Sequence record: NC_105825.1 | Length of the DNA: 64,000 nucleotides | Direction: 5' to 3' (one strand) | Source of the DNA: Escherichia phage ECOP18 | Shown: in pieces, positions 1 through 64,000 of the stretch | Numbering within the stretch: position 1 is the first letter of the stretch | Layout of the letters: the number at the start of each line of letters is the position of its first letter | Position numbers and translations under genes: made by a program | Notes under the pieces: model-generated | Seen by the model: the letters and a program-made list of their open reading frames with translations, nothing else | The model's database searches: none | What the model was told of the DNA's origin: nothing

Positions 1-57
1 GAAATGGTGAAAGGTATTGATATTTCTACTTTTACCACTAGCACCGAAATCGAGTAA
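1..57 (+). CDS. 3' end of an upstream ORF (partial)
   Basis: Open frame from the window edge to TAA at 55-57, followed by a GC hairpin gtgggga/tccccac at 66-88. Confidence 0.3.
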   Translation, partial: EMVKGIDISTFTTSTEIE

Positions 58-122
58 TAATATTTAGTGGGGATTATTTCCCCACTTTACTATTCCCTTG
101 TTAATTAATAGGAGGCTAACTA

Positions 123-617
123 ATGGCTGAGGAAAAATACGGCTTCTCGCTAGGAGAAGTGAGCACGGCTAAACATGATATGATCATTTTAGTCGATTGT
201 CATACTGGCTATTGCGGAGAAGGGAACACCGAAGAATACTTTGTTCCTGCTGGTACGGATCTGGACGCTTTCGCTCATGAAATGGCTATTGATAATGCTT
301 CTCGTTTTGGTAGCGATGGCTATGAAGACGAAGAAACTGGCGAATGGTATGAAAATGAAAACGTATATGCAAGCCTTTATCATTATCAGCTAAGTAAATC
401 CGGCACATATGTAAACGGCGGCGATCCTATTAATTCCGTCATGAAATTAATTATTAAATATGGTGGCGTCGAGATAATTGATAACAAAGCGGTAATATAC
501 GCAAACCGATTAAAACAGCTTGTTTATATTCCTGATAGTACCCGATGGGATGAATACGCTGTTTTGCATGACGAATTGAAACGATGTTTCAATATTGAAT
601 CCCTGCAAGTAGTCTAA
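123..617 (+). CDS. hypothetical protein (pre-early-like)
   Basis: ORF track 164 aa; RBS aggagg 8 nt upstream of ATG. Confidence 0.6.
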   Translation: MAEEKYGFSLGEVSTAKHDMIILVDCHTGYCGEGNTEEYFVPAGTDLDAFAHEMAIDNASRFGSDGYEDEETGEWYENENVYASLYHYQLSKSGTYVNGGDPINSVMKLIIKYGGVEIIDNKAVIYANRLKQLVYIPDSTRWDEYAVLHDELKRCFNIESLQVV

Positions 618-631
618 TGTAAAGTTTTGTA

Positions 632-660
632 AAGGTCGCCTTTTATGGTGGCCTTTTTTG
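632..660 (+). terminator. putative rho-independent terminator
   Basis: Hairpin aggtcgcc/ggtggcct with G-U pairs followed by tttttt. Confidence 0.4.
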
Positions 661-722
661 TTATAATGCTTTTACACCAAAACGGTGGATTGAAAATTTT
701 CCCAAAAATTTGGAGGCTTAAA

Positions 723-953
723 ATGGTTGCTTATTCTTCTGCTAGTCATCTGTTTACCGCGCAAGGCTGGGTATCTAATCGTGCTGTCATCTATGAAATG
801 GTGCAGGAGTTCGGCATTGCTAAAACTTATAATACCATTCAGGAACTATATAACGCCGATAAAATCGATCAGCAAACGGCTGGCTTTTTACTGGATACCC
901 TGAAAGCTGAACATTGCACTAAAAAACAAGCCGCTAAAATTGTTTTAATGTAA
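723..953 (+). CDS. hypothetical protein
   Basis: ORF track frame; start moved to the ATG preceded by RBS ggagg (MVAYSS...). Confidence 0.5.
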   Translation: MVAYSSASHLFTAQGWVSNRAVIYEMVQEFGIAKTYNTIQELYNADKIDQQTAGFLLDTLKAEHCTKKQAAKIVLM

Positions 954-1002
954 TTAATAACGGGGCGTTACTTTCGCCCCGATAACTAGGAGGCTATCAC
1001 AA

Positions 1003-1152
1003 ATGGTTATTTTTCGATCTATTTTAGCGGGTATCTTGGGCGCTATTTTATCGTTATTTGCGATAGCTTTCGGCGTTCACGCTGTTATTATTGGCGCTGG
1101 CATTGCTGCGTTTTCTTATCTGCTGGGCTGCATGACTAGTAAAGGAGAATAA
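1003..1152 (+). CDS. small hydrophobic membrane peptide (49 aa)
   Basis: Hand-translated; RBS aggagg upstream; one hydrophobic Gly/Ala/Ile-rich segment; below the ORF-track size cutoff. Confidence 0.35.
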   Translation: MVIFRSILAGILGAILSLFAIAFGVHAVIIGAGIAAFSYLLGCMTSKGE

Positions 1153-1154
1153 AA

Positions 1155-1367
1155 ATGATCCGCAACGTTTCCCTTGCACGTTCGAAAGGCTTTAAGCTGG
1201 TGGATGTTAACACGTTCGAGCGGGAAGATTGTAAAATCGAATATGTAGCACGTAACAAAAATGCCTTTCGTGTTACCGAGAAAAAATTTGATAAGCGCGG
1301 CAACGTGATAGCTGAAACAGTTAAACATTTTGCCACCTTTTACGCTGCTTTTCGTGGGGTATTATGA
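1155..1367 (+). CDS. hypothetical protein
   Basis: ORF track 70 aa; RBS aaggag upstream. Confidence 0.5.
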   Translation: MIRNVSLARSKGFKLVDVNTFEREDCKIEYVARNKNAFRVTEKKFDKRGNVIAETVKHFATFYAAFRGVL

Positions 1368-1467
1368 TTCAGCAAATTAAAACGGCTTTTCGTTTTTGGG
1401 GCGTCCTGCCTTCAATTGGTTTTATTCTGATAATTATTAGTCAGCTAATGATCATCGGCGGAACTAT

Positions 1468-1827
1468 TTGGGAGCTATGCAAATGATAATTTATGAAGGC
1501 AATCGCTTTGTTGCTAATTACCGTCCGGCATTATTAGCAAACTATTTAAACCAGCTTTCCCCAGCTTATAAGGGCGTTATTAATATTTATGAGGGAAAGG
1601 CGCATTATAAAATTAATGCGGTCGTTGCCCGTGAACTAGCATTTCAATTTTTGACCTTTGCATCTTGTGACGTTCAGGTTATGGGTGAGGCATTAATCGC
1701 GGAAAATGAAGAGGATTTTATTAATATTTTCCGTAAGGTATGCACTGAGCGCTTGATAATGAAAGGCGCGTATATTCAATCAACTGCGGAAAGTATTGAA
1801 ACAGCATTTCGAAAGGTGGCGCAATGA
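1468..1827 (+). CDS. hypothetical protein
   Basis: ORF track 119 aa; true start may be ATG at 1483. Confidence 0.5.
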   Translation: MGAMQMIIYEGNRFVANYRPALLANYLNQLSPAYKGVINIYEGKAHYKINAVVARELAFQFLTFASCDVQVMGEALIAENEEDFINIFRKVCTERLIMKGAYIQSTAESIETAFRKVAQ

Positions 1828-2050
1828 GATTATATATTTTCGTTGGTAATGTTAAGGCAGCTAATGATTCCGCTGGTGGCGACAACGTTCGCCACCATTG
1901 GCAAAAATATATTTACTAGGAGTTATTATGTCTGGTTTAATGTTTACCTTATTAGTAGTTTATAGCATAATTACGGCAGGAATAGTAACTTATGTTACTA
2001 GTAAAATTTGGCCGGGAATATATGGTAATTTTTAATAACGGAGCGTTATT

Positions 2051-2254
2051 ATGAGCAATAAAATTATTGTAACCAAAATCAGTACAATGGTTGATGTTTT
2101 TTACGTGCCAGATACGCCGGAGAATCGGCAAGCGGTCGAGCGGGGCGAATATGATAAAGTGATTTATGATCACGATGGTTATTATCAGTATTTGGTGGAT
2201 TCCTACGGGGAGGAGGAGAAGATCACGCATCGACTACCGGAGGAGGGTTTATGA
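2051..2254 (+). CDS. hypothetical protein
   Basis: ORF track 67 aa; RBS ggagcg upstream. Confidence 0.45.
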   Translation: MSNKIIVTKISTMVDVFYVPDTPENRQAVERGEYDKVIYDHDGYYQYLVDSYGEEEKITHRLPEEGL

Positions 2255-2404
2255 AACGATGGTTTAATCACTGGTACAAGCGGTTTTTAGTACGCCGTCG
2301 CAAGTCTAGGCATCAAGATGAGTGGCGGGAGTGGGCAAAGCGTAACGGTTGCCCGCTACTATAATAATCACGGGGCGCAACTATCGGGAAGTGCCCCCAA
2401 TTCT

Positions 2405-2427
2405 CAAATGAGAATGATTCTCATTTG
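2405..2427. repeat. perfect 23-bp palindrome caaatgagaatgattctcatttg
   Basis: Read directly; related aaatgagaatcattctcatt palindromes recur at 2790-2920. Confidence 0.7.
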
Positions 2428-2648
2428 ACCGCGCCCGCGATGGTTAGCCTGCTAATGATTAGGGTGTTACGTGTCGCCTTGTGTGATCGTTAGCGAGCTA
2501 ACTAATTTTCAAGCCTCCTCCAATTTTGCCCTTGTTTTAGTATCTCCACCAAAATTAAACGCGTTAGAATGCGATCTAGGACGTTTTAACGCTATATTAG
2601 AATTATTCACTGCGTAGGAATACTGTATATTTATACAGTAGGATAAGC

Positions 2649-2657
2649 TGTGGATAA
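2649..2657 (+). promoter_or_regulatory. DnaA-box-like 9-mer TGTGGATAA
   Basis: Reverse complement of the TTATCCACA consensus; lies next to a ctgttaataa motif. Confidence 0.45.
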
Positions 2658-2721
2658 GTCTGTTAATAACACCCCAAAATGGCTAGGATTCTGTCAAGTC
2701 AAATCGTGCTGTTAATAAGTC

Positions 2722-2730
2722 TGTGGATAA
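2722..2730 (+). promoter_or_regulatory. DnaA-box-like 9-mer TGTGGATAA (second copy)
   Basis: Same 9-mer, again next to ctgttaataa. Confidence 0.45.
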
Positions 2731-2789
2731 CTTAAATAATAGTGTTTCTCACTTCCGTTCTTAAATACGAATCACTATCATTTGCGTTC

Positions 2790-2958
2790 CACTTTCTAAA
2801 TGAGAATCATTCTGCTTTTTAAAGGAGAATCGTTTCACTTCCTGAATAATTCTCACTTCCATTCTTAAATGCGAATTATTATCATTCTCATTCCGCTTTT
2901 TAAATGAGAATCATTCTCATTATCATTCGCATTCAGGCGAGCAGGGCAATTGCCCTGC
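2790..2958. repeat. cluster of inverted repeats (aaatgagaatcattctcatt and gcagggcaattgccctgc)
   Basis: Read directly; non-coding. Confidence 0.6.
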
Positions 2959-2963
2959 GCTTT

Positions 2964-3633
2964 TGTGCAAATCCGACATTGCTCCACGGGTGTTACGTGC
3001 GGGCGTGTATGTGCGAATCCGACAATTTTTGGTAGTGTGCAAATCCGACCCGAAAAATTTTTATAGTGTGCAAATCCGACAATGAATTTTCCTAAAAACT
3101 CCAGCAATCACGAACTGCGTTCGAATCCTGTGGGGTATGTGCAAATCCGACACGGTTTTTCTAGGATTAAGATGTGCGAATCCGACAAGATTTTTGTGAC
3201 TTCGATTGGAGGGTGTGTGATTGTGTGAGTTTGGGGAGAAGTTGAGAGAGCGAGAAAAATTTGAGGGAACTGCGGGAGGGGCGCATGTTTGGTGCGGAGC
3301 ACCTGATTTGCGGGGATTTTGGGGAAGAGTTGAGAAGATTTGGGTTAATTTGAGATTAGTGCAGAAAAAGTAAAATTTTATTAGCTAAATGGAGCAAAAT
3401 AGCTTGACAAGTGAAAATTCTTGTGGCTCTAAAAACTCAGGCAATCATGGGCCTTCGGCCCGAAATAATGCTGCCATTTTCAGGAGATTATGTGTCCATG
3501 AAAACTCAGGCAATCATGGGCCTTCGGCCCGAAATAATGCTGCCATTTTCAGGAGATTATGTGTCCATGAAAACTTAGGCAATTGTGCAAATCCGACCAG
3601 TTTTTAAACTTATGTCAGTGTGCAAATCCGACA
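2964..3633 (+). repeat. iteron-like array, 8 direct copies of TGTGC(A/G)AATCCGAC(A/C)
   Basis: Copies start near 2964, 3010, 3036, 3067, 3138, 3173, 3584 and 3619, each followed by a T-rich spacer; no coding frame. Confidence 0.7.
3432..3587 (+). repeat. 69-bp tandem direct repeat, 2 full copies plus a degenerate third
   Basis: aaaactcaggcaatcatgggccttcggcccgaaataatgctgccattttcaggagattatgtgtccatg repeated exactly at 3432-3500 and 3501-3569; contains hairpin gggcc-ttcg-ggccc. Confidence 0.8.
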
Positions 3634-4077
3634 GTAATTTCTGGAAATGTGTTTTGGAAAAATGCCCTCTAGAAATAACCGCCCTCCCAATAACCGCCCT
3701 GTATTAAACCGCCTAGTATATGTTCCTAGAAACTTAGGAGAACCGCCCTAGAAAGAGGGAGTATTTCGTGAGAACTCTGGAGTTTCTAGGAAAGTGTTGT
3801 GCCATCCTAGCAGAAGAGCGGCAACCGGTGTATCATCTTGAACACAAATATTGCCTTTAAATATTTTTAGTTATTTAAAAGTAAATATACCCCCATTTCA
3901 TGTGAGATTCCTCGTGGGGCGCGTGAGTATTACGGAAGAACTCTAATATTGGCCCGCGCTAAGACTAGCCGCTATAGCACAGACGCAAATAGAGTTGTAA
4001 TAATCATCGCCCCTAGAGTTCACAATAAGAGTTATTGTTAATCTATGAGATTATTATAACATACATTTTTAATAACG

Positions 4078-4833
4078 TCAAGAAGATTTTACTAATGTTT
4101 TTGGATTCTTCTTGGCTTTGAGATATATCCCTTTAGATGCTAGATAGATATATGTTGCTAGAAATGAAGATTCTGATCCCGATTCCTCATAGGTTAACGT
4201 ACCTCTAGGGTATTTATTTGTTTTAGGAGCATAGTTAAGCACAGCCGCAGTTAATGACCCTAATCCTAGAACATCTGCAAGACGTCTAAAGGTATTCTCT
4301 TCATCATGGATAGCATAAAGAATGTTATCTTCAATATCCGTTAATGGAATTTTACGGGTATGAGATACTGCAATCCGTGCTATCATAGCTCCAATTGTTT
4401 TATTAATATCCTCGAAAGAAACACTCTCCATATATTTTAGAGGGGGAAGATGGTCATATTTACATTTCTTAGGTGGAATAAGAAGTTGTTCAGGATAAGC
4501 CTCTAGTGCCTGACGAACGTTTGCTTCTGGATATGTTGGTAAAGGTTCATCTATAATAACATGTAAGAAATTAGCTCTGTGCCCCTTAGCAGTTGGATCT
4601 AAAGACTTCAATATTTTGTTCATATCCACGTATGAATACGCTAGATCTGCTTGAGGAGCATTAATATCAAACTTAATCTTCTTACCTTCCCATTTAGCAG
4701 GGAACATCTCACAAACAAACATTACTGCATGTTTAACATCTGGCTCTAGCTCTGATAGACATTTGTGATCTGCTGTTACTGCTAAAGCGAGTATATTCTT
4801 AAATTTATTAGCTTCTTCAATCATATATCCCAT
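4078..4833 (-). CDS. hypothetical protein
   Basis: ORF track 251 aa; first gene of the minus-strand block. Confidence 0.55.
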   Translation of the reverse strand: MGYMIEEANKFKNILALAVTADHKCLSELEPDVKHAVMFVCEMFPAKWEGKKIKFDINAPQADLAYSYVDMNKILKSLDPTAKGHRANFLHVIIDEPLPTYPEANVRQALEAYPEQLLIPPKKCKYDHLPPLKYMESVSFEDINKTIGAMIARIAVSHTRKIPLTDIEDNILYAIHDEENTFRRLADVLGLGSLTAAVLNYAPKTNKYPRGTLTYEESGSESSFLATYIYLASKGIYLKAKKNPKTLVKSS

Positions 4834-5162
4834 GCCTGCTGACTATTATCACTAACTTGTGTCTTTTTCTTTCTTTGTGGTTTAAAAGCTCCTTTAGTAT
4901 TGCTTCTATTAGGCTCTAATTTATACCACAGCATTCCTAGCTGGTTAACCATATGAGCAACATTTCTAGGAGTCAATGGTGGTAGAAATTCGCAGTTTGA
5001 TATTTCCACTAATATATTAAGTAACTCTGTCTCTTTAGCTTTACTGTTTACTACCACCACGTATTCTAATGTTTCTACCTCGGAATCCTCGTCTTTATAG
5101 TAGAGGCTAAGAGTAATTAAATTGTCACCAGCAGGAGTTATTTTTGTTTTACCAAATATCAT
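4821..5162 (-). CDS. hypothetical protein
   Basis: ORF track 113 aa; tightly packed with neighbours. Confidence 0.5.
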   Translation of the reverse strand: MIFGKTKITPAGDNLITLSLYYKDEDSEVETLEYVVVVNSKAKETELLNILVEISNCEFLPPLTPRNVAHMVNQLGMLWYKLEPNRSNTKGAFKPQRKKKTQVSDNSQQAWDI

Positions 5163-5755
5163 TAATTACCTCTCTTATCTTCATTAATAGCAGCTCCCAA
5201 CGCCTCCATAATAGCATCCTCTAAACTTCCATGTTTACCAGGATTATTAAAATGAATAGTACAAACAGAACTCCTAGAAACTCCAGCATCCACAGGTGCT
5301 ACGCTTCGCATATCAGATTCAAAAGCTTCTTGAGTATGTTTCAACTGCACAGAAGGGCCGTAATCTTCACCAACTCGATAAGATTGATTAGACGACAGCG
5401 TACCACCGCATGGAACATTGTGTAAATCCGATGATTTATTTAACAGTGCAATACCGCCTTTTGACCACGGGTCACTAACAGTGGTACTGGGACGATTTAC
5501 CTCAGTCTTCACGAGTTTATAACCAGCGTCTATTAGTGCATTAATCAGGTTATCAGCTGGGATGCGAGCCGTGCCAAAAATCTTACGAGCATCTTCAAGC
5601 TTACCTTCAAAATCTTTACACGCTCTAAGGTCGGTGTGTGCAAATGTTAGCTTCATAGATTTGAATTGTACAGTAGCAGTTAAATCTTTAAAGCTATAAT
5701 CCCATGTGTTCAGTTCATGGTCTAGTACTAATTGAATAGGTTGTTGTGTAAACAT
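5162..5755 (-). CDS. hypothetical protein
   Basis: ORF track 197 aa. Confidence 0.55.
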   Translation of the reverse strand: MFTQQPIQLVLDHELNTWDYSFKDLTATVQFKSMKLTFAHTDLRACKDFEGKLEDARKIFGTARIPADNLINALIDAGYKLVKTEVNRPSTTVSDPWSKGGIALLNKSSDLHNVPCGGTLSSNQSYRVGEDYGPSVQLKHTQEAFESDMRSVAPVDAGVSRSSVCTIHFNNPGKHGSLEDAIMEALGAAINEDKRGN

Positions 5756-5940
5756 TATTTATTCTCCAGTTTGTCTAACAGTTTATGGGCTGCTAGATTA
5801 TATTGTTTGAGTTCACGATTAAGGATTTGGTTCTCACACTTTAGCTCTAGATTCTTGTTGTTAAGAATGTTGCAGATTAGTAGAAGTGCTAGTATTAGTA
5901 ACAGAGAACCTACGAGCATTAAAAGAAAAAGAGTTTCCAT
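5755..5940 (-). CDS. small membrane protein
   Basis: 61 aa, one hydrophobic helix followed by a coiled-coil-like tail. Confidence 0.45.
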   Translation of the reverse strand: METLFLLMLVGSLLLILALLLICNILNNKNLELKCENQILNRELKQYNLAAHKLLDKLENK

Positions 5941-6173
5941 TATTTAATTCCCATGTAACGTTTGAGATATATGATGAAGTCTTCTGCTGTATGCTCTACG
6001 CTACCTTGAGCTACGAATAGCTTGAGAGCTTCACGTTGTAACTTAAGAGCAGCCAACTCACCCCGTAATTTTACCAGATCTTCTGCTAGTTCTCTAGCTC
6101 TACGCATAATAGCAAAAGATACAAGTACTACGATGAATAACATAACTACTAAAATAATTGCTATGATTTCCAT
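5940..6173 (-). CDS. small membrane protein
   Basis: 77 aa, N-terminal hydrophobic helix. Confidence 0.45.
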   Translation of the reverse strand: MEIIAIILVVMLFIVVLVSFAIMRRARELAEDLVKLRGELAALKLQREALKLFVAQGSVEHTAEDFIIYLKRYMGIK

Positions 6174-6451
6174 ATTAACATCCAGCTTTTATCACACATT
6201 TGGGCATGATCTATCAGTTCATTCATTGATGTGTTGTTATCATAAATGCACTCTAGTATATACTTTCTGTCAAATTCGTCAACCAAATATTCTACATTAT
6301 TTATTACTACTTTATACAGATCTGGGACTAGAGAGCATGTATTTGGTACGGGGCGACTGCTTAAGTCTATTTCATTATAGCCCCATGTTGTTTTAAATAG
6401 TTTGTTACTAAGTGCTGCTAATGGATTTGACCATATAATATAGCTACTCAC
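6161..6451 (-). CDS. hypothetical protein
   Basis: ORF track 96 aa. Confidence 0.45.
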   Translation of the reverse strand: MSSYIIWSNPLAALSNKLFKTTWGYNEIDLSSRPVPNTCSLVPDLYKVVINNVEYLVDEFDRKYILECIYDNNTSMNELIDHAQMCDKSWMLIWKS

Positions 6452-6890
6452 TATTTATCTCCATTCTTAACTTTGAAAACTTATTATACCAAACTATATG
6501 ATTATCGTCAATTACAAATTTATGATAACATGCTGGTACGGTATAAGTTCCATAATCCGTGACACGCTGCACAACCTTGTGTGCACACAGTCGACAACCG
6601 TGCCCTTCTAAATGAGATCTAGCCGTTTGCCAGTAATAACCATCATGATCCGGACAATAGATCTCGACTTGCTGTTGCATTGTTTTATAATTTACACGCT
6701 CATACCCAAAGAAAGCTCCATGAGCTGCAACAGCTTTCTTGATAAATATAAGGTTTAGTGCTTCTTGCTGAAAGTCGGGATGTAGCTGCTTAATCTTATT
6801 TCTATTAATAGATCCATCAGATTTGATAAACCTATTTATTGGGAAGTTGTTAGCTTCCTCGATTAATAATTCATTTACTTTTTCTCTCAT
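6444..6890 (-). CDS. hypothetical Cys/His-rich protein
   Basis: ORF track frame; start moved to internal Met (MREKV) to avoid overlap with the upstream gene; CPDHDGYYW...HGCRLCAH segment. Confidence 0.4.
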   Translation of the reverse strand: MREKVNELLIEEANNFPINRFIKSDGSINRNKIKQLHPDFQQEALNLIFIKKAVAAHGAFFGYERVNYKTMQQQVEIYCPDHDGYYWQTARSHLEGHGCRLCAHKVVQRVTDYGTYTVPACYHKFVIDDNHIVWYNKFSKLRMEINSE

Positions 6891-6891
6891 A

Positions 6892-7116
6892 TTAGATATT
6901 CTCACAGCTAAGGTAGAAGCATTCGTAAGCATCACCAGTAAACTCTTTATCTTGTAGTATACACTTAGCCTGGTCTTGTGGTACTCCGGCATCTAATAAT
7001 TGTTGTTTACTTGGCTTTTCAGCGAATACTTTTACAAAATATTCGCCATCCTGATTATACTCATTTATATCTCTAGTAAGGACATATACTTGCATTTGAA
7101 GTTCCTTGAAACACAA
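6892..7116 (-). CDS. hypothetical protein
   Basis: ORF track 74 aa. Confidence 0.45.
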   Translation of the reverse strand: MCFKELQMQVYVLTRDINEYNQDGEYFVKVFAEKPSKQQLLDAGVPQDQAKCILQDKEFTGDAYECFYLSCENI

Positions 7117-7120
7117 AAGG

Positions 7121-7150
7121 CCAGAACAATTAAGTCCTGGCCTCTAGAAT
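7121..7150 (-). terminator. putative rho-independent terminator
   Basis: Hairpin ggccag/ctggcc followed by a U-rich run on the minus-strand transcript. Confidence 0.45.
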
Positions 7151-7521
7151 TAATGAAGTTGTTTACCACTTCTTAAAATAGTGGCCGTTTCCATAAGATT
7201 TAACGTTGTATCACGCTTTTTGATTTGTTTGTCCAGTTCATCGGTACGTTTGCCAATGTAAGCGTTAATAGCCATATTCATAGCTGAGGCAAGATCTTCT
7301 TTGGTTATCTCTTCATTATCTAAAGCTAATTTAGCTAAAGAATCGAAAGTACTAGAAAGGCCTATAAGATCTGAGGTTTCACTGGCCAAAATAGGGTTAA
7401 TATTATCTATTGTTACTTCTAACATAGAGTTAACAATATCTTCTCCGTCTACTAGACCAGATTCAATATTACTCTCCCATTCCTTCATCTGCTCCAGCAA
7501 GGGATTTTTCTTTTCTGTCAT
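7150..7521 (-). CDS. hypothetical protein
   Basis: ORF track frame; start uncertain (internal Met chosen). Confidence 0.4.
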   Translation of the reverse strand: MTEKKNPLLEQMKEWESNIESGLVDGEDIVNSMLEVTIDNINPILASETSDLIGLSSTFDSLAKLALDNEEITKEDLASAMNMAINAYIGKRTDELDKQIKKRDTTLNLMETATILRSGKQLH

Positions 7522-7930
7522 GGTAGAGATTTCCTGTGTCAGTTGGTAAGAAGGATGATTGCGTTTTAGGTGGATGTTGTTTAGCAATCCAGTTAAGAAT
7601 CAGCACACGACTAGGAACAATATCAGTGTTGTACCAGAAATCGTGAACCCATTGACGAGCATCCTCAAACTTACCAAATTTATACGCTTTCTTAAACAAT
7701 TCAAACCCAAAACAATCTGGTGTAAAGTCTACTTCACGATACTGAATTACTTTAGAACCAGTTAGGTCTTGGATCGCTGCATTAATTTCTGTATGCGAGA
7801 ATTTTGTTTCGTGAAACTTGTTAAAGAATCGGTAGTTGAAGCGTCCGTTCGTTTCGACAAACAACTGGATGAAGAGATCGTTAAATTGGTTATCAAACCA
7901 GTAATTCTGTAGTTGTTGTAGTGCTGTCAT
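7469..7930 (-). CDS. hypothetical protein
   Basis: ORF track 153 aa. Confidence 0.5.
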   Translation of the reverse strand: MTALQQLQNYWFDNQFNDLFIQLFVETNGRFNYRFFNKFHETKFSHTEINAAIQDLTGSKVIQYREVDFTPDCFGFELFKKAYKFGKFEDARQWVHDFWYNTDIVPSRVLILNWIAKQHPPKTQSSFLPTDTGNLYHDRKEKSLAGADEGMGE

Positions 7931-8127
7931 TTACGAACTCCGTTAATCGCCATAATGATGCCTTCGTACATAAAAGGAAGTAACCCAGAAGTATAGAATA
8001 TATTTTCCGTTATTCCTAAATGTCTAAAAAGTATATTAAATAATGCTGTTAGAAACACAACCTGAGGCAGTAGTACAAAATACTCAGTTACGATCTTTGG
8101 TGCCTGATAAACAAGACGTTTTATCAT
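7927..8127 (-). CDS. small membrane protein
   Basis: 66 aa, hydrophobic. Confidence 0.4.
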   Translation of the reverse strand: MIKRLVYQAPKIVTEYFVLLPQVVFLTALFNILFRHLGITENIFYTSGLLPFMYEGIIMAINGVRK

Positions 8128-8226
8128 TGTTTTTAAGTCTCCTTATTACTTTGGCCTGCTCCACAATAATGAAAACTGCGAGCACTAATAGTGCTATTAG
8201 CCCCGCAGTAACTGGTACTAAATCAA

Positions 8227-8553
8227 TCATGGGAGACGCCATACGTAATTAGCTGTCTGTAGGATCTTAGGTGTGTCATTATGATACATTACTACAGACT
8301 TTGGTGAGTAGCTATCAGCTAGTTCTTTACGAATCATTTCACACTCTTCACCAGTATCAATATTTTTAACTATCACTTTCATATTAAGTGGTGTTAATAC
8401 AGAAAGTGGTTTCCAAGAGTCCTCAATTTCAATTCCTACCTTTTTCTCAATTATCCTGATAACTTCTAATGTATCATCCGGAATACTTATATTATTATTC
8501 ACAAACTGTAATATCTCATGTAAGGTATTTAATTCATTAAAATTAAGCTTCAT
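8227..8553 (-). CDS. hypothetical protein
   Basis: ORF track 108 aa. Confidence 0.5.
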   Translation of the reverse strand: MKLNFNELNTLHEILQFVNNNISIPDDTLEVIRIIEKKVGIEIEDSWKPLSVLTPLNMKVIVKNIDTGEECEMIRKELADSYSPKSVVMYHNDTPKILQTANYVWRLP

Positions 8554-8788
8554 CTTTAAGAATGTCCTCTACCATATCACAAGACTGTTGCAATTCATCA
8601 GCAATACGTTTAATATCGGTTTTTGTTACTTTACCAACTAACATCACCAGTAGCATAGAAAAGATAATAAGTGGAACTGGAATAACAAATAAAGCTACCT
8701 TAACAACATTCTTTGGTGCCCATGTGTGGTACTTGGTAACCAGTACACCAACCACAATCAAATAAAACGCTAGAATAAACATTATCAT
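8543..8788 (-). CDS. membrane protein
   Basis: 81 aa, two hydrophobic helices. Confidence 0.45.
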   Translation of the reverse strand: MIMFILAFYLIVVGVLVTKYHTWAPKNVVKVALFVIPVPLIIFSMLLVMLVGKVTKTDIKRIADELQQSCDMVEDILKDEA

Positions 8789-9066
8789 TTTTTAATCTCC
8801 GTAATTATCTGAGCACGCATCACTTTATTAGGTAATTTTGTATTCCCAGCTATTGCTTCAATATTGTTTAGTTTTTCTTTTAGAATATCTGAGCGTCTCT
8901 GTGCTAGTTCAATATCTTGTTCTTGCTCTAGCAAACGGTGGTGTAGTCCATCATTAGTAATAAGCATACTTTCCATGTTTTTTCGTGCGTTTACAACGCC
9001 AATAATTCCACCAATCGCTACTAGCGTAGTAAGAACCAGTAACCCAATAAGAATTTCTGTAATCAT
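8785..9066 (-). CDS. membrane protein with coiled-coil tail
   Basis: 93 aa, N-terminal TM helix. Confidence 0.45.
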   Translation of the reverse strand: MITEILIGLLVLTTLVAIGGIIGVVNARKNMESMLITNDGLHHRLLEQEQDIELAQRRSDILKEKLNNIEAIAGNTKLPNKVMRAQIITEIKK

Positions 9067-9184
9067 TTATTTAATTCCTCTAAAGTAGGTAAGGGTTTTG
9101 TATGATCAAAAGTTTCTATAACAGCGTTAGACCCATGTAGTTCTAAACGTAGTTCATTAGCTCTTTGAACTGCCAACTCTAAAT

Positions 9185-9598
9185 CTAAATACCTAAAGTA
9201 GCCTCCGTGTATTGTAATACTTTCGGCGCTTCTGACCTGGACTCTCCATTGTTGTCGATCTTTTTCCAGGTAACTCCTAAGTACCCCGAATTAGATTGAG
9301 CGATTTTGCTGCGATTATTTTCTTGGGACGTACAATCTTTTAAATTACACCATCTATTATCGTTTCTTATATTATTTAAGTGGTGTACTAGATTTGGAAT
9401 ATATCCCTCCATGTACAAAAAGGCTAATCTATGGGCTGCATATCTTTTTCTACTTATCCCAATAAATATATAGCCATCCTTATCAGGACTACCGGCAATA
9501 CTACCTGCTTTACCCCGCCCTCTACTGACTTTCCTTATAAACACGCCCGTTTCCGGGTGGTATTCAAATAGCTCTTTTAATTTTTCTTGTGTTAGCAT
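9185..9598 (-). mobile_element. HNH homing endonuclease (free-standing)
   Basis: 137 aa; AHRLAF...HHLNNIRNDNRWCNL resembles the HNH His-Asn-His signature. Confidence 0.6.
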
Positions 9599-9870
9599 TT
9601 TTTCTTTAATTGCTTGACTTCACGCTCAAAGCTAGCTGCTCGGCGTTCTGCCACTGCTTGATGCTCCTTAGCAAAGCGTGCCTCTTGTTTTGCTAAGTTA
9701 AAGGCCATAGCGTTCTTGTTAAGAGAATCGTACATCTTCTTCATCGCCGGAATAGACATTTTCATCAGTTGCCCCTCAAATCCTTGCATGTCGAGAAGAA
9801 TTGCTAATACATTGGCCATTTCAGTCTTGGTAAGGTTAGAGGCGTCGAAGTCTTTAGTCATGTTTTCCAT
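9592..9870 (-). CDS. hypothetical protein
   Basis: ORF track frame; start moved to MENMTK downstream of the conserved promoter leader. Confidence 0.5.
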   Translation of the reverse strand: MENMTKDFDASNLTKTEMANVLAILLDMQGFEGQLMKMSIPAMKKMYDSLNKNAMAFNLAKQEARFAKEHQAVAERRAASFEREVKQLKKKC

Positions 9871-9902
9871 TAGAATTTCCTCTCTCATTAATTTATGAAC
9901 TT

Positions 9903-9931
9903 ATTATACAGAATTTTAAGGCTTAAAGCAA
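9903..9931 (-). promoter_or_regulatory. early sigma70-type promoter (TTGCTT-17-TATAAT)
   Basis: Minus-strand -35 TTGCTT and -10 TATAAT, 17-bp spacer, AT-rich upstream, conserved leader. Confidence 0.6.
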
Positions 9932-9948
9932 CTGAATTTTTTAATTAC

Positions 9949-10380
9949 TTACCAATCGTTAACAACGCCGGAGAACTCAGAAGCAAAAACTTTTTCAAAT
10001 TTCTCTGCAATTTCAGGATGATCTTTGCAGATCAGCTCAATACAGGCTTCTGGAGTCATTCCTTCATCTTCAGGATCACCGTAATACTTGTCCCAAAGAT
10101 CATCAGGGATGATGTGCTCTGCCAAATCTTGGAAAGAGATTAGCTGATAACGTTCTGCTTCCTCAGGGAGGAGGATTTCACAAAGATCTTTATCTATGTC
10201 ACTACGGTAATCAGCAATTAGCAGGGCATTGCAAGCATGACACTCCCAAACCATCAAGCGCTCAGAAATAGGATTAGACTTATCCTGAACGTAGGACTGA
10301 AACAGGGTTCGGAAAGTAGCTTTAACTTGTTCAAACTTATCTGCTGCTGCAAAAACTAGAGCTTTATCAACTTTGTTCAT
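9949..10380 (-). CDS. hypothetical protein
   Basis: ORF track 143 aa; RBS in the conserved leader. Confidence 0.55.
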   Translation of the reverse strand: MNKVDKALVFAAADKFEQVKATFRTLFQSYVQDKSNPISERLMVWECHACNALLIADYRSDIDKDLCEILLPEEAERYQLISFQDLAEHIIPDDLWDKYYGDPEDEGMTPEACIELICKDHPEIAEKFEKVFASEFSGVVNDW

Positions 10381-10410
10381 TTTTATTCCTTCTCATCAAT
10401 TTATAAAGTA

Positions 10411-10439
10411 ATTATACAGAAACTTAGGCATTTTAGCAA
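10411..10439 (-). promoter_or_regulatory. early sigma70-type promoter (TTGCTA-17-TATAAT)
   Basis: Same architecture as 9903-9931. Confidence 0.6.
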
Positions 10440-10539
10440 ATAAAACTTTTAATTAAAATGCCTAGTCCTGTGCCAATAGCAATACAAATGATTATAAGTA
10501 TTGCTACTGTTTGTATTACTCGTTTAATAATACCCATGA

Positions 10540-11061
10540 TTAGACATTTAACATCCAACTAGTTTTATCATGAGAAGTATATGTACCACTCATTATGTCT
10601 TCCAGCCGTACTGGTGATTTTGCATACTCAACGCAAACGTTAATATAACGAGGGTCTCCCATTAACTCAAAGTGAGTATGCCCGTGTAAGTTCTTCTTGC
10701 CCCTTAACTCTTCTGGATGTACTGGAGCATGGGAAAGCCAAAAGTTTTTATACTTAACTAGGGATTGTACATTATCTACTACTCCTACTAAGTCTTTGAA
10801 AGATAATCCTTCTCGCTCTAAGTCGTGGTTCCCCAAAACTAATGTAGTTCTAACATTGCTAAAGAGTTTTTCGAACTTCTCCAAACCATTTCTAGATACA
10901 AATGCATCTCCTAAAATATAAAATACTGTACGCTTATCTTTCATGGATGTAATAGTATCCATAATAAATTCATCATGCTCTTCCATAGTAGAGAAGATTG
11001 GTCTGAATTTAGTAATATTTGCATGTCCTAAGTGGAGATCACTCCAAAAGCAAACTTTCAT
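10540..11061 (-). CDS. calcineurin-like metallophosphoesterase
   Basis: 173 aa; motifs SDLHLGH, GD, GNHD, GHTH. Confidence 0.6.
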   Translation of the reverse strand: MKVCFWSDLHLGHANITKFRPIFSTMEEHDEFIMDTITSMKDKRTVFYILGDAFVSRNGLEKFEKLFSNVRTTLVLGNHDLEREGLSFKDLVGVVDNVQSLVKYKNFWLSHAPVHPEELRGKKNLHGHTHFELMGDPRYINVCVEYAKSPVRLEDIMSGTYTSHDKTSWMLNV

Positions 11062-11936
11062 TAAAGAATCCTCTGTATGCCACAGCTATCTTCTCGAAGC
11101 GTGGTAAATGTTGTGATTTTCCCCGTTTCATCATTAACTTGCGCAACTGTCAACTGCCCGTTGAAAACACCGCCAGTATCAAGATAAACACGATTCTGGT
11201 ATAAAATAGGGTAAGGTACTCCAGTATGCCCGTGAAACACAAAGTCTACCCCACTAACTGGAGGTACTTCTATCCTGTATTTTTCTTTAAATCCTGCATA
11301 ACGCTGGAAATACGAGTGTTCCTCACCCTTTTTGGACAAATGGAAGCCTATTTCTTGGATTACATCTCGATCCCATAAGTATGGTTCAACATGGTATCCA
11401 GGATGGTCGTGTGGGTCTTCCTTAGCTGCTTCTACTTGTGCAATAAGATTATCCCATACTGGGGTTTCTACTTCATTACCACATTCTTTGTACGTAAAAG
11501 GTACACCACCATGAACAACACCAAACTTCTTACCACGATGTCTAACAGTTAGGAATACTGGCATTTTTTCAGCCATATCTTCGGCAATATTTTTAATGGT
11601 ATCCTCGTCTAGCTCATTCATAGCCCACATACCGCCATTATACATCCAGTTAGCCCAATCTCCTACAATCATAAATTGGTCATGATTACCACGAACGCTA
11701 CAGAAACGTGGATTATATAGGAATTTGGCTAGAACTTGTAGGTTCTGCGTGCCCCGATCAATTAAATCCCCCACGCATACAACGCAATCTTTCTTGCCGT
11801 TATAGCCAGCTAACTGTAGTGCATCTTCTAGTAAATCGTTGCATCCATGAATATCACCAACAAAGAATAAGTTAACATCATCAGGTACTACTAGTGTTTT
11901 ATGCACATTAAATTCTTTTTTCATAATTATTCCCAA
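11061..11936 (-). CDS. Ser/Thr protein phosphatase (PPP family)
   Basis: 291 aa; GDIHG, GDLIDRG, GNHD motifs. Confidence 0.7.
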   Translation of the reverse strand: MGIIMKKEFNVHKTLVVPDDVNLFFVGDIHGCNDLLEDALQLAGYNGKKDCVVCVGDLIDRGTQNLQVLAKFLYNPRFCSVRGNHDQFMIVGDWANWMYNGGMWAMNELDEDTIKNIAEDMAEKMPVFLTVRHRGKKFGVVHGGVPFTYKECGNEVETPVWDNLIAQVEAAKEDPHDHPGYHVEPYLWDRDVIQEIGFHLSKKGEEHSYFQRYAGFKEKYRIEVPPVSGVDFVFHGHTGVPYPILYQNRVYLDTGGVFNGQLTVAQVNDETGKITTFTTLREDSCGIQRIL

Positions 11937-12172
11937 ATAACATTTAAAATAGTTGTACCATAATTATTTGATAGTTTTAGAGTATAACCATCTTTATAGA
12001 GGGCTTTTATAGCTTCATAACTAATTTCATCACGATTAAATTGTATAAAAGAACCCCCAGCCTCTACAGAAGCTAGAATCCGTCTTTTAACGTATCTATA
12101 CGGCTTCTTTCTGCTCTTGAGAAGAGCAGCTCTATTAACTCTAGCTAAACGTTTTGCTTGCTCTGCTAACAT
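11927..12172 (-). CDS. hypothetical protein
   Basis: ORF track 81 aa; RBS aggagg in the leader. Confidence 0.5.
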   Translation of the reverse strand: MLAEQAKRLARVNRAALLKSRKKPYRYVKRRILASVEAGGSFIQFNRDEISYEAIKALYKDGYTLKLSNNYGTTILNVIWE

Positions 12173-12199
12173 TTAATCCTCCTATCAATCTATATAAAT

Positions 12200-12228
12200 A
12201 TTATACCAAAATTTTTAGCAAAAAGCAA
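12200..12228 (-). promoter_or_regulatory. early sigma70-type promoter (TTGCTT-17-TATAAT)
   Basis: Same architecture. Confidence 0.55.
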
Positions 12229-12269
12229 GTAAAATAAAAGCCTGATCAGCTAAGATCATGCTTTGTTTA

Positions 12270-12560
12270 TTAGTCCTCTGGATTATCATCCAGGAAATTT
12301 TTAATAGCTTCGTGCATAGTTTCTTTACGAAGCTGACGTCCAATCAGAATATGATTAGCTTCTACTCGACCATTAGGTAAGCGATCCGCCAGAACTACTA
12401 CAGGAACTTGGCGTACTCCAAATTTCTGCATTAATTCTGTATTATCAGTCTCTTTATGGACTTCCAAATTATATTCATTGACTACTTTATCAAATACTGG
12501 CTCAAACATTTTGCAAGGATTGCAAGTAGAACCTTTCAATAGATATACTAATTTACTCAT
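12270..12560 (-). CDS. thioredoxin/glutaredoxin-like protein
   Basis: 96 aa; CNPC active-site-like CxxC near the N-terminus. Confidence 0.55.
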   Translation of the reverse strand: MSKLVYLLKGSTCNPCKMFEPVFDKVVNEYNLEVHKETDNTELMQKFGVRQVPVVVLADRLPNGRVEANHILIGRQLRKETMHEAIKNFLDDNPED

Positions 12561-12984
12561 AGTTATTAATGGCCTCTAAGAAGTTTTTCATAGTTTTTAC
12601 GGTTGCGGTGCTCAGATCAAGACTTACACCCAAACACTCGGTTAGTGCTTCCTGATAAGGAGCCTTTAATCTGCCTTCTGGGACTTCTACCTTCTTATAT
12701 TCTTTATTTTTGACCTTTTTAATCATAGTCTCTAGTACAAGAAGCGGTAATTTAGCACCTTCAATATCAGTACCCAAAAGTTCAGTTAAAATTTTATTAA
12801 GATCAAGACGAGTTAACTTTTTGCCCTTAGACATAGATGCACCTACCTTTGTATCAATAGATTTTTCCGCTTTCTTTTCGAGCTTTTTGTACTCAGGAGA
12901 GTCATGATTACGGAGTGCAATGTTTAGCTCGTAATGTGGTATACGAAAATGTTCCGCCATTTGAGTATAGAAACGATCAGACAT
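12553..12984 (-). CDS. hypothetical protein
   Basis: ORF track 143 aa. Confidence 0.5.
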   Translation of the reverse strand: MSDRFYTQMAEHFRIPHYELNIALRNHDSPEYKKLEKKAEKSIDTKVGASMSKGKKLTRLDLNKILTELLGTDIEGAKLPLLVLETMIKKVKNKEYKKVEVPEGRLKAPYQEALTECLGVSLDLSTATVKTMKNFLEAINNYE

Positions 12985-13059
12985 AATATATACCTCTCTT
13001 AACTAATTTATGTATATATTATATAATAACTAGGGCTAAAAGTCAACTACTTTTTTATC

Positions 13060-13476
13060 TTAATTTACTGCATGTATAAATCTTTTCCTAACTAGATACA
13101 TAGTTATTGGGTAAATTGAGTACATAAGTATCGGGGAGAAAAGGGTGAAATACGCTGTAACTCCCCCAGCTAACATCAAAGGTATTAATGCTAGAGTAAG
13201 GGCCATAAGAATCATACCGAATGAAACAGCCAAAGCTATGGATATAGGATTCTCTAGTTCCATCCATAACCAACAATATTTCGTATCTCTATGGCAATTG
13301 CATTTACAAACGCCGAATGAACCCATAATTATATACTCTAGTCCGTGAATAACCTTTATTAATAAGCTATTTCGGGTAGTTAATGCAATGATAGTAAAGA
13401 CTATCATTAAAACGAATACTACTAGACTTATTTTCCAGATACCTAGCAGCATCATAGTGAATAGTTCTGCAAACAT
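13060..13476 (-). CDS. multi-pass membrane protein
   Basis: 138 aa, at least 3 hydrophobic segments. Confidence 0.5.
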   Translation of the reverse strand: MFAELFTMMLLGIWKISLVVFVLMIVFTIIALTTRNSLLIKVIHGLEYIIMGSFGVCKCNCHRDTKYCWLWMELENPISIALAVSFGMILMALTLALIPLMLAGGVTAYFTLFSPILMYSIYPITMYLVRKRFIHAVN

Positions 13477-13553
13477 GGCTTTCTCCTATCTTCAAAAATT
13501 ATTAAAGCCCCCTTTGCCTAAAAAGGCGGGAATATTCCCGCCTCAGTTATTAA

Positions 13554-13967
13554 TTAAACTAGTTCGACATGACCGCCATCATAGGTACCACGTTTTATTT
13601 CATCGTGATAATCTCCTGAAGCATTCCAATCGGCACCAAAACGAAGTTTAATGCCTAGTTCTTTACCAGCTTGTTCAAAAGCCTTTTTAACTGCCCAAAA
13701 TGCTTCTAGGTCATTCCAATCAATCTTGCCATTAATGTATGGAGCAAAATCAAGAGCATCTCCAGTAATATGCTTGCTTTTACTAGGATCTTTTAAAAAT
13801 GAAGTACCATTAGCAATATTCTGGGCACTTTGTGCTACTGTACGAATACCCTGTACGATCGTGAAATCATATGGAGATAATTCTAAAGCTCTACGAGCTA
13901 CTTTTTGTAGCTCTGGCTTAACGGTAGCTAATTGTTTTTCGCTATTTTTACCAAATTTAAAACTCAT
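13554..13967 (-). CDS. lys: endolysin (L-alanyl-D-glutamate peptidase-like)
   Basis: 137 aa, the size I recall for T5 endolysin; sits immediately downstream of the putative holin; assignment from memory, not a search. Confidence 0.55.
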   Translation of the reverse strand: MSFKFGKNSEKQLATVKPELQKVARRALELSPYDFTIVQGIRTVAQSAQNIANGTSFLKDPSKSKHITGDALDFAPYINGKIDWNDLEAFWAVKKAFEQAGKELGIKLRFGADWNASGDYHDEIKRGTYDGGHVELV

Positions 13968-14620
13968 ATTGATCTACCTAAAGATCTCTGTTGTGGGGAA
14001 CAGAGCTTTGTTAAATACTCGTTAAATTTCTCAGAATCGGCTGCATCTACAGGATTATCTTTCCAAGCAATACCAATATATCCAGCATAGATATTGTTTA
14101 GATTGAAATACGGACAAGTGTATATGTAATTAAAAGTAACGTTCTTAAACGCAGGTATATTTAACCCCATGTATTTATTTACTTTTACACTTAAATCCGA
14201 CGCGTAGTTAAAGCCGTCTAAGTGACGTCTATATAGCTCAGACGTCTTATTTACCGCTTTATCGGCCAAGTCAGCCCTATCTAATTGCGCATTGCTTTCC
14301 CATGCAATAATGTTAGAATAATCATTAATGGCATCGGGTTTATACTTGACTACAAAAACAGCATCCGCACCCGTTTGGGAAAAAAGCACCATGCTCTTTT
14401 CTCTAGCTACGTTAGGAAAATTACTTATCCTTTGAGTTTGAACATCCTGTAGAACCGCAGACGTGGAGAAAGTCTTTAAGAATGACATCACCTCACTAGT
14501 ATTACTAACAAATAAGAAAATAATGACAGCAACTAAGATAGTTAGCAGACGTTTAAGAAGCGATGCTGGATCTTTCGCTTCTTGGAGCAGTACCGTTAAT
14601 AATTGTAAGAACTTTTCCAA
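13964..14620 (-). CDS. hol: putative holin
   Basis: 218 aa; N-terminal TM helix; TTG start with GGAGG RBS; 4-nt overlap with the endolysin gene. Confidence 0.45.
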   Translation of the reverse strand: MEKFLQLLTVLLQEAKDPASLLKRLLTILVAVIIFLFVSNTSEVMSFLKTFSTSAVLQDVQTQRISNFPNVAREKSMVLFSQTGADAVFVVKYKPDAINDYSNIIAWESNAQLDRADLADKAVNKTSELYRRHLDGFNYASDLSVKVNKYMGLNIPAFKNVTFNYIYTCPYFNLNNIYAGYIGIAWKDNPVDAADSEKFNEYLTKLCSPQQRSLGRSI

Positions 14621-14737
14621 TTGTAACCTCCTCTAACCAGTACCATTATACTAATTTTGGAGGAAAATTACAATGTGTTTTTAAAGATTTTCTTTGGAGC
14701 ACAAAATTTTGTCGTTGTCAAGAAGAATTTTAGATAA

Positions 14738-14770
14738 AAGAAAAGCCAGGGTCGTTAAACCCTGGCTTAA
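14738..14770 (-). terminator. rho-independent terminator
   Basis: Hairpin ccagggt/accctgg followed by a U-run on the minus transcript, just after the ClpP-like gene. Confidence 0.55.
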
Positions 14771-14776
14771 AACTAC

Positions 14777-15376
14777 TTACTCTTCTTTATGCTCCTCTGA
14801 TTGAGGTAACTGGGCTTTATTATACTGCTCAGATCGATATTTTGCCAAGATTTCAATACGCTTATGGATTTCTTTGCTATCTAGATAGATATTTTTGTTG
14901 TATTTTACCATCTCGTCGATTTCGTCTATTGAGAAGAACGGATAGTAGACATCTAGCATCATATCTTCTACTAACTTGTTGTAAGATTCATAGGCTTTCT
15001 TGATTTCTTGACCCTTCTCACAGAATCCGCCAGAGAACGTGTGTCCCATTAGCGTAGCATGTGGATGTACTACCCATCCATGACAGGATAGGAAAATTGT
15101 ACAGTAAGCAGAAGCACTAGGACCAACCAGATGCCCTATAACTGTTCCACGGCAATTAGCAATTAAGTTAGATAACTGTGCAGCAGTATCAACATAACCA
15201 CCTGGGCCATTAATCATCAGATTAATTTCGTCGTCCTCATTTGCCTGCATAAGTACCATTGATAAATCACGGTATTCATCCGGCGGGCCTAATTCTTCAT
15301 CAAAGAAAAAGGTATACTCATTAGATTGGCGAATGGAGTGAAACAGGTTAGTCTTTTCTTCTTTTTTATTAGTCAT
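14777..15376 (-). CDS. ClpP-like serine protease
   Basis: 199 aa; NGPGG and S14-like core residues. Confidence 0.5.
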   Translation of the reverse strand: MTNKKEEKTNLFHSIRQSNEYTFFFDEELGPPDEYRDLSMVLMQANEDDEINLMINGPGGYVDTAAQLSNLIANCRGTVIGHLVGPSASAYCTIFLSCHGWVVHPHATLMGHTFSGGFCEKGQEIKKAYESYNKLVEDMMLDVYYPFFSIDEIDEMVKYNKNIYLDSKEIHKRIEILAKYRSEQYNKAQLPQSEEHKEE

Positions 15377-15388
15377 AGCGATCCTTGA

Positions 15389-16141
15389 TTATCCAACTAG
15401 TGGTTCTAGCTCTAAGTCACAGAAGTTATAAACTTCTAGTTTAAGGTTATTGATACCATCGAATTTATTAACTAATTCGTGAGTAATATATTTTGCAGGA
15501 ATACCACTTTCAGATGGATGATCTGATTTAATAGTGAACTTCTGCTCAGCGGGTACTACATTTACTATCAAAGAATCCATATCTAAATGGTTTGTTTCTC
15601 TGAGTAACTCTCCTTCATTGGGGAATCTAACATCTGTTATTACGGCGACATCTGGGTCGTCTTTAAAGATGGATTGCTCCAGAATTATGAGCCAAATGCG
15701 TTCATGCACCAGCTGCCTTCCTAGCTCTGTCCCTACGAGCTGTAACATTTTTCTCGGAGAAATAAATAAACTATAAAGTCCGTCTTCTTTATTCTCTGAG
15801 ATAAGTTGTTGAGGATTAAGATATTTTTCCTCAAAAATAGGCCAAACGTACGAGAAGTCTTCAAACTTATCGATACCGTACTTAAACCACACATCTCTGG
15901 CTCGCTCCAATTGAGATTGTGTGACCGTAAACCATTGGTCAATCTCTTTTCCTCTGCGCTCTCCTAGAAACTCTGGAGTTACACCGAGGATTACGGATGC
16001 AAGTTCATAAACAGGCTTAGCAAAACTATAACGACGGGATAAACACGTTGGATACGTGTCATTACACCAATCGATAATTAATTTTGCAACGGTATCTTTT
16101 CCCGAACCAGCTTCACCATGTAAACCAACTAATACTGACAT
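15389..16141 (-). CDS. P-loop kinase (dNMP-kinase-like)
   Basis: 250 aa; Walker A GEAGSGKDT at the N-terminus. Confidence 0.55.
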   Translation of the reverse strand: MSVLVGLHGEAGSGKDTVAKLIIDWCNDTYPTCLSRRYSFAKPVYELASVILGVTPEFLGERRGKEIDQWFTVTQSQLERARDVWFKYGIDKFEDFSYVWPIFEEKYLNPQQLISENKEDGLYSLFISPRKMLQLVGTELGRQLVHERIWLIILEQSIFKDDPDVAVITDVRFPNEGELLRETNHLDMDSLIVNVVPAEQKFTIKSDHPSESGIPAKYITHELVNKFDGINNLKLEVYNFCDLELEPLVG

Positions 16142-16494
16142 TAATCTTTCCTATTGTTAATTGGTGGATAGTAAACTAAGCAACGTTTTTCTTGTAAATC
16201 TTGGCGATAGAAGCAAACCATACCAGTCAGTCGTGAGATATATGAATATTCTGCCTCGCGGCATTTTGCCAACATATTCCAATCTTTATATGGTACAACA
16301 ACTACTACGCCATCTTCGCCATTTGTAGCTAATTTCTTTTCGAATTTGAAATCAAAGCTACAAGGCTGAAGTCCTTTAGGCCAGTCTACATGAGCTTGCT
16401 TTAACTCATGAGATGACTCTGGTTTTATTTCTTCTGCACAGCCTGTGATTGTGATTGCGGCTGCGAGCAGTATTCCAAGTTTCCAGTTAAACAC
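16141..16494 (-). CDS. lipoprotein (possible o-spanin)
   Basis: 117 aa; lipobox LAAAITITGC; 70-nt out-of-frame overlap with the upstream TM/coiled-coil gene. Confidence 0.4.
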   Translation of the reverse strand: MFNWKLGILLAAAITITGCAEEIKPESSHELKQAHVDWPKGLQPCSFDFKFEKKLATNGEDGVVVVVPYKDWNMLAKCREAEYSYISRLTGMVCFYRQDLQEKRCLVYYPPINNRKD

Positions 16495-16874
16495 GCTAAT
16501 CTTTCCTCGAACTCTTTACTCTGCTTTTTAGCAATTAATGTTACCAATCCAGGCTTTGCAGCTATAATATCTTGGCGACTAAGAGCTTTATCTAACTGCT
16601 TAATCTTTTTGTCTAGATCTGCTTGCGAAATATTATTCATTGTGAAATACTGATTCATTCTAGTCTCACGAAGTTCACTTTCAGCTTTCACCTTATTAAG
16701 GGAAGCCTCTAGAGAAGAAATCTTTTTAGTAGCTACCGCAAGATCTCCCGCTAAAGTCTCCACTTTATCTACTAAGTGATAAGCACCGAATCCGATGCCT
16801 ATCGCTAGACCTGCTCCCAGGATATACCACTTACCGTGCCATATTCCTGAAAGAAGTTTTTGTATCAAATCCAT
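16425..16874 (-). CDS. TM plus coiled-coil protein (possible i-spanin)
   Basis: 149 aa; N-terminal TM helix then a long predicted coiled coil. Confidence 0.4.
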   Translation of the reverse strand: MDLIQKLLSGIWHGKWYILGAGLAIGIGFGAYHLVDKVETLAGDLAVATKKISSLEASLNKVKAESELRETRMNQYFTMNNISQADLDKKIKQLDKALSRQDIIAAKPGLVTLIAKKQSKEFEERLACLTGNLEYCSQPQSQSQAVQKK

Positions 16875-17529
16875 GCGCTGCTAACCTGTCTTTATCTGAT
16901 ACTTTAATCATATCAGGCTCACCAGTTCCTAGTACACCGAAGATATACTGTTCGAGAACTTGGTGTAAACGGTATAAGTTACTTTCAATTTCCTGCCACG
17001 GAATACCGGACTGATGGAAACGAATGTTAGTCTGAATTACGAAGTTACGAACATCATCGTTATCGTTCTTCTTAATACCTTTCACATATGCAATTGGTAC
17101 ACGCAGTTCGGATAAGATGCGTTCTGCTTTAGGTTTTGCTTCAGCGAGCAAATCACGCATTGTTTCACGAACATCTCCGAGACTCTTATCCATTAAGTAA
17201 GAGCGAGCATGTAATCCCATCTCTTCCATTTTATCGAACATAGAGTCGAGGTTGAACGTTTTGAAGCTAAATGCTGGATGCCAGCAGTATAGCTCGTGTA
17301 ACCAGTAAACTTCACCTGCAACAAATAGTGGGTTTACAAAATATTCGAAATCACCACGGAAAGATAGCGAACCATCACGAAATACCTGGCGACTATGCAC
17401 GATGTTCTTTTCTGCATCATCAGTTACTTTAACCAGTAACTCTTCAGTTTTACGCTCCCAAACACGATCTGGGTCGAACAAACTGTTCTGCAAATCATAC
17501 ACATCGGCGAACTTAGAAATAATCCTCAT
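16831..17529 (-). CDS. hypothetical protein
   Basis: ORF track 232 aa; RBS in the leader. Confidence 0.55.
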   Translation of the reverse strand: MRIISKFADVYDLQNSLFDPDRVWERKTEELLVKVTDDAEKNIVHSRQVFRDGSLSFRGDFEYFVNPLFVAGEVYWLHELYCWHPAFSFKTFNLDSMFDKMEEMGLHARSYLMDKSLGDVRETMRDLLAEAKPKAERILSELRVPIAYVKGIKKNDNDDVRNFVIQTNIRFHQSGIPWQEIESNLYRLHQVLEQYIFGVLGTGEPDMIKVSDKDRLAAHGFDTKTSFRNMAR

Positions 17530-17560
17530 ATTTAATCCTCTTGCCTCAATCTATAAACAT

Positions 17561-17589
17561 ATTATACAAAAGTTTGGGCATCTAAGCAA
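17561..17589 (-). promoter_or_regulatory. early sigma70-type promoter (TTGCTT-17-TATAAT)
   Basis: Same architecture. Confidence 0.6.
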
Positions 17590-17611
17590 CTAAAATTTTA
17601 TTATAAAAATA

Positions 17612-17645
17612 GCCCAGTCGCAAAAGTGCAGGCTGGGCTTTGTCA
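17612..17645 (-). terminator. rho-independent terminator (hairpin could act on both strands)
   Basis: agcccag...ctgggct hairpin with T/U runs on both sides. Confidence 0.5.
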
Positions 17646-17683
17646 TTATTTGCTTTTGCTAGTAAGCTGACTTAGTGTCAATC

Positions 17684-18064
17684 TTATGTAATATTAGTTT
17701 TTCTAGCTTTGTGCAGTACCCCTGCATTTCTCCATAACTTAATATCATCTACTGTTTCTTTATAAGGAGCTATGGTAAAACCTAGTGGGCCAGCACTAAA
17801 TAATCCTAAGAATCCTATTGCACGCATATAGAATAAGCATTCTTCGCCTGTCATTCCTTCAACTGCTTTTCTTTGTTTTTCGTTTTCAAACTCGTGCTCC
17901 TTGTTGTCTATACGAAGGTGTTTAATGAACCATTCAGCAGAATATTCATCTAAGTGTCTAAGTATAGCTACTGCATACCCAGCGCCGATTAAAAACCAAG
18001 TGGTAACAAGAATTAGTACTATAGTCATATAATCTCCAGTTAAGGTCAGCGACCAACTCACCAC
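17684..18064 (-). CDS. membrane protein
   Basis: 126 aa, two TM helices. Confidence 0.5.
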   Translation of the reverse strand: MVSWSLTLTGDYMTIVLILVTTWFLIGAGYAVAILRHLDEYSAEWFIKHLRIDNKEHEFENEKQRKAVEGMTGEECLFYMRAIGFLGLFSAGPLGFTIAPYKETVDDIKLWRNAGVLHKARKTNIT

Positions 18065-18138
18065 TTACCGCACTAAGGGGCACGACTCCCTTATCCGTAA
18101 CAGTTGCAGGTGACGCAACTCGGTCCTACGCGAGTTCT

Positions 18139-18423
18139 TTAGGTATTCTGCATTTCAGCTTTAAATTTTTTCATATTACGAGTCTTTCTATAAAAGAAAA
18201 ACACATATGTTGGGCCTAGAAGAATATCCACAATAAATATCATAGATCTAGCACATCTGAGTAATGTTTTATCATCAAGAGGAGGCAGATCTAACGGTCG
18301 AGTTTTATGTATAACGTATAATATTACATCTTTATTCTTAGAAATATACAGATCATCAACCAAGCTGTAAATAGCTACTATAGACCCAATGACGAACCAA
18401 AGAGCAAATGGAGAAATAATCAT
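18139..18423 (-). CDS. membrane protein
   Basis: 94 aa, hydrophobic. Confidence 0.45.
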   Translation of the reverse strand: MIISPFALWFVIGSIVAIYSLVDDLYISKNKDVILYVIHKTRPLDLPPLDDKTLLRCARSMIFIVDILLGPTYVFFFYRKTRNMKKFKAEMQNT

Positions 18424-18716
18424 TTCAGATCCTTTTCATTAATTAGAATATTAGTAAACAGTGGAGTAACCCCTAGACTCATAGTAGGTCCAAACGTATT
18501 CATGGCTACCCACAATTGCATAGTGATCATCCCATCTTTAATCTCCGGATCTTTATATTCTTCGATACGTTTTTTGGCAAAGGCAACTACATCTGGAATA
18601 CTACCGTTCTTTACAACATGATCATGCCAAAACTGAGCGTTTTCACTTCGTAGGAATGTTAAAACATCCTTAGTTGCTGGAATCTGCACTGTGCTATTGA
18701 TGTTTAGTCTTTTCAC
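18420..18716 (-). CDS. hypothetical protein
   Basis: ORF track 98 aa. Confidence 0.5.
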   Translation of the reverse strand: MKRLNINSTVQIPATKDVLTFLRSENAQFWHDHVVKNGSIPDVVAFAKKRIEEYKDPEIKDGMITMQLWVAMNTFGPTMSLGVTPLFTNILINEKDLK

Positions 18717-19113
18717 GTTCTTCTCTCCGACGTTTAGATTCTTTCATCATATGAGCTGCTACAACTTCGTGGTAGTAGTCATTAATGTTATCTTCTGGCA
18801 AGAAATGCTTAATAGTCTCTAGCTGACAAATAACTCGATGAAGATGGCTATTTGGTAGACATAATTTCATCCCCGCAACAAATCCAGAGAAGCCTGGAAC
18901 ACTGAACATAGGTTGGGCTTCTACTCTACCTTCAGAGTTGATATTAAGCTCAATTGAGATACCCATTTTCATGCTGTAAAGCTGGCAGTACTCCCCATTA
19001 CCAGACCTTGACCAAATAGTGAAGTCCTCATCAATTTGATCTTGGATTTCTGTAATTGCAAATTTAATTCTAGGGTCTAAATTATTCATCTTCACCTTCA
19101 AAGTCGCAATCAT
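18694..19113 (-). CDS. hypothetical protein
   Basis: ORF track 139 aa. Confidence 0.5.
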   Translation of the reverse strand: MIATLKVKMNNLDPRIKFAITEIQDQIDEDFTIWSRSGNGEYCQLYSMKMGISIELNINSEGRVEAQPMFSVPGFSGFVAGMKLCLPNSHLHRVICQLETIKHFLPEDNINDYYHEVVAAHMMKESKRRREEREKTKHQ

Positions 19114-19387
19114 AACGACAAGTAAAAGAATCAGAACTATTAGTACGTTGAGTGGTTATTTCACCGCGTTTGCTAATAGTAACGGCTGGAGTAGAGAAGT
19201 TTTTATTAGTATATATTTCTACTTTACCATTACGTTCCTTAACATCACGAACTTTACCATACTCGGTAATAATGCCGTTCTGTTGGACTTTAACATTACC
19301 ATTTTTCATAGAAACTTTGGTAGATGCCAGAGAACCGAAACTAACTGCGGAGATCATCAGTGCAATAATAAACTTATTCATCTTCAT
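19082..19387 (-). CDS. secreted protein (signal peptide)
   Basis: ORF track frame; start moved to MKMNKFIIALMISAVSFGSLAS. Confidence 0.4.
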   Translation of the reverse strand: MKMNKFIIALMISAVSFGSLASTKVSMKNGNVKVQQNGIITEYGKVRDVKERNGKVEIYTNKNFSTPAVTISKRGEITTQRTNSSDSFTCRYDCDFEGEDE

Positions 19388-19655
19388 CCTCCCCACTACA
19401 ATCACGACATACATCATAATCGTTGAAAGAACGTTCGTGAGCTTCACACCACCAAGAACAAGAATCGCAGAGAAACATTTCGGTTTTCTCCAGTGCTTGA
19501 CCTAAAAGATCATCAGCTTCCTCAGCAGTAATCTTCAATCCGCACACATCTGCCACACGTTCTTTAATTAAACGACCTGCTTCATGGTAGGACATACAGG
19601 TTCCCGCAACATCATGTTCAAGAACATGAATGGCACAGTCTAGGCGATTTTTCAT
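19374..19655 (-). CDS. Cys-rich acidic protein
   Basis: 93 aa; several CxxC-like pairs; RBS in the leader. Confidence 0.5.
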   Translation of the reverse strand: MKNRLDCAIHVLEHDVAGTCMSYHEAGRLIKERVADVCGLKITAEEADDLLGQALEKTEMFLCDSCSWWCEAHERSFNDYDVCRDCSGEDEDE

Positions 19656-19695
19656 TTCAAACCTCTCTCATCAATTTATAAACATATTATAGCAA

Positions 19696-19724
19696 GAAAA
19701 GAGAGGTTTAGCAAATGAATTATT
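19696..19724 (-). promoter_or_regulatory. early sigma70-type promoter (TTGCTA-17-TATAAT)
   Basis: Same architecture. Confidence 0.6.
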
Positions 19725-19731
19725 TCAGAAT

Positions 19732-20079
19732 TTAGTCATAGCACCACCATAACCCACGCTTACGCATGTCATGATCGCGATTATAATCATAATTTTCTGG
19801 ATCTTTCATCACGCGGTGGAGTTCTTGACGATTCCCTTGACGAACCATTTTATTAGAATGCCACTTAACATTCTTACTAATAGAATTCCAGTTATAACCA
19901 TCCTTTTTCTCATTACGAATGGTTGCTTCCTTCATTTCTTTCTTGATGTCGTCCCAGGATTTGGCATAAATAACACGAATCCAGTAGCCATTTTCTTTGA
20001 AGAAAGAATATTCTTGAGAAAAGTGTTCTTTAGACTTCCACCACTGATCACCAGATTGTTTACGATAAGTACGGCTCAT
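19732..20079 (-). CDS. hypothetical protein
   Basis: ORF track 115 aa. Confidence 0.5.
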   Translation of the reverse strand: MSRTYRKQSGDQWWKSKEHFSQEYSFFKENGYWIRVIYAKSWDDIKKEMKEATIRNEKKDGYNWNSISKNVKWHSNKMVRQGNRQELHRVMKDPENYDYNRDHDMRKRGLWWCYD

Positions 20080-20200
20080 ATTACCTCCATTAAGTCTTTT
20101 AAATTAACCTAATGTGGATGAATTTTATTATACATAGATTATTTACCTATATACAGAAAAACCCCAGACTACTTATTCAATAGCTGGGGTTTGTTATTAA

Positions 20201-20515
20201 TTACAGATCGGGGCGTTCATCTTCGAAACAGCCTGAGCTGATTCCTTCTCCGAATCCTACAAAGCCATCAAATTCATCATTTGAGATGCCCATAATCATC
20301 GCTTCCATTTTCCTGATCTCCGAGGTTTTCATGCCTGCTTTACTATTCTTATAGTACTTGCGAGGGTTCCCGCACATCCAACAAGAACAGATGCAAGGAG
20401 TAGTAGTGATAATACCTAACCGCTTAGGGCTTTCTTCATGTGGAAAGACTGTCCAGTACTTCTTGCGGTTGTTCTTCACACGTTGCCGGTGATGGCGTCT
20501 TAATGCTCGATCCAC
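20201..20515 (-). CDS. basic Cys-rich protein
   Basis: 104 aa; CICSCWMCGNP cluster. Confidence 0.45.
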   Translation of the reverse strand: MDRALRRHHRQRVKNNRKKYWTVFPHEESPKRLGIITTTPCICSCWMCGNPRKYYKNSKAGMKTSEIRKMEAMIMGISNDEFDGFVGFGEGISSGCFEDERPDL

Positions 20516-20596
20516 ACATTTCTCCTAAAACTTGGGAGATAAACGGAGTTTGCTCGACTACCTTACGTAGTTCGTAGAAACCGTACCCAAACCCCA

Positions 20597-20965
20597 TTAC
20601 ATCGCCTGAGTAAATGTACGACTAATAACATCGTTCTGCTGTTCACGCGTCAGTGCGTTAAAACGTACAGCATAGCCAGAGACACGGATGGTCAACTGAG
20701 GATATTTTTCAGGATGTTTCTGCGCATCCAAAAGCTGATCACAGCTTAACACATTGACATTTAGGTGCTGACCACCTTCGATTTGAGGGGCGACTTCCAC
20801 TTTGACTTCACGGAAGGCTTCGGGATCGAATTGTGGTGTGATACCTTCTAGATCTTCAACTAGAACTTTCTGTTTAAGTTCACCGTTGTCGGAGTATAGC
20901 TGAATAATCTGATTTTCATGAACAAGGTTAATTACGCCAGATTTAAGATTTTGATATGCTTTCAT
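20597..20965 (-). CDS. grcA: autonomous glycyl-radical cofactor (GrcA/YfiD-like)
   Basis: 122 aa; C-terminus [11 protein letters not shown]...[39 protein letters not shown] closely matches the GrcA / pyruvate formate-lyase C-terminal glycyl-radical domain, including RVSGY. Confidence 0.7.
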
Positions 20966-21007
20966 TAGATCTCCCCGATGTTAGAATTTGGCTCAGCTAT
21001 TTATTCT

Positions 21008-21202
21008 TTATACTTTTCCATAGTATACGGAAACTGTCTTACCAGTTTGGTTCATGACATATGCTACTTCATCTTCTTTTAAAAAGATGGCTTGGTCTAC
21101 TCCAACTATAGCCAATCTTTTATTTCTAGGATTAAAGCTTACACTTTTGCCTGTATGAATCTGTTCCCCATTCTTGGCTGACATTATTTTAATTGTTAAC
21201 AT
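21008..21202 (-). CDS. hypothetical protein
   Basis: ORF track 64 aa. Confidence 0.4.
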   Translation of the reverse strand: MLTIKIMSAKNGEQIHTGKSVSFNPRNKRLAIVGVDQAIFLKEDEVAYVMNQTGKTVSVYYGKV

Positions 21203-21239
21203 AGCTGCTCCTAAAGTTAGCTATCTCTAGCTCTTTTAA

Positions 21240-21316
21240 TGGTAGTTAGTAGTGGATTTGAACCACTGTAGTCGCTCCGTATGAAGGAGGTGCATAACCA
21301 CTCTGCCAACTAACTA
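21240..21316 (-). tRNA. tRNA with CAT anticodon (Met or Ile2)
   Basis: Cloverleaf read by eye: acceptor TAGTTAG/CTAACTA, T-loop TTCAAAT, anticodon loop TTCATAC, CCA encoded. Confidence 0.55.
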
Positions 21317-21482
21317 GTTAATTCTTTATAGGTTAGATCTAGAAGATCTTTCTTACTGATAAGTCCTTCTCTATATTGGTCAATAAACATATCTATTCTA
21401 GAGTTCTCTGAGACTTCTATATCAGAAAGTTCAGCAAATATTTTTGCAAGTTTATCAATATCTTCCATACATAACCTTAATT

Positions 21483-21559
21483 TGGTACTCCGGGAGGGAT
21501 TTAAACCCCCGATCTCTCGGTTATCAGCCGAGTGCTTTAGATCGCTAAGCTACCGAAGC
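21483..21559 (-). tRNA. tRNA-Ile (GAT)
   Basis: Acceptor GCTTCGG/CCGGAGT, D-stem GCTT/AAGC, anticodon stem CTCGG/CCGAG, loop CTGATAA, CCA encoded. Confidence 0.6.
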
Positions 21560-21560
21560 A

Positions 21561-21740
21561 TTAACATTTTACAGCAGAACGTTTGCCATTTCTAGGTGCA
21601 CCTGGAAGTCGTGCACGTTCTGCCATTCTTCTCTTAATCTTTGAGATATTTTCTAGTGTTTGTTCCTCCGGCTTAATACCTGAAACACTACACCACTGAT
21701 TACCATCCCATGCGGTAATGATCATAACACCATTACTCAT
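21561..21740 (-). CDS. hypothetical protein
   Basis: ORF track frame; start uncertain (internal Met). Confidence 0.3.
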   Translation of the reverse strand: MSNGVMIITAWDGNQWCSVSGIKPEEQTLENISKIKRRMAERARLPGAPRNGKRSAVKC

Positions 21741-21766
21741 GATCTTTTCTGTAAAAGTAATCCTCA

Positions 21767-22060
21767 TTATAGCAACTCGTCTAAGCAAGAGGTATATTTA
21801 AGTTTACCATCTTTATCTACTTTGATTTCGACTTCCGCTCGTGGTACTTGATGAACTACACCATGAATCATCTTATAGCGAATGCCTTTAGCTGGTTCAT
21901 GCTCTTTTGGAAATACTTGCTTAACCGTTACTACCTTAAAACCCTCACGCGGTGTTAACACTACTACTTGATCACCTTCTTTGATCTTCCAAGAGCCAGG
22001 AAATTCATAGGTATAGCGTTGACCACCAGTTTGGAACACAACAGAAAGATAACGTTTCAT
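21767..22060 (-). CDS. hypothetical protein
   Basis: ORF track 97 aa; RBS in the leader. Confidence 0.5.
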   Translation of the reverse strand: MKRYLSVVFQTGGQRYTYEFPGSWKIKEGDQVVVLTPREGFKVVTVKQVFPKEHEPAKGIRYKMIHGVVHQVPRAEVEIKVDKDGKLKYTSCLDELL

Positions 22061-22090
22061 TTGGCTTCCCTCTCATTAATTTATATAAAT

Positions 22091-22119
22091 ATTATAACAA
22101 TAAATAAGAGAGAAAGCAA
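22091..22119 (-). promoter_or_regulatory. early sigma70-type promoter (TTGCTT-17-TATAAT)
   Basis: Same architecture. Confidence 0.6.
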
Positions 22120-22127
22120 ATGAATTT

Positions 22128-22295
22128 TTAATAAAGTTTAGTCACTTCATAAACTATACTACGAGATTCTTTATTACGTTCTATTAAATTAGAATATGCT
22201 TTTTCAGCTTCATTTTTAGTATTAAAGTCTATAACGTGGGAGGTATTCGCTCTATTTGATTGACTATACCAGATAACTACTAATAATTTAAACAT
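22128..22295 (-). CDS. hypothetical protein
   Basis: ORF track frame; start moved so it does not overlap the tRNA at 22310. Confidence 0.35.
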   Translation of the reverse strand: MFKLLVVIWYSQSNRANTSHVIDFNTKNEAEKAYSNLIERNKESRSIVYEVTKLY

Positions 22296-22309
22296 AATAG
22301 TCCTTAAGT

Positions 22310-22396
22310 TGGTGCTGGGCACAGGATTCGAACCTGTAACGGGATTACTCCTCCTGATTACAAATCAGGTGCATTCAACCATTCTGCCGACCCAGC
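22310..22396 (-). tRNA. tRNA, 87 nt with long variable arm, isotype unresolved
   Basis: Acceptor GCTGGGT/GCCCAGC, T-arm ACAGG-TTCGAAT-CCTGT, CCA encoded; anticodon loop reads TTTGTAA (UGU), which does not fit a type II scaffold. Confidence 0.45.
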
Positions 22397-22561
22397 AGAA
22401 CCCGTTATTTCAACGGGATTTCTTTTTCAATAATAGGAGACTTATCAGTCATAACCGCCATTGCCATTTGTTGTAGAAATTCAAAGGTGAAGGCTACACG
22501 TTCTTCACCAATCTCTACTTCTACACGTTTCTTTTGTTTATCGATCTTGACTTTTAGGTTA

Positions 22562-22813
22562 TCAGCCATTAGAGAGTACAGTACTGGTAGTTGGCAATAC
22601 TACAGATGAAGCAACAGTGTTTAAATGCTTTCTCCAGTCTAGGTTAAATTGTTTTCGAAACTCTTCATAAGGTTCTTCTGGATAAAAGCTAAAACCTCCT
22701 TTCTCATCATTCAGGATAACAGAGCCGTCAGTTTGTTCGTATGCTCGGTATGTTTCTCCAATAACAATAACTCGTTTTTCGGTACTTTTATTACGAAACT
22801 CAAAAACGTGCAT
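22562..22813 (-). CDS. hypothetical protein
   Basis: ORF track 83 aa. Confidence 0.45.
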   Translation of the reverse strand: MHVFEFRNKSTEKRVIVIGETYRAYEQTDGSVILNDEKGGFSFYPEEPYEEFRKQFNLDWRKHLNTVASSVVLPTTSTVLSNG

Positions 22814-22829
22814 AATGTTTCCTTAAAGT

Positions 22830-22906
22830 TGGAGCGGCTAGAGGGAATCGAACCCTACTCAGCGAGGCTTGGAAGGCCTGCGGCACAACCCGTGTGCTTA
22901 ACCGCT
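22830..22906 (-). tRNA. tRNA-Gly (TCC), tentative
   Basis: T-loop TTCGATT, anticodon loop CTTCCAA; acceptor register ambiguous by 1 nt. Confidence 0.45.
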
Positions 22907-22913
22907 TATTGTT

Positions 22914-22989
22914 TGGCTGGAGAAGGAGGAATCGAACCTACCATTAACGGAGTCAAAGGCCGTTGTGCTAACCGTTACACTACTCTCCA
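22914..22989 (-). tRNA. tRNA-Gln (TTG)
   Basis: 76 nt, standard numbering fits: acceptor TGGAGAG/TTCTCCA, D-stem GTGT/GCAC, loop CTTTGAC, T-loop TTCGATT, CCA. Confidence 0.6.
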
Positions 22990-22995
22990 ATTATT

Positions 22996-23071
22996 TGGCT
23001 GGGATGCCACGGATCGAACGTGGAACCTTCGGAGTCAGAGGCCGACGATCTGCCAATTGATCTACATCCCA
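22996..23071 (-). tRNA. tRNA-Gln (CTG)
   Basis: 76 nt: acceptor TGGGATG/CATCCCA, D-stem GATC/GATC, loop CTCTGAC, T-stem CCACG/CGTGG, CCA. Confidence 0.6.
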
Positions 23072-23083
23072 ATAATTTTTATT

Positions 23084-23278
23084 CTACGGAAAAATTGTTG
23101 TTGGCTCAGATTCTTCCAAACGTTTGCCTTCATGATCAACACGAATAACGCCGCATCCTTCGCAAATCACAACTGCACCATAACCTTCTTTGACCTCAGC
23201 TTCTGTAATCAAACCAGAAAGATCACCAGTATCTTTACCCCACATATCAATGGAGCATTGTTTGCAGAAATCAGCCAT
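23084..23278 (-). CDS. small Cys-containing protein
   Basis: ORF track 64 aa; CxxC...CxxC. Confidence 0.4.
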   Translation of the reverse strand: MADFCKQCSIDMWGKDTGDLSGLITEAEVKEGYGAVVICEGCGVIRVDHEGKRLEESEPTTIFP

Positions 23279-23303
23279 ATTTTATTTCCTATTTAAGTTA
23301 ATT

Positions 23304-23380
23304 TGGGGTGGCTAGTGAAATTCGAATCCACATAGGCCTGATTCACAATCAGGATCATTAACCAATTATGATATAGCCAC
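23304..23380 (-). tRNA. tRNA-His (GTG)
   Basis: Acceptor GTGGCTA/TAGCCAC, anticodon stem CCTGA/TCAGG, loop TTGTGAA, T-loop TTCGAAT, discriminator C, CCA; no encoded G-1. Confidence 0.6.
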
Positions 23381-23611
23381 AATTGAAAACTCGCAGGGTT
23401 AGCGAAACCTTCCTCAATTAGCATGTTCTAGAATACTAATCAAGTTATCTCCTATTGCACGCAGCTCAAGACGAGTACGAATTTTCAATTGTGGCGGCTC
23501 TCAGAAACTCTTCTACTCTAGTCTTAGCAGCTTACTCCCGAACGCATGTCGGGGAAGTCTTACTAAGCGCATCAAATAGCACCGTTACACTTTGAGCCAT
23601 TGGTGTATTAA

Positions 23612-23700
23612 GAAGCAGAAGGACTTGAACCTTCACGAGATAGACCATTTATCTCAGCCGCTTTATGAGGTATGTTGCAGGGAGTGGATGTTCCCTATAA
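23612..23700 (-). ncRNA. tRNA-like element (T-arm GAAGG-TTCAAGT-CCTTC), no clean cloverleaf found
   Basis: Strong T-arm motif but I could not pair an acceptor stem by eye. Confidence 0.25.
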
Positions 23701-23746
23701 ACCTTTTAGGCAGCCCCGTCTACCGATTCCGGCATACTTCAGGATT

Positions 23747-23841
23747 TGGAGGTAGGTAAGGGGATCGAACCCTTACACCGTATCACTACGATCAACCGAT
23801 TTCAAGTCGGAGTCCAGCGCCAGCCATTGGATTGACCTACC
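23747..23841 (-). tRNA. tRNA-Ser (TGA), type II
   Basis: About 95 nt; acceptor GGTAGGT/ACCTACC, anticodon stem CCGA/TCGG, loop CTTGAAA, long variable arm, CCA. Confidence 0.5.
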
Positions 23842-23853
23842 ATATAAATTGTT

Positions 23854-23944
23854 TGGCGGAAGAGGAGAGATTTGAACTCTCAAGCCGTTTTACCAGTCAG
23901 CCACTTTCCAAGCGGTTTTCGTCACCAATTCGATTTGCTCTTCC
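23854..23944 (-). tRNA. tRNA-Ser (GGA), type II
   Basis: 91 nt; acceptor GGAAGAG/CTCTTCC perfect, T-arm GAGAG-TTCAAAT-CTCTC, anticodon loop TTGGAAA, CCA. Confidence 0.5.
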
Positions 23945-23964
23945 AATAACAAGATGATGCCTCT

Positions 23965-24045
23965 ATCACACCAGGCAGTTACGCCTCGCTGGGATTCGAA
24001 CCCATTAAAACAGCTCAACCGAGATAGTAGGTTTAATTTACTCTG
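23965..24045 (-). ncRNA. tRNA-like fragment (T-arm TGGG-TTCGAAT-CCCA) without a pairable acceptor
   Basis: T-arm motif only. Confidence 0.25.
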
Positions 24046-24056
24046 ACCATCAAATT

Positions 24057-24133
24057 TGGTGCGTGACAAGGGATTCGAACCCTCAAAACCCGACTTCTAA
24101 GGACGGTATGTATGCCAATTCCATCAATCACGC
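24057..24133 (-). tRNA. tRNA, type I length, anticodon loop reads CTTAGAA (UAG)
   Basis: Acceptor GCGTGAT/GTCACGC, T-arm GAGGG-TTCGAAT-CCCTT, CCA; D-arm weak; a Leu-type anticodon in a short-variable-arm scaffold. Confidence 0.45.
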
Positions 24134-24138
24134 GTATT

Positions 24139-24217
24139 TGGTGGAGAATAACGGAATCGAACCGTTCTGATGTCCTCGGTGCAAGCGAGGTGTCCACTCC
24201 ATGCAGACCCATTCCCC
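24139..24217 (-). tRNA. tRNA-Ala (TGC)
   Basis: Acceptor GGGGAAT/ATTCTCC with a G3-U70 wobble, anticodon stem CCTCG/CGAGG, loop CTTGCAC, CCA. Confidence 0.6.
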
Positions 24218-24455
24218 AAATTATTTAGTTTACTAAGGCTATTAGCTCGGCGTAACTACAGCACCTTCGCTTCGAGCGGAAGGAACCGCGTCATCTCGCA
24301 AACCCGATACACTATTCAGTTGCCACTGAATCTAGTGGACTAATCTAGAACTTCTCCCGAATCGTAGGGATCGTGCTTTTTGGCAGCCAGTCCTAGGTCG
24401 AACTAATACCTTAGTGAACTATGATGAGGATTTCTCCTCATCAATTTATATAAAT

Positions 24456-24484
24456 ATTATAACAAGAAATTAAGCATTAAGCAA
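24456..24484 (-). promoter_or_regulatory. early sigma70-type promoter (TTGCTT-17-TATAAT) driving a non-coding leader and tRNAs
   Basis: Same architecture; no CDS for about 240 nt downstream on the minus strand. Confidence 0.55.
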
Positions 24485-24502
24485 CTGCGTTTTTCTTGAA
24501 AT

Positions 24503-24581
24503 TGGTAGATCGCCTGGGACTCGAACCCAGAACCTTCCGATTAAAAGTCGGATGCTACTAAACCTATTGAGCTAGCGATCT
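24503..24581 (-). tRNA. tRNA-Lys (TTT)
   Basis: Acceptor AGATCGC/GCGATCT, anticodon stem TCCGA/TCGGA, loop CTTTTAA, T-arm CTGGG-TTCGAGT-CCCAG, CCA. Confidence 0.6.
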
Positions 24582-24586
24582 ATTAG

Positions 24587-24750
24587 TAACCATTATACAC
24601 TTCTTTAATAGAGTGGACTTTTAAGTAAGGGTGATTAGTACTAAACTCTACCATTACTTCATCCCAATTTTTACCATAATGAGCGAGTAAGGATTTTGAT
24701 GTATTCTTACCTAACCGTTTGTCACTTACTACTAATCGAAATACTTTCAT
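24587..24750 (-). CDS. small hypothetical protein (54 aa)
   Basis: Hand-translated MKVFRLVVSDKRLGK...; below the ORF-track cutoff. Confidence 0.3.
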
Positions 24751-24770
24751 TTCGAAATCCTCTATTAAAA

Positions 24771-24848
24771 TGGAAGCGGGTGCAGGAATCGAACCTACCT
24801 CTTTCTAGCTTATGAGACTAGCGATCTCTACCAGAGATCTAACCCGCA
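24771..24848 (-). tRNA. tRNA with CAT anticodon (Met/fMet/Ile2)
   Basis: D-stem GATC/GATC, anticodon stem CTAGT/GCTAG, loop CTCATAA, T-loop TTCGATT, CCA; U1-U72 unpaired. Confidence 0.55.
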
Positions 24849-24854
24849 ATTGTT

Positions 24855-24930
24855 TGGTCAGTGCGGCAGGACTCGAACCTGCGACCCGAAGCATCCAAGG
24901 CTCCCACGCTACCAACTGCGCTACGCACTG
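24855..24930 (-). tRNA. tRNA-Pro (TGG)
   Basis: Acceptor CAGTGCG/CGCACTG, D-stem GCGC, anticodon stem GGAGC/GCTTC, loop CTTGGAT, CCA. Confidence 0.6.
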
Positions 24931-24939
24931 TTAATTCTT

Positions 24940-25137
24940 TTATTGTGGAGGAATATTAATAATTCGTCCGTCTACACAATAAACGGTACTAGGAATTGTA
25001 CTATATATGTAGAAATTCTTTATATTACTCTCTCCGCCACAGAAATTTTTAGCAAATTCATACTCTTTATTAATGGTTGAGTCAAGTTTAAAACAACCAG
25101 TAAGTAGGAATACAGACAGCAGTAAAACTTTTTTCAT
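24940..25137 (-). CDS. small lipoprotein
   Basis: 65 aa; signal peptide with lipobox LLTGC; RBS in the leader. Confidence 0.5.
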   Translation of the reverse strand: MKKVLLLSVFLLTGCFKLDSTINKEYEFAKNFCGGESNIKNFYIYSTIPSTVYCVDGRIINIPPQ

Positions 25138-25169
25138 TTTGCTTTCCTTCTCAACACTTTATAAGGTAT

Positions 25170-25198
25170 ATTATACAGAGAATTAAGCATAATAGCAA
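25170..25198 (-). promoter_or_regulatory. early sigma70-type promoter (TTGCTA-17-TATAAT)
   Basis: Same architecture. Confidence 0.6.
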
Positions 25199-25337
25199 AT
25201 GAATTTTTAATAAATTTACTTATTGTGTAGGCCACCTGGAGGCTACCAACCCCACGGCTGACAAAGAAGTTTGCGAGACCTCTCTTAAGTGCCAGAATAG
25301 ACCCGCCGATCTATCGGAACCTACATAATAAGTAAAC

Positions 25338-25470
25338 TTTATAGTGTCATTCTAGACAGGACTCGAACCTGTTATCACTTGTGCGGACTTACGAGAACCA
25401 TTCTTTCACTCGAATCGAACGAGCTTCTGCCCTCGCCAAGCTGGTTTCCCCATCAACCACGCTAGAATGT
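25338..25470 (-). ncRNA. roughly 130-nt tRNA-like structured RNA, unresolved
   Basis: Ends ATTCTAG...CTAGAAT pair perfectly; two T-arm-like motifs (TTCGATT and TTCGAGT) inside; no CDS. Confidence 0.3.
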
Positions 25471-25632
25471 TTGATTGTTTTCAGTGCAAGAGTCCGAGTC
25501 TTGGACACGACCGCTTCGCAAGTACATAGGCAGCTTATCATGAGTCAGCACTTCCGAATTGCTAGCTCCGTGTTCTGCACTGAAATTTTATTAGTTTAAC
25601 CGTAAAGTATTATCTACTTCACCATTAATTGT

Positions 25633-25938
25633 TCAGCATTCTTCTGGGATTGCTGGTGTAGCCTTATATTCCCACCATTCAGAACCGTCGTATTCACCAC
25701 GTTCTAACCAAGTTCCATCAGTAAACCACACGTTACCATAAAGCAATTGCCCACCGAAACCAGAATCATATTTAAAGTCTAGATTATTTAGAAAATCTTC
25801 AATATCTTTTTCTGTATAACCTACGGGTAACACCCAAACTTCTTTGTCCCCATAATAACCGAATTCTATCTTAATACACTTAACTTCAGAATTAATATTC
25901 TTTAAGGCAAGTAACAATTCTTCTTTAGCATTAATCAT
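25633..25938 (-). CDS. hypothetical protein
   Basis: ORF track 101 aa. Confidence 0.5.
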   Translation of the reverse strand: MINAKEELLLALKNINSEVKCIKIEFGYYGDKEVWVLPVGYTEKDIEDFLNNLDFKYDSGFGGQLLYGNVWFTDGTWLERGEYDGSEWWEYKATPAIPEEC

Positions 25939-25963
25939 AGCATATTTCTCGTACTAGTTTAAT

Positions 25964-26040
25964 TTGGCGCGACCGATGGGATTTGAACCCACATTCTCTC
26001 CCGTGACAGGGGAGTACCATTACCAAGCCAGCCCCGGTCG
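25964..26040 (-). tRNA. tRNA-Asp (GTC)
   Basis: Acceptor GCGACCG/CGGTCGC, anticodon stem CTCCC/GGGAG, loop CTGTCAC, T-loop TTCAAAT, CCA. Confidence 0.6.
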
Positions 26041-26050
26041 CATAATTCAT

Positions 26051-26236
26051 TTACTCAGCTTTGAGTTTTTCAATAGCTGCATTAAGTTCTTTAAGAAACT
26101 TTTTTCGTACATTAAGACGGTTGAGACTTACTAGTATATCATGTTTAAGTTCTTCGATGTATTTCTTCTCAACTTCAATATTGTTGATAGTGCTATCACG
26201 ATGAACTTCTAGCTGTGCAATTACATTCTTGGACAT
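26051..26236 (-). CDS. hypothetical coiled-coil protein
   Basis: ORF track 61 aa. Confidence 0.4.
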   Translation of the reverse strand: MSKNVIAQLEVHRDSTINNIEVEKKYIEELKHDILVSLNRLNVRKKFLKELNAAIEKLKAE

Positions 26237-26338
26237 GCTTGTTTCCTCAGTTATTAATGAAAATGGTATCTGTGACTGAATTCGATGTCAGCAATGATAG
26301 CTGGTTGGCTACCGGTTTACTTAACTCTACACAGAATT

Positions 26339-26421
26339 TGGCGGGCCGTGTAGGATTCGAACCTACGTTGTCTTTCGACATGGATTAACAGTCCACCGCC
26401 AAACCGCTTGGCTAACGACCC
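26339..26421 (-). tRNA. tRNA, type-II-like (83 nt), anticodon loop CTGTTAA (GUU)
   Basis: Acceptor GGGTCGT/ACGGCCC, 3-bp D-stem, variable-arm hairpin GTC-GAAA-GAC, T-arm GTAGG-TTCGAAT-CCTAC, CCA; Tyr-like scaffold with an Asn anticodon. Confidence 0.45.
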
Positions 26422-26573
26422 TAAATTTATATTGCTGACTAGGATTTTCACCTAGACGGAGTTAGCACCGTAGCGTGTAGCGGCATACCTCTCCAAACCG
26501 TGCCTCATCTTTCAATTACGGAGACAGTGTTCCTACGCGTGCCTGAATTGATTTAACAACTCTTTCAGCAAAT

Positions 26574-26649
26574 TGGACGACCGCATGAGATTTGAACTCA
26601 CATAAAAAGGATTTGCAATCCTTCGCCTAAGCCATTCAGCCAACGGTCG
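26574..26649 (-). tRNA. tRNA-Cys (GCA)
   Basis: Acceptor CGACCGT/GCGGTCG, anticodon stem AAGGA/TCCTT, loop TTGCAAA, T-loop TTCAAAT, CCA. Confidence 0.6.
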
Positions 26650-26697
26650 ATTTATCTTGTTCTGTCATGTTGCTTCTCCAGTTCAATTTATGTAATT

Positions 26698-26726
26698 ATT
26701 ATACAGAACTTTTGGAAACTAAGCAA
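26698..26726 (-). promoter_or_regulatory. early sigma70-type promoter (TTGCTT-17-TATAAT)
   Basis: Same architecture; precedes tRNA-Cys on the minus strand. Confidence 0.55.
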
Positions 26727-27006
26727 CTACATTTTTTAAAAATTTGATGCCTTTCTTTTTCTTCTTATATTTCCACGTTAAGGGATTCTGTCGATTATGA
26801 ACGCTTGAGATCTTTGTCTCGTCAAAGTTCTTCAATATCATGTAATCACAGGATAATTGTTCTAATGGAATGTGATCACCGTCAAAAGCGTATACATAAG
26901 GCTGTTGACTAGCACGATAATGATAGACTTTGTTAATTCTACGTTTCAGCAACTTATCCGCGCAGTAAATAAAGAAGTTTTCAGGATGCATCAGCAGCTC
27001 CCTCAA
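26719..27006 (-). CDS. hypothetical protein
   Basis: ORF track 95 aa; its 3' end overlaps the promoter footprint, so boundaries are uncertain. Confidence 0.4.
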   Translation of the reverse strand: MRELLMHPENFFIYCADKLLKRRINKVYHYRASQQPYVYAFDGDHIPLEQLSCDYMILKNFDETKISSVHNRQNPLTWKYKKKKKGIKFLKNVVA

Positions 27007-27099
27007 TTTGGTGCACCCTGTTCGTATCGAACGAACCTCTCAAGCTCTTCAGGCAAGCGCTAATCCATCTCAGCTAAAGGTGCAAATTTTGGCAAACCT

Positions 27100-27170
27100 A
27101 CTAGGACTTGAACCTAGACCGTACGGTTTTGGAGACCGACATGCTGTCCAGTAACACTCTAGGAATGCAG
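27100..27170 (-). ncRNA. tRNA-like element (T-arm CTAGG-TTCAAGT-CCTAG), acceptor not pairable
   Basis: T-arm motif and an encoded CCA but no matching 5' acceptor strand. Confidence 0.25.
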
Positions 27171-27173
27171 GAT

Positions 27174-27250
27174 TGGCGTCCTGTGCGGGGATCGAACCCA
27201 CAAATCCTACCTTGAAAGGGTAGTGACTTTACCAGTTTGTCTAACAGGAC
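27174..27250 (-). tRNA. tRNA-Glu (TTC)
   Basis: Acceptor GTCCTGT/ACAGGAC, anticodon stem CTACC/GGTAG, loop CTTTCAA, T-loop TTCGATC, CCA. Confidence 0.6.
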
Positions 27251-27257
27251 TTAAATT

Positions 27258-27348
27258 TGGTGTTGGATGATGGAGTCGAACCACCCGAGACCCTTCCGAG
27301 TCGGCAGATTTACAGTCTGCTTCGCTACCTCTACGATACTAATCCAAC
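27258..27348 (-). tRNA. tRNA-Tyr (GTA), type II
   Basis: 91 nt; anticodon arm AGCAGACTGTAAATCTGC identical to the E. coli tRNA-Tyr arm as I recall it; acceptor GTTGGAT/ATCCAAC, CCA. Confidence 0.7.
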
Positions 27349-27476
27349 ATATTTAAAAGTATTCAAATACTAGTTTAAACACTTTTAGATATGTTTCCAA
27401 ATTAGATAACTATTATATCAAGTTTTATGGCACTGAGCAAGTCAAATTTTAAAGAACTTGCTCAGTGCTGTATTAG

Positions 27477-27752
27477 TTAGTCGAACTTAGGAGCGACAGT
27501 TAAGGAGAATGGAAGTTCGAAAACTTCTTCGCCCTCATCACTAACAGTAATTACACGACCTTTAAGTTCAGACATTGAAATATCAATATCAGCTTTTGCA
27601 TCTGGAGCCATGCCAGCTTCAATACATTTAGCTTTAACTTCCGGCAGAAGTTCTACATCGTAGAAATAAAGCCATTCAATCTCACCTTCCCAGCCTTCCC
27701 AGGATTTACAGATTGCACTTTCAATACCAGTTGCTATAACACGATTTTGCAT
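27477..27752 (-). CDS. hypothetical protein
   Basis: ORF track 91 aa; RBS aaggag in the leader. Confidence 0.5.
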   Translation of the reverse strand: MQNRVIATGIESAICKSWEGWEGEIEWLYFYDVELLPEVKAKCIEAGMAPDAKADIDISMSELKGRVITVSDEGEEVFELPFSLTVAPKFD

Positions 27753-27782
27753 TCGTTAACTCCTTCATCAATTTATATAACT

Positions 27783-27812
27783 ATTATACCAGAAATTTAA
27801 AGCAAAAGGCAA
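27783..27812 (-). promoter_or_regulatory. early sigma70-type promoter (TTGCCT-18-TATAAT)
   Basis: Variant -35 and 18-bp spacer. Confidence 0.5.
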
Positions 27813-27842
27813 GTACATTTTTAAAAATTCTGTTTGGAGGAG

Positions 27843-28049
27843 CTAAACTCCAGATTCTTCAGCTAAGTCTAGGCTAATAAGAGATATAGCCATAATTGCT
27901 GCTCCGTGTTCTCTTTCTCCTGTCTCTTTAGCTAGGGTTATAATATCAAGAAATTGCTTATGAAAGTCTGCAACCTCTTGAGTCATACCTGCCTCAGCAA
28001 TCATGCCTTTAAGCATGAAACGTTGTGCGGTAATTTCGGGATTAGCCAT
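27843..28049 (-). CDS. hypothetical protein
   Basis: ORF track 68 aa. Confidence 0.45.
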   Translation of the reverse strand: MANPEITAQRFMLKGMIAEAGMTQEVADFHKQFLDIITLAKETGEREHGAAIMAISLISLDLAEESGV

Positions 28050-28224
28050 GTTGTTTCTCCAGTTTCATGTTTAATAGTCTACAAATAAAATCAATGTCTT
28101 CATCTGTGCCTAGATCTCTATCTTCAAGAGTTGCCTTGAAGTTTTTCGTCAATTCCATGAGGATAACTTCTATAGAACGACGTGTTGGCGGAGGTGGATG
28201 TCTATACATCTTATTTCCTTAAGT

Positions 28225-28301
28225 TGGTAGGGGTGGTGGGATTCGAACCCACAAAACCTGAATTTTAAGTCCAGTACCTATGCCAATTCGATTACACCCC
28301 C
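28225..28301 (-). tRNA. tRNA, type I length, anticodon loop CTTAAAA (UAA)
   Basis: 77 nt; acceptor GGGGGTG/CACCCCT, anticodon stem CTGGA/TTCAG, T-arm GTGGG-TTCGAAT-CCCAC, CCA; Leu-type anticodon in a short-variable-arm scaffold. Confidence 0.45.
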
Positions 28302-28402
28302 ATGTAATCAGTTTATTAGTTGATACATATTATAGCCTAGTGAAAATCCTACTACTAGTCCCACAAACCAACCAATATAATAATCTTTTAGTTTCACAGG
28401 TA

Positions 28403-28588
28403 TTATCCTCGTTCAATATCTAGGGAAACACCGCAGTTAGGATTAATACCTGTACCGTTGCAATTTGAACAAATCCAGATATTGCAAAAAGTATCTCCTG
28501 CTTCTGCATCAGAACTTTCACCAATTCCCCTACACTCAGGGCAGGCACATTCTTCTAGCTCTTGCTTGAGTTCTTGAAACTTGGACAT
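28403..28588 (-). CDS. zinc-ribbon-like small protein
   Basis: 61 aa; CPECRG...CSNCNG. Confidence 0.45.
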   Translation of the reverse strand: MSKFQELKQELEECACPECRGIGESSDAEAGDTFCNIWICSNCNGTGINPNCGVSLDIERG

Positions 28589-28597
28589 ATAGTCTCC

Positions 28598-28786
28598 TTA
28601 GTCAATTACTTTTGAGGCTTCAAGGGAGTCGATATAGTATACGTTTTCTACCATAATCATATAATCTGCCACTTTATCCATAGCTTGGGCCTCAGAGGTA
28701 GCTCTGGCTAACCTATATCCTTTTTTATATTCATCCGGGTATTCTCTATCTTGAATAAATACAACATAAACTATGTATAATTCCAC
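28598..28786 (-). CDS. hypothetical protein
   Basis: ORF track frame truncated to a GTG start with RBS so it does not run into the tRNA at 28806. Confidence 0.35.
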   Translation of the reverse strand: MELYIVYVVFIQDREYPDEYKKGYRLARATSEAQAMDKVADYMIMVENVYYIDSLEASKVID

Positions 28787-28805
28787 TTGTAATCCCCTAA
28801 TTAAG

Positions 28806-28884
28806 TTGGTGGCTCCCCGAGGATTCGAACCTACGTACCTTCCGGTTATGAGCCGGGTGCTCATACCATATGAGCTTGAGAACC
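28806..28884 (-). tRNA. tRNA with CAT anticodon (third CAT tRNA)
   Basis: Acceptor GGTTCTC/GGGAGCC with G-U pairs, D-stem GCTC/GAGC, anticodon loop CTCATAA, T-loop TTCGAAT, CCA; T-stem weak. Confidence 0.45.
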
Positions 28885-28890
28885 AGAATT

Positions 28891-28979
28891 TGGCGGAAGA
28901 AGTGGGAATCGAACCCACAAGGCTATATTTCAAACCGACAGATTAGCAATCTGCTGCAATACCGTTATGCTATTCTTCC
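28891..28979 (-). tRNA. tRNA-Ser (GCT), type II
   Basis: 89 nt; acceptor GGAAGAA/TTCTTCC, anticodon stem GCAGA/TCTGT, loop TTGCTAA, CCA. Confidence 0.55.
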
Positions 28980-28994
28980 GAATTTATAAGATAT

Positions 28995-29023
28995 ATTATA
29001 TTAGAAATTTAGCTTCATAGCAA
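28995..29023 (-). promoter_or_regulatory. early sigma70-type promoter (TTGCTA-17-TATAAT) for a tRNA transcript
   Basis: Same architecture. Confidence 0.55.
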
Positions 29024-29522
29024 GAAAATTTTTCAAGTTTTCGGTAGACATCTCATCCACATCTACGGGAGAAACAAAGCCGTTTAATTTTCTAGCAAAT
29101 TTTTCACCCGCAGGATCGTTGTCTCCGACAGCTACCAATTTAAAAGGTAATAATTTCAGTTGCTTTAATAACGCTTTTCCTGGAGAAGAACCTAACATTG
29201 CCAGGGCTGGATAACCAGCGTTATGTAGCGCAACTGCCTTAAATACAGATTCAGCGATCAATACTACTTTTTCATCTCCATTGAGAGTTTCTAGTCCCCA
29301 TACACACTGGGTAGTAGAATAAGTAAAATATTTAGCTTCAAAGGGACACTTACTATGACCTTTTGGAGCAGAAGGATTATACGTCTGATAGCCTCGCAAC
29401 ATCCCGGAGAAGTCATACAACGGGACTGTTAGCCATCCTTCCGGACTTAACCAGCAATGATATTTATCTGTATCAAATCCTCTGGATAAGAGGTGCTGTG
29501 TTAGCTCATCAACATTCATATT
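29001..29522 (-). CDS. TOPRIM-domain-like protein
   Basis: ORF track frame; start moved to MNVDELTQ with RBS gagagg; LIAES...VGDNDPAG resembles the TOPRIM E...DxD motif. Confidence 0.4.
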   Translation of the reverse strand, partial: NMNVDELTQHLLSRGFDTDKYHCWLSPEGWLTVPLYDFSGMLRGYQTYNPSAPKGHSKCPFEAKYFTYSTTQCVWGLETLNGDEKVVLIAESVFKAVALHNAGYPALAMLGSSPGKALLKQLKLLPFKLVAVGDNDPAGEKFARKLNGFVSPVDVDEMSTENLKNFLAMKLNF

Positions 29523-29549
29523 TGGTTCCTCTCTCAAATTTATAGATAT

Positions 29550-29578
29550 ATTATACAGAGAATTTAGCATTCAAGCAA
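29550..29578 (-). promoter_or_regulatory. early sigma70-type promoter (TTGCTT-17-TATAAT)
   Basis: Same architecture. Confidence 0.6.
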
Positions 29579-29694
29579 TCAAATTTTTTAACTTTTTAGA
29601 GGAAAATCATAGGGCACTTAAGGGTAGCAGATAAGTGGGGAGGACCAAAATTTGTGACCCCACTAAAAATCCGGGGGCAATTTTTAAAGACCCC

Positions 29695-29723
29695 TTGACA
29701 TTTTCGCTGGGGTAGTGTAAAGT
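29695..29723 (+). promoter_or_regulatory. sigma70-like promoter TTGACA-17-TAAAGT (not the early-family type)
   Basis: Consensus -35, 17-bp spacer, weaker -10; about 60 nt upstream of the plus-strand island. Confidence 0.45.
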
Positions 29724-29785
29724 ATATGTTATGGATGAGTGATCAAAGAGACACACATTTTCTATATACTAGGAGGTGTCAAAAT

Positions 29786-30775
29786 ATGACAGAAGAAGTA
29801 GCTAAGAGTCCTGAGACCGTCGCTAGCGTTGCAGCAGAACTGCACCGTCACGAGGAATCAGATAAGAAAAAGTGGGAGAAGGTCAGAGTCTACGAAGAAA
29901 AACATCGTGAACACGATGATGAAGAAGAAGATGACGATGATGAACATTGTCATAAATATGGAAAACATAAAATGCAAGAACCAGTAAACGTATTCACTAG
30001 TGGCTTCCCTGGCCTACTGGGTGGTTACCCAGCAAACGCAGGTGCTTTCGGTGGTGAAGGTATGGGACTATTCGGAGCTATCCTAATCGGTGCTCTATTA
30101 ACCGGCGGATTCGGTGGTTTCGGTGGATTCGGTGGACGTGGTGTAGTTGGTGAAGGTACCGCAGTTGATGCAGTACTTCAGAACCAAGATACCGCTAGTA
30201 TTCTAGCAGCTATCAACACTACTCGTACAGAGGCTAACCAGGGTACTGGAGCTGTTTTAAGCGCAGTTAACAATGGTTTTAGCCAGACAACCCAAAACCA
30301 GAGCCGTGATACTCAGTCTGTACTAACTACGATCTACGGTACAGGTGCTAATCTGTCTAATCAGATCTGCCAGGAAACTCGCAACGTTATTCAGGGTCAG
30401 TTCGATCTTTCTCGCCAGATTGATCAATCTTTCGCAGCTAACCAGATAGCTCGTGCACAAGATAAGTTTGATTCTGCACAGATCGCTTTCCAGCAGACTT
30501 TACAAACTAATAACCAGTTTGCCGCTGTTCAGGCTCAGATGTGTGCTAACCAGAACTCTCTGGAACGTCAGATCGCTGAATGTTGCTGTGAACTTCAGAC
30601 TGCGATCGCTGGTGTAACTACTGCGCGTATCCAGGATGAGTTAGACGCATGTCGCCTACGTGAAGCAATCGCTGCGGGTAGCGGTGCTAACGGTCAGGTA
30701 ATTAATCAAATCGCTTTAAGTCTTGGTGCTATCACTCAGACTCTGGCTGGTCTGCAGGCTAAACTGCCGGCTTAA
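29786..30775 (+). CDS. low-complexity protein: acidic N-terminus, Gly-rich hydrophobic segment, Gln/Asn/Thr-rich C-terminal region
   Basis: ORF track frame; start at ATG preceded by RBS aggagg; GMGLFGAILIGALLTGGFGGFGGFGG glycine-zipper-like segment; no recognisable family. Confidence 0.55.
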   Translation: MTEEVAKSPETVASVAAELHRHEESDKKKWEKVRVYEEKHREHDDEEEDDDDEHCHKYGKHKMQEPVNVFTSGFPGLLGGYPANAGAFGGEGMGLFGAILIGALLTGGFGGFGGFGGRGVVGEGTAVDAVLQNQDTASILAAINTTRTEANQGTGAVLSAVNNGFSQTTQNQSRDTQSVLTTIYGTGANLSNQICQETRNVIQGQFDLSRQIDQSFAANQIARAQDKFDSAQIAFQQTLQTNNQFAAVQAQMCANQNSLERQIAECCCELQTAIAGVTTARIQDELDACRLREAIAAGSGANGQVINQIALSLGAITQTLAGLQAKLPA

Positions 30776-30796
30776 TATTAAGGGGAGGAGCCCCTT

Positions 30797-31213
30797 ATGA
30801 GTAAATATGGTTTTGTAAATAACGGACTTAATCAAAGTATGGGCTCCCAGCAGCCCATTCCGGGTCTGGATAACCCCTACTTACAACAGTTGCAACAGCG
30901 TTTAGCAGAAGCGCAACAGATGCAGCAACAACTCCAGCAAAACCCTGGAAGTGTGAGTCCTATGCAAATGATGCAGCAAATGAGCGGGCAGTCGCAAATG
31001 CCTCAACAAATGCAGCAACAGGTGCCTCAGCAGCAAGTTCAGCAACAAACCCAACAACCGCAGGTTTCTGCGGAAGGACAGGCAGTACTAGCCCTTTTCG
31101 AAGACTTCGCAAAGACAGAGGATGGGAAACAGCTTGTATCACTTATGGGTAAGTTTAATAGCTTCTGCCAAAGCCAAGTTGCAAAAGCTCAAAATGGGGG
31201 TAGTAACTCCTAA
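30797..31213 (+). CDS. Gln-rich low-complexity protein
   Basis: 138 aa; RBS ggggagg upstream; QQ tracts throughout. Confidence 0.5.
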   Translation: MSKYGFVNNGLNQSMGSQQPIPGLDNPYLQQLQQRLAEAQQMQQQLQQNPGSVSPMQMMQQMSGQSQMPQQMQQQVPQQQVQQQTQQPQVSAEGQAVLALFEDFAKTEDGKQLVSLMGKFNSFCQSQVAKAQNGGSNS

Positions 31214-31222
31214 GGAGGAAAT

Positions 31223-31417
31223 ATGTGTTGCAGAAAATCTGTTTCGTGCTGCCCAGTGCCTGTAGCACGTTGTTGCTCTCCAGCAATGTTTACGCAAATA
31301 CCGGCGTTCAATCCCTTTGCCTTTAAACCTACTCTTATCCTGCCCCCTAGAGTAGATTTTCAGTCAAGATTGGCCTCCCGTATGGGTGGTTGCTGTACAC
31401 CGAGAGTATGGTTCTAA
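31223..31417 (+). CDS. Cys-rich small protein with four CC doublets
   Basis: 64 aa; RBS aggagg; MCCRK...SCCPV...RCCSP...GCCTP. Confidence 0.45.
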   Translation: MCCRKSVSCCPVPVARCCSPAMFTQIPAFNPFAFKPTLILPPRVDFQSRLASRMGGCCTPRVWF

Positions 31418-31431
31418 ACCAAAAACAAAAG

Positions 31432-31466
31432 CCCCTGCCGAAAGGTAAGGGGCTTTTTCTTTTGCC
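31432..31466 (+). terminator. rho-independent terminator
   Basis: agcccct-gccgaaaggta-aggggct hairpin followed by ttttctttt. Confidence 0.65.
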
Positions 31467-31479
31467 TTAAATACAGAAA

Positions 31480-31510
31480 AGCCCGCGCTCTCGTAGGAAA
31501 CGCGGGCTTG
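31480..31510 (-). terminator. rho-independent terminator (convergent)
   Basis: cccgcg...cgcggg hairpin followed by a U-run on the minus transcript after the SPFH gene. Confidence 0.55.
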
Positions 31511-31532
31511 GTTCGAAGATTACGTGTAACTA

Positions 31533-32480
31533 TTACTTGTTACGCATATCCATGATCATTTGACCATCGTAGCCAGTACCTACCACAGTCTGAGGTACAC
31601 CACCTTGATACTTCTGAGCACGGATCATTTCAACTTCCAGTTGTTTCCAACGAATCATTTCAGGAGTAATGGTACGTTGCAATGCGGCGTTAGCTTCAGC
31701 TTCTTTCTTAGCTGCGTACAGTTTAGCATCTGCGTCACGTTCATTAGCAATAGCTTGGTTGTTACGAGCTTCACGATCTGCTTCTGCTTGTTTAACTTTT
31801 TGCTGTGCTTCCTGTTCAACGCGAGCAAGTTCAGCTTTCGCAGCATTAACTTGCTCTTCACGAACTTTGGTATTCTGTACCTGTTCCATGATTACTGGCG
31901 GCAAGGTAATATCCTGAAGGAATACCTGCTTAACTGTGTAACCATATGGGCGCGCATACTCTTCAACTTCCTGTTGAATTGCAGTTTGCAATTGAGCCTG
32001 AATTTTAGCATCAAATAAATCTTGTGCTTTAGGTACAGACTTACCAAACTCACGAATAGTAGACAGTAATTTTTCAGTTACATACTTGTCTAGTGCCTGA
32101 TCCTGAGTACCTGCGTTAATACGGTTAATCGGTGCTTTAGAACCATCAAACTGCAACATAACAGTCAGGTCAACAGTGGATTTAAACTTATCCTGGCTAG
32201 GAACCTGAAGTTTATCTAATTTTACAGCAATATCTTTTGTACTAAAAGTATCGAAAGATGCAAACGGGTTTACAAGATGGAAGCCCGGCAATACTGGATT
32301 AGGGTCTACTTTACCCAGGAATGTTTGGGTTTTAACCGTACCATCAGAAACAATAGTATATGAATTAAAAGCTAGGATTAAACCTGCTAAACCAACTACA
32401 GCACCAATACCCCAACGTTTAATAGTACGAATTACTTTCTGCTCAGAAGTCAGTTCTTTCATATTTTTAGTAGCAAACAT
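31533..32480 (-). CDS. SPFH/band-7 (stomatin/prohibitin/HflKC-like) membrane protein
   Basis: 315 aa; N-terminal TM helix, then an Ala/Gln/Glu-rich coiled-coil region typical of SPFH proteins; assigned by overall architecture. Confidence 0.5.
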   Translation of the reverse strand: MFATKNMKELTSEQKVIRTIKRWGIGAVVGLAGLILAFNSYTIVSDGTVKTQTFLGKVDPNPVLPGFHLVNPFASFDTFSTKDIAVKLDKLQVPSQDKFKSTVDLTVMLQFDGSKAPINRINAGTQDQALDKYVTEKLLSTIREFGKSVPKAQDLFDAKIQAQLQTAIQQEVEEYARPYGYTVKQVFLQDITLPPVIMEQVQNTKVREEQVNAAKAELARVEQEAQQKVKQAEADREARNNQAIANERDADAKLYAAKKEAEANAALQRTITPEMIRWKQLEVEMIRAQKYQGGVPQTVVGTGYDGQMIMDMRNK

Positions 32481-32513
32481 ATATTTCCTTTGTTTTAGTT
32501 ACAGTTAATAAAA

Positions 32514-32589
32514 TTGGCCGAGGTGACAGGATTCGAACCTGCATAAAGGAATTTAGAAGACTCCTGCCTCTCCCTTAGACTACACCCCG
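32514..32589 (-). tRNA. tRNA-Arg (TCT)
   Basis: 76 nt; acceptor CGGGGTG/CACCTCG, anticodon stem GGAGT/ATTCC, loop CTTCTAA, T-loop TTCGAAT, CCA. Confidence 0.5.
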
Positions 32590-33084
32590 TTTAAGTATTT
32601 TTAAGAACTCTCGTAAAAACTCTTAAAAATACAGACGATACCGGGAGAGTCATAAGTCTCACTCATTAAGTATTTCAAGACAAAATACAGTAACGTCTAT
32701 TATTTTCCAGTTTAAGTCAGGGTGACTTAGTGGTTATGTCCTGCGGTATATTGAGGACTCGGTTAGGCTTGGGGTCATGACTTCCCACCTTTTGCTGCTA
32801 CTCAACAGGAGTTATCGCGAATTACCTGTGCTATTGTGCACCATTAGTGACATCTCTCATGTCAGCATTTCCCACTTTGTGGATAGCTTGAAAAACTACT
32901 CCGATATGGAGAAAGAACTTCACTATCCTAGAATACCTTCTAAAGTTCTTCTTTAGCCTGGACATAGTTAAATCGTAATAAAACTATTCAGCAGACTGGT
33001 TGGTTAGTCTGGAACCAACTACCGCGTGGTTTAGGCAGTGCGCAACTAACCTCGGAAGCTTTTATGTTAAAAGCATCAGTTATC

Positions 33085-33170
33085 CAGTTCTTACCGACCG
33101 TAGGATTCGAACCTACATCTTCCACCAGTTACGGCTTGATAATACCAATTATACTAGGACGGCAGTGTTA
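33085..33170 (-). ncRNA. tRNA-like element (T-arm GTAGG-TTCGAAT-CCTAC), no clean cloverleaf
   Basis: T-arm motif inside an 830-bp ORF-free stretch that is transcribed from the promoter at 33387. Confidence 0.25.
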
Positions 33171-33386
33171 CTACATAAGTGATTTCCACACCCCACTATT
33201 TATAAATCAGAGAAGAGTTTAGGGGAGAGGTTTCAGACGCCTCATTTTACACGTTCTAGCCACTAACCGGGATTGCCGCCCCCTGTGTACTAGTTTTACA
33301 ACTAACCCACCGACTCTATTCAATGCGCTCCGGTTGGGATTCTGCACTCAGCGTAATCGGCTCGCTGTTCCCTAATTTATGAATAT

Positions 33387-33415
33387 ATTATACAGAATTT
33401 ATAAGCATTTAGCAA
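33387..33415 (-). promoter_or_regulatory. early sigma70-type promoter (TTGCTA-17-TATAAT) driving a non-coding region
   Basis: Same architecture; nothing coding downstream until tRNA-Arg. Confidence 0.55.
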
Positions 33416-33423
33416 ATGAATTT

Positions 33424-33858
33424 TTAGAAAAATTCACTAGCAATCAAAGCAGTTGTTTTACCGTCATAACGTCCGGGAAATTCTGCCTTAATAGTTTTCA
33501 TTAATAGAGCTTTGGTAATACCTGGGTTTAATTTAACCAGTTCTGCAAAATACTCACGAATCTGAACCTCAGTCAGTTGACTTGGCTGATACTCTTGCAG
33601 CATGGAATAAAGCAGTTGCTCATAGTCTACATCAGTAGGAACTTCCATACCAACTTTAATAGCGCGTTGTTTTGCATTTTCTAGAGCCTTAATCTGAGCT
33701 TTCAGATAGGCTACGAACTCGGTTCGAGTAACAATGTCTTTATCAATACGTTGCAGATCACCAATCATGGTCTGAAGATTAAGTGCCCGTTCCTTATCAC
33801 CGTGAGTACGTGCTAGACTAAGTAGTGCACGAAGGGTCATTAGAATATTTTCACCCAT
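33424..33858 (-). CDS. hypothetical protein
   Basis: ORF track 144 aa. Confidence 0.5.
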   Translation of the reverse strand: MGENILMTLRALLSLARTHGDKERALNLQTMIGDLQRIDKDIVTRTEFVAYLKAQIKALENAKQRAIKVGMEVPTDVDYEQLLYSMLQEYQPSQLTEVQIREYFAELVKLNPGITKALLMKTIKAEFPGRYDGKTTALIASEFF

Positions 33859-34029
33859 TATTTCATCCCCAATGCTTGGTTAAAAGATTGTTCTGTCATA
33901 ACTGCTGAGACTTTGGCGAAATCAAACTTTTTAGGGTTCGTAGTTATTTCAGCAACGTTAGAAGTTTTAACAGTTTTCGTAGTACGAATACCGCGAGTGT
34001 TAACACCAATAATTACAACTGATTTCATA
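33859..34029 (-). CDS. small hypothetical protein (56 aa)
   Basis: Hand-translated MKSVVIIGVNTRG...; RBS in the leader. Confidence 0.35.
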
Positions 34030-34060
34030 TTTCGCTTCCTCTCATTAATTTATGAAAGTA

Positions 34061-34090
34061 TTATACAGAAATTTAAGTAGCTAAGCAAGT
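34061..34090 (-). promoter_or_regulatory. early sigma70-type promoter (TTGCTT-18-TATAAT)
   Basis: Same family, 18-bp spacer. Confidence 0.5.
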
Positions 34091-34096
34091 AAATTT

Positions 34097-34564
34097 TTAA
34101 GTTTTAGTGACAACAGGTTTATAGAATGTATGTCCCTTAATCTTAGTTGTTTTCTTAAACTTCTTTGTCCAGTAAGGTTTATCTTTACCACTATGGAAGT
34201 ATAGTGCTCCATATGTAGGATCTTGTGGTAAATCAACGTAGTATATCACTCTAGCTAAATTCTTAGCGGTTTGCCAAGCCTCATCAGTTTTATCAACTTT
34301 TGGTCTCTTAGATACCCAAGAGAACTGGTTAGACTGATATACTACTTTACAGTAGGAATCTGGGAATTTACCGGAGTTTACACGGTTTTTAGTAACATGT
34401 GCAATCGCCGTCATTCCCTTTATGCCCTCACCACGACTTTCGAAATAGATATTTTTAGCAATGCAATCTATTTCTTTTGCATCGTGCGATGCCTGACTAC
34501 TAAAGCTGAAGGTAAGGGCAGCTACTAAAAGCAAAGCTGCCTTCATTCTTTTTACTCCTGCCAA
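34097..34564 (-). CDS. secreted cell-wall-hydrolase-like protein (SleB-like)
   Basis: 155 aa; signal peptide; NIYFESRGEG...HVTKNRV...YFHSG resembles the SleB-type hydrolase domain. Confidence 0.45.
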   Translation of the reverse strand: MAGVKRMKAALLLVAALTFSFSSQASHDAKEIDCIAKNIYFESRGEGIKGMTAIAHVTKNRVNSGKFPDSYCKVVYQSNQFSWVSKRPKVDKTDEAWQTAKNLARVIYYVDLPQDPTYGALYFHSGKDKPYWTKKFKKTTKIKGHTFYKPVVTKT

Positions 34565-34869
34565 TCATATTCAACACGATTGGGATTTTCTTTATACCCT
34601 AAGTCAAGCAAATCATTACGCATATTTTGCTTAGCTACTGGGTTCGAGGTTACTAGTACCACTTTCTTTGGTCTCTGCCCAAATTCTAAGAGTAAACGAA
34701 GAATTTGATAACCTTCCATACCATCTACAGCCAAGTCATTATCCATATAAACGAAATGGCCGGTGGTATCAGTTTTATTCAGAAACTCTACAGCGGCTTC
34801 TGGGGTTCGAATGATAATGTCCATTCCGTGAAGATTACGCACATCATCAATCAAAATATGAAAAGTCAT
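34552..34869 (-). CDS. hypothetical protein
   Basis: ORF track 105 aa. Confidence 0.5.
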   Translation of the reverse strand: MTFHILIDDVRNLHGMDIIIRTPEAAVEFLNKTDTTGHFVYMDNDLAVDGMEGYQILRLLLEFGQRPKKVVLVTSNPVAKQNMRNDLLDLGYKENPNRVEYDWQE

Positions 34870-34899
34870 AATAGCCTCGTTTCATCAATTTAAAAATGT

Positions 34900-34929
34900 A
34901 TTATACAGATAACTTAGTAAATTAGCAAA
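34900..34929 (-). promoter_or_regulatory. early sigma70-type promoter (TTGCTA-18-TATAAT)
   Basis: Same family. Confidence 0.5.
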
Positions 34930-35311
34930 TACATTTTTAAATTGTGAAACTAGTAAACCGATAAACAGCCTAGAGGCGCCACAGGCCATATCTTATGAGC
35001 CATGTACCTTTGATCTAGGGTTTGAATCATCAACGAATACTTTGCATCTTTTAGCTTTAGAAGTTTAGAAGTTTGAGTTCTTTAAACTTTTCAGCTTTCA
35101 TACTTAAATGTTGATCTTTGAAGTTGTGTCGGTAATATCAACGACGCTTTGTTCTTACGTGTCAGCTTAAAAGGCTGGTGTAATAAACATAATCTCCAAT
35201 AGATTATACTTTATAGTATGGTCAGCGGTCCTATTTAACCTCGTATTTCAACCGCTGCTGCGAGGTAAGATGCTTGGGCTTTCGTCTACCGATTTACTAG
35301 CTTTTAAATTA

Positions 35312-35950
35312 TTACTCTACTTCAATGAAGGTAGAGGCGTTAGACTCGGACAGAACAAAGTCAACATTTGTTGCAAAGTCCTGATATTCCTCGTCATGCT
35401 GCTTAATCAGCTTTTCCAGTTCCAGCGGATCAATCAAGAATGGAGTATTCTTGAGTTCCAGCAGGTTGAGCTGCATTTTAACTTCATCTTCGGAAGTTTT
35501 CTTATCGCGGGTAGCCATGCTATCCTGCAAACGCTCATATTTAGCATCAAACTGTGCTTTCTGCGTATTAAACTTAACCGTAGCGGCATGGAACTGCTTA
35601 CGCATGTTAGCCAGCAGTTGGGCTTTAAGTTCCATAGAACGCTTAGCTTCAATTGCTTCCGCAACAGTCATCTTACGAGAGCCAATCTCAACGATTGTTT
35701 CCGCATTGCTTTTAATCAGAGCAGCTTTGATACGATCACGCTGGGACATCATATCCAGCAGAGACTGGAAATCAGTCTTAATACGAGTAGACAGATCAGC
35801 TACTTCGATTGCAGCGCCAACTACAACTTGGTTTTTATCCTTACCTTCACCAACAGCGATCAGAAGCTGCTGTTCAGTAGCTTTACGGATTTTAGCTTCC
35901 AGAGATTTGATAGTTGCCAGAGCGCGAGTTTTAGAAATACGAGTAGTCAT
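35312..35950 (-). CDS. hypothetical coiled-coil protein
   Basis: ORF track 212 aa; on the strand of its neighbours; the two plus-strand ORFs here are antisense shadows. Confidence 0.5.
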   Translation of the reverse strand: MTTRISKTRALATIKSLEAKIRKATEQQLLIAVGEGKDKNQVVVGAAIEVADLSTRIKTDFQSLLDMMSQRDRIKAALIKSNAETIVEIGSRKMTVAEAIEAKRSMELKAQLLANMRKQFHAATVKFNTQKAQFDAKYERLQDSMATRDKKTSEDEVKMQLNLLELKNTPFLIDPLELEKLIKQHDEEYQDFATNVDFVLSESNASTFIEVE

Positions 35951-36003
35951 TATTTGCTTCCTTATATGAAGTTTGAGATTTGAATTTGTTTAAAGTTGGT
36001 CTA

Positions 36004-36186
36004 TTACAGACCAATTGCCAGCAGAGTGCGTAGAACAGTATCATTACTGTTATCAATTTTAGGATTAGCACGATTTAGCAGATCAAAGATTTTCTGGGTA
36101 CCTGATTGACGTTCAGCCATACGACGGATACCCAGATTACGAGTAGCTTTCTTACCATTTTTACGAACATTTTTAGATACTGGCAT
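36004..36186 (-). CDS. small basic protein
   Basis: ORF track 60 aa; Lys/Arg-rich. Confidence 0.45.
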   Translation of the reverse strand: MPVSKNVRKNGKKATRNLGIRRMAERQSGTQKIFDLLNRANPKIDNSNDTVLRTLLAIGL

Positions 36187-36226
36187 ATATGTTTTCCTTT
36201 TATTGTTTTCTCAAATTTATGAATAT

Positions 36227-36255
36227 ATTATACAGAATTTTGAGGCCGGAAGCAA
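36227..36255 (-). promoter_or_regulatory. early sigma70-type promoter (TTGCTT-17-TATAAT)
   Basis: Same architecture. Confidence 0.6.
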
Positions 36256-36256
36256 A

Positions 36257-36958
36257 TCAAATTTTCATTTTTTCGATCATAGCTGCAACACAATAGCTTT
36301 CAACTAAGGCATCAAATGCAGGATCATGCTTAACCGGATAGATCCCATAACGAATAGTGTCCATCTTCTCCATTTTAGCTATTGCCCAGCTAATACCTTC
36401 GGTCTCTAGAGCTTTATAACTGTATCCAGCTTGCATCCAGAGATTACGAAGAGATCGAACATTACCCAAATTCCAGAATTTCCACGGAACTACCTCTTCA
36501 TTAGTTCCAGAATGGAACGTGTTTGCAGAGTAGATAGTCATATCAAACTCTGGGCCATTGCCATAATACAAAGCATTTTCACCTAGAGCCAACTCCATAA
36601 TATTTTGAGCCATAGAGAAGGCAGCATAGTTTGAGCCTAATTTATTAGTGCAATGATGTTTACCATTTTGGAAGGCAATCAGTTTTGGATTACGTTCCTT
36701 CATGGCTTCCATAATGTGGATAGCAGACGGGCTATTTTTAGCTTGATCCATCCAGAATGCTAGAGTAGATGCTGTAACTTTGGCACCAGAATTAAGCTGA
36801 TCCTGCACATCCAAAGTAACAAATACTAGATCAGGGTCTTTATCAATTCCATGCATAGCCACAAAAGCGAAAGAAGGCATTGCGATATGAGTAGTACCAC
36901 AATCTCCTGGAGTTCCCAGAGATTCAATATCTAGCATACCAAATGGTTTTACTTTCAT
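36257..36958 (-). CDS. DEDD-type 3'-5' exonuclease-like protein
   Basis: 233 aa; N-terminal DIESLG resembles the Exo I motif of DnaQ-like exonucleases. Confidence 0.45.
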   Translation of the reverse strand: MKVKPFGMLDIESLGTPGDCGTTHIAMPSFAFVAMHGIDKDPDLVFVTLDVQDQLNSGAKVTASTLAFWMDQAKNSPSAIHIMEAMKERNPKLIAFQNGKHHCTNKLGSNYAAFSMAQNIMELALGENALYYGNGPEFDMTIYSANTFHSGTNEEVVPWKFWNLGNVRSLRNLWMQAGYSYKALETEGISWAIAKMEKMDTIRYGIYPVKHDPAFDALVESYCVAAMIEKMKI

Positions 36959-36986
36959 AACTTATCCTTTATTGTGTAGAAAACTA

Positions 36987-37223
36987 TTAAAGAGCTGTCT
37001 CTTTAATAGACTCCCACTTCTTGGGGTCTTTAAAACCAGGAAGCATATCCTCACCGACATCCCAGTTTTCTTCCATAGAAAAATCGGGCCATTCATCCCA
37101 GCTACCTTCCAATTCTTCGTAACAGGTATCCATTACCTCATGACTAGAAAGTCGTGTATAATCTCTAGCGGACTTATGAGTGCTAGCACGATTAAAGTCA
37201 TTCTTTGCTACAAAATTACGCAT
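36987..37223 (-). CDS. small acidic protein
   Basis: ORF track 78 aa. Confidence 0.4.
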   Translation of the reverse strand: MRNFVAKNDFNRASTHKSARDYTRLSSHEVMDTCYEELEGSWDEWPDFSMEENWDVGEDMLPGFKDPKKWESIKETAL

Positions 37224-37264
37224 AGTTTCTCCAAATAAGAGGGGCTTTCGCCCCCTGATTTAAA

Positions 37265-37480
37265 TTACTTGCCCAGCAGTTTAAGAATATTTTCCATAAT
37301 AGTTTGGGCAGACTTTTCACTCTTGTTGGTTTCAGCCAACTTTAAAGCGAGTTCTTCCTGCTGTTTCTGAATATCAGCAGCGATTTTTTGATCAGCCTCA
37401 ATACGAGCTTGAAGCTCATCAGTGATAGTGGTAAAGGAAGCAATGATTTCAGTAACGGAACGTGGTTTCTTAGAGAACAT
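37265..37480 (-). CDS. hypothetical coiled-coil protein
   Basis: ORF track 71 aa. Confidence 0.45.
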   Translation of the reverse strand: MFSKKPRSVTEIIASFTTITDELQARIEADQKIAADIQKQQEELALKLAETNKSEKSAQTIMENILKLLGK

Positions 37481-37543
37481 AAAAATATCCTTGATTAGTT
37501 AGAGAATCGGTAGATTGTAGGGGCAGAAGCCCCTACTTATCTA

Positions 37544-38059
37544 TTACTTCGCTTTACGCTTGCGAGCTGGTTTAGCAGATTTACGAGCGGAATCACCAGT
37601 GAACTTAATGCCTACACCGTAACACAGAGCGCGAACATTATCTTTACTATACTCTACGCCAAAGATATTTGGCTTAACAGAACCAAACTGTCCACGAGTA
37701 TCACGCAATACATCTGCTGTTGGTTTACGCTTCTGGTTAACTGCCTTCTCATAGTCTTTCATAGACATACCATTACGAGAGAACAATTCAGCCCCAGCGT
37801 TGAAGCTCAGGGAAACTGGGACAGATTTGTGGCCGTAATTTTCTACATACATAACCATTTTGTAAGATTTACGGGTGGTATTTTTAGCTTTAGGCTTTTG
37901 ACGAATCGGAGCCGGATTATTCAGTGCTTGCGCAGCCTGAGCATCGGTAGGATGCTTACGCAGGTGACGTTCCAGACGAGCTTTGCGATTAGCCTCGGTC
38001 TGTGGGAAAGTTTTAACTGCCGGAGCTGCTTGAGTTTTTGCGTTTTTCTGCTTAGCCAT
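37544..38059 (-). CDS. basic, probably nucleic-acid-binding protein
   Basis: 171 aa; Lys/Arg-rich at both termini. Confidence 0.45.
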   Translation of the reverse strand: MAKQKNAKTQAAPAVKTFPQTEANRKARLERHLRKHPTDAQAAQALNNPAPIRQKPKAKNTTRKSYKMVMYVENYGHKSVPVSLSFNAGAELFSRNGMSMKDYEKAVNQKRKPTADVLRDTRGQFGSVKPNIFGVEYSKDNVRALCYGVGIKFTGDSARKSAKPARKRKAK

Positions 38060-38097
38060 TATTTGTTTTCCTTTTTGTTTATCAATTTATGAAGTAT

Positions 38098-38126
38098 ATT
38101 ATACGAGAATTTGAAGCGTTTAGCAA
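38098..38126 (-). promoter_or_regulatory. early sigma70-type promoter (TTGCTA-17-TATAAT)
   Basis: Same architecture. Confidence 0.6.
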
Positions 38127-38142
38127 ATGAATTTTTTAAAAA

Positions 38143-38421
38143 TTATCTACCAACCATCTTAGCTTGTTCGGCATCTGAGACATATTGATACGCTCCTTTA
38201 TTATACGCTGGAGCAGTACACATTTTCTTACGCTCAATCTCTTCTTGAGCTTTTCTTTCGCGTTCAGCTAATTCTTCATCCAGATAAACTAAACGTTGCT
38301 CTGGAGGAGGTGGGAGACGTGTTTCTGGCTCACCAATATTAGCCTTTCTTATTTGACGAGGTGATTGTGCACGTTTTCTCAATGGCTTAAATCCTAATGA
38401 ATTTGAGTTATAAATCCGCAT
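38143..38421 (-). CDS. hypothetical protein
   Basis: ORF track 92 aa. Confidence 0.5.
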   Translation of the reverse strand: MRIYNSNSLGFKPLRKRAQSPRQIRKANIGEPETRLPPPPEQRLVYLDEELAERERKAQEEIERKKMCTAPAYNKGAYQYVSDAEQAKMVGR

Positions 38422-38448
38422 AAAGCCCTCCTCACTTTCAATACGAAT

Positions 38449-38477
38449 ATTATACTAAATTAGAGGGCTTTAAGCAA
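38449..38477 (-). promoter_or_regulatory. early sigma70-type promoter (TTGCTT-17-TATAAT)
   Basis: Same architecture. Confidence 0.55.
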
Positions 38478-38497
38478 GAAAATTTTTAATTTATTTA

Positions 38498-38974
38498 TTA
38501 CATCTCGGCAAGTTCTTGCTCGGTAATAACTGTGTTACACAATGCATCTACAGCCTCATTACCACTAATACCAGAATGCCCTTTAACCTTAATAAAGGTA
38601 GGATTAGTATTATGAAAGTTGATATACTGCTGTGTTAATCTAAATGCTTCCTGCCAAAGTTCTAGATTAAGAGGGACTTCACCATCTGCTTTCTTCCAAC
38701 CTTTCCTTTGCCAAGAAAACATCCAACTTTCCATACCATTTTTGCAATAAGCAGAGTCAGTATAGATAGCAATTGGTCTATTATCTTTTCTAACAGACCA
38801 ACGTAGAGCTTCTACAATAGCTGTGAGTTCCATCTCATTATTTGTAGTTTTAGGATTATAACCAGATTTAGAACCTAAACGATCGTCGTTATCATCATAG
38901 ACAATAAAACCCCAAGCACCTGGACCTGGATTAGACTTACAAGCACCATCTGTGTAAATGTGGAAAACCGACAT
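38498..38974 (-). CDS. rnh: ribonuclease H
   Basis: 158 aa; DGACKSNPGPGAWGF N-terminal motif and conserved acidic residues of RNase HI. Confidence 0.7.
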   Translation of the reverse strand: MSVFHIYTDGACKSNPGPGAWGFIVYDDNDDRLGSKSGYNPKTTNNEMELTAIVEALRWSVRKDNRPIAIYTDSAYCKNGMESWMFSWQRKGWKKADGEVPLNLELWQEAFRLTQQYINFHNTNPTFIKVKGHSGISGNEAVDALCNTVITEQELAEM

Positions 38975-39237
38975 TATTTTTCACCTTCTGTTACAACTCT
39001 AGTTTTTGGCGGAGTAGGAGGCATTGGTGGAACTCTTTGGTACTCTCTTTGTGGACCATTTGATGCTAAACACGGCTCAGGAGGCTTAGGTTTTATAACC
39101 TCTAATTCCCTATCCAAGAATTCCTCTATTGCTCTATCTACAAAGTAGTCATAAGGTAAATGATAGTATTCTGATAGAGTAAGAAGTTTATGTTCTTGCC
39201 TTTCTGTTAAATAAATTTTCTTTCTAAAGAGTCCCAT
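38974..39237 (-). CDS. hypothetical protein
   Basis: ORF track 87 aa. Confidence 0.5.
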   Translation of the reverse strand: MGLFRKKIYLTERQEHKLLTLSEYYHLPYDYFVDRAIEEFLDRELEVIKPKPPEPCLASNGPQREYQRVPPMPPTPPKTRVVTEGEK

Positions 39238-39263
39238 ATGTGTACCTCCAATTTATAAAATAT

Positions 39264-39293
39264 ATTATATTTAAATTTCACTAAATAAGCAAA
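39264..39293 (-). promoter_or_regulatory. early sigma70-type promoter (TTGCTT-18-TATAAT)
   Basis: Same family. Confidence 0.5.
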
Positions 39294-39331
39294 TGAAATT
39301 TAAATATAATAGCCCCGAAGGGCTATTTAAA

Positions 39332-40171
39332 TTAAGAAGACATTTTAGCTTTAAGAGCTGGATGCGGATCATATCCTTCAAGCTGGAAGGACCAAGCCGC
39401 AGTATTATTCTCTAATAAATCATAAAGGTCTACAAATTCTGGCATTACTAGAGTTGGCAGAGGACGTGGTTTACGTTTCAGTTGCTCCTCTACTTGCTCT
39501 ATATGATCACTGTAAATGTGTGTATCTCCACCACTAAAGATGAGATAACGAGGTTTTAGCCCAGTCAGTTTTGCCAGGATATGTGTTAATAAAGCATAAC
39601 TAGCAATATTGAAAGGTAGGCCTAGAAAACAGTCTACAGAACGTTGTGTCCATTTAAGATCTAAGTATCCATCATTACTTACGTAACACTGGAAACCATA
39701 GTGACATGGTGGTAGTGCCATCTTATCTAGTTCGGCAACGTTCCATGCAGATACTAGGTGTCTACGACCATGTGGATTATTCTTGAGACCCTCAATGAGT
39801 TCTGTGATCTGATCTCGTCCACCAAAGTTGCGCCATTGTTTACCATATACTGGTCCCAGATTACCTCTGTCATAACCCATGCTTATGGCTTGGTCTTCAT
39901 AATTTGGAGTCCAGATAGTCCACTGTCCTTCGTCACGCCCAAATGTGGATACTCGCAAATCATGGAGATTTGTAGATCCAGATAAAAACCATAAGAGTTC
40001 TCCAACTACCGATTTCCAAGCTAGACGTTTAGTGGTTACGGCAGGGAACCCCTCACGTAGGTCGAACTTAGCATAGGAATCAAAAATTGAAACTGTGCCT
40101 GTTCCTGTACGATCGTTACGTGGTTCGCCTAGTAGAATTACATCTGTTAGAATTTTTAAATATTGTTGCAT
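39332..40171 (-). CDS. thyA: thymidylate synthase
   Basis: 279 aa; GEPRNDRTGTGT, LAWKSVVGELLWFLSG, PPCH motifs. Confidence 0.85.
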   Translation of the reverse strand: MQQYLKILTDVILLGEPRNDRTGTGTVSIFDSYAKFDLREGFPAVTTKRLAWKSVVGELLWFLSGSTNLHDLRVSTFGRDEGQWTIWTPNYEDQAISMGYDRGNLGPVYGKQWRNFGGRDQITELIEGLKNNPHGRRHLVSAWNVAELDKMALPPCHYGFQCYVSNDGYLDLKWTQRSVDCFLGLPFNIASYALLTHILAKLTGLKPRYLIFSGGDTHIYSDHIEQVEEQLKRKPRPLPTLVMPEFVDLYDLLENNTAAWSFQLEGYDPHPALKAKMSS

Positions 40172-40704
40172 TAATAAGTAACCAATTCCTGTACAAATCG
40201 CAGGCTGTTATCACTGTTTGCGCCAGTTGCGTAAACTAAACGAGTAGATTCATAGTTGTAATCTAGAATCGTATTATCCAGATGTACATCTGCCTCTAGT
40301 TTTTGATCACTAAAGATTGTGGATACGAAAGCACTTTCAATATGACCGTGAATATACATTTCGTACAGTAATGTTGCGCCACCTAAAACCACTGTCTGTT
40401 GATCTTTTAAGAACGTAGGCAATGTATCCCCAATCTTAGAAATTGGGGTGTAAATATCATGTGTAATATCGTCTGGCAGTGGACGATCAGCACGAATAAA
40501 TAGATCAGAAGCTCCAATCATACGTTCCCTAACGGCGTATGGAAGAGCTAAATAAGTACCAGCACCAATGATGATGTTATCTGGATTCAACACGTCCAGT
40601 TGAGAATAGAAAGCATCTAGTTCTTCTTTGAAGGAAGCCCACGGAAGTTTACCGCGGAGGCCGAACTCCCCATTCGGCCCAACTGCATACATTGCTGTAA
40701 TCAT
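40171..40704 (-). CDS. dihydrofolate reductase
   Basis: 177 aa; DHFR-like N-terminus (MITAMYAVGPNGEFGLRGKLPW); adjacent to thyA. Confidence 0.65.
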   Translation of the reverse strand: MITAMYAVGPNGEFGLRGKLPWASFKEELDAFYSQLDVLNPDNIIIGAGTYLALPYAVRERMIGASDLFIRADRPLPDDITHDIYTPISKIGDTLPTFLKDQQTVVLGGATLLYEMYIHGHIESAFVSTIFSDQKLEADVHLDNTILDYNYESTRLVYATGANSDNSLRFVQELVTY

Positions 40705-41846
40705 AAGAAATCTCCAAATTCATTACCCAGATCTTTCAGAGTATCAGTAGAGGTTTCGGTGACTTGACCTACACGATATGCTGCACCAATCTGGATTTCT
40801 TGTGGAGCAGGCTGTAAAGAAGTGGTATCCAGCCAGTTCATGATCCACGGAATGGGGTTCTTGGTGATTACTGGTAAATGACTAGGCCATTCTACACCAA
40901 TGTGCATAAATGCATTACGCCCCACAAAGTACAGATATTCTTCTAGAAGTTCTGCATTCAAGCCAATCAGACTACGACCTTTGAAAATGAAATGACCCCA
41001 TTCAATTTCAGTTTTCAAAGTTTTCAGGAGCTGTGCTGGTGCTTTAGCCACTGCTTCATCTACCAGATCTTTGTCAAACTGCTGGAACATAATCTGGATG
41101 ATTGCTTTGGACATCTGAGTGTGCAGAGCTTCATCTTTAGCGATTAATTGCAGATTTTTAGCAATACCTTGCAGAATATCGTTCTCTGCTAATGCAAAGG
41201 TACATGCAAAGGATGCGTAAAACTGCATTGCTTCCAGACCATAGATCGCAAAGTAAGCGTCTAATAGTTTAGCCTGAGTTTCACGTTTAACTTCAGGGAA
41301 CTCAGTTTCTGGATATGTATTGTCGCCACGATGATCGCGTACTGCGATGAAATACTGACCTAACTGATATAGCTCATCAAATAGCTCAACAGAATCAGCG
41401 ATTCGTGCGAATGCTTCCTGGTTTTTGGTTACAGAATCAATAAATTCTGCTGGGTCAGTCAGCACATTACGAATAATATTACTATAAGCACGACTATGCA
41501 GATCTTCGAAGTAGCTCCACTGCTTGAGCATACCTTCCAATTCTGGACGGCTTACAAGCGGCATAATAGCTGCTTCAGGGGCACGACTGATAAAGGAGTC
41601 GGTTTGGGTTTGCCATGCTAAGTTCAGGAGTGTAATTTCCTGAATTTCACGTGGGAGATTAGGCCATTGTTTCTTATCTGCTTCCAGACTGATTTCAGTT
41701 TCAGTCCAAAATTGAGAGCGTTGCAGTAGTGCCAGACGTTCTAGTTCTGAATGTGCTACACGTACATAATCTGCGATACCGAGAGAATCTCCCAGGAAAA
41801 GGTCAGCGTTAGTATGATCCCAATTCAGGTTTAGTAAAGTAGTCAT
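40701..41846 (-). CDS. nrdB: ribonucleotide reductase class Ia beta subunit
   Basis: 381 aa ferritin-like protein with conserved E/H iron ligands; directly downstream of nrdA. Confidence 0.75.
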   Translation of the reverse strand: MTTLLNLNWDHTNADLFLGDSLGIADYVRVAHSELERLALLQRSQFWTETEISLEADKKQWPNLPREIQEITLLNLAWQTQTDSFISRAPEAAIMPLVSRPELEGMLKQWSYFEDLHSRAYSNIIRNVLTDPAEFIDSVTKNQEAFARIADSVELFDELYQLGQYFIAVRDHRGDNTYPETEFPEVKRETQAKLLDAYFAIYGLEAMQFYASFACTFALAENDILQGIAKNLQLIAKDEALHTQMSKAIIQIMFQQFDKDLVDEAVAKAPAQLLKTLKTEIEWGHFIFKGRSLIGLNAELLEEYLYFVGRNAFMHIGVEWPSHLPVITKNPIPWIMNWLDTTSLQPAPQEIQIGAAYRVGQVTETSTDTLKDLGNEFGDFL

Positions 41847-41877
41847 TGATTTTCCTCTTTCTCACTATTTCAGGAAT

Positions 41878-41906
41878 ATTATAGCAAATCTGGTAGCGAT
41901 TAGCAA
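41878..41906 (-). promoter_or_regulatory. early sigma70-type promoter (TTGCTA-17-TATAAT) upstream of nrdB
   Basis: Same architecture. Confidence 0.55.
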
Positions 41907-41952
41907 GTAAAATTTCAAAGAAAAAGGAGACCCGAAGATCTCCTTGTTTTTA

Positions 41953-44283
41953 TTAAATAGTACAACCACCGGATGCACAACCTGCTGCTTCTTCTCCAGC
42001 ACCTCCACCATTTGCGGTATTGAAGTTAGCATAATACCAAGTTTTCCACCCATACTTAACAGCAGTCATGAAATCACGAACTACTACTGGGCCAGGAATA
42101 ATTTCATTCTCAAACTTGGTGTAGTCATAGTACATATTCGTACTGATAGACTGACTGAAGAATTTCTGCATAGTTGCTACCCATTTGATCCACTCGATAC
42201 GATCTACATCATAAGCCAGTTTATAGCTCATTAACGTTTCCCAATCGGTTGCACCCGGGGCAATTGCAATTACTTTATTCACTGCACTACCTTTGATAGA
42301 TACAATCTTACGAGGCGGTTCAATAGAGTTAGTAACACCTAACAGAACAGAAGAACTTTCTCCCGGCATCTGAGCAGTCAGAACAGAGTTACGCATACCG
42401 TATTTCAGAATATCTGCACGTAGAGACTCCCAATCCATTTCTAGACCTACGGATACCAGTTCATCAACAGTTTTCTTATACGTGTCGATTACTAGAATTC
42501 CTTTAGATGGTTTAGTACGATCAAACCACTCACATGCACCCTGTTCTTTAGCCAGGCGTACAGAGGCTTTATGCAGGAAGTAAGACAGTTTTTCAGCCTC
42601 ACGGTGAATCCAGTTACGGGCTTCAATACCTTCGTAAGCCAGACCTTCTGCTGCCATTGCACCCGCTGCATTCATCAGGCCAATACCAACATTACGACGT
42701 TTCTTAGCCGTATATTCCATAGTTGGGAACGGATAATCCTGAATTTCAATAATTGTATCAACGAATTTCAGAAGGATGTAGCAAGTTTTTTCCCACTCAG
42801 CCAGAGATTCCATGCGTCCAAGTACAACACCACCTAAGTTACACAGGGATACTTCACCAATATCCTCCGGCTTCATTTGATCAAGCTGCTCTTTTGTCTT
42901 ATACAGCTCTGTAATATGATGGAACGGGCGTGTAGGCTGAGTAATTTCAACACAAAGGTTTGTCATGCGGATCGGATCAAGGAAGTTACCGTGACGATTG
43001 GATTCCCCAATGTGGTGAGCATACATACGTCCTGTTTCCATTCGGATACGTAGCCAAGTATCTAGGATTTCTTTTGCAGAGACCTTAGGAGCTGCTGGAA
43101 CTGTCTTTCCTTCGTGGTCGATCTTTGTAAGAGATGCCACACGTTTCTCCGCTGCCACATAGATTTCTTCAAATTTAGCCTCGTCATCACTATAAAACGC
43201 CTCATGAACTTCTGGAGCATAGAAGTATGACATTAGCGTAATATCTTCGTTTTTCAGATAACGTTTTAACAAAAGATTGTTGAAGCTCAGAGAATAATCC
43301 ATCTTATCGATTTTATTCTCATCTGTAGCACGTTGTTGCTTAACCTGCATCAATTGAATGATTTCAGGATCGAAATATGGATAAGACACTGTAGCAGAAC
43401 CACCACGAGTTTGCTGAGTATTGGCCTTTACTGAGCGGTCAATGTGTCGATAATATGGCAGTTTTCCGGAATGCGGGAATGCCCCATTTCGCACCGGATC
43501 AGCAATTGATCGGCTTTCAAGATGATACCCGATTCCCGCTCTGGCTGCGACCATTTTGAAGACGATGTGCTCGGCGGTGTCGATTGAATCCAACGTGTCA
43601 GTGGAATCCACGAGACAGCAACTAGCAAATCCACGGTCACTAGAGCGCAAGCCAACCAATGGCGGCGTAGGAATGTTGATTTTGTGTAGCGACATTGCGT
43701 TGTAGAGGTCGATTGCATCTAGAATTGTCCAATTAGGTTGAGATAACATCGCCATTGCCATACCCATATAGGCAAATTGCGGAGTTTCGTAAATTTCGCC
43801 AGTTGCGATATTACGACGGGAATACTTATCAAAGAATTGTTTCAATCCTCCGCTAGTGAAAAGACGGTCACGATCATGGTCAATAACCTGATTCAAAGCC
43901 TCAAACTGCTCATCGGTAATCCATGCACTCATGTCTTCCCATGCACCTACACTAACCATATGATCGTGGAAGAAGCGTAGAGAAGGTGGTTCGAAGGAAT
44001 CATAAAGGCGTTTACGCATCTGCGCAAGACGTAATTCCTTTGCTGGCACGTCGTATGCTGGGTTATCTTTAATAAGACTTTCAGCAGCCTTAATTAAAGC
44101 ATCCATCAGAGTGTCGGAATCCACAACCCCTTTAGGCAGAGTTTTTTGGGCAGCCATAGTAATGGCAGACCAACTTACATCAACTGTTTTACAACCATAC
44201 TCTGCCCAACCATTGAGTTTTTCAGGAGCAAAGTCTTCTACAGTACCGTCACGTTTAATTACTTTTTCAATGCGATGGCTCAT
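41953..44283 (-). CDS. nrdA: ribonucleotide reductase class Ia alpha subunit
   Basis: ORF track frame, start moved to MSHRIEKVIKRDG (ATP-cone-like N-terminus) with RBS; C-terminal Cys-containing tail; about 776 aa. Confidence 0.8.
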   Translation of the reverse strand: MSHRIEKVIKRDGTVEDFAPEKLNGWAEYGCKTVDVSWSAITMAAQKTLPKGVVDSDTLMDALIKAAESLIKDNPAYDVPAKELRLAQMRKRLYDSFEPPSLRFFHDHMVSVGAWEDMSAWITDEQFEALNQVIDHDRDRLFTSGGLKQFFDKYSRRNIATGEIYETPQFAYMGMAMAMLSQPNWTILDAIDLYNAMSLHKINIPTPPLVGLRSSDRGFASCCLVDSTDTLDSIDTAEHIVFKMVAARAGIGYHLESRSIADPVRNGAFPHSGKLPYYRHIDRSVKANTQQTRGGSATVSYPYFDPEIIQLMQVKQQRATDENKIDKMDYSLSFNNLLLKRYLKNEDITLMSYFYAPEVHEAFYSDDEAKFEEIYVAAEKRVASLTKIDHEGKTVPAAPKVSAKEILDTWLRIRMETGRMYAHHIGESNRHGNFLDPIRMTNLCVEITQPTRPFHHITELYKTKEQLDQMKPEDIGEVSLCNLGGVVLGRMESLAEWEKTCYILLKFVDTIIEIQDYPFPTMEYTAKKRRNVGIGLMNAAGAMAAEGLAYEGIEARNWIHREAEKLSYFLHKASVRLAKEQGACEWFDRTKPSKGILVIDTYKKTVDELVSVGLEMDWESLRADILKYGMRNSVLTAQMPGESSSVLLGVTNSIEPPRKIVSIKGSAVNKVIAIAPGATDWETLMSYKLAYDVDRIEWIKWVATMQKFFSQSISTNMYYDYTKFENEIIPGPVVVRDFMTAVKYGWKTWYYANFNTANGGGAGEEAAGCASGGCTI

Positions 44284-44626
44284 TTGGTTTTCCTTTTTAT
44301 AGTTATCAGGATTTAGGAAATAGTTTACTTTATTCTCAGTCATTTGGCAAATAAAATTTTCTGATAGAAAAGGCCCGAGTATTTTCATACCCAGGCCTTC
44401 TGTGTTGTCAGTCTAGTTTTTGGCCACTTAAGTTCTCAGCAGAATATCTATCGAGGTACTTAGTTCATTATAATTGAAGGGCCGATTTGGATTTGAGGTT
44501 ACAATTTTCCACGCTAGGGTAGTCTTAGGACTTTCTTCCCCTTCCTTACGTGTAATCATATTAGCAGCACTCAGTGAAGTACGATGTATTTTAGTTTTAC
44601 GGTGTAGATGTACAACGTCTCCCATA

Positions 44627-45388
44627 TTACACCTTCCCCATGTCTTTAAAAATATCGTAGAATGCTTTAGACTCAGCAGAACGAACGTTATCAATCAATT
44701 CGATCATTGAGAATGGGGCATTTTCGTATTTCTCATAGACTTCCATAAGTAGTGCTAGACCTGAGTCACATTTAATGTCTTTCTGAGCTATATCTCCGCA
44801 GATAATTAAACGGCAGTCTTGTCCTACACGAGTTAGGAGACAAATCATTGCCTCAACGGAAATATTCTGAGCTTCATCGACAATTACATAGGAGTTGTTG
44901 AAAGTTCTGCCACGAGCATGTTCTACAGCCAAAAATTTAATTTTCTGACGTTCGACATATCCCTTATAGGCATGATCACCGATGGCCCATTTCATACCAT
45001 CAGCTATTGGCTCTAACCAAGGCTCTAGCTTTTCCGCTAGATCACCAGGAAGCATACCAAGAGACTTACCTAGAGGTTCATTAGGACGTACGAGGATCAC
45101 TTGCTCAATATCTGAGTGAATGTCTACGAGTTCCTGAGCTGCAAGAACAGACGGGATAAAGGTTTTACCAGTACCTGGCTCACCGATACCCACAGTCACT
45201 GTGTTGTTCTTGATCATATTGATATATGATTTTTGCTCGCGGTTTTTACCTACTAGGGATTTAGCAACTGGGTTAGCGTAATCATTAGAAAAATCAGCCT
45301 GAATTACGTTATTCTCATATTTGTTGCCACGCTTTCTTGAACCATTGCGGTTCTCTCTTTTTTGACGTGCTTTTCCCATAAATAACAC
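44627..45388 (-). CDS. phoH: PhoH-like ATPase
   Basis: 253 aa; Walker A GEPGTGKT and PhoH-like Walker B region. Confidence 0.75.
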   Translation of the reverse strand: MLFMGKARQKRENRNGSRKRGNKYENNVIQADFSNDYANPVAKSLVGKNREQKSYINMIKNNTVTVGIGEPGTGKTFIPSVLAAQELVDIHSDIEQVILVRPNEPLGKSLGMLPGDLAEKLEPWLEPIADGMKWAIGDHAYKGYVERQKIKFLAVEHARGRTFNNSYVIVDEAQNISVEAMICLLTRVGQDCRLIICGDIAQKDIKCDSGLALLMEVYEKYENAPFSMIELIDNVRSAESKAFYDIFKDMGKV

Positions 45389-45452
45389 TCCTATAGTGTA
45401 CTTCGCTAACAGAGGATCAACAAAAAGATCTTGTTTATCAACTTACAAATAT

Positions 45453-45481
45453 ATTATACCAATATATACAGTAAAAAGCAA
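45453..45481 (-). promoter_or_regulatory. early sigma70-type promoter (TTGCTT-17-TATAAT) for phoH
   Basis: Same architecture. Confidence 0.6.
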
Positions 45482-45673
45482 CTACAATTTTAAATAAGCC
45501 TATGATATTGCATTTAAATAAAAAATTTGCTTGCTTTTAACGTGAGATGTGTGATACTAGATAATCATTTTATATCGCGTGCACGAGTGCGTGATTATAC
45601 AATTTTTAATAGAGATTGGCAAATAAAATTTTTTGACTCAGATCATGTTACAGAACTTTATAGTAAAATATTG

Positions 45674-45702
45674 TTGACATCCGCCCTCGAATGAGTTATA
45701 AT
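45674..45702 (+). promoter_or_regulatory. sigma70 promoter TTGACA-17-TATAAT for nrdD
   Basis: Perfect consensus hexamers, 17-bp spacer, about 30 nt upstream of the nrdD ATG. Confidence 0.65.
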
Positions 45703-45731
45703 AGTAGTCTTAGTTAGAGAAGGAGAGTATA

Positions 45732-47606
45732 ATGAATCGCAATGAAGAACTAAAGTATAAAGAAATGCAGGCGTTAATTAGAAACTGCAAAGAGATTATC
45801 GAAGGGTCAGCAGATGAAGAGCTGCTGTTTAATAATGCCAATAAACCCTCAGAACGTTTCCCTACACAAAGGGATATGCTTGCAGGTGAATTGAGTAAGT
45901 ATCTGATTCTAGAAGAAATGCCCATTCAGATTCGAAATGCTCATATGATTGGAGATATTCATTTCCATGATGCTGACTATGCTGCATTAGGTATGACTAA
46001 CTGTTGTCTGGTAGCTCTGGAAGATATGTTGAAGAATGGTATGAAGGTTGGTAATGCTGAAATTAGCACTCCAAACTCTATCACTACTGCGGCAGCTATT
46101 ACAGCTCAGATTATCACTCAGGTTAGCTCCCATCAGTATGGTGGTACTTCTGTAGATCGCCTTGATGAAGTATTAGCCCCTTATGTTCGTAAATCCTATG
46201 ACAAAAATCATGCGTTTGCAAAACGTTGGACTAAGGATGAAGCCAAAGCATCCGTAATGGCTACGGAGATGACTGAAAAAGAAGTCTATGATGCTTGTCA
46301 GGGTCTAGAGTATGAAATCAATACGATGTTCAACTCTAATGGTCAGAGTCCATTTATTACCTTTGGTTTTGGTCTAGGGACTTCTTGGGAAGCACGTCTA
46401 GTACAGAAAGCAATACTGAAAGTACGTATGGATGGCTTAGGCATCAATAAACGTACAGCTATCTTTCCGAAACTGGTGTTTGTTCTGCGTGATGGCGTAA
46501 ATATGAAGCCAGGAGATGTTAATTATGACGTCAAGAAGTTAGCTATGAAATGTACTGCTGAACGTATGTATCCAGATTATATCAGCTATGATAAGGTTGT
46601 AGAAGTTACTGGGGACTATAAAGTTTCTATGGGCTGCCGTTCATTCCTAGCTGCTACAGAAGATGGTGAAACTGCCGGTCGTAATAACTTAGGTGTTGTT
46701 TCTGTAAACTTGCCTAGAATTGCTATCGAAGCTGAAGGAAATATTGACCTATTCTTTGATTTGCTTGAGCTACGTGTAGATACAGCATTAAAAGCGTTGG
46801 AGTGGAGAGTTGATCGCTTAAAATACATTCAAGCTAAAGCTGCACCCATCCTCTATATGTCAGGAGCCTTTGGGTTACGTTTGGGGCCTGATGAATATGT
46901 ATTCGATCATTTCTATAACCGTGCTTCTGTATCTCTAGGGTATATTGGTTGCCATGAAATGCTACAGTTCATGTTTGGCAAAGATGTAGACACAATGTCC
47001 GAGACCTGCATCAAGTTTGTTCAGCGTGTATTGCAGTACATGCGGGATAGAGTCGATCAGAAGAAGGAAGAAACTAAGTTAGGTTATAGCCTGTATGCTA
47101 CACCATCAGAATCCCTATGTGACCGTTTTTGTCGTCTAGACCGTGAATACTTCCCGGAGCATGAAGATATTCTGTCCAAAGGATACTACACTAACTCTCA
47201 CCACCTTGATGTAGAACGTAAAGTTGCTCCCAATGTGAAATTTGATTATGAATCTAACTTTACGCCGATTGCTTCTGGTGGATGTATTTCCTATGTAGAA
47301 CTACCGGATATGAAACGATTCCCAGATGCACTGGAATGGGTTATTAATTATGCTGCTAGTAAGGTTCATTACTTCGGTATTAATACTCCAGTGGATTCTT
47401 GTGGTAAATGTGGATTCTTAGGTGAAACAATAGCATCCGAAGATGGGTTTAAGTGCCCTATCTGTGGTAATCATGACCCTGAAACTCTTGAAGTAACTCG
47501 TCGAGTTTGTGGGTATCTTGGAAATCCGGGTGCTCGTCCATTTAACCCCGGCAAACAGCACGAGGTTATGGGCAGAGTGAAACATCAGGATATTCGAGCT
47601 AAATAA
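45732..47606 (+). CDS. nrdD: anaerobic ribonucleotide reductase (class III)
   Basis: 624 aa; C-terminal Zn-ribbon cysteines (CGKCGF...CPICG) and glycyl-radical motif RRVCGYLG. Confidence 0.8.
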   Translation: MNRNEELKYKEMQALIRNCKEIIEGSADEELLFNNANKPSERFPTQRDMLAGELSKYLILEEMPIQIRNAHMIGDIHFHDADYAALGMTNCCLVALEDMLKNGMKVGNAEISTPNSITTAAAITAQIITQVSSHQYGGTSVDRLDEVLAPYVRKSYDKNHAFAKRWTKDEAKASVMATEMTEKEVYDACQGLEYEINTMFNSNGQSPFITFGFGLGTSWEARLVQKAILKVRMDGLGINKRTAIFPKLVFVLRDGVNMKPGDVNYDVKKLAMKCTAERMYPDYISYDKVVEVTGDYKVSMGCRSFLAATEDGETAGRNNLGVVSVNLPRIAIEAEGNIDLFFDLLELRVDTALKALEWRVDRLKYIQAKAAPILYMSGAFGLRLGPDEYVFDHFYNRASVSLGYIGCHEMLQFMFGKDVDTMSETCIKFVQRVLQYMRDRVDQKKEETKLGYSLYATPSESLCDRFCRLDREYFPEHEDILSKGYYTNSHHLDVERKVAPNVKFDYESNFTPIASGGCISYVELPDMKRFPDALEWVINYAASKVHYFGINTPVDSCGKCGFLGETIASEDGFKCPICGNHDPETLEVTRRVCGYLGNPGARPFNPGKQHEVMGRVKHQDIRAK

Positions 47607-47614
47607 GCTAATCA

Positions 47615-47647
47615 GCCGGGTTGCTAGTCGACCTGGCTTTTATTTTA
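47615..47647 (+). terminator. putative terminator after nrdD
   Basis: agccgggt...acctggct imperfect hairpin followed by ttttatttt. Confidence 0.4.
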
Positions 47648-47648
47648 T

Positions 47649-47677
47649 TTGCTTTCAGCCAAAAATTTATATATAAT
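47649..47677 (+). promoter_or_regulatory. early-family promoter (TTGCTT-17-TATAAT), plus strand
   Basis: Same hexamers and conserved leader ATAGATTTATAAATTTGAGAGGAG. Confidence 0.6.
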
Positions 47678-47705
47678 AGATTTATAAATTTGAGAGGAGA
47701 AAGCT

Positions 47706-47987
47706 ATGAGCGAGTTGCTTCCTAAAGTAGATGTCTCCCATCTTGGAGAGCCTAGTGAAGAACGTAAGGCTCTAGATTGGTTGGGTGGATTTGATTATCG
47801 TCGTGTTGTTGCAACATGGAATGATAAGAAAGTTAAGAAGTTTCGGGTACATTATGTAGGTAAAGACAAGTGGCTCTGGATTGATTATGAAGAATCGAAG
47901 GGATCTACTAAGGCTGTGAAAATTTATCGTATGTATGGGTATTATTATGCCCACTGTGATAAGAATGAATTTACAGTACAGAACTAA
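47706..47987 (+). CDS. hypothetical protein
   Basis: ORF track 93 aa. Confidence 0.55.
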   Translation: MSELLPKVDVSHLGEPSEERKALDWLGGFDYRRVVATWNDKKVKKFRVHYVGKDKWLWIDYEESKGSTKAVKIYRMYGYYYAHCDKNEFTVQN

Positions 47988-47996
47988 GGAACAAGA

Positions 47997-48200
47997 ATGA
48001 AAAACGTAAAACATCTTAAATATCGCTTAATTTACAACGGACGTATGGAAACAGAAGACCTGGCCCAGTTAGCTATTAATTCTAATGAGGTTACAGTGCG
48101 TGCGCTGGCAATTGAAAAGTTGCGTGCCTCTTATGAAAATCGTGTTATGGAATTGGAGGAGAAACTTTATGGCATTCTCGAAGCCGATGCTACCAGATAA
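47997..48200 (+). CDS. hypothetical protein
   Basis: ORF track 67 aa. Confidence 0.45.
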   Translation: MKNVKHLKYRLIYNGRMETEDLAQLAINSNEVTVRALAIEKLRASYENRVMELEEKLYGILEADATR

Positions 48201-48390
48201 GGGTTTAAACGCCGCTTTGGAAAACGCATTAATGCAGCACTGGGAAACTGGTTATAAGGATGGTGTTGAATCCTGCGCTACTATGTTAGAAGTTATTGCT
48301 AATACCTTAATGGAGAAAGGCAATAAAGAATTAGCTGAGCTATTAGACAGTATTGGGCAAAACTTCAGAGAACAGGTGAAAAATGCGTAG
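48169..48390 (+). CDS. hypothetical protein
   Basis: ORF track frame; start moved to MAFSKP with RBS ggaggag. Confidence 0.4.
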   Translation: MAFSKPMLPDKGLNAALENALMQHWETGYKDGVESCATMLEVIANTLMEKGNKELAELLDSIGQNFREQVKNA

Positions 48391-49210
48391 ATTAATTATT
48401 ATTAGCGGTGCAGGTTTGAGTGTTGAAAGTGGTGTACGAGCTTTTCGTACTGATACTGCTAGTGGTAAAGCACTGTGGGATGATTATGATCTAGAAGAAG
48501 TATGTAATATTCATGCCTTTCGTGGTAATTTTTATCATAAAACCCATATGTTTTACAACAAGCGTCGTGAAGAGCTAAAAACTGTTGAACCCAATCTTGC
48601 ACATTTGCGTATTGGTGAATGGTATAAACAATATCCAGGTCAAGTAGTAAACTTGACTACCAATGTTGATGACCTTATTGAACGTGCAGGCGTTCCACAT
48701 AGCGACATTCTGCACATTCACGGATATTTAAAAGAGGTTGTTGTAGCTGACAGCTACAATAGTAGTAATAAACGAATTATTGATGTTGGGTATAACTCTA
48801 TTGACCCAGATGATTATAAATGGGTTAAACCTAATGTAATCTTCTTTGGTGAGCATGCTCCAGCATATACAGAAATGTACAATGTTTTTGATGGTATTAC
48901 CAGTCAAGATATGATCATTGTGGTTGGTTGCTCTAACCAAGTAATTAACTTCTACTGGGAATTATTTCCTGTTCTTAATTTGACTGCTGCCAAATTAATG
49001 GTAGTTAACTACTATGATAGTGCCCTAGCGACAGAGCCAGGCTATCAAGGTATGACTCGTAGTGAGATGTACCAGTTGGAAGAACGCGGTGTCCCTTACT
49101 GGAGTAAAGGTGCGGTAGATGCTTTCAGTGATCCTGATTTTATTGCTCGTGTGGAAGCTCATTTAGAGGGTAGACCTTATATGCTGGGGAACAGACATGT
49201 CCATAGTTAA
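48383..49210 (+). CDS. Sir2-family (NAD-dependent) protein
   Basis: 275 aa; N-terminal IIISGAGLSVESGVRAFR matches the Sir2 GAG(I/L)S.ESG(I/V).(T/A)FR NAD-binding motif. Confidence 0.6.
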   Translation: MRRLIIISGAGLSVESGVRAFRTDTASGKALWDDYDLEEVCNIHAFRGNFYHKTHMFYNKRREELKTVEPNLAHLRIGEWYKQYPGQVVNLTTNVDDLIERAGVPHSDILHIHGYLKEVVVADSYNSSNKRIIDVGYNSIDPDDYKWVKPNVIFFGEHAPAYTEMYNVFDGITSQDMIIVVGCSNQVINFYWELFPVLNLTAAKLMVVNYYDSALATEPGYQGMTRSEMYQLEERGVPYWSKGAVDAFSDPDFIARVEAHLEGRPYMLGNRHVHS

Positions 49211-49379
49211 ATCTGTGTATACACATCCTGATGATATATTTGTATGGGCGGACGGTAGTTGGTGCTATCGCTGTGAGCTGTGGGAAATGGACTATAAATC
49301 CGATGACTATGGTGTTATATATGTTGATACGGTTGAGTATGATACGTTCTTAGAAAGGAACAAAGATGGAAATAAGTAA
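49197..49379 (+). CDS. hypothetical protein
   Basis: ORF track 60 aa. Confidence 0.4.
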   Translation: MSIVKSVYTHPDDIFVWADGSWCYRCELWEMDYKSDDYGVIYVDTVEYDTFLERNKDGNK

Positions 49380-49872
49380 TACTCCAATTATTTTTCTAGA
49401 CATTGATGGGGTGCTCAATTCGAGCATCTCCCACCATCATGCACCTGATGATGAAAAGATTTTCTTTGGAAGTGATTGGGTTTTCAAACCGCTTCTCAAG
49501 GCTTTTCAAGACTTTATTCGTTCTTCTCCAATAATGATTGTTGGGGTATCTTCATGGTTCTCTGTCAGGAATGAGATGGAGAACGTTCAGATTATGACCG
49601 GATTAGATCTTATCAATCGTTTTATTGGTACAACGGATTTTACTGGTGGTGGGCTATCTAGGGGTAATTCTGTTCTTCGCTTCGTTGAAAAGCATAAGCT
49701 CAAACATTGGTGTGTGCTGGATGATGCTGGTGCTATGATGTATCAGTACCCAACGGTTATAGTCAATGGTAGAACTGGAATAAACCTTCAAGATTTAAGA
49801 GCTGTTAGCTATATGTTAGAATTTAGTCCAGATCTTGAAATGTGTAAAGCTCTACAACAACTTAAGGTGTAA
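49366..49872 (+). CDS. HAD-superfamily phosphatase-like protein
   Basis: 168 aa; N-terminal FLDIDGVLN (DxDGV motif I). Confidence 0.5.
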   Translation: MEISNTPIIFLDIDGVLNSSISHHHAPDDEKIFFGSDWVFKPLLKAFQDFIRSSPIMIVGVSSWFSVRNEMENVQIMTGLDLINRFIGTTDFTGGGLSRGNSVLRFVEKHKLKHWCVLDDAGAMMYQYPTVIVNGRTGINLQDLRAVSYMLEFSPDLEMCKALQQLKV

Positions 49873-49874
49873 AT

Positions 49875-50300
49875 ATGTTCAATAATGTATTTTCTAAAGC
49901 TAACCCAATTTTGGTTAATTTTTGGCGTACTCTTCCAGCCAACCTGTATAATGAGGCTATTAACTCTTTGAAAATATGGTGTGAGAATAACGAAATCTCC
50001 TTTGCTTTTAAAGATGATATTGATGAGGCCCCTTGTATTGGTTTAATTGTTCAGGTAGAGGAGGGTCTTGAAGAGATTGTGGGCTGGAAAGAGTTAGACG
50101 AAATGGGCTTAGTTTTTGCGTTAAATTATAAGCTGTTTATGCCTGCTAAGCATCGCCTTGTTGTTAACTATAAAACTAGTGAATCTCCTGGTTTTCAGGT
50201 TAATGAACGTTATGGTTGGTCTTACTCACCGGAAGAAGTAAATGAGGGGATTCAGAAACTTCGACGTTTCGGGTATATGATCCCAGGTTTAACTGCTTAA
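49875..50300 (+). CDS. hypothetical protein, paralog A
   Basis: 141 aa; shares P/CIG, MGL(I/V)xALN(F/Y) and (I/M)PGL(N/T) segments with the next ORF. Confidence 0.55.
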   Translation: MFNNVFSKANPILVNFWRTLPANLYNEAINSLKIWCENNEISFAFKDDIDEAPCIGLIVQVEEGLEEIVGWKELDEMGLVFALNYKLFMPAKHRLVVNYKTSESPGFQVNERYGWSYSPEEVNEGIQKLRRFGYMIPGLTA

Positions 50301-50309
50301 GGAGGCAGA

Positions 50310-50702
50310 ATGGAACAAGTATATTGGCGTCAGATTGATCCTAGTTTGGTGAAGCGTGCGGAGAAGCTGCTACAACGTTGGTTGGGGGTAAGACAAGCCT
50401 CCTTCACTTTTCCGGAGCAGCAAATAGACGATCCCTGTATTGGTGTTTTCCTATCAGGCTACGCTAGGGAATGGGAATTGGATTGGAATGAGTTGTCTGC
50501 TATGGGTTTAATTGTTGCCCTAAATTTCTCTTTGTTACACCCACGTGGTTTGGCTATATGTCGTGTGCCCGATGATGGTTGTTCGCCCCATCTTTTACAG
50601 GTGGAAGATGATATTTTGGAGTACACTCCAGATATTCTCAAAGAAGCTAAAGAACAATTAAACCGTGTTGGGATCTATGTTCCAGGCCTGAATGATGAAT
50701 GA
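50310..50702 (+). CDS. hypothetical protein, paralog B
   Basis: 130 aa; tandem paralog of 49875-50300. Confidence 0.55.
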   Translation: MEQVYWRQIDPSLVKRAEKLLQRWLGVRQASFTFPEQQIDDPCIGVFLSGYAREWELDWNELSAMGLIVALNFSLLHPRGLAICRVPDDGCSPHLLQVEDDILEYTPDILKEAKEQLNRVGIYVPGLNDE

Positions 50703-50793
50703 TTTTTATTAGCTGAACTTTGTAATCCGGGCTATTAGTGCTCGGATTATTACATAATCTTTTCAGTCGATTGACAGTCAAAATAAATTGTCG

Positions 50794-50822
50794 TTGACAA
50801 TTTGGATGGATTATGTAATAAT
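50794..50822 (+). promoter_or_regulatory. sigma70-like promoter (TTGACA with an AT-rich -10 region)
   Basis: TTGACA at 50794 and also at 50771; -10 register ambiguous (TGTAATAAT). Confidence 0.4.
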
Positions 50823-50841
50823 ATATGTATTGGAGGTGAGG

Positions 50842-51294
50842 ATGTCATTCACACAGCAAGAACTTTTAGATAACTTCCGATATGAAGATGGTAAGTTATT
50901 TAGAACTACAGGAAGAAATGCAGGGAAAGAATGTTGTGTTTCTACGGGTAACGGATATTACCGTATATCTCTAGGGAATAGGACTATGCTTCGGCATAGA
51001 GCAATATTTTTAATGCACCATGGATACTTACCTGATTTAGTAGATCATGTGAACACTATAAAAGGTGATGATCGTATTGAAAATCTTAGAGAGCAGACGG
51101 TATCCGGTAATCTAAGAAATATCAAATACAAGAAAGGAATGCATGTTTACCCTTCTGGTAGTAAGAACTGGCAAGTAGTATTTACTATTAACCGTAAACG
51201 GATAGTTAAAGGAACATATGACAACTATGAGGTTGCATGTTCTATGGCCAAGATGTTTAGAGGTCAATTATACGGTAGGGAATCAATCCAGTAA
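50842..51294 (+). mobile_element. HNH homing endonuclease (free-standing)
   Basis: ORF track frame, start moved to MSFTQQ with RBS ggaggtgagg; HRAIFLMHHGYLPDLVDHVNTIKGDDRIENL is the same motif family as 9185-9598. Confidence 0.6.
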
Positions 51295-51299
51295 AATTT

Positions 51300-51828
51300 C
51301 ATTTGCAAGGGAGTATTATTTTATAGTATAATATTCCCATAAATGAGAGACATTAGTAAAAATTGATTTTGCTAATTTTTCTTGTTTACAATCCGCGATA
51401 CGGAACAGTTAGGCTGCCCCATTAAGGGTTGTTTTAACTGTTACGTGTTAGTTTTTAAACAAATAATTAATAGAATACTTAGCGATCTACATCCCGTAGG
51501 AACCCTGGTAAGGCCTCGAAGCAACCTAGTGTGAGGTGGTTGTGAAGTGAGACGGGAAGAGTGAAAAACTCTGAGAAGTGATGACGTAAGGTATACTGCA
51601 TCTAGTATGAGCTAGTACATGAAGCATTAGGTGAGCAAATCTGGCTTAGCGGCCATCCTCAAGGATTTGTGCGGTATAGTGAAGCGGCAGTGTAGCGTGA
51701 AAGGGGAAGTTGCCACCCCCCTTCAGTATTTGCGATTAATTGTTGAGAAATTGACAGTAACAGTTGTTCTATTCTTTCTGAATAGTCCTAAAGAAAACTT
51801 ATTTCATATCCAACACAGGAGTATTGTT
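51300..51828. other. 530-bp ORF-poor region, GC-richer than its surroundings
   Basis: No RBS-preceded ORF; several GC hairpins; sits between the HNH gene and the large helicase gene. Confidence 0.4.
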
Positions 51829-54618
51829 GTGTTCTCAATCCTACAAGGTCATGCAGGATTTCATCGTGATTTAGCCACAGGCAATTGGCGAGAAGTTAAA
51901 GCAGAAGACTATCTTTTTGCTAAAAGATTTTCCTCAAAGCATCCTGAAGGTAAACCAGCTTCAATGCCCTTCAAGTTTGATGTAATTGATGAAGTTGATC
52001 CTCAAACCCTAGTAGAAATGCTTCCTCTTATGAGACGTTTAACGTCTGACCCTCATATCGTTGCGGTACGAGGTCGATGTCTTGCACCTAAAAATAATGT
52101 GCGACGTAAGAAGGGCAACTTTAATGTATCTAACCCAAGTCATATAATCGCAATGGATGTGGATGGTATTGTAGATACAGGTGGTTGTAACAAGTTTGAT
52201 CTTGTTGGCATGGCTCGACATATTATTAGAATGTTAAATAGTATTAGTGAGGATATGTTCCCTCTTGATGCAGGGTTTATCGCTCATGCATCGTCTTCGG
52301 CTGGGCTAAAACCAGGTATCCGAATGCACTTAATACTAGAATCTAATGTTAAAGTAACTCAGGGTCAAATCAAATTCTTATTTACATCTATCAACGAAAG
52401 TAGTAGACAAAAGTATGGCTTTGATATTGCCGACTTAGCTTATTACTCTTCCGTACAGCTTCATTATTTTGCAGATCCGTTATTTATCGATGGTATAGTA
52501 GATCCGTTTAAAGCGGAGGGTGCTTCACGTCTGGTATTTGTTAAGGGTTCTAAAGTAAATTTACCCAATAATCTGGTTGACTATGAAACAACTAGAGGAG
52601 AGTTTAAAGAGGAGTTCTACTCCTTACTCGATCAAATTAAAGGTAAAAAGGCTGCCTCTGATAAAGTAGAAGAAACCATCAGCGAGTTAGAAGAAGCCGA
52701 GGATGGAGTGTATCTACGTATTATTCCTAAACTCTATCACAGAGCTTTAGAGGATGGTGTTGATTTTGCATGGCTAGAAAAAGAAATCCGCCCAGCCTTA
52801 TCAGAATATATTGCAACTAAAGATAATAGTCGTAATATTCAAGACTACTTTAATAACGGTCGTAAACAGGCTCTGAAAGCGTTTGTTAATAATTCTAAAC
52901 GCGATATACCTGATGTTTTAAAAGGTATTCCACTTAAAAAGCTAGAAACTAATTCTCTAGAAACTGATAACTTCTTGAAATTAAACACTGTACCACCAGA
53001 AGGTTATATGACTTTTGTAAAAGCAAGTCTAGGTACAGGTAAAACTACGGCGGTTGTGCGTTGGTTGGATTCAGGAGTTATTAAAGGTAATTTCTTAGCA
53101 ATTACCAATACTCGAGCACTGGTATCTTCAAATGCTAAGAAATTTAGTGCAGGACAATATGATAAGTCTGTAGATATGCTTAATTTTAAGCGTGGTGCTA
53201 TTGACCGTATGTCCACAACTATTCACTCTTTGCATAAATTCAAGAGTTTTATTGGTCAAATTGACGCAATCTTTATCGATGAATGTGATGCAGTAATGAA
53301 TGACCTATTATTCGCCCCGGTTGTTAAGCAACGTCGCGAGTGTATTCAGGTTCTTAGGGATATTCTTGCAACTGCAAAAATCATTATATTATCCGATGGT
53401 GATATTAGTGCGGAAACAATTGAAGCATATGGTTCTTTGATTGAGTTCGATAAACCAGTTGCATTCTATAATCATCACCGTAAGATGCTGTCAAAAGCTC
53501 ATGCTTATGAGTTCCCTGATGAATCCAGTATTTGGGTTGCACTTCAGACTTCTCTAGAGATGGGTGAGAAATCTATTCTAGTATCTGATTGTGGTCCTGA
53601 TGAGCTGAATGAGAAGGGTATGGCACTACGTCGTAATACTGGTGCGTTAGTTAAGGAAATCCATTCAAACTCCACCTCAGATGTGGATATTCGACGTATT
53701 CTGGATTATACAACTAATGAGCTAATTGATCAACAAATTGATTGCTTATTATGTAGTCCATCCGTAACGAGTGGCGTTGACTTCAACTATTTCGATAATG
53801 TATTTGTTATTACTAGAACCAGTAATCAAGCGCCAAACATGCGTTTTCAAGCAATCAGGCGCGACCGTGGTGCTCAGAACATCTATTATTTTATTGATAA
53901 ATCCACAAGTGGATTCTCCGCAGGTTCTGAACAATATAACATTGATGAGGGTTGGCTGGAGTTAGCACAGCAATTATACGCACGTCGTAGGGAGCTGGAA
54001 TCTAGGAACTATACTAGTACTTTACGTTATTACTTGCTTGATCAGGGTGCAACTATTGATATTTTCAGCGAAAGCTGGGGAACTATTGAAGGTGCTGGTA
54101 AAGAGTACACAGAAGAGCGAATCAAAGCTATTCTGCACTCAACTCCTGATTATTGTGCTCCACGTCATGCGGATGCGTATGAGGCTAAACTACTTCTTGT
54201 TCGCTATTATCATCTTGGGTCTATTAAAGATGTAACAGTTGAGCATGTTGAACAATATATCAAAGATAAACCGAATGATCGAGCTGCATTCTTCCATAAG
54301 ATGCACGAGATGTTCTGGGAAGATATTAAGAAGTGTTCAAATGTTACTATCAAACCATTCATAGAAGCTCTGAAAGGTAAGAAGAAAGATTTCTTCCTTA
54401 AAACAGGTCAGAGTGCTAACCCAAAATATGCTAGAATGTATCTTGGTATGATGGGTATTGGTAAGGATATGAACACTGAAAATATTGTAGACTGGTACAG
54501 AACCTATTGTAAAATCGAGTGTATGCCAATTCCTTATAAGTTCATGACTGACGAGGAAAAACATATGCATGATGAAGCAATGTCAGAGCTAGGTGCTAGA
54601 AATGACAGTGAAGAATAA
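51829..54618 (+). CDS. SF2-type helicase / putative replication-origin-binding protein
   Basis: ORF track frame, start moved to GTG after RBS aggag; Walker A SLGTGKTT and DECD box (IFIDECDAV); about 929 aa. Confidence 0.6.
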   Translation: MFSILQGHAGFHRDLATGNWREVKAEDYLFAKRFSSKHPEGKPASMPFKFDVIDEVDPQTLVEMLPLMRRLTSDPHIVAVRGRCLAPKNNVRRKKGNFNVSNPSHIIAMDVDGIVDTGGCNKFDLVGMARHIIRMLNSISEDMFPLDAGFIAHASSSAGLKPGIRMHLILESNVKVTQGQIKFLFTSINESSRQKYGFDIADLAYYSSVQLHYFADPLFIDGIVDPFKAEGASRLVFVKGSKVNLPNNLVDYETTRGEFKEEFYSLLDQIKGKKAASDKVEETISELEEAEDGVYLRIIPKLYHRALEDGVDFAWLEKEIRPALSEYIATKDNSRNIQDYFNNGRKQALKAFVNNSKRDIPDVLKGIPLKKLETNSLETDNFLKLNTVPPEGYMTFVKASLGTGKTTAVVRWLDSGVIKGNFLAITNTRALVSSNAKKFSAGQYDKSVDMLNFKRGAIDRMSTTIHSLHKFKSFIGQIDAIFIDECDAVMNDLLFAPVVKQRRECIQVLRDILATAKIIILSDGDISAETIEAYGSLIEFDKPVAFYNHHRKMLSKAHAYEFPDESSIWVALQTSLEMGEKSILVSDCGPDELNEKGMALRRNTGALVKEIHSNSTSDVDIRRILDYTTNELIDQQIDCLLCSPSVTSGVDFNYFDNVFVITRTSNQAPNMRFQAIRRDRGAQNIYYFIDKSTSGFSAGSEQYNIDEGWLELAQQLYARRRELESRNYTSTLRYYLLDQGATIDIFSESWGTIEGAGKEYTEERIKAILHSTPDYCAPRHADAYEAKLLLVRYYHLGSIKDVTVEHVEQYIKDKPNDRAAFFHKMHEMFWEDIKKCSNVTIKPFIEALKGKKKDFFLKTGQSANPKYARMYLGMMGIGKDMNTENIVDWYRTYCKIECMPIPYKFMTDEEKHMHDEAMSELGARNDSEE

Positions 54619-54621
54619 AAA

Positions 54622-54835
54622 ATGGGAAACAAGGAAGTTTCCAGTAAAAGAACGTAAAGTTCCTATTTATGATACTTCGGAAAAGCTATGTAGGGTGGTA
54701 CCGCACAGATTAGCTGGCATCCCTAACATATCCGAATGGTTACTTAAACAACGGAGGACTAACGTATCCCTTCGCATAGGGTTTGAGTTAGATAAAGTAT
54801 ACGCTGAACTTTCTTCTTTGCTCAAAGAATCATAA
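54622..54835 (+). CDS. hypothetical protein
   Basis: ORF track frame, start moved to MGNKEV. Confidence 0.35.
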
Positions 54836-54844
54836 AAAATTTAT

Positions 54845-54873
54845 TTGCTTTCAGGAAAATTTTTCTGTATAAT
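54845..54873 (+). promoter_or_regulatory. early-family promoter (TTGCTT-17-TATAAT), plus strand
   Basis: Consensus hexamers and conserved leader. Confidence 0.6.
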
Positions 54874-54904
54874 AGATTCATAAATTTGAGAGAGGAGTTT
54901 AAAT

Positions 54905-55609
54905 ATGGCTGGTTCTCGCAGGAAGAAACATATCCATGAAATCCCGGATGAAGTCTTTAAAAAAGTTATAGAGCATCTGGAGAACGGTGGTACTAAGAAA
55001 GCAGCATGTGAAATGCTCGGCGTATCCTCCAATCCGACTATGGAAAGGATGATAGAAGAGTGGCAAGATCGCCAAATTCAAGTTGCCGAGATGAAGAAAA
55101 AGAAACGTGGTACACTCATTGAAGGTATTGAGTTGGCCAACGTTATTGAACAGTATCTATCTGGTGATTCCTTTGAGGAGATTGCCGATCGTAATTATCG
55201 TTCTGTAGCAATGGTTAAATCTGTTCTGGAACGCTATGGTGCTCTGCTTCGTTTGAATGATATTGTAGACCCATTGAATCCGCCAATTATTCCTGATGAT
55301 GCTGTAGCAGAAGAATTTGAGATAGGCGAGCTTGTTTGGGTTCCTGGATACCAGTGTATTGGTGAAATCAAAAAAGCAATGGATAACCCCGTTGGTTGCT
55401 ACCGTGTATGGCTTCTATCGGAAGGCAAACAACAGAATGTTCATTATATGAATTATGAATTAGCTTCTGTAAAGCATTTGGAAAAGCTGGGGGTAGATGT
55501 AAAATCTCTGGGATATAAATGGACTCGGGAAGAAGTCATTACATTGATTAACGAAGCTGTTAAGGCTGCCCTGAAACTTGATAAAGAAAAAGGAAAACGC
55601 CGTGAGTAA
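54905..55609 (+). CDS. putative HTH DNA-binding protein
   Basis: 234 aa; GGTKKAACEMLGVSSNPTMERM resembles a helix-turn-helix. Confidence 0.45.
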   Translation: MAGSRRKKHIHEIPDEVFKKVIEHLENGGTKKAACEMLGVSSNPTMERMIEEWQDRQIQVAEMKKKKRGTLIEGIELANVIEQYLSGDSFEEIADRNYRSVAMVKSVLERYGALLRLNDIVDPLNPPIIPDDAVAEEFEIGELVWVPGYQCIGEIKKAMDNPVGCYRVWLLSEGKQQNVHYMNYELASVKHLEKLGVDVKSLGYKWTREEVITLINEAVKAALKLDKEKGKRRE

Positions 55610-55838
55610 ACTAACTGATTTACTTAAAGATGGAGATGTAAAATATCTCCAGCGGGATAGCTGGGAAAATAGTAAAGAATATACTGTACTATTGAAATTT
55701 GACGTAGACAGCAATACTGTACGCCAATACGTGTGGATGCCTTCAGACACTACGCTGCTGCCTAGTGATGAAGAGGTTGAATTAACACTAGACGAAGCTC
55801 TAGCGGATGATTGGGAGATTGTTGAGCTAGATGTGTAG
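55578..55838 (+). CDS. hypothetical acidic protein
   Basis: ORF track 86 aa. Confidence 0.45.
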   Translation: MIKKKENAVSKLTDLLKDGDVKYLQRDSWENSKEYTVLLKFDVDSNTVRQYVWMPSDTTLLPSDEEVELTLDEALADDWEIVELDV

Positions 55839-55858
55839 CAATTACCGAAAAATTTCAG

Positions 55859-55887
55859 TTGCTTAATCCTACAATTCTTGATATAAT
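55859..55887 (+). promoter_or_regulatory. early-family promoter (TTGCTT-17-TATAAT), plus strand
   Basis: Consensus hexamers. Confidence 0.6.
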
Positions 55888-55944
55888 ATTCTCATAGTTT
55901 GAAAGAACTATTCTGTTTAATTCTTAATTAAGGAAATATAAAAT

Positions 55945-56355
55945 ATGACTACTCCAACTCAGTGGACTGATGAACTGTTTGAAAAAATGTCTTCCGAATA
56001 CGTTGCTCGTATGGAGCAATTCCCAGAGGATGAACGTCCGGGTGTTAGCATGGAAATTGTTAGCGAAATCGCCCAGGAAAATGGTGTAACTCCGAACGGT
56101 TTTCGTATGAAGCTGACTAAAGCAGGTTTGTATATCAAGAAAGCTGCTGGCTCTGCTTCTAAATCTAGCGCATCTACTGGAGAAAAAGCTTCCGGTGGTT
56201 CTCGTACCTCCAAAGCCCAAGCTCATGCTGATCTTCGTTCAGCATTCTCTGATGCTGGCTTAGCACCAGATTTTCTGGATGATGCAATTATCGACAAACT
56301 GACCGGTAAAGCGGCTGCTCATATGGCAGAAGCAATCCGAGCTATCACTAAGTAA
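55945..56355 (+). CDS. hypothetical protein
   Basis: ORF track 136 aa; RBS aaggaaa. Confidence 0.55.
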   Translation: MTTPTQWTDELFEKMSSEYVARMEQFPEDERPGVSMEIVSEIAQENGVTPNGFRMKLTKAGLYIKKAAGSASKSSASTGEKASGGSRTSKAQAHADLRSAFSDAGLAPDFLDDAIIDKLTGKAAAHMAEAIRAITK

Positions 56356-56391
56356 TTTTTAGATAAATCCACCAACAAAAGGAACACAGTT

Positions 56392-56688
56392 ATGACCAAA
56401 GCTGAAATTATTGCACAATGTGAAAAATTTGGTGAGTTTTATCTTCATTACGAGAAACTTCGTCAGAAAGGAACCACGTACCTTCAGGGTACGATGGAAT
56501 TTGATCCAGCCCAGGATAAATATCTGGCTGAGCGTATTAAACGTGAACGTATTCGTAAAGCGAAAGATGATGAGATCCTTGTCTTCTCTCGTACTAATGA
56601 TAGCTTCCGTTTTATTCCTGTCGAGAAAGTCCGTCGTGTGACTAGCCTCCAGTCAGAGTTAGATCGTGCTTCTCCAGTAGGCCGATAA
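56392..56688 (+). CDS. hypothetical protein
   Basis: ORF track 98 aa; RBS aaaggaa. Confidence 0.55.
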   Translation: MTKAEIIAQCEKFGEFYLHYEKLRQKGTTYLQGTMEFDPAQDKYLAERIKRERIRKAKDDEILVFSRTNDSFRFIPVEKVRRVTSLQSELDRASPVGR

Positions 56689-56703
56689 GAAACCAATTAG
56701 CCC

Positions 56704-56731
56704 CTATATGGGGCTTTTTGTGTATTTGGGA
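56704..56731 (+). terminator. rho-independent terminator
   Basis: agcccctatatggggct hairpin followed by ttttgtgtattt. Confidence 0.6.
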
Positions 56732-56738
56732 TATGTAA

Positions 56739-57044
56739 ATGAGCGAACAGGTAAATCAAAACTATGATGGACACGTTGATGACCAGTCCATCATACTTTG
56801 GGAGAAGGAGGGAGAACAAGTAAGATTAACAGTATCTGAATTTCGTGGGAATCTATACATGGGTATTCGTTACTGGCTTCTTGATATTAATGATGAATGG
56901 TTTCCAACGAAATCTGGCTTCTCTTTTCCTTACACCCTAGAAACAACATCACAGCTTTTCTATGCGTTTACACAGATTCTTAGCGAATCTGAGGTTTTAC
57001 ATGAAGTACAGAAACGAGCTGAAGAACTCAAAGCCAAGAACTAG
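56739..57044 (+). CDS. hypothetical protein
   Basis: ORF track 101 aa. Confidence 0.5.
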   Translation: MSEQVNQNYDGHVDDQSIILWEKEGEQVRLTVSEFRGNLYMGIRYWLLDINDEWFPTKSGFSFPYTLETTSQLFYAFTQILSESEVLHEVQKRAEELKAKN

Positions 57045-57074
57045 GCATTCTTGGCTTTTTCTTTATAAATGTAT

Positions 57075-57103
57075 TTGCTTTCAACTCAGTTTTGTTATAT
57101 AAT
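57075..57103 (+). promoter_or_regulatory. early-family promoter (TTGCTT-17-TATAAT), plus strand
   Basis: Consensus hexamers and leader ATTTATATAAATTAATGAGAGGA. Confidence 0.6.
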
Positions 57104-57117
57104 ATTTATATAAATTA

Positions 57118-57333
57118 ATGAGAGGATTAATCATGGCAATGACAGTAACACTTCCCAAGATTCAAGCAAAACTTAATCTACTTTCCACAGCACGCATTAA
57201 TTATCAGGATAACATAGGCACAGTAAATCAAAAGGTGTACAAAGATGCGTTTCTGAAAGAATCTGCTGATTTGATGGATATGGTTACACAATATAATAAA
57301 GAACTCAAGATGGAAATCGCCGATGATGAATAA
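57118..57333 (+). CDS. hypothetical protein
   Basis: ORF track 71 aa. Confidence 0.5.
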   Translation: MRGLIMAMTVTLPKIQAKLNLLSTARINYQDNIGTVNQKVYKDAFLKESADLMDMVTQYNKELKMEIADDE

Positions 57334-58297
57334 TGTAAAAGACTTTATTAAGCGTTGTCAAGAAGCATATTATCAAGGCATGTCTTTAATCTCTGACGAA
57401 GAATATGATCGTCTGATTAAAAGATTTCCACTAGAAGAAGAGATCGGGCCTAAGGGTGATATTCCACACCTGTATCGTATGTATTCTTTACAGAAAGTTT
57501 ATTATAATCGTGGAGATAAACCTCCGTTTAACCCATTAGGTCAGGTGGAAACTGATAAGTTAGATGGTTGTGCGATTTCTCTGCTATATATTAATGGCGA
57601 TTTTGTTCAAGCACTAACTCGTGGTAACGGTATTTTAGGAAATGATGTCACAAGCAACGTAAGATTGCTGAACATCCCCAAAAAGATTTCCCAAAAAGTA
57701 CCTACTCAAATCACTGGTGAAGTTCTAATTACAAAAGAAGTAGAAAATAAACGTAACTTTGCCTCTGGTGCTATTAACCTCAAAGATAGCGATGATTTCG
57801 TACAACGTATCGGGGAAGGTGGTTTAATCTTCGTTGCATATGGTATCCAGTGTTCTGCTGAATCTGTAGGTATTACAGAAGCATATTTAAAAGATATGCT
57901 TTGGCTAGAGAATGAGAACTTCTTAACAGTTGTTAATGTGCGTTCCTTCTTTAAATGGATTCCGACGGACGGTAAAGTTGTCCGTATTAATGATAACAAC
58001 AAATTCTTCCGAGAAGGCTGGACTAATAAATTCCCTCGTGGAGCATTCGCTATTAAAGAGGATGAAGAAGGCGAGATTACAACCCTTACTAAAGTTGAAT
58101 GGCAGGTAGGGGCTTCTGGTAAAGTAACTCCAGTTGGTTATTTCGAACCGGTAATTATTGATGATGCTACAATTGTTAAAGCGACTCTTAATAACGTTGA
58201 TTATATTAACTCTCTTGATTTAGAGATCGGTTGCCAGATTCGAGTGATTCGTGCTGGTGGTGTAATCCCGTGCATAGTAGAGCGAGTATACGATTAA
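57323..58297 (+). CDS. NAD-dependent DNA ligase, N-terminal adenylation part
   Basis: 324 aa; KLDG lysine-adenylation motif in LigA-like context (ETDKLDGCAISLLY). Confidence 0.65.
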   Translation: MMNNVKDFIKRCQEAYYQGMSLISDEEYDRLIKRFPLEEEIGPKGDIPHLYRMYSLQKVYYNRGDKPPFNPLGQVETDKLDGCAISLLYINGDFVQALTRGNGILGNDVTSNVRLLNIPKKISQKVPTQITGEVLITKEVENKRNFASGAINLKDSDDFVQRIGEGGLIFVAYGIQCSAESVGITEAYLKDMLWLENENFLTVVNVRSFFKWIPTDGKVVRINDNNKFFREGWTNKFPRGAFAIKEDEEGEITTLTKVEWQVGASGKVTPVGYFEPVIIDDATIVKATLNNVDYINSLDLEIGCQIRVIRAGGVIPCIVERVYD

Positions 58298-58440
58298 TAC
58301 ATAACCCTTTGCTACCCATCTACCATATCGGAATTATAAAGTGGTTATTGACATTTTCGCCGCTTAGGTATATACTATTATCATTCAGTTGAGGGATAGA
58401 AAGTTATGGCGAGGGTAAGCAAAGTTAGTTAAAATTGTAG

Positions 58441-58469
58441 TTGCTAAATGCTTAAATACTTGCTATAAT
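58441..58469 (+). promoter_or_regulatory. early-family promoter (TTGCTA-17-TATAAT) between the two ligase ORFs
   Basis: Consensus hexamers. Confidence 0.6.
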
Positions 58470-58496
58470 ATTTATATAAATTGATAAGGAAGAAAT

Positions 58497-59270
58497 TTGA
58501 TGAAAATCGAAATTCCAACACAATGTCCCTCTTGTGGTTCTAAGCTAGATCTTGTCAACGGACAATTATTCTGTCGGAATAAGTCCAACTGTCCAGCGCA
58601 ATCAAGTAAGTTAATTGAGAACTTCTGTTCAAAAATGAAGTTAAAGGGCTTTGGCCCGAAAACTATTGAGAAGCTGGAGCTGACGAAGATTTCAGAACTC
58701 TTTTACCTAACCGAAGAAGATTTGGTTAGAGCCGTGGGTAGTAAGGTTGCCGCTAAGTTAATTAGCGAATTAAATACTAAAGTTCGCGGAGACATTGACT
58801 TTGGTTCAGTTCTCGGTTCTTTAGGAATCCCTCTAATTGGAGAGGTTGCAGCAAAGAAATTATCCCAAAATTGCACTAGCTTCCATGATGTGAAGGCTGA
58901 CGGCAAGGCTGGAGAAAATTATAAAGCCTGGCTAAATTCCCCACAAGGCAAGGATGTTATCGAATTACCGTGGAAATTCTCAACTGGTGCTAAAGCTAAA
59001 ACCGTCGTTACTGATGATTTAGTTGCCCAGCCAAATGGAATCGCGGTATGTATTACCGGATCTTTGCAAGATTTTGCAAATCGAACGGATGCAACAAACT
59101 ACTTAGAAGGTCTAGGATACACGGTTAAGAAATCCGTTACCAAAGACGTCAAATACCTAATCTGTGAGGATGAATCAAAACGTTCTTCCTCATCTTATAA
59201 GAAAGCCGAAACGAATGGGATAGAAATCCTGTCGATTAAAGAACTATTGGAGAAAAATAATAATGTCTAA
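58497..59270 (+). CDS. NAD-dependent DNA ligase, C-terminal part (Zn-finger/HhH/BRCT-like)
   Basis: 257 aa; Cys4 cluster CPSCGSKLDLVNGQLFCRNKSNCPAQ, then HhH-like and BRCT-like segments. Confidence 0.6.
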   Translation: MMKIEIPTQCPSCGSKLDLVNGQLFCRNKSNCPAQSSKLIENFCSKMKLKGFGPKTIEKLELTKISELFYLTEEDLVRAVGSKVAAKLISELNTKVRGDIDFGSVLGSLGIPLIGEVAAKKLSQNCTSFHDVKADGKAGENYKAWLNSPQGKDVIELPWKFSTGAKAKTVVTDDLVAQPNGIAVCITGSLQDFANRTDATNYLEGLGYTVKKSVTKDVKYLICEDESKRSSSSYKKAETNGIEILSIKELLEKNNNV

Positions 59271-60030
59271 ACTGAACTGGAACGTAGAAGGTGTAACCGA
59301 GTCTCTGAAAGCAAAAGCCACTGCTCTGGGTGTTGCTGTAATCTCTCAAGAACAAGTAGCTGCTATCGCTGCTGAACTGGCCGCTGAAACTGGCAAAGAT
59401 GTTACCGCTCGCTCTGTTGGCTCTAAACTGCGTAAAGAAGGTTTTGAAGTACAGAAAGCTAACGAAGTACAGAAATCCCCGTGGACTCCTGAGCAGGAAG
59501 CTGAACTGGTTGATTTCCTGAACGCTCATGCTGGTCAGTATACCTATGCTGAAATCGCTGCTGCTGTGGCTGGTGGTCAGTTCGGTGCTAAGCAGGTACA
59601 GGGTAAGATTCTGAGTCTGGAAATGACCGCTTCTGTTAAGCCAACCGAAAAAGCTGCTGCTGTTCGTTCCTTCACTCCAGATGAAGAAACTGATTTTGTT
59701 AATCAGGTTGTTGCTGGTGCTACTATTGAAGCTATCGCTGCTCACTTCGGTCGTAATATTAAGCAGATCCGCGGTAAAGCTCTGAGCCTGCTTCGTGAAG
59801 GTCGTATCGCTGCTATGCCGGTACAGGAAACCTCAAGTGCTAAAACTAGTGAAGATCTGTTAGAAGGTCTGGATCTGGTTAACATGACTGTTGCTGAGAT
59901 CGCTGAGAAAACTGGTAAGTCTGAGCGCGGTGTTAAATCTATGCTGTCTCGTCGTGGTCTGGTTGCTAAGGACTATGATGGTGCCGCTAAGCGTGCTAAA
60001 CTGGATGCAAAAGCTGCGGCTGCTGAATAA
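59263..60030 (+). CDS. protein with four internal HTH-like repeats (possible DNA-binding protein)
   Basis: 255 aa; repeated about 33-aa units (AAIAAELAAETGKDVTARSVGSKLRKEGFEV; AEIAAAVAGGQFGAKQVQGKILSLE; EAIAAHFGRNIKQIRGKALSLLREG; AEIAEKTGKSERGVKSMLSRRG). Confidence 0.5.
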   Translation: MSKLNWNVEGVTESLKAKATALGVAVISQEQVAAIAAELAAETGKDVTARSVGSKLRKEGFEVQKANEVQKSPWTPEQEAELVDFLNAHAGQYTYAEIAAAVAGGQFGAKQVQGKILSLEMTASVKPTEKAAAVRSFTPDEETDFVNQVVAGATIEAIAAHFGRNIKQIRGKALSLLREGRIAAMPVQETSSAKTSEDLLEGLDLVNMTVAEIAEKTGKSERGVKSMLSRRGLVAKDYDGAAKRAKLDAKAAAAE

Positions 60031-60042
60031 TCTGGTAAATTA

Positions 60043-60076
60043 AACCTAAGGGGAGGGGGCTATGCTCCTTCCCCTT
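60043..60076 (+). terminator. rho-independent terminator / attenuator
   Basis: ggggaggg...ccttcccc hairpin followed by ttttt. Confidence 0.5.
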
Positions 60077-60112
60077 TTTGCATTTAGAAGGCACGAAAGC
60101 GTGCAAAGGAGA

Positions 60113-61585
60113 ATGACCTTGTTTAACGTGCAAGCTGTAGTGTTGAAGATGCTTCTAGCTTCCGAACAGAAGCAAATAGCATTGGAAACATTCTCAAAAC
60201 TGCATAAAGATCATTTTAATGACGCTTTCTCCTCAATTTACCAAGCCGTCCAGAATTATTATAAAAAATATAACACAATGCCGTCCATTGACGCACTTAT
60301 GCTTGAAGCTAATAGGAACGCCCGCCTTTCTCAAGCTCTAGTCGTCTTAGCTAACACTCAAATTCCAGAAGTGAGCATGGAACAGGCACTTGAAGTCCTA
60401 GAGGCTGAATATACACAGGATTTATTCCTGAAGCTTCTAGAAACAGACGTGCTTCAAGATTTAACAATGCTGGATCAGGGAGAAATTCTCAACCGAGTTG
60501 CCTCCCTTCACTTAAAATTAGAAGAGAAAGTAACGAATACTGGAAAAGTATTCAACGCAGATAACATGCGTATTTTCCAGAGAGAAGAAGATACCAAACT
60601 GAACTTAATCGCTCTTGGTATTTGTAATGAGTTCGACGCTCAAATTGGTTTAGCTCGCACAGAAACGTTACTGCTTGGTGGTTGGCGTGGTACTGGTAAA
60701 TCCATTATCTGTTCAAACATACAGGTTCAGCAATATTTGAATGGAGATATTGCTCCATACTTCTCAATTGAGATGAAAGAACATGAAGTATTTAGACGTA
60801 ATCTAGCCATGTTAGCCGGGGTATCAGCACTAGCAATGCGTAATAATACTCTAGAAGGTGCAGCTCTATTGAGATTAGCCAGAACTAGAGCTAGAATGTT
60901 CAACGGTGGTGAAGAGCTTTTCGATAACTTCGTTAAACAGTATACAATGGCTAAGATGAGTGATTTCTACGATATGGAGAGTAAGCTAATAGAAGGGTAT
61001 GAACTACATACTCCTATGATTATCGTTTATGACCCTGAACTGTCCATTACAACAGTTGACGTAGAATTAAATAAATTAGTTGCTAGATATGGTGATAAAG
61101 TTACAGTAGCTTTACTGGACTATATTAACCAAACCCGACTTCCAGATTCTAAAACCATTGATATGTATGACTGGAAAGAACAGATGGTTGTTAGCTCGTC
61201 TTTCAAATCCATCTGCCAGAAACATAACGTGGCTGGCGTAGCTCCTTACCAGATCGATCAAGATGGTAGAACACGTATGTCAAAGGGGATTCTTGATTCC
61301 GCAGACATGGCTGCTAATCTTAATGCTGCAAAAGCTGATAATGGTCAAGGTGCTATTATGTTTGACTTCGTTAAGACTCGTTCTTCTGATAGCGTGAAGT
61401 TTATGCCTAAAATGAACTGGGAAACCCTGCGGATGGATAACACTACCAATCTAGCAATGGAAGATATATCTCAAATGGAAGCTGAGTTCGTTATCCCTAT
61501 TGAGAAGGATAAGCCGGCTCAACCTAAACGTGCTAAGAAAGACAAAACTGAAAATTCAACAGGTGAACAGGCCAGCGATATATGA
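60113..61585 (+). CDS. DnaB-like replicative helicase
   Basis: ORF track frame, start moved to MTLFNV with RBS aaggag; Walker A GGWRGTGKS; about 490 aa. Confidence 0.6.
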   Translation: MTLFNVQAVVLKMLLASEQKQIALETFSKLHKDHFNDAFSSIYQAVQNYYKKYNTMPSIDALMLEANRNARLSQALVVLANTQIPEVSMEQALEVLEAEYTQDLFLKLLETDVLQDLTMLDQGEILNRVASLHLKLEEKVTNTGKVFNADNMRIFQREEDTKLNLIALGICNEFDAQIGLARTETLLLGGWRGTGKSIICSNIQVQQYLNGDIAPYFSIEMKEHEVFRRNLAMLAGVSALAMRNNTLEGAALLRLARTRARMFNGGEELFDNFVKQYTMAKMSDFYDMESKLIEGYELHTPMIIVYDPELSITTVDVELNKLVARYGDKVTVALLDYINQTRLPDSKTIDMYDWKEQMVVSSSFKSICQKHNVAGVAPYQIDQDGRTRMSKGILDSADMAANLNAAKADNGQGAIMFDFVKTRSSDSVKFMPKMNWETLRMDNTTNLAMEDISQMEAEFVIPIEKDKPAQPKRAKKDKTENSTGEQASDI

Positions 61586-62472
61586 GTAGAATAACAGAAC
61601 TACTTGATCTGAAAGGCATTGAATATAAAGACACAGGTGGGGACATCCTCATCTGTTGTCTCAATCCAGATCATGACGATAAACACCCAAGTTTGCGTAT
61701 TGATCCTGAAACAGGTATTATGCACTGCTTGAGTTGTGGCTTCGGTAAAGGTATACCGAGCATTTACCATTATTTTAATGAGACTCAGTACCGACAGTCT
61801 CCAAGACTATCGCAGGTACGTAAAAAGATTTCAGAGATTAGGAATGGATCTACAAATCTTGCAATTCCTGAATCTGCTTACCTTTTCGAAGGTGATTTCC
61901 GAGGTATAAGTTCTAAGACCTTGAAGAAATATTTTGCTTTCCAACACCAAGCAGACTGGGAAGGCAGAATTGTATTCCCAATCACAGATGCTGTTGGACG
62001 CAATATCCTATTTTTGGGTCGTTCTATAAACAGTTCTGCCCCTCCTAAATACTTAGTAAAACCAAAACAAGTTTCACCACCGATTTTCCCTGTACGATAT
62101 AATACTCCAGTTCTTATTCTAGTTGAAGGTATCTTTGATATGCTGAACCTAGAGGATAATGGTATAGACTATGCTTCTTGTTGCTTTGGTACACATCAGT
62201 TTACCTCGGATAATATTGCAGATAAGTTCAGCCCTTATATTATTGCTGGTGTAAAAGTTGTTGTTATCTTACTAGATAATGATGCTTCTGGTAATAAGGC
62301 TGCACAAGCATTGGCCAAGTTAATTCGTACAAAAACGCGTTTAACACCTGTAGTTGCTAACTTTCTTCTACCCGAAGGTAAAGACCCCGGTGACTTAAAT
62401 AAAGAAGAAATTGATATGTTAGCAAAACGTATTGAAATTTTAGTTGCTGAATCGCTTAAAGATTTGGTATAA
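61582..62472 (+). CDS. DNA primase (zinc-finger plus TOPRIM)
   Basis: 296 aa; CHC2-type zinc finger (CCLNPDHDDKHPS...HCLSCG), TOPRIM E (LVEGIFD) and DxD (LLDNDASG). Confidence 0.7.
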   Translation: MSRITELLDLKGIEYKDTGGDILICCLNPDHDDKHPSLRIDPETGIMHCLSCGFGKGIPSIYHYFNETQYRQSPRLSQVRKKISEIRNGSTNLAIPESAYLFEGDFRGISSKTLKKYFAFQHQADWEGRIVFPITDAVGRNILFLGRSINSSAPPKYLVKPKQVSPPIFPVRYNTPVLILVEGIFDMLNLEDNGIDYASCCFGTHQFTSDNIADKFSPYIIAGVKVVVILLDNDASGNKAAQALAKLIRTKTRLTPVVANFLLPEGKDPGDLNKEEIDMLAKRIEILVAESLKDLV

Positions 62473-62477
62473 TATAT

Positions 62478-62520
62478 TGGTAAGTTAGAGAAGAAACACT
62501 GAAGTTATACTTACTTACCA
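62478..62520 (+). promoter_or_regulatory. inverted repeat tggtaagt...acttacca in the polymerase leader
   Basis: 8-bp arms about 27 nt apart, immediately 5' of the polymerase RBS. Confidence 0.3.
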
Positions 62521-62534
62521 AGAGGAGATTAAAT

Positions 62535-64000
62535 TTGAAAATCGCAGTAGTTGATAAAGCCCTAAACAACACTCGTTACGATAAACATTTCCAGCTATAC
62601 GGCGAGGAAGTTGATGTATTCCATATGTGTAATGAGAAGTTATCTGGTCGTTTGCTTAAAAAGCACATTACTATTGGAACACCAGAAAACCCATTTGATC
62701 CGAATGATTACGATTTTGTTATACTAGTAGGTGCTGAACCTTTCCTGTATTTCGCAGGTAAGAAAGGCATTGGTGACTATACTGGTAAACGTGTAGAGTA
62801 TAATGGATATGCTAACTGGATTGCGAGTATCAGCCCAGCCCAGTTACACTTTAAACCTGAAATGAAACCAGTTTTCGATGCAACAGTAGAAAATATCCAC
62901 GATATTATCAATGGTCGTGAGAAGGTTGCAAAAGCTGGTGATTACCGTCCTATTACTGACCCTGACGAGGCGGAAGAATATATCAAGATGGTGTATAATA
63001 TGGTTATCGGACCTGTCGCATTCGACTCCGAAACCTCAGCACTATACTGTCGAGATGGTTATCTGCTTGGTGTTTCTATGTCTCACCAAGAGTATCAGGG
63101 TGTATATATCGATTCTGATTGTCTCACAGAGGTTGCAGTATATTATCTCCAGAAAATTCTGGATAGTGAAAACCACACTATTGTTTTTCACAACCTGAAG
63201 TTTGATATGCACTTTTATAAGTACCATCTGGGACTTACTTTTGATAAAGCGCATAAAGAACGCAGGCTCCATGATACTATGTTGCAGCATTATGTTCTAG
63301 ATGAACGTCGTGGTACTCATGGCTTGAAATCTCTAGCAATGAAGTATACCGATATGGGTGACTATGACTTCGAACTAGATAAGTTCAAAGAGGATTACTG
63401 CAAAGCACATAAAATCAAGAAAGAAGATTTCACCTATGATTTAATTCCGTTTGATATTATGTGGCCTTACGCTGCGAAAGATACCGATGCTACCATACGT
63501 TTGCACAACTTCTTCTTACCAAAAATTGAGAAGAATGAAAAACTTTGTAGTCTGTATTATGATGTCCTAATGCCTGGTTGTGTATTTCTCCAGCGTGTTG
63601 AGGATCGTGGTGTACCTATTTCTATTGATCGTTTAAAAGAAGCTCAGTACCAGTTAACCCATAATCTGAATAAAGCTCGTGAAAAACTGTATACTTATCC
63701 AGAAGTCGTTCAGCTAGAGAAAGATCATAACGAAGCGTTTAACCCAAACTCTGTTAAACAACTCCGTGTTCTTCTGTTTGATTATGTTGGCTTAACTCCA
63801 ACAGGTAAATTGACGGATACTGGAGCAGATTCTACAGATGCAGAAGCTCTGAACGAATTGTCTACGCAGCATCCAATTGCTAAGACTCTACTAGAGATTC
63901 GTAAGCTAACTAAGCTGATCTCTACTTATGTTGAGAAGATTCTTCTGAGTATTGATGCAGATGGTTGCATTCGTACTGGTTTCCACGAACATATGACTAC
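62535..64000 (+). CDS. DNA polymerase, family A (5' part; runs past the window end)
   Basis: Hand-translated from TTG start after RBS agaggag (LKIAVVDKALNN...); 3'-5' exonuclease-like FDSETSALY motif; frame stays open to 64000. Confidence 0.7.
   Translation, partial: MKIAVVDKALNNTRYDKHFQLYGEEVDVFHMCNEKLSGRLLKKHITIGTPENPFDPNDYDFVILVGAEPFLYFAGKKGIGDYTGKRVEYNGYANWIASISPAQLHFKPEMKPVFDATVENIHDIINGREKVAKAGDYRPITDPDEAEEYIKMVYNMVIGPVAFDSETSALYCRDGYLLGVSMSHQEYQGVYIDSDCLTEVAVYYLQKILDSENHTIVFHNLKFDMHFYKYHLGLTFDKAHKERRLHDTMLQHYVLDERRGTHGLKSLAMKYTDMGDYDFELDKFKEDYCKAHKIKKEDFTYDLIPFDIMWPYAAKDTDATIRLHNFFLPKIEKNEKLCSLYYDVLMPGCVFLQRVEDRGVPISIDRLKEAQYQLTHNLNKAREKLYTYPEVVQLEKDHNEAFNPNSVKQLRVLLFDYVGLTPTGKLTDTGADSTDAEALNELSTQHPIAKTLLEIRKLTKLISTYVEKILLSIDADGCIRTGFHEHMT

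What the first reader, a model, noticed from the sequence alone, without database searches (positions are those of the whole stretch)
50842..51828. HNH endonuclease followed by a 530-bp GC-richer non-coding stretch upstream of the origin-binding-like helicase
The free-standing HNH gene is followed by an ORF-poor segment with several GC hairpins. The six-frame track fuses this segment to the helicase ORF, but there is no RBS and the composition differs. It could be a relic of the homing event, a structured RNA, or an origin-proximal control region given the adjacent SF2 helicase.
Basis: inference. Interest (0 to 1): 0.45.

Follow-up and report, generated by a model that had tools for sequence, protein, structure and literature searches.

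The report
Large structured leader RNA before helicase
The "non-coding stretch" is not debris left by the HNH endonuclease gene: it is an undescribed, roughly 480-base, elaborately folded leader at the start of the replication-helicase (D2) message, kept in phage T5 and more than 400 relatives, and its role in switching on phage DNA replication is still unknown.

Summary
The window is a T5-like phage. The HNH gene (50842-51294) and the ORF-free stretch up to the helicase start are real. The helicase starts at GTG 51820, not 51631.

The stretch is not tied to the HNH gene. It occurs in 444 phage records, and only 41 of those carry the HNH gene. T5 itself lacks it. The HNH cassette (50723-51326) sits upstream of a conserved early promoter, annotated T5P32 in T5.

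From that promoter to the start codon the + strand folds into:
- a 23-bp hairpin;
- a small, near-invariant hairpin;
- a 30-38-bp AU-rich rod that closes a 216-223-nt multi-helix core;
- a final hairpin.

A covariance model built from one allele alone finds the very different T5 allele and three other genera at the same position. In that alignment 94.7% of cells pair (35-44% in slid controls). 46 of 61 pairs carry changes on both sides. G-U cells outnumber A-C cells 145 to 20, so only the + strand folds.

No Rfam family matches and I found no paper describing it.

Best reading (about 0.4): a cis-acting structured leader RNA, bound by a specific partner, that controls processing or expression of the UL9-like D2 helicase. 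Rivals: an origin element, or an excised trans-acting RNA.

The parts
50723..51326 (+). HNH cassette: DNA present here but absent from T5. It replaces 94 bp of T5 (a terminator and the -35 region). It is a unit separate from the structured leader.
   Evidence: BLAST of T5-type loci against the window: homology stops at 50722 and resumes at 51327. The HNH gene is found in 41 of the 444 records that hold the leader.
50794..50822 (+). Promoter-like site for the HNH gene (TTGACA, 17 nt, AATAAT; 11 of 12 matches, TG present).
   Evidence: Consensus scan only.
50842..51294 (+). Free-standing HNH_3 homing-type endonuclease, 150 aa.
   Evidence: ORF list; Pfam PF13392 E=2.3e-11; PHROG 99 E=1.5e-41.
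51303..51332 (+). Early promoter of the leader (-35 TTGCAA, 18 nt, -10 TATAAT). It corresponds to 'putative early promoter T5P32' of T5. The inferred transcription start is near 51339.
   Evidence: Consensus scan, 10 of 12. T5 record AY587007 annotates promoter T5P32 at the matching place. CTTGCA-N17/18-TATAAT is conserved in T5, DU_PP_V, Sugarland and L069, with CTTGCC as the -35 in L069. The start site is inferred, not measured.
51341..51387 (+). P(-1): a promoter-proximal, AU-rich hairpin of 23 bp. Its 3' arm is itself the U-run (UUUUUCUUGUUU). Some phage records annotate it as a terminator.
   Evidence: RNAalifold on 5 lineages: 23 pairs, 10 of them with changes on both sides. Annotated 'terminator' in Shivani and Stitch.
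51397..51423 (+). P0: a small hairpin (core CAGU-UAG-GCUG) in a nearly invariant 27-nt block, GAUACGGAACAGUUAGGCUGCCCCAUU.
   Evidence: Invariant or nearly so across genera whose helicase is only 65-75% identical. GG/CC changes to AG/CU in Sugarland. The outer stem changes from GCAU/AUGC to GUAU/AUAC between two Sugarland-type contigs.
51435..51479 (+). 5' arm of the long AU-rich rod (P1 plus P2).
   Evidence: Pairs with 51725-51766. The rod-plus-P11 ladder counts 32-45 bp, about 30-38 bp of which is the P1/P2 rod, in every lineage although the sequences differ, with 4-10 G-U pairs. AACUGUUAC/GUAACAGUU becomes AACUAUUAC/GUAAUAGUU in the other allele.
51482..51698 (+). Inner core: helices P3, P4, P5, P5a, P5b, P6, P7, P8, P9 and P10 (61 modelled base pairs). 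Its length is 216-223 nt in all lineages.
   Evidence: Model R1, built from this allele only, gives full-length + strand hits in T5 (E about 2e-7), Sugarland (1.5e-9), DU_PP_V (1.8e-27) and L069 (1.5e-19).
51643..51654 (+). P10 hairpin GGCU-UAGC-GGCC. The decamer GCUUAGCGGC is the most conserved island of the core.
   Evidence: CUUAGCGG is invariant in all aligned lineages and the full decamer varies only in L069 and L070/L071. It is also present in the Providencia-type loci, and L070/L071 carry CCUUAGCGGG. One compensatory change (GACU/GGUC) is seen in L069.
51699..51724 (+). P11 hairpin (GAAAGGGG...CCCCUUC). The loop is AGUUGCCA in three lineages.
   Evidence: Stem sequences differ between alleles: AAGGGG/CCCCUU, AAGUGG/CCACUU and GAUAUGA/UCAUAUU.
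51725..51766 (+). 3' arm of the long rod (P2 plus P1).
   Evidence: See the 5' arm.
51769..51785 (+). P12 hairpin (CUAUUC-UUUCU-GAAUAG) between the rod and the ribosome-binding site. No U-run follows it.
   Evidence: Kept as CUUUC/GAAAG (DU_PP_V), CUAUC/GAUAG (Sugarland) and CCUG/CAGG (L031). No terminator-like site in 51400-51819.
51810..51814 (+). Shine-Dalgarno AGGAG of the helicase gene.
   Evidence: Conserved position before the start codon in all relatives.
51820..54618 (+). D2 / 'replication origin binding protein': a UL9-like SF2 helicase, 932 aa. The true start is GTG 51820.
   Evidence: Pfam Herpes_ori_bp at residues 397-536. Herpesvirus OBP structures match residues 391-535. The domain positions match those reported for the biochemically characterised T5 D2 bipolar helicase (PMC3632103).

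Best explanation
SHOWN. The stretch is the 5' leader of the D2 (UL9-like helicase) transcription unit. A conserved sigma-70 early promoter (-10 at 51327-51332) is followed by about 480 nt whose + strand folds into a conserved architecture:
- hairpin P(-1);
- the near-invariant hairpin P0;
- an AU-rich rod of 30-38 bp (P1/P2) closing a core of about 217 nt with ten helices, plus hairpin P11;
- hairpin P12, then the ribosome-binding site and GTG 51820.

The fold is kept by compensatory substitutions in at least six lineages, while the sequence has diverged to near-randomness between two alleles. It is independent of the HNH gene.

INFERRED. It acts as RNA, in cis, on the message it heads. The strict length and the invariant loops (GCUUAGCGGC, AGUUGCCA, the P0 block) suggest a precise three-dimensional fold recognised by a dedicated partner. 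The most economical candidate is a phage replication protein such as D2 itself, giving autogenous control of initiator synthesis.

The long AU-rich rod is the kind of double-stranded stem that host RNase III cuts in rRNA precursors and in T7 or lambda early messages. Cleavage there would detach the folded core and give the D2 message a new 5' end, setting its stability and translation.
For: - Identity and synteny: the leader is present before the helicase gene in 444 T5-like records. T5's own record shows terminator, promoter T5P32, then 472 unannotated nt before obp.
- Promoter: conserved in four genera.
- Structure: a model built from 8 sequences of one allele finds the other allele and three other genera, full length, on the + strand, at the syntenic place.
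- Covariation: 94.7% of cells pair, against 74.5% in shuffles and 35-44% in slid controls. 46 of 61 pairs change on both sides. The covariation score is 0.506, against 0.06-0.11 in slid controls.
- Alignment-independent check: among near-identical A-type sequences, 11 of 12 variable paired columns keep pairing.
- Independent predictions for the two alleles give the same helix order and similar helix lengths.
- Outer helices: the P1/P2 rod is 30-38 bp in each lineage. P(-1) has 23 pairs, 10 with double changes.
- Strand: 145 G-U cells against 20 A-C cells, and all model hits are on the + strand.
- Core length is held at 216-223 nt.
- Not coding.
- No terminator-like site between P0 and the start codon, so the structure is co-transcribed with D2.
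- One copy per genome (window included). Found only in T5-like phages in the phage, viral-contig and metagenome collections.
Against: - No expression, processing or binding data exist. The RNA nature, the start site near 51339 and RNase III cleavage are all inferences.
- The Shine-Dalgarno sequence and start codon are not sequestered by any conserved helix, and I found no conserved alternative pairing. The S1:S2 alternative is lost in several lineages. A classical expression platform is therefore missing.
- Thirteen helices and strict length conservation are more than known autoregulatory operators need.
- P(-1) looks like a weak terminator (hairpin whose 3' arm is the U-run), which would argue for a second start site or for attenuation.
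- RNA allele type does not track D2 sequence closely. L013 has the A-type RNA with a D2 as diverged as T5's, so RNA-protein co-evolution is not demonstrated.
- The covariation alignment was fitted to the model, and the independent lineages are few (about six or seven).
Confidence: 0.4

Rival explanations
1. Origin-of-replication element. The region is, or is part of, the primary T5 origin. Transcription from the strong early promoter opens the DNA. The transcript, or the displaced + strand, folds and is used to load the adjacent UL9-like D2 helicase and/or to prime synthesis, as in ColE1 RNA II, T4 oriF/oriG, the T7 primary origin or the HSV oriS* hairpin.
For: - It lies at 48-49% of the genome: 56.9-58.1 kb of 118 kb in MM-1 and 59.07-59.61 kb of 121.75 kb in T5.
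- From my own knowledge, electron microscopy by Bourguignon et al. 1976 placed first-round initiation near the middle of the molecule. That paper was not readable here and is cited only through PMC3632103.
- It is directly adjacent to the gene for the proposed initiator D2.
- It has a conserved strong promoter and A+T-rich arms flanking a G+C-richer core.
- Fold conservation on the + strand alone would also fit a displaced non-template DNA strand.
Against: - No iteron family or inverted pair of binding sites was found.
- TAACAGTT is not enriched beyond the RNA-pairing copies: 8 found against 3.7 expected, and 3 of 100 shuffles reach 8.
- There is no GC-skew inflection here.
- A DNA origin does not need ten internal helices kept by G-U-tolerant covariation.
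- Heavily folded RNA disfavours R-loop formation.
- D2 binding to this DNA has never been tested.
Confidence: 0.25
2. Excised trans-acting RNA. The rod is a processing stalk, as around 16S and 23S rRNA. The released core of about 250-300 nt is a stable RNA with its own job: scaffold of a ribonucleoprotein with D2 or another phage protein, a ribozyme, or a decoy for a host nuclease or defence system. Its place in the D2 leader serves only to time its synthesis.
For: - The layout promoter, hairpin, long closing stem, compact core is that of an rRNA operon leader.
- Core length is strictly conserved and loop sequences are invariant.
- The core is exchanged between phages as a self-contained cassette with break-points at the base of P1.
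- There is precedent for large RNAs encoded just upstream of their protein partner, such as HEARO/omega RNA with IscB and retron or DRT non-coding RNAs (my own knowledge).
Against: - There is no terminator or independent 3' end signal.
- It is never found away from the D2 gene.
- No known ribozyme or ribonucleoprotein family matches.
- No stable T5 RNA has been reported from this map position (literature searches; the library is incomplete).
Confidence: 0.2
3. Single-stranded DNA structure. The fold forms in + strand DNA, not RNA, and acts like a single-strand initiation signal (sso or pas type) for primosome or primase loading.
For: Folding is strand-specific with wobble pairs. The size is similar to plasmid single-strand origins (my own knowledge). 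It is adjacent to replication genes.
Against: G-U makes up about 15% of paired cells, which is high for DNA hairpins. A conserved promoter sits at a fixed distance upstream. Multi-way junctions with invariant loops are typical of RNA. T5 is not known to replicate through a long-lived single-stranded stage.
Confidence: 0.05
4. Relic or by-product of the HNH homing event, or fast-evolving spacer DNA with no function of its own.
For: It is next to a free-standing homing endonuclease gene. Two very different alleles exist.
Against: About 91% of genomes with the region lack the HNH gene. The cassette boundary is upstream, at 51326. The fold is maintained by compensatory change across genera, which neutral DNA would not show.
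Confidence: 0.02

Closest known systems
rRNA-operon leader with RNase III processing stalk; RNase III sites in T7 early and lambda N-leader RNA
   Same: The order is promoter, leader hairpin, then a long imperfect double-stranded stem formed by sequences flanking a compact folded RNA. The stem is over 20 bp and AU-rich. A sequence after P(-1) resembles rrn boxA at 8 of 11 positions.
   Different: The enclosed RNA is about 220-330 nt, of unknown function, and is followed by a protein gene. Cleavage is untested. The boxA resemblance may be chance.
HEARO / omega RNA upstream of IscB (Rfam RF02033)
   Same: A large structured RNA lies in the 5' untranslated region directly before a nucleic-acid enzyme gene, with an HNH protein nearby.
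   Different: No Rfam match. The HNH here is a 150-aa free-standing HNH_3 homing-type enzyme that lies upstream of the RNA's promoter and is missing from 91% of genomes. The downstream gene is an SF2 helicase, not IscB.
Autogenous translational operators of phage replication proteins (T4 gp32, gp43, RegA; f1 gene V on gene II mRNA)
   Same: A cis-acting RNA element in the leader of a replication gene of a virulent phage. The proposed partner is the encoded protein or one of its co-workers.
   Different: Those operators are 20-100 nt and overlap the ribosome-binding site. This one is about 480 nt, has at least 13 helices, and leaves the ribosome-binding site outside the conserved helices.
Transcript-dependent origins (ColE1 RNA II; T4 oriF/oriG; T7 primary origin) and HSV oriS/oriL bound by UL9
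   Same: A strong promoter reads into a region next to, or recognised by, the initiator. The neighbouring protein is a UL9 homologue. The position in the genome is central.
   Different: No initiator binding-site repeats were found. The conservation pattern is that of a folded single strand, not of duplex sites. No mapping data exist.
Large bacterial and phage non-coding RNAs of unknown function (ROOL, GOLLD, OLE, raiA)
   Same: Size class above 300 nt, a many-helix architecture supported by covariation, association with phages (ROOL, GOLLD), and no known function at the time of discovery.
   Different: No sequence or structure match (Rfam E up to 10). This RNA is not free-standing: it is always the leader of one particular gene and is restricted to T5-like phages.
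T-box and other large riboswitch leaders
   Same: A long structured 5' leader with invariant loop sequences and conserved helix lengths.
   Different: No terminator/antiterminator or SD/anti-SD platform was found. It is longer than typical riboswitch leaders, and there is no Rfam match.

Membership tests
Conserved structured RNA (generic) | Base pairs maintained by compensatory substitutions beyond what controls give | tested here: met
   94.7% of cells pair, against 74.5% in shuffles and 35-44% in slid controls. 46 of 61 pairs have double changes. 11 of 12 variable paired columns keep pairing in a trivially aligned set. P(-1) has 10 of 23 pairs with double changes.
Conserved structured RNA (generic) | Structure specific to one strand | tested here: met
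   145 G-U cells against 20 A-C cells. All model hits are on the + strand.
Conserved structured RNA (generic) | The region is transcribed | not testable with these tools
   There is only a conserved promoter consensus and the T5P32 annotation. No RNA data are available.
Any family of Rfam 15 | cmscan match at the gathering score, or at least E<0.01 | tested here: not met
   The best hits are archaeal C/D-box snoRNA models at E=0.1-6, far below their gathering scores. Nothing was found for the T5 allele. Only tRNAs appear in the whole window.
Part or relic of the HNH homing cassette | Co-occurs with the endonuclease gene and is absent from genomes that lack it | tested here: not met
   444 records hold the region and 41 hold the HNH gene. 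The cassette ends at 51326.
Group I intron (usual RNA host of phage homing endonucleases) | Interrupts a gene and has the conserved P3-P9 core (RF00028) | tested here: not met
   It lies between promoter and start codon, with no flanking exons. No Rfam hit even at E up to 10.
HEARO / omega RNA-IscB | Adjacent IscB-type (RuvC plus HNH) ORF, and a match to RF02033 | tested here: not met
   The HNH protein is 150 aa with an HNH_3 domain only, is optional and lies upstream. No Rfam match.
Riboswitch or attenuator leader | Expression platform: a terminator/antiterminator or an SD-sequestering alternative helix | tested here: inconclusive
   No terminator-like site in 51400-51819. The SD lies outside the conserved helices. 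The S1:S2 alternative pairing is not conserved. However, P(-1) is a hairpin with a U-run that some records annotate as a terminator.
RNase III processing stalk | About 20 bp or more of mostly continuous double-stranded RNA closing the domain | tested here: met
   30-38 bp with 1-3-nt bulges in seven lineages.
RNase III processing stalk | Cleavage by RNase III in vivo or in vitro | not testable with these tools
   This needs RNA from wild-type and rnc-minus hosts.
Replication origin of the OBP/UL9 type | Repeated initiator-binding sites around an A+T-rich unwinding element | tested here: inconclusive
   No iteron family. TAACAGTT occurs 8 times against 3.7 expected in the window, and the two local copies are explained as the two strands of helix P1. 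A+T-rich arms are present.
Replication origin of the OBP/UL9 type | Initiation mapped to the site | not testable with these tools
   Only the central genome position is known.
Protein-coding sequence (N-terminal extension of the helicase, or small ORFs) | Reading frame conserved among relatives | tested here: not met
   The in-frame open stretch is 63 codons here but 27, 23 and 4 in relatives. Other stop-free stretches differ between alleles.

The most novel reading that the evidence does not exclude
The folded leader is an RNA component of replication initiation in T5-like phages. It would be either an origin-defining transcript that recruits or loads the UL9-like D2 helicase, or an RNase III-excised core that forms a ribonucleoprotein (or a ribozyme) with a phage replication protein. 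A classical model phage would then use a large structured RNA to license its origin. No such mechanism is known for a double-stranded DNA phage.
Probability: 0.2. Interest if true: 0.9.

Novelty: new variant of a known kind. Interest (0 to 1): 0.72.

Why it matters
T5 is one of the seven classical T phages, yet its origin of replication and the control of its replication genes are still undefined. This result puts a concrete, testable object at the right place. It is a structured RNA of more than 300 nt, supported by covariation, at the head of the gene for the proposed initiator helicase, at the centre of the genome. It is conserved in over 400 sequenced phages, many of them therapy candidates.

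Structured RNAs of this size and complexity are rare in bacteria and phages, and the known ones (RNase P, tmRNA, OLE, ROOL, GOLLD, omega RNA) have repaid study.

There are practical consequences too:
- Annotation pipelines scatter spurious 'hypothetical proteins' and an over-long helicase ORF over this region.
- Its two structure-preserving alleles give ready-made compensatory mutants.
- Genome engineers should avoid treating this intergenic region as a neutral insertion site.

Tried and rejected
- Rfam at permissive thresholds, on the window and on the T5 allele, gave only noise. ARAGORN found no tRNA or tmRNA here.
- MAFFT plus RNAalifold on all lineages together misaligned the divergent alleles and recovered only fragments. 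mafft-qinsi was unusable because MXSCARNA is missing. I therefore folded each allele group separately and then used covariance models.
A 91-nt subdomain model (R2) replaced it.
- R1 and R2 found nothing in Vibrio, Aeromonas and other distant T5-like loci. Their leaders fold no better than shuffles (z about -1.1). The family is therefore shown only for the Escherichia, Salmonella, Klebsiella, Pectobacterium and Providencia-type branches.
- My own shuffle script for more z-scores timed out twice.
- Ideas rejected:
  - An S1/S2/S3 'AACAGTT' riboswitch-like alternative pairing or protein-site triplet: not conserved and not enriched.
  - A second promoter (TTGATT-18-TACAAT, 51363-51392): not conserved in L069 or Sugarland.
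  - A pseudoknot between the P11 loop and P5b or the junctions: no covariation, by inspection.
  - Resemblance of GGCUUAGCGGCC and ACAGAAC to RNase P conserved region V: recalled from memory, with no Rfam support.
  - C/D-box or kink-turn hits: present only in one sub-allele.
- A metagenome scan with the P0 motif gave only T5-like contigs plus chance matches in unrelated G+C-rich DNA.
- Seven literature searches found no description of this RNA. The 1976 origin-mapping paper is not held.
Full report
**What the window is.** The region is 93-99% identical to T5-like phages (Tequintavirus and relatives). The best match is Escherichia phage vB_EcoS_MM-1, at 98.8% over 50700-51900. The gene after the stretch is annotated 'replication origin binding protein'. 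It carries Pfam Herpes_ori_bp at residues 397-536 and matches solved herpesvirus UL9-type structures over residues 391-535. These domain positions match those reported for the T5 D2 protein, a biochemically characterised bipolar SF2 helicase proposed to act in initiation (PMC3632103).

ORF 50842-51294 is a 150-aa HNH_3 endonuclease. Between its stop codon and the helicase start there are 525 bp without a conserved ORF.
- The frame that runs into the helicase is open for 63 codons here, but for only 27, 23 and 4 codons in relatives.
- All relatives share an AGGAG-type ribosome-binding site just before the GTG or ATG that aligns with 51820.
- G+C rises from 0.32 (51300-51499) to 0.49 (51500-51699).
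- The + strand of 51340-51830 folds better than all 100 dinucleotide shuffles, with z = -3.19. The opposite strand gives z = -2.39.

**The stretch does not belong to the HNH gene.** The 525-bp stretch matches 444 phage records. The HNH gene matches 41. T5 itself lacks the HNH gene but has 608 bp between its T5.107 gene and the helicase gene. Comparison with T5 places the HNH cassette at window 50723-51326. There it replaces 94 bp that, in T5, hold a rho-independent terminator and the -35 region of a promoter. Homology resumes at the -10 element.

**A conserved promoter heads the stretch.**
- T5 record AY587007 annotates 'putative early promoter T5P32' at the equivalent place, followed by 472 unannotated nt before obp.
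- The motif (A/T tract)-CTTGCA-N17/18-TATAAT, followed about 13 nt later by UUGAGAGA, is conserved in T5, Pectobacterium phage DU_PP_V, Klebsiella phage Sugarland and locus L069, with CTTGCC as the -35 in L069.
- In the window the promoter is TTGCAA-18-TATAAT at 51303-51332.
- The start site near 51339 is inferred from spacing, not measured.

**Two alleles with one architecture.** Among close relatives the first about 120 nt and the last about 65 nt of the stretch are 86-100% identical. The roughly 305 nt in between come in two forms of the same length. The A type (this window) covers at least 80% of the query in 162 records. The B type includes T5. MAFFT identity between the two cores is 24-57%, while the first 1650 nt of D2 are 82-90% identical (one 150-nt window at 71%) and most of the rest 94-99%. 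Folding each allele group separately gives the same order of helices with similar lengths and different sequences (for A, for B). In window coordinates the helices are:
- P1, 51435-51467 with 51735-51766
- P2, 51473-79 with 51725-31
- P3, 51482-84 with 51696-98
- P4, 51487-92 with 51690-95
- P5, 51493-97 with 51552-56
- hairpins P5a and P5b inside P5
- hairpin P6, 51558-72
- P7, 51592-98 with 51672-78, enclosing hairpins P8 and P9/P10
- P11, 51699-724
- P12, 51769-85

**Test with covariance models.** Model R1 was built from eight A-type sequences only (217 positions, 61 pairs).
- It finds full-length, + strand hits at the syntenic place in every B-type locus, including T5 (E about 2e-7), and in Sugarland (1.5e-9), DU_PP_V (1.8e-27) and L069 (1.5e-19). 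For T5, L025, DU_PP_V and L069 the hit ends match, to within a base, the boundaries I had located beforehand by sequence search; the Sugarland boundaries come from the model alone.
- Core length is 216-223 nt in all of them.
- On the resulting alignment 94.7% of cells form standard pairs, against 74.5% when partners are shuffled and 35-44% when partners are slid by 1-3 columns.
- 46 of 61 pairs have changes on both sides, and the covariation score is 0.506 against 0.06-0.11.
- That alignment is fitted to the model, so I also looked at the trivially aligned A-type set. Of 12 variable paired columns, 11 keep pairing: four clean AU/GC swaps, one CG-UG-UA series and one GC-GU change.
- A 91-nt subdomain model (R2) additionally finds two Providencia/Proteus-type loci (E = 5e-4 and 0.01). 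It finds L070/L071 only weakly (0.86). It finds nothing in Vibrio or Aeromonas T5-like phages.

**Outer helices.** Each lineage forms its own P1/P2 rod of 30-38 bp with only small bulges and 4-10 G-U pairs. At its base, AACUGUUAC/GUAACAGUU changes to AACUAUUAC/GUAAUAGUU. T5 shows the G-U intermediate. The promoter-proximal hairpin P(-1), 51341-51387, has 23 pairs in five lineages, 10 of them with double changes. Its 3' arm is itself the U-run, and Shivani and Stitch annotate it as a terminator. P0 lies in a 27-nt block that is almost invariant across genera. Its stems show GG/CC to AG/CU, and GCAU/AUGC to GUAU/AUAC between two Sugarland-type contigs.

**Strand and molecule.** Paired cells include 145 G-U but only 20 A-C. 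The complementary strand therefore could not form the structure, and a duplex-DNA cruciform is excluded. The + strand is the sense strand of D2. RNA is the simplest reading: a promoter sits at a fixed distance upstream, G-U makes up about 15% of pairs, and there are multi-way junctions. The same fold in displaced + strand DNA cannot be excluded by sequence alone.

**What it is not.**
- No Rfam family matches, even at E up to 10, for either allele. Only tRNAs are found elsewhere in the window.
- It is not a tRNA or tmRNA.
- It is not coding.
- It is not a group I intron or a HEARO/omega RNA (see the membership table).
- There is one copy per genome.
- It occurs only in T5-like phages in the phage, viral-contig and metagenome collections. 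The extra metagenome matches to the P0 motif are chance hits in unrelated G+C-rich DNA.
- Seven full-text searches found no description of it. The library is incomplete.

**How it most likely works.** Shown: a conserved, + strand, many-helix fold fills the whole leader of the D2 transcription unit. Everything beyond that is inference. The constant core length and the invariant loops (GCUUAGCGGC at 51644-51653, AGUUGCCA in P11, the P0 block) point to a defined three-dimensional shape read by a specific partner. No terminator-like site separates the fold from D2, and the RNA is never found away from D2. I therefore favour a cis-acting leader that sets D2 synthesis, with confidence about 0.4. The most likely route is binding of a replication protein, giving autogenous control. 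The AU-rich rod would serve as an RNase III-type processing site that detaches the core and redefines the 5' end of the message. Against this reading, the ribosome-binding site is not sequestered, no conserved alternative pairing exists, and the structure is far larger than known operators.

**Rivals.**
- An origin element, about 0.25. For: the central position (48-49% of the genome), the adjacent UL9-like initiator, a strong promoter and A+T-rich arms. Against: no binding-site repeats and no skew inflection.
- An excised trans-acting RNA or ribonucleoprotein, about 0.2. For: a layout like an rRNA operon leader, and exchange of the core as a cassette. Against: no 3' end signal of its own, and strict linkage to D2.
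- A + strand DNA structure, about 0.05.
- A relic or neutral spacer, about 0.02. This is refuted.

**Verdict.** The element is much larger and better supported than supposed, and it is independent of the HNH gene. As far as these resources show, it is an undescribed RNA class in a classical model phage. Its function is open and directly testable.

Noticed in passing
L012 2467-2555; also L024 and L033 (equivalent to an insertion at window 51376-51383): Some relatives carry an insertion of about 89 nt in the 3' side of hairpin P(-1), flanked by a short repeat (TTTTTCTT). Salmonella phage Shivani (L001 3096-3330) instead has a tandem duplication of promoter plus P(-1), one copy from the HNH cassette and one of the T5 type.
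   Followed up: partly
window 51380-51390: CTTGTTTACAA, just after hairpin P(-1), resembles the rrn antitermination boxA (CTCTTTAACAA) at 8 of 11 positions. The order promoter, hairpin, boxA-like sequence, long stem, folded core mirrors an rRNA operon leader. The resemblance may be chance.
   Followed up: no
window 51820-52990 (D2 residues 1-390): The N-terminal third of D2 has residues invariant in eight sequences from several genera (D113, D115, S158, S160, G162, H170). They look like motifs I and II of archaeo-eukaryotic primase-polymerases. Pfam detects only the UL9-like helicase part. If real, D2 would be a primase-helicase fusion.
   Followed up: no
L036 960-1671, L039 1006-1716, L037 986-1713, L038 19-1608: Vibrio and Aeromonas T5-like phages also keep 700-1600 bp without credible genes before their OBP gene. 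My models do not match them, and the one Vibrio leader tested (L039), like the leader of the distant metagenome-derived locus L077, folds no better than shuffles (z about -1.1).
   Followed up: partly
window 51450-51755 compared with T5 (L022 2634-2936), and D2 nt 1-1650: The RNA core exists as two alleles of equal length at near-random identity (24-57%). The adjoining D2 5' half is 82-90% identical (one 150-nt window at 71%) and most of the D2 3' half 94-99%. This is a mosaic block whose edge lies next to a homing-endonuclease insertion site, which fits the idea that nuclease genes mark boundaries of genetic exchange (bioRxiv 10.1101/2023.03.23.533998).
   Followed up: partly
window 51402-51410, 51436-51444, 51757-51765: GGAACAGTT (in P0) and GTAACAGTT (3' arm of P1) are near copies, both complementary to AACTGTTAC (5' arm of P1). 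An alternative local hairpin is therefore possible in this phage and in T5. It is lost in other B-type phages and in DU_PP_V, so it is not a conserved switch.
   Followed up: yes
window 28810-28884 (-), 33092-33163 (-), 23304-23380 (-), 24139-24217 (-): The two tRNA finders disagree. Rfam calls two tRNAs that ARAGORN missed (28810-28884, 33092-33163). ARAGORN calls tRNA-His (23304-23380) and tRNA-Ala (24139-24217), which the Rfam gathering threshold missed. The window holds about 23 tRNA genes, all on the - strand.
   Followed up: no
window 50310-50702: The gene before the HNH cassette (T5.107 homologue) matches Pfam DUF7415 in two stretches (E = 5.8e-31). In the window it and its upstream neighbour 49875-50300 share several short motifs (PCIG, MGL, ALN) and the C-terminal motif PGL.
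   Followed up: no

What the first reader, a model, noticed from the sequence alone, without database searches (positions are those of the whole stretch)
57323..59270. NAD-dependent DNA ligase encoded as two separate ORFs with a promoter between them
The adenylation-domain part (KLDG motif) ends at 58297. The Zn-finger/HhH/BRCT-like part starts at 58497 with its own RBS, and a consensus promoter lies in the 200-bp gap. I recall a split ligase being annotated in T5, but whether the two parts assemble, are spliced at the protein level, or reflect a decayed insertion cannot be judged from sequence.
Basis: partly seen in the sequence, partly recalled or inferred. Interest (0 to 1): 0.5.

Follow-up and report, generated by a model that had tools for sequence, protein, structure and literature searches.

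The report
Known two-subunit DNA ligase of T5 phages
This is the already annotated two-gene (ligA/ligB) NAD-dependent DNA ligase of T5-like phages, with the named T5 promoters P-K28b and P-K28a between the genes; a relative's crystal structure shows that the two proteins work as a heterodimer, so the finding is real but ordinary.

Summary
The window is a T5-like phage. ORF 57323-58297 encodes the Ia/adenylation/OB part of a NAD-dependent ligase. ORF 58500-59270 encodes the Zn-finger/HhH/BRCT part. The 202-nt gap has 5-6 stops in every frame and the ORFs are in different frames, so a single frameshift cannot join them.

The gap is 100% identical to phage T5, where RefSeq annotates ligA (T5.116), ligB (T5.117) and two promoters in the gap, P-K28b and P-K28a. 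So there are two promoters, not one.

Against a full-length phage LigA profile, only about 6 linker positions between the OB and Zn-finger domains are unaccounted for. There is no intein or endonuclease remnant. PDB 9HU3 (released January 2026) is the "PR1 phage heterodimeric DNA ligase" on nicked DNA. It is 54-56% identical to this ligase and has the same split.

The split occurs at the same position in every relative examined, including environmental contigs of about 40% identity. A near-consensus sigma-70 promoter precedes ligB in every gap scanned, and the D5 gene follows it in 54 of 55 diverse loci. The interval after the ligA stop holds no ORF in most lineages and 1-3 inserted genes in others, including a GIY-YIG homing endonuclease in Salmonella phage SP3.

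Verdict: already known; low interest.

The parts
57075..57106 (+). T5 early-type promoter (TTGCTT-17-TATAAT-ATT) upstream of the small ORF and ligA. It lies just after the terminator-like hairpin at 57030-57058.
   Evidence: One of 8 matches in the window to TTG-N20-TATAATATT, against 0.06 expected by chance. T5 RefSeq annotates a promoter at the equivalent place.
57118..57333 (+). 71-aa ORF of unknown function whose end overlaps the ligA start. It is absent from T5, where about 10 nt stand in place of about 200 nt here.
   Evidence: ORF list; phrog_8267 at 8.7e-43; blastn against T5 shows the indel.
57323..58297 (+). ligA, the ligase A subunit: a short NAD-specificity domain Ia, the adenylation (nucleotidyltransferase) domain with KLDG at 57557-57568, and the OB fold. 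The start could also be the second ATG at 57326.
   Evidence: Pfam PF01653 and PF03120. phrog_3359 covers 1-325 of 325 positions at 3.6e-176. K79 aligns to E. coli K115, and residue 321 to E. coli 390. The region is about 96% identical to T5 at DNA level.
58298..58499 (.). 202-nt non-coding gap between the two ligase genes. It has stops in all frames and 31% G+C.
   Evidence: 5-6 stops per frame. 100% identical to T5. 90% of positions are invariant among 23 distinct Tequintavirus-like sequences. No Rfam match.
58348..58376 (+). Promoter P1, which corresponds to T5 P-K28b: TTGACA-17-TATACT. The inferred transcription start is near 58383.
   Evidence: Promoter scan, 11/12. It falls inside the T5 RefSeq feature 'promoter P-K 28b'. 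A P1-type promoter with its -10 ending 116-126 nt before the ligB start is present in all the enterobacterial and Vibrio phage lineages compared.
58391..58432 (+). Shine-Dalgarno-like GAGGGA (58391-58396) followed by an 8-codon mini-ORF (58406-58432, MARVSKVS), both downstream of P1. The purine-rich motif is conserved across genera; the mini-ORF is not.
   Evidence: Read directly from the sequence and compared across genera.
58441..58469 (+). Promoter P2, which corresponds to T5 P-K28a: TTGCTA-17-TATAAT with an upstream TG, followed by ATT to give TATAATATT. The inferred transcription start is near 58476.
   Evidence: Promoter scan. It falls inside the T5 RefSeq feature 'promoter P-K 28a'. The early-promoter signature is 8 copies against 0.06 expected. 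ATATT as the mark of T5 early promoters is from PMC7472727. A promoter 21-41 nt before ligB is present in nearly all environmental relatives scanned.
58486..58492 (+). ligB ribosome-binding site AAGGAAG, 7 nt before ATG 58500.
   Evidence: Read directly from the sequence.
58500..59270 (+). ligB, the ligase B subunit: Cys4 zinc finger, helix-hairpin-helix domain, a disordered linker (residues 163-176) and BRCT.
   Evidence: Pfam. phrog_3498 covers 1-255 of 256 positions at 3.1e-136. PDB 9hu3_B at 1.1e-81. The AlphaFold model (pLDDT 83) matches 9hu3_B and E. coli LigA 2owo.
59263..60030 (+). D5 DNA-binding/regulatory protein gene. Its start overlaps the end of ligB by 8 nt, so the two genes form one unit.
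   Evidence: ORF list. phrog_323 'D5-like' at 3e-71. T5 annotation. A D5-like gene directly follows ligB in 54 of 55 diverse loci.
60048..60076 (+). Intrinsic-terminator-like hairpin (13 pairs followed by a T run) that would end the ligB-D5 unit.
   Evidence: Terminator scan.

Best explanation
The locus is the two-subunit NAD+-dependent DNA ligase of T5-like phages (Demerecviridae).

LigA carries the NAD-specificity domain Ia, the adenylation domain with the catalytic lysine, and the OB fold. LigB carries the Zn finger, the HhH DNA-binding domain and BRCT. The polypeptide break lies in the short OB/Zn-finger linker, and essentially nothing is missing.

The two proteins are made separately and associate non-covalently into a heterodimer. 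That heterodimer clamps and seals nicked DNA as single-chain bacterial LigA does.

ligA is the last gene of one early transcription unit. ligB is the first gene of the next unit, ligB-D5, which is driven by the tandem T5 promoters P-K28b and P-K28a located in the gap.

What is shown here: the gene structure, the domain content, identity with T5, and conservation of the split and of the promoter.
What is shown only for a 54-56% identical homologue: heterodimer formation on nicked DNA (title and chains of PDB 9HU3).
What is inferred: that this phage's own subunits assemble in the same way, the transcription start points, and the limits of the transcription units.
For: Domain content and mapping:
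- Domain content.
- LigA maps to positions 9-381 and LigB to 388-654 of the 656-position full-length ligase profile phrog_3869.
- K79 aligns to E. coli K115 and LigA residue 321 to E. coli 390. LigB residue 3 aligns to E. coli 402.

Identity with T5 and with the solved structure:
- T5 RefSeq annotates ligA, ligB, P-K28b and P-K28a, and the gap is 100% identical.
- PDB 9HU3/9I5I holds chains A (339 aa) and B (248 aa) from Providencia phage PR1 and is titled as a heterodimeric DNA ligase on nicked DNA.

Conservation of the split:
- The split is at the same residue positions in every locus where both genes were found, among roughly 100 distinct loci, including environmental contigs of about 40% identity.
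- The 120 best LigB homologues, down to 50% identity, are all separate proteins rather than fusions. Most are 247-263 aa, and two are shorter partial entries.

Promoters and transcription unit:
- A near-consensus promoter lies before ligB in every gap scanned.
- P2 belongs to the window's early-promoter signature, 8 copies against 0.06 expected.
- D5 follows ligB in 54 of 55 loci.
Against: No assay or structure exists for this phage's own proteins, and identity to the crystallised homologue is only 54-56%. No publication describing 9HU3 was found in the held paper library, so activity and stoichiometry rest on the PDB title and chain content.

No terminator was detected between ligA and P1 in this window. 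ligB may therefore also be read through from the ligA promoter, and the description as two separate units is only partly established.
Confidence: 0.9

Rival explanations
1. The two ORFs are an artefact or a pseudogene: a sequencing frameshift or a recent disruption of a single ligase gene.
For: None beyond the bare fact that a normally single-chain enzyme is split.
Against: The gap is 202 nt with 5-6 stops in every frame, and the ORFs are in different frames. The same architecture is seen in 447 phage records and in diverse metagenomic contigs. ligB has its own RBS and promoters. The homologue was crystallised as two chains.
Confidence: 0.01
2. The halves are joined after translation by a split intein (protein trans-splicing) into one chain.
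For: Split inteins are known to interrupt replication enzymes in other systems. This rests on my own knowledge and was not tested here.
Against: LigA ends at the end of the OB fold and LigB starts 8 residues before the first zinc-finger cysteine. Only about 6 linker positions of the full-length profile are unaccounted for, so there is no room for intein halves. No Hint or intein Pfam domain was found. The PDB entry keeps separate A and B chains.
Confidence: 0.01
3. Origin hypothesis. The split is the scar of an ancient insertion, either a homing-endonuclease gene or a promoter-bearing cassette, into a once continuous ligase gene. The two halves survived because they still assemble. This concerns how the split arose, so it is compatible with the best explanation of how the enzyme works.
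For: The interval between the ligA stop and the promoter module is an insertion hot spot. It holds a GIY-YIG endonuclease gene in Salmonella phage SP3 (PF01541, 1.1e-5), a NADAR gene in Proteus phage Stubb (1.8e-31), and 1-3 ORFs in Vibrio phages, including a DprA-like gene. In SP3, ligA identity to the window falls from 98% to 58% over the last 190 nt next to the endonuclease gene and returns to 98.5% beyond it. That pattern is typical of homing with co-conversion of flanking sequence.
Against: No endonuclease remnant exists in this gap (the best tblastn hits, E 6.9 and 8.6, lie elsewhere in the window). The SP3 endonuclease gene is present in only 3 of 436 matching records, so it arrived recently. 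The split is far older than any of these insertions. No fused close relative is available to show the ancestral state.
Confidence: 0.2
4. LigB is not only a ligase subunit. Because it sits behind strong tandem promoters together with D5, it is made in excess and has a second, ligase-independent DNA-binding or recruiting role.
For: ligB always heads the D5 unit and always has its own promoter. BRCT and HhH modules act as independent DNA or protein binders in other proteins, as the structural neighbours show.
Against: No data on expression level or interaction partners were obtained. The only solved structure shows LigB as part of the ligase on nicked DNA. The promoters could equally exist for the sake of D5.
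Confidence: 0.1

Closest known systems
Phage T5 ligA (T5.116) / ligB (T5.117) with promoters P-K28b and P-K28a (RefSeq NC_005859)
   Same: Same genes, same order (regulator, ligA, gap, ligB, D5, D6). The gap is 100% identical, and the whole region is about 96% identical at DNA level.
   Different: Only trivial differences. LigB is 256 aa here against 259 aa in T5. A 71-aa ORF (phrog_8267) sits between the ligA promoter and ligA here and is absent from T5.
Providencia phage PR1 heterodimeric DNA ligase, PDB 9HU3 / 9I5I (released 2026-01-14)
   Same: Same split between OB fold and zinc finger, same two-gene layout with a predicted promoter in a 192-nt gap. The A and B chains match at E 4e-104 and 1e-81.
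   Different: A different genus (Priunavirus), only 54-56% identical. The PR1 annotators also predict a terminator after ligA, which was not detected here.
Bacterial single-chain NAD+-dependent DNA ligase LigA (E. coli 2OWO, T. filiformis 1DGS)
   Same: Same domain order: Ia, adenylation, OB, Zn finger, HhH, BRCT. The KxDG lysine, motif IV DG, motif V lysine and the Cys4 finger are all aligned.
   Different: A single chain of 671 aa, against 324 + 256 aa here. Identity is about 25-30%. The adenylation and HhH domains are shortened here, and about 6 linker residues (E. coli 394-399) have no counterpart.
Phage 'genes in pieces' made by homing-endonuclease insertion (for example Aeromonas phage Aeh1 nrdA split by mobE; T4 topoisomerase genes 39 and 60). 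Recalled from my own knowledge, not checked here.
   Same: An essential DNA-metabolism enzyme encoded as two polypeptides that reassemble. A free-standing endonuclease gene can occupy the junction, as in phage SP3.
   Different: In this window, and in nearly all relatives, the junction holds promoters rather than an endonuclease gene. The split is family-wide and ancient rather than strain-specific.

Membership tests
NAD+-dependent DNA ligase (LigA family) | Adenylation domain with the KxDG lysine and the downstream nucleotidyltransferase motifs | tested here: met
   PF01653 at 82.8 bits against a 27-bit cut-off. KLDG K79 aligns to E. coli K115. DG at 216-217 aligns to E. coli 285-286. The lysine of 'AIK' aligns to that of 'AFK'.
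NAD+-dependent DNA ligase (LigA family) | N-terminal domain Ia, which confers NAD+ specificity | tested here: inconclusive
   'ISDEEYDRL' aligns to E. coli 'IPDAEYDRL' and T. filiformis 'ISDAEYDRL', but the HMMER domain scores there are insignificant. The domain is short, about 45 residues. Cofactor use cannot be tested here.
NAD+-dependent DNA ligase (LigA family) | OB fold, Cys4 zinc finger, HhH domain and BRCT domain | tested here: met
   OB: PF03120 at 78.4 bits. BRCT: PF00533 at 32.7 bits. HhH: PF12826 at 24.6 bits, below the 27-bit cut-off, but the fold matches 2OWO. C9, C12, C25 and C31 are invariant in 27 homologues.
NAD+-dependent DNA ligase (LigA family) | All domains on a single polypeptide | tested here: not met
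   Two ORFs in different frames, 202 nt apart, with stops in all frames between them. This makes it a two-subunit variant of the family.
T5-like two-subunit ligase (LigA/LigB; PHROGs 3359 + 3498; PDB 9HU3) | A subunit ends after the OB fold, B subunit starts at the zinc finger, and the genes are adjacent in the order ligA, ligB, D5 | tested here: met
   phrog_3359 covered 1-325 of 325 and phrog_3498 covered 1-255 of 256. Same end points as PR1 chains A and B. D5 follows ligB.
T5-like two-subunit ligase (LigA/LigB; PHROGs 3359 + 3498; PDB 9HU3) | The two proteins form a heterodimer that binds and seals nicked DNA | not testable with these tools
   Known only from the title and chain content of PDB 9HU3 for the PR1 homologue. 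Not tested for this phage.
T5 promoters P-K28b / P-K28a | Sequence identity with the annotated T5 promoter features; sigma-70 -35 and -10 hexamers with a 17-nt spacer | tested here: met
   The gap is 100% identical to T5. The T5 features at 66366-66440 and 66459-66533 map onto window 58328-58402 and 58421-58495. The hexamers score 11/12 and 10/12.
T5 early-class promoters | ATATT element in the discriminator region (PMC7472727) | tested here: met
   P2 reads TATAATATT and belongs to a set of 8 such sites in the window, against 0.06 expected. P1 reads TATACTATT and does not carry the exact element. Promoter activity and timing were not measured here.
Intein / split intein | Extra intein residues (Hint domain halves) at the C-terminus of the first protein and the N-terminus of the second | tested here: not met
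   No Hint or intein Pfam hits. Both proteins are fully accounted for by ligase domains, with about 6 linker positions missing rather than extra.
Gene split by a resident homing endonuclease gene | An endonuclease gene, or a recognisable remnant of one, between the two halves | tested here: not met
   tblastn of the SP3 GIY-YIG protein against the window gives only chance-level hits (E 6.9 and 8.6), none of them in the gap. The gap has no ORF longer than 8 codons preceded by an RBS.

The most novel reading that the evidence does not exclude
The ligA|ligB junction may be an ancient operon boundary marked by a promoter and kept throughout the T5-like phages. The break in the ligase would persist because it lets ligB be expressed with D5 from strong tandem early promoters, giving LigB a different dose or timing, or a second role. 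The stretch just after the ligA stop would serve as a recurrent landing site for accessory and selfish genes (a GIY-YIG endonuclease, NADAR, DprA-like genes). I found no paper stating the family-wide coupling of split, promoter and D5 or the insertion hot spot, though the paper searches were limited.
Probability: 0.2. Interest if true: 0.4.

Novelty: already known. Interest (0 to 1): 0.12.

Why it matters
It matters little as a discovery. The split ligase, its two gene names and both promoters in the gap are in the T5 reference annotation, and the heterodimer of a relative has a released crystal structure on nicked DNA.

Its main value is as a clean natural example of a multidomain enzyme cut exactly at a domain linker that still functions. 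This bears on ligase engineering and on how T5-like phages handle their nicked genomes. The comparative points gathered here could guide a small follow-up on why the split is maintained. Those points are that the split, the promoter and the following D5 gene are conserved in relatives of about 40% identity, and that the junction is an insertion hot spot.

Tried and rejected
- Known RNA families in the gap: an Rfam search at E <= 1 found nothing.
- A conserved RNA structure in the leader transcribed from P1: the window's leader folds better than shuffles (z = -3.9). RNAalifold on 13 sequences from different lineages predicts no shared pairs. I treat the fold as lineage-specific or chance.
- A conserved palindrome or operator overlapping the -35 of P2: perfect inverted repeats of 10-12 bp occur in 3 of 11 lineages, but the window's own repeat is not significant (p = 0.23). 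Not a consistent feature.
- The 8-codon mini-ORF after P1 (58406-58432): it is not conserved. It is lost in phage PSTCR5 (ATG changed to ACG) and absent in Vibrio and Pectobacterium phages.
- The roughly 280-bp extra sequence in Salmonella phages phA11 and phC11: it lies upstream of ligA, not in the gap.
- An endonuclease remnant in the gap: none.
- Fused close relatives: none among the 120 best LigB homologues or the loci where both genes were found. The nearest single-gene phage ligases, as annotated, are in jumbo phages at no more than 32% identity.
- A paper describing PDB 9HU3: five searches on its code, its title wording and related terms found nothing in the held library.
Full report
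**What is there**

The window is a T5-like phage. The 2.5 kb around the finding matches 447 phage records. [quoted passage not shown]

ORF 57323-58297 (324 aa) matches the NAD-ligase adenylation and OB-fold Pfam domains. ORF 58497/58500-59270 carries a Cys4 zinc finger, HhH and BRCT.

In alignments to E. coli LigA:
- K79 of the KLDG motif aligns to the catalytic K115.
- The DG of motif IV and the lysine of motif V align.
- 'ISDEEYDRL' lines up with the domain Ia motif 'IPDAEYDRL'.
- LigA residue 321 aligns to E. coli 390, and LigB residue 3 to E. coli 402.

On the 656-position full-length phage ligase profile phrog_3869, LigA covers positions 9-381 and LigB covers 388-654. The break therefore lies in the OB/zinc-finger linker, and only about six linker positions lack a counterpart.

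**Not an artefact**

The 202-nt gap has 5-6 stops in each frame, and ligB is in frame +1 relative to ligA. The real ligB start is ATG 58500, 7 nt after the RBS AAGGAAG. This is the start used in T5 RefSeq and in the crystallised homologue.

**The gap**

A consensus scan finds two promoters on the + strand:
- P1: TTGACA-17-TATACT at 58348-58376.
- P2: TTGCTA-17-TATAAT at 58441-58469, with an upstream TG.

Two such hits occur in 0.5% of shuffles of the gap.

T5 RefSeq (NC_005859) annotates 'promoter P-K 28b' and 'promoter P-K 28a' between ligA (T5.116) and ligB (T5.117). The window's gap is 100% identical to that T5 gap. The two promoters are therefore the named T5 promoters. From memory, these names come from the promoter-cloning work of Bujard's laboratory in the 1980s.

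P2 reads TATAATATT. This contains the ATATT element reported to mark T5 early promoters (PMC7472727). The pattern TTG-N20-TATAATATT occurs 8 times in the window against 0.06 expected by chance. One copy, at 57075-57106, lies just upstream of the small ORF and ligA.

No terminator was detected between ligA and P1. A terminator-like hairpin follows D5 at 60048-60076. D5 overlaps the end of ligB by 8 nt. The inferred layout is:

early promoter - orf71 - ligA | P-K28b, P-K28a - ligB - D5 - terminator

**Do the halves assemble?**

PDB 9HU3 and 9I5I hold a 339-aa chain 'DNA ligase (NAD+)' and a 248-aa chain 'DNA ligase subunit B'. They match LigA and LigB of the window at E 4e-104 and 1e-81.

The B chain is 100% identical to Providencia phages PR1 and PSTCR5. 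The entry title is 'PR1 phage heterodimeric DNA ligase in complex with 21-mer nicked DNA containing phage nick sequence', released 2026-01-14.

An AlphaFold model of the window's LigB (pLDDT 83) has 9hu3_B as its best match, with E. coli LigA among the next matches.

Assembly into a heterodimer is thus shown for a homologue of 54-56% identity and inferred here. I found no paper for this entry in the held library.

**How old and how general is the split?**

The same split is present in all the genera of the family that were sampled. The distance from the ligA stop to the ligB start varies:

| Lineage | Distance (nt) |
|---|---|
| Tequintavirus | 202 |
| Sugarlandvirus | 199 |
| Priunavirus | 192 |
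| Novosibvirus | 344 |
| Vibrio phages | 443-1374 |

Eighty more loci from IMG/VR include environmental contigs of only about 40% identity. All of them show LigA ending at query residue 319-324 and LigB starting at residue 1-6. Gaps in the environmental contigs are mostly 64-120 nt. No locus where both genes were found has them fused.

The 120 best LigB homologues in the large protein database, down to 50% identity, are all separate proteins rather than fusions. Most are 247-263 aa, and two are shorter partial entries.

Every gap scanned holds a near-consensus sigma-70 promoter. In nearly all of them it ends 21-41 nt before the ligB start. The enterobacterial and Vibrio phage lineages add a second promoter upstream, with its -10 ending 116-126 nt before the start and 57-68 nt before the -35 of the proximal one. 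A D5-like gene directly follows ligB in 54 of 55 diverse loci; the exception is a truncated contig.

The split, the promoter in front of ligB and the ligB-D5 linkage are therefore ancient and stable.

**Insertion hot spot**

What varies is the stretch between the ligA stop and the promoter module.
- It holds no ORF in T5, in this window, in Sugarlandvirus, in PR1 and in most environmental relatives.
- Proteus phage PL1 has a 55-aa ORF there.
- Proteus phage Stubb has a NADAR-domain gene (1.8e-31).
- Vibrio phages have 1-3 ORFs, including a DprA-like gene.
- Salmonella phage SP3 and one other phage have a 213-aa GIY-YIG endonuclease gene (PF01541, 1.1e-5).

In SP3, ligA identity to the window falls from 98% to 58% over the last 190 nt before the endonuclease gene. 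It returns to 98.5% from window position 58315. That pattern is typical of homing with co-conversion.

This endonuclease gene is rare and recent, so it did not cause the split. It has no remnant in the window. An ancient insertion as the origin of the split remains possible but untested.

**Things that led nowhere**

No Rfam family matches the gap. No RNA structure is shared across lineages in the leader, although the window's own leader folds unusually well. There is no consistent palindrome at P2, and the mini-ORF after P1 is not conserved.

**Verdict**

Everything in it is already in the T5 reference annotation, and the heterodimer has been solved for a relative. It is an already known feature of low interest. 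The comparative picture of a conserved split, promoter and D5 unit with an insertion hot spot is the only modestly new element.

Noticed in passing
L034:1699-2340 (Salmonella phage SP3, MG387042); corresponds to window about 58100-58315: A 213-aa GIY-YIG homing-endonuclease gene sits directly after the ligA stop in SP3 and in vB_Sen_SG_WM_RUS_R2 (3 of 436 matching records). Next to it, the last 190 nt of ligA drop from 98% to 58% identity with the window, and identity returns to 98.5% beyond the insert. This looks like a homing co-conversion tract.
   Followed up: partly
L041:1653-2309 (Proteus phage Stubb): A 218-aa NADAR-domain protein (PF08719, 1.8e-31) is encoded between ligA and the promoter module. 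Other Proteus phages have only a 55-aa ORF at that site.
   Followed up: partly
L005:3469-4448, L006:3457-3753, L007:3469-4687 (Vibrio phages pVp-1, 70E37.6, Direpillow8): One to three extra ORFs lie between ligA and ligB: phrog_23191 or phrog_7775 of unknown function, and a DprA-like protein (phrog_768). They are always upstream of the conserved tandem promoters.
   Followed up: partly
window 12197-12228(-), 22088-22119(-), 24453-24484(-), 38446-38477(-), 41875-41906(-), 55859-55890(+), 57075-57106(+), 58441-58472(+): Eight copies of the T5 early-promoter signature TTGCT[TA]-N17-TATAATATT, against 0.06 expected by chance. The strand switches between about 42 kb and 55 kb, which matches the divergent early gene blocks.
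   Followed up: partly
window 45674-45705 (+): The only other site in the window matching the P1 (P-K28b) pattern TTGAC-N18-TATA[AC]TA[GT]T. It lies just upstream of a 624-aa ORF (45732-47606).
   Followed up: no
window 58383-58510 (+): The RNA that would start at P1 folds into a long hairpin that pairs 58403-58413 with the -10 region of P2 (-27.9 kcal/mol, z = -3.9 against shuffles). RNAalifold finds no equivalent structure in other lineages.
   Followed up: yes
window 58391-58432 (+): P1 is followed by a Shine-Dalgarno-like GAGGGA and an 8-codon ORF (MARVSKVS). The purine-rich motif recurs after P1 in all the lineages compared and resembles the leader after P2. P1 thus looks like a complete promoter-plus-leader cassette with no gene behind it. 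The mini-ORF itself is not conserved.
   Followed up: partly
window 57118-57333 (+): A 71-aa ORF (phrog_8267, unknown function) sits between the ligA promoter and ligA. T5 has about 10 nt there. Salmonella phages phA11 and phC11 carry a further small ORF in that upstream stretch. The 5' side of ligA is therefore also variable.
   Followed up: partly
window 57323-59270: The locus is mosaic. LigA is closest to Escherichia phage VEc33 (99.4%), to which LigB is only about 96% identical. LigB is 100% identical to a 256-aa variant on a 111,325-bp IMG/VR contig, the same length as Salmonella phage NR01, whereas most relatives have a 259-aa LigB. Within the Tequintavirus-like set, the last 60 nt of ligA vary more (80% invariant) than the non-coding gap (90%).
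   Followed up: no
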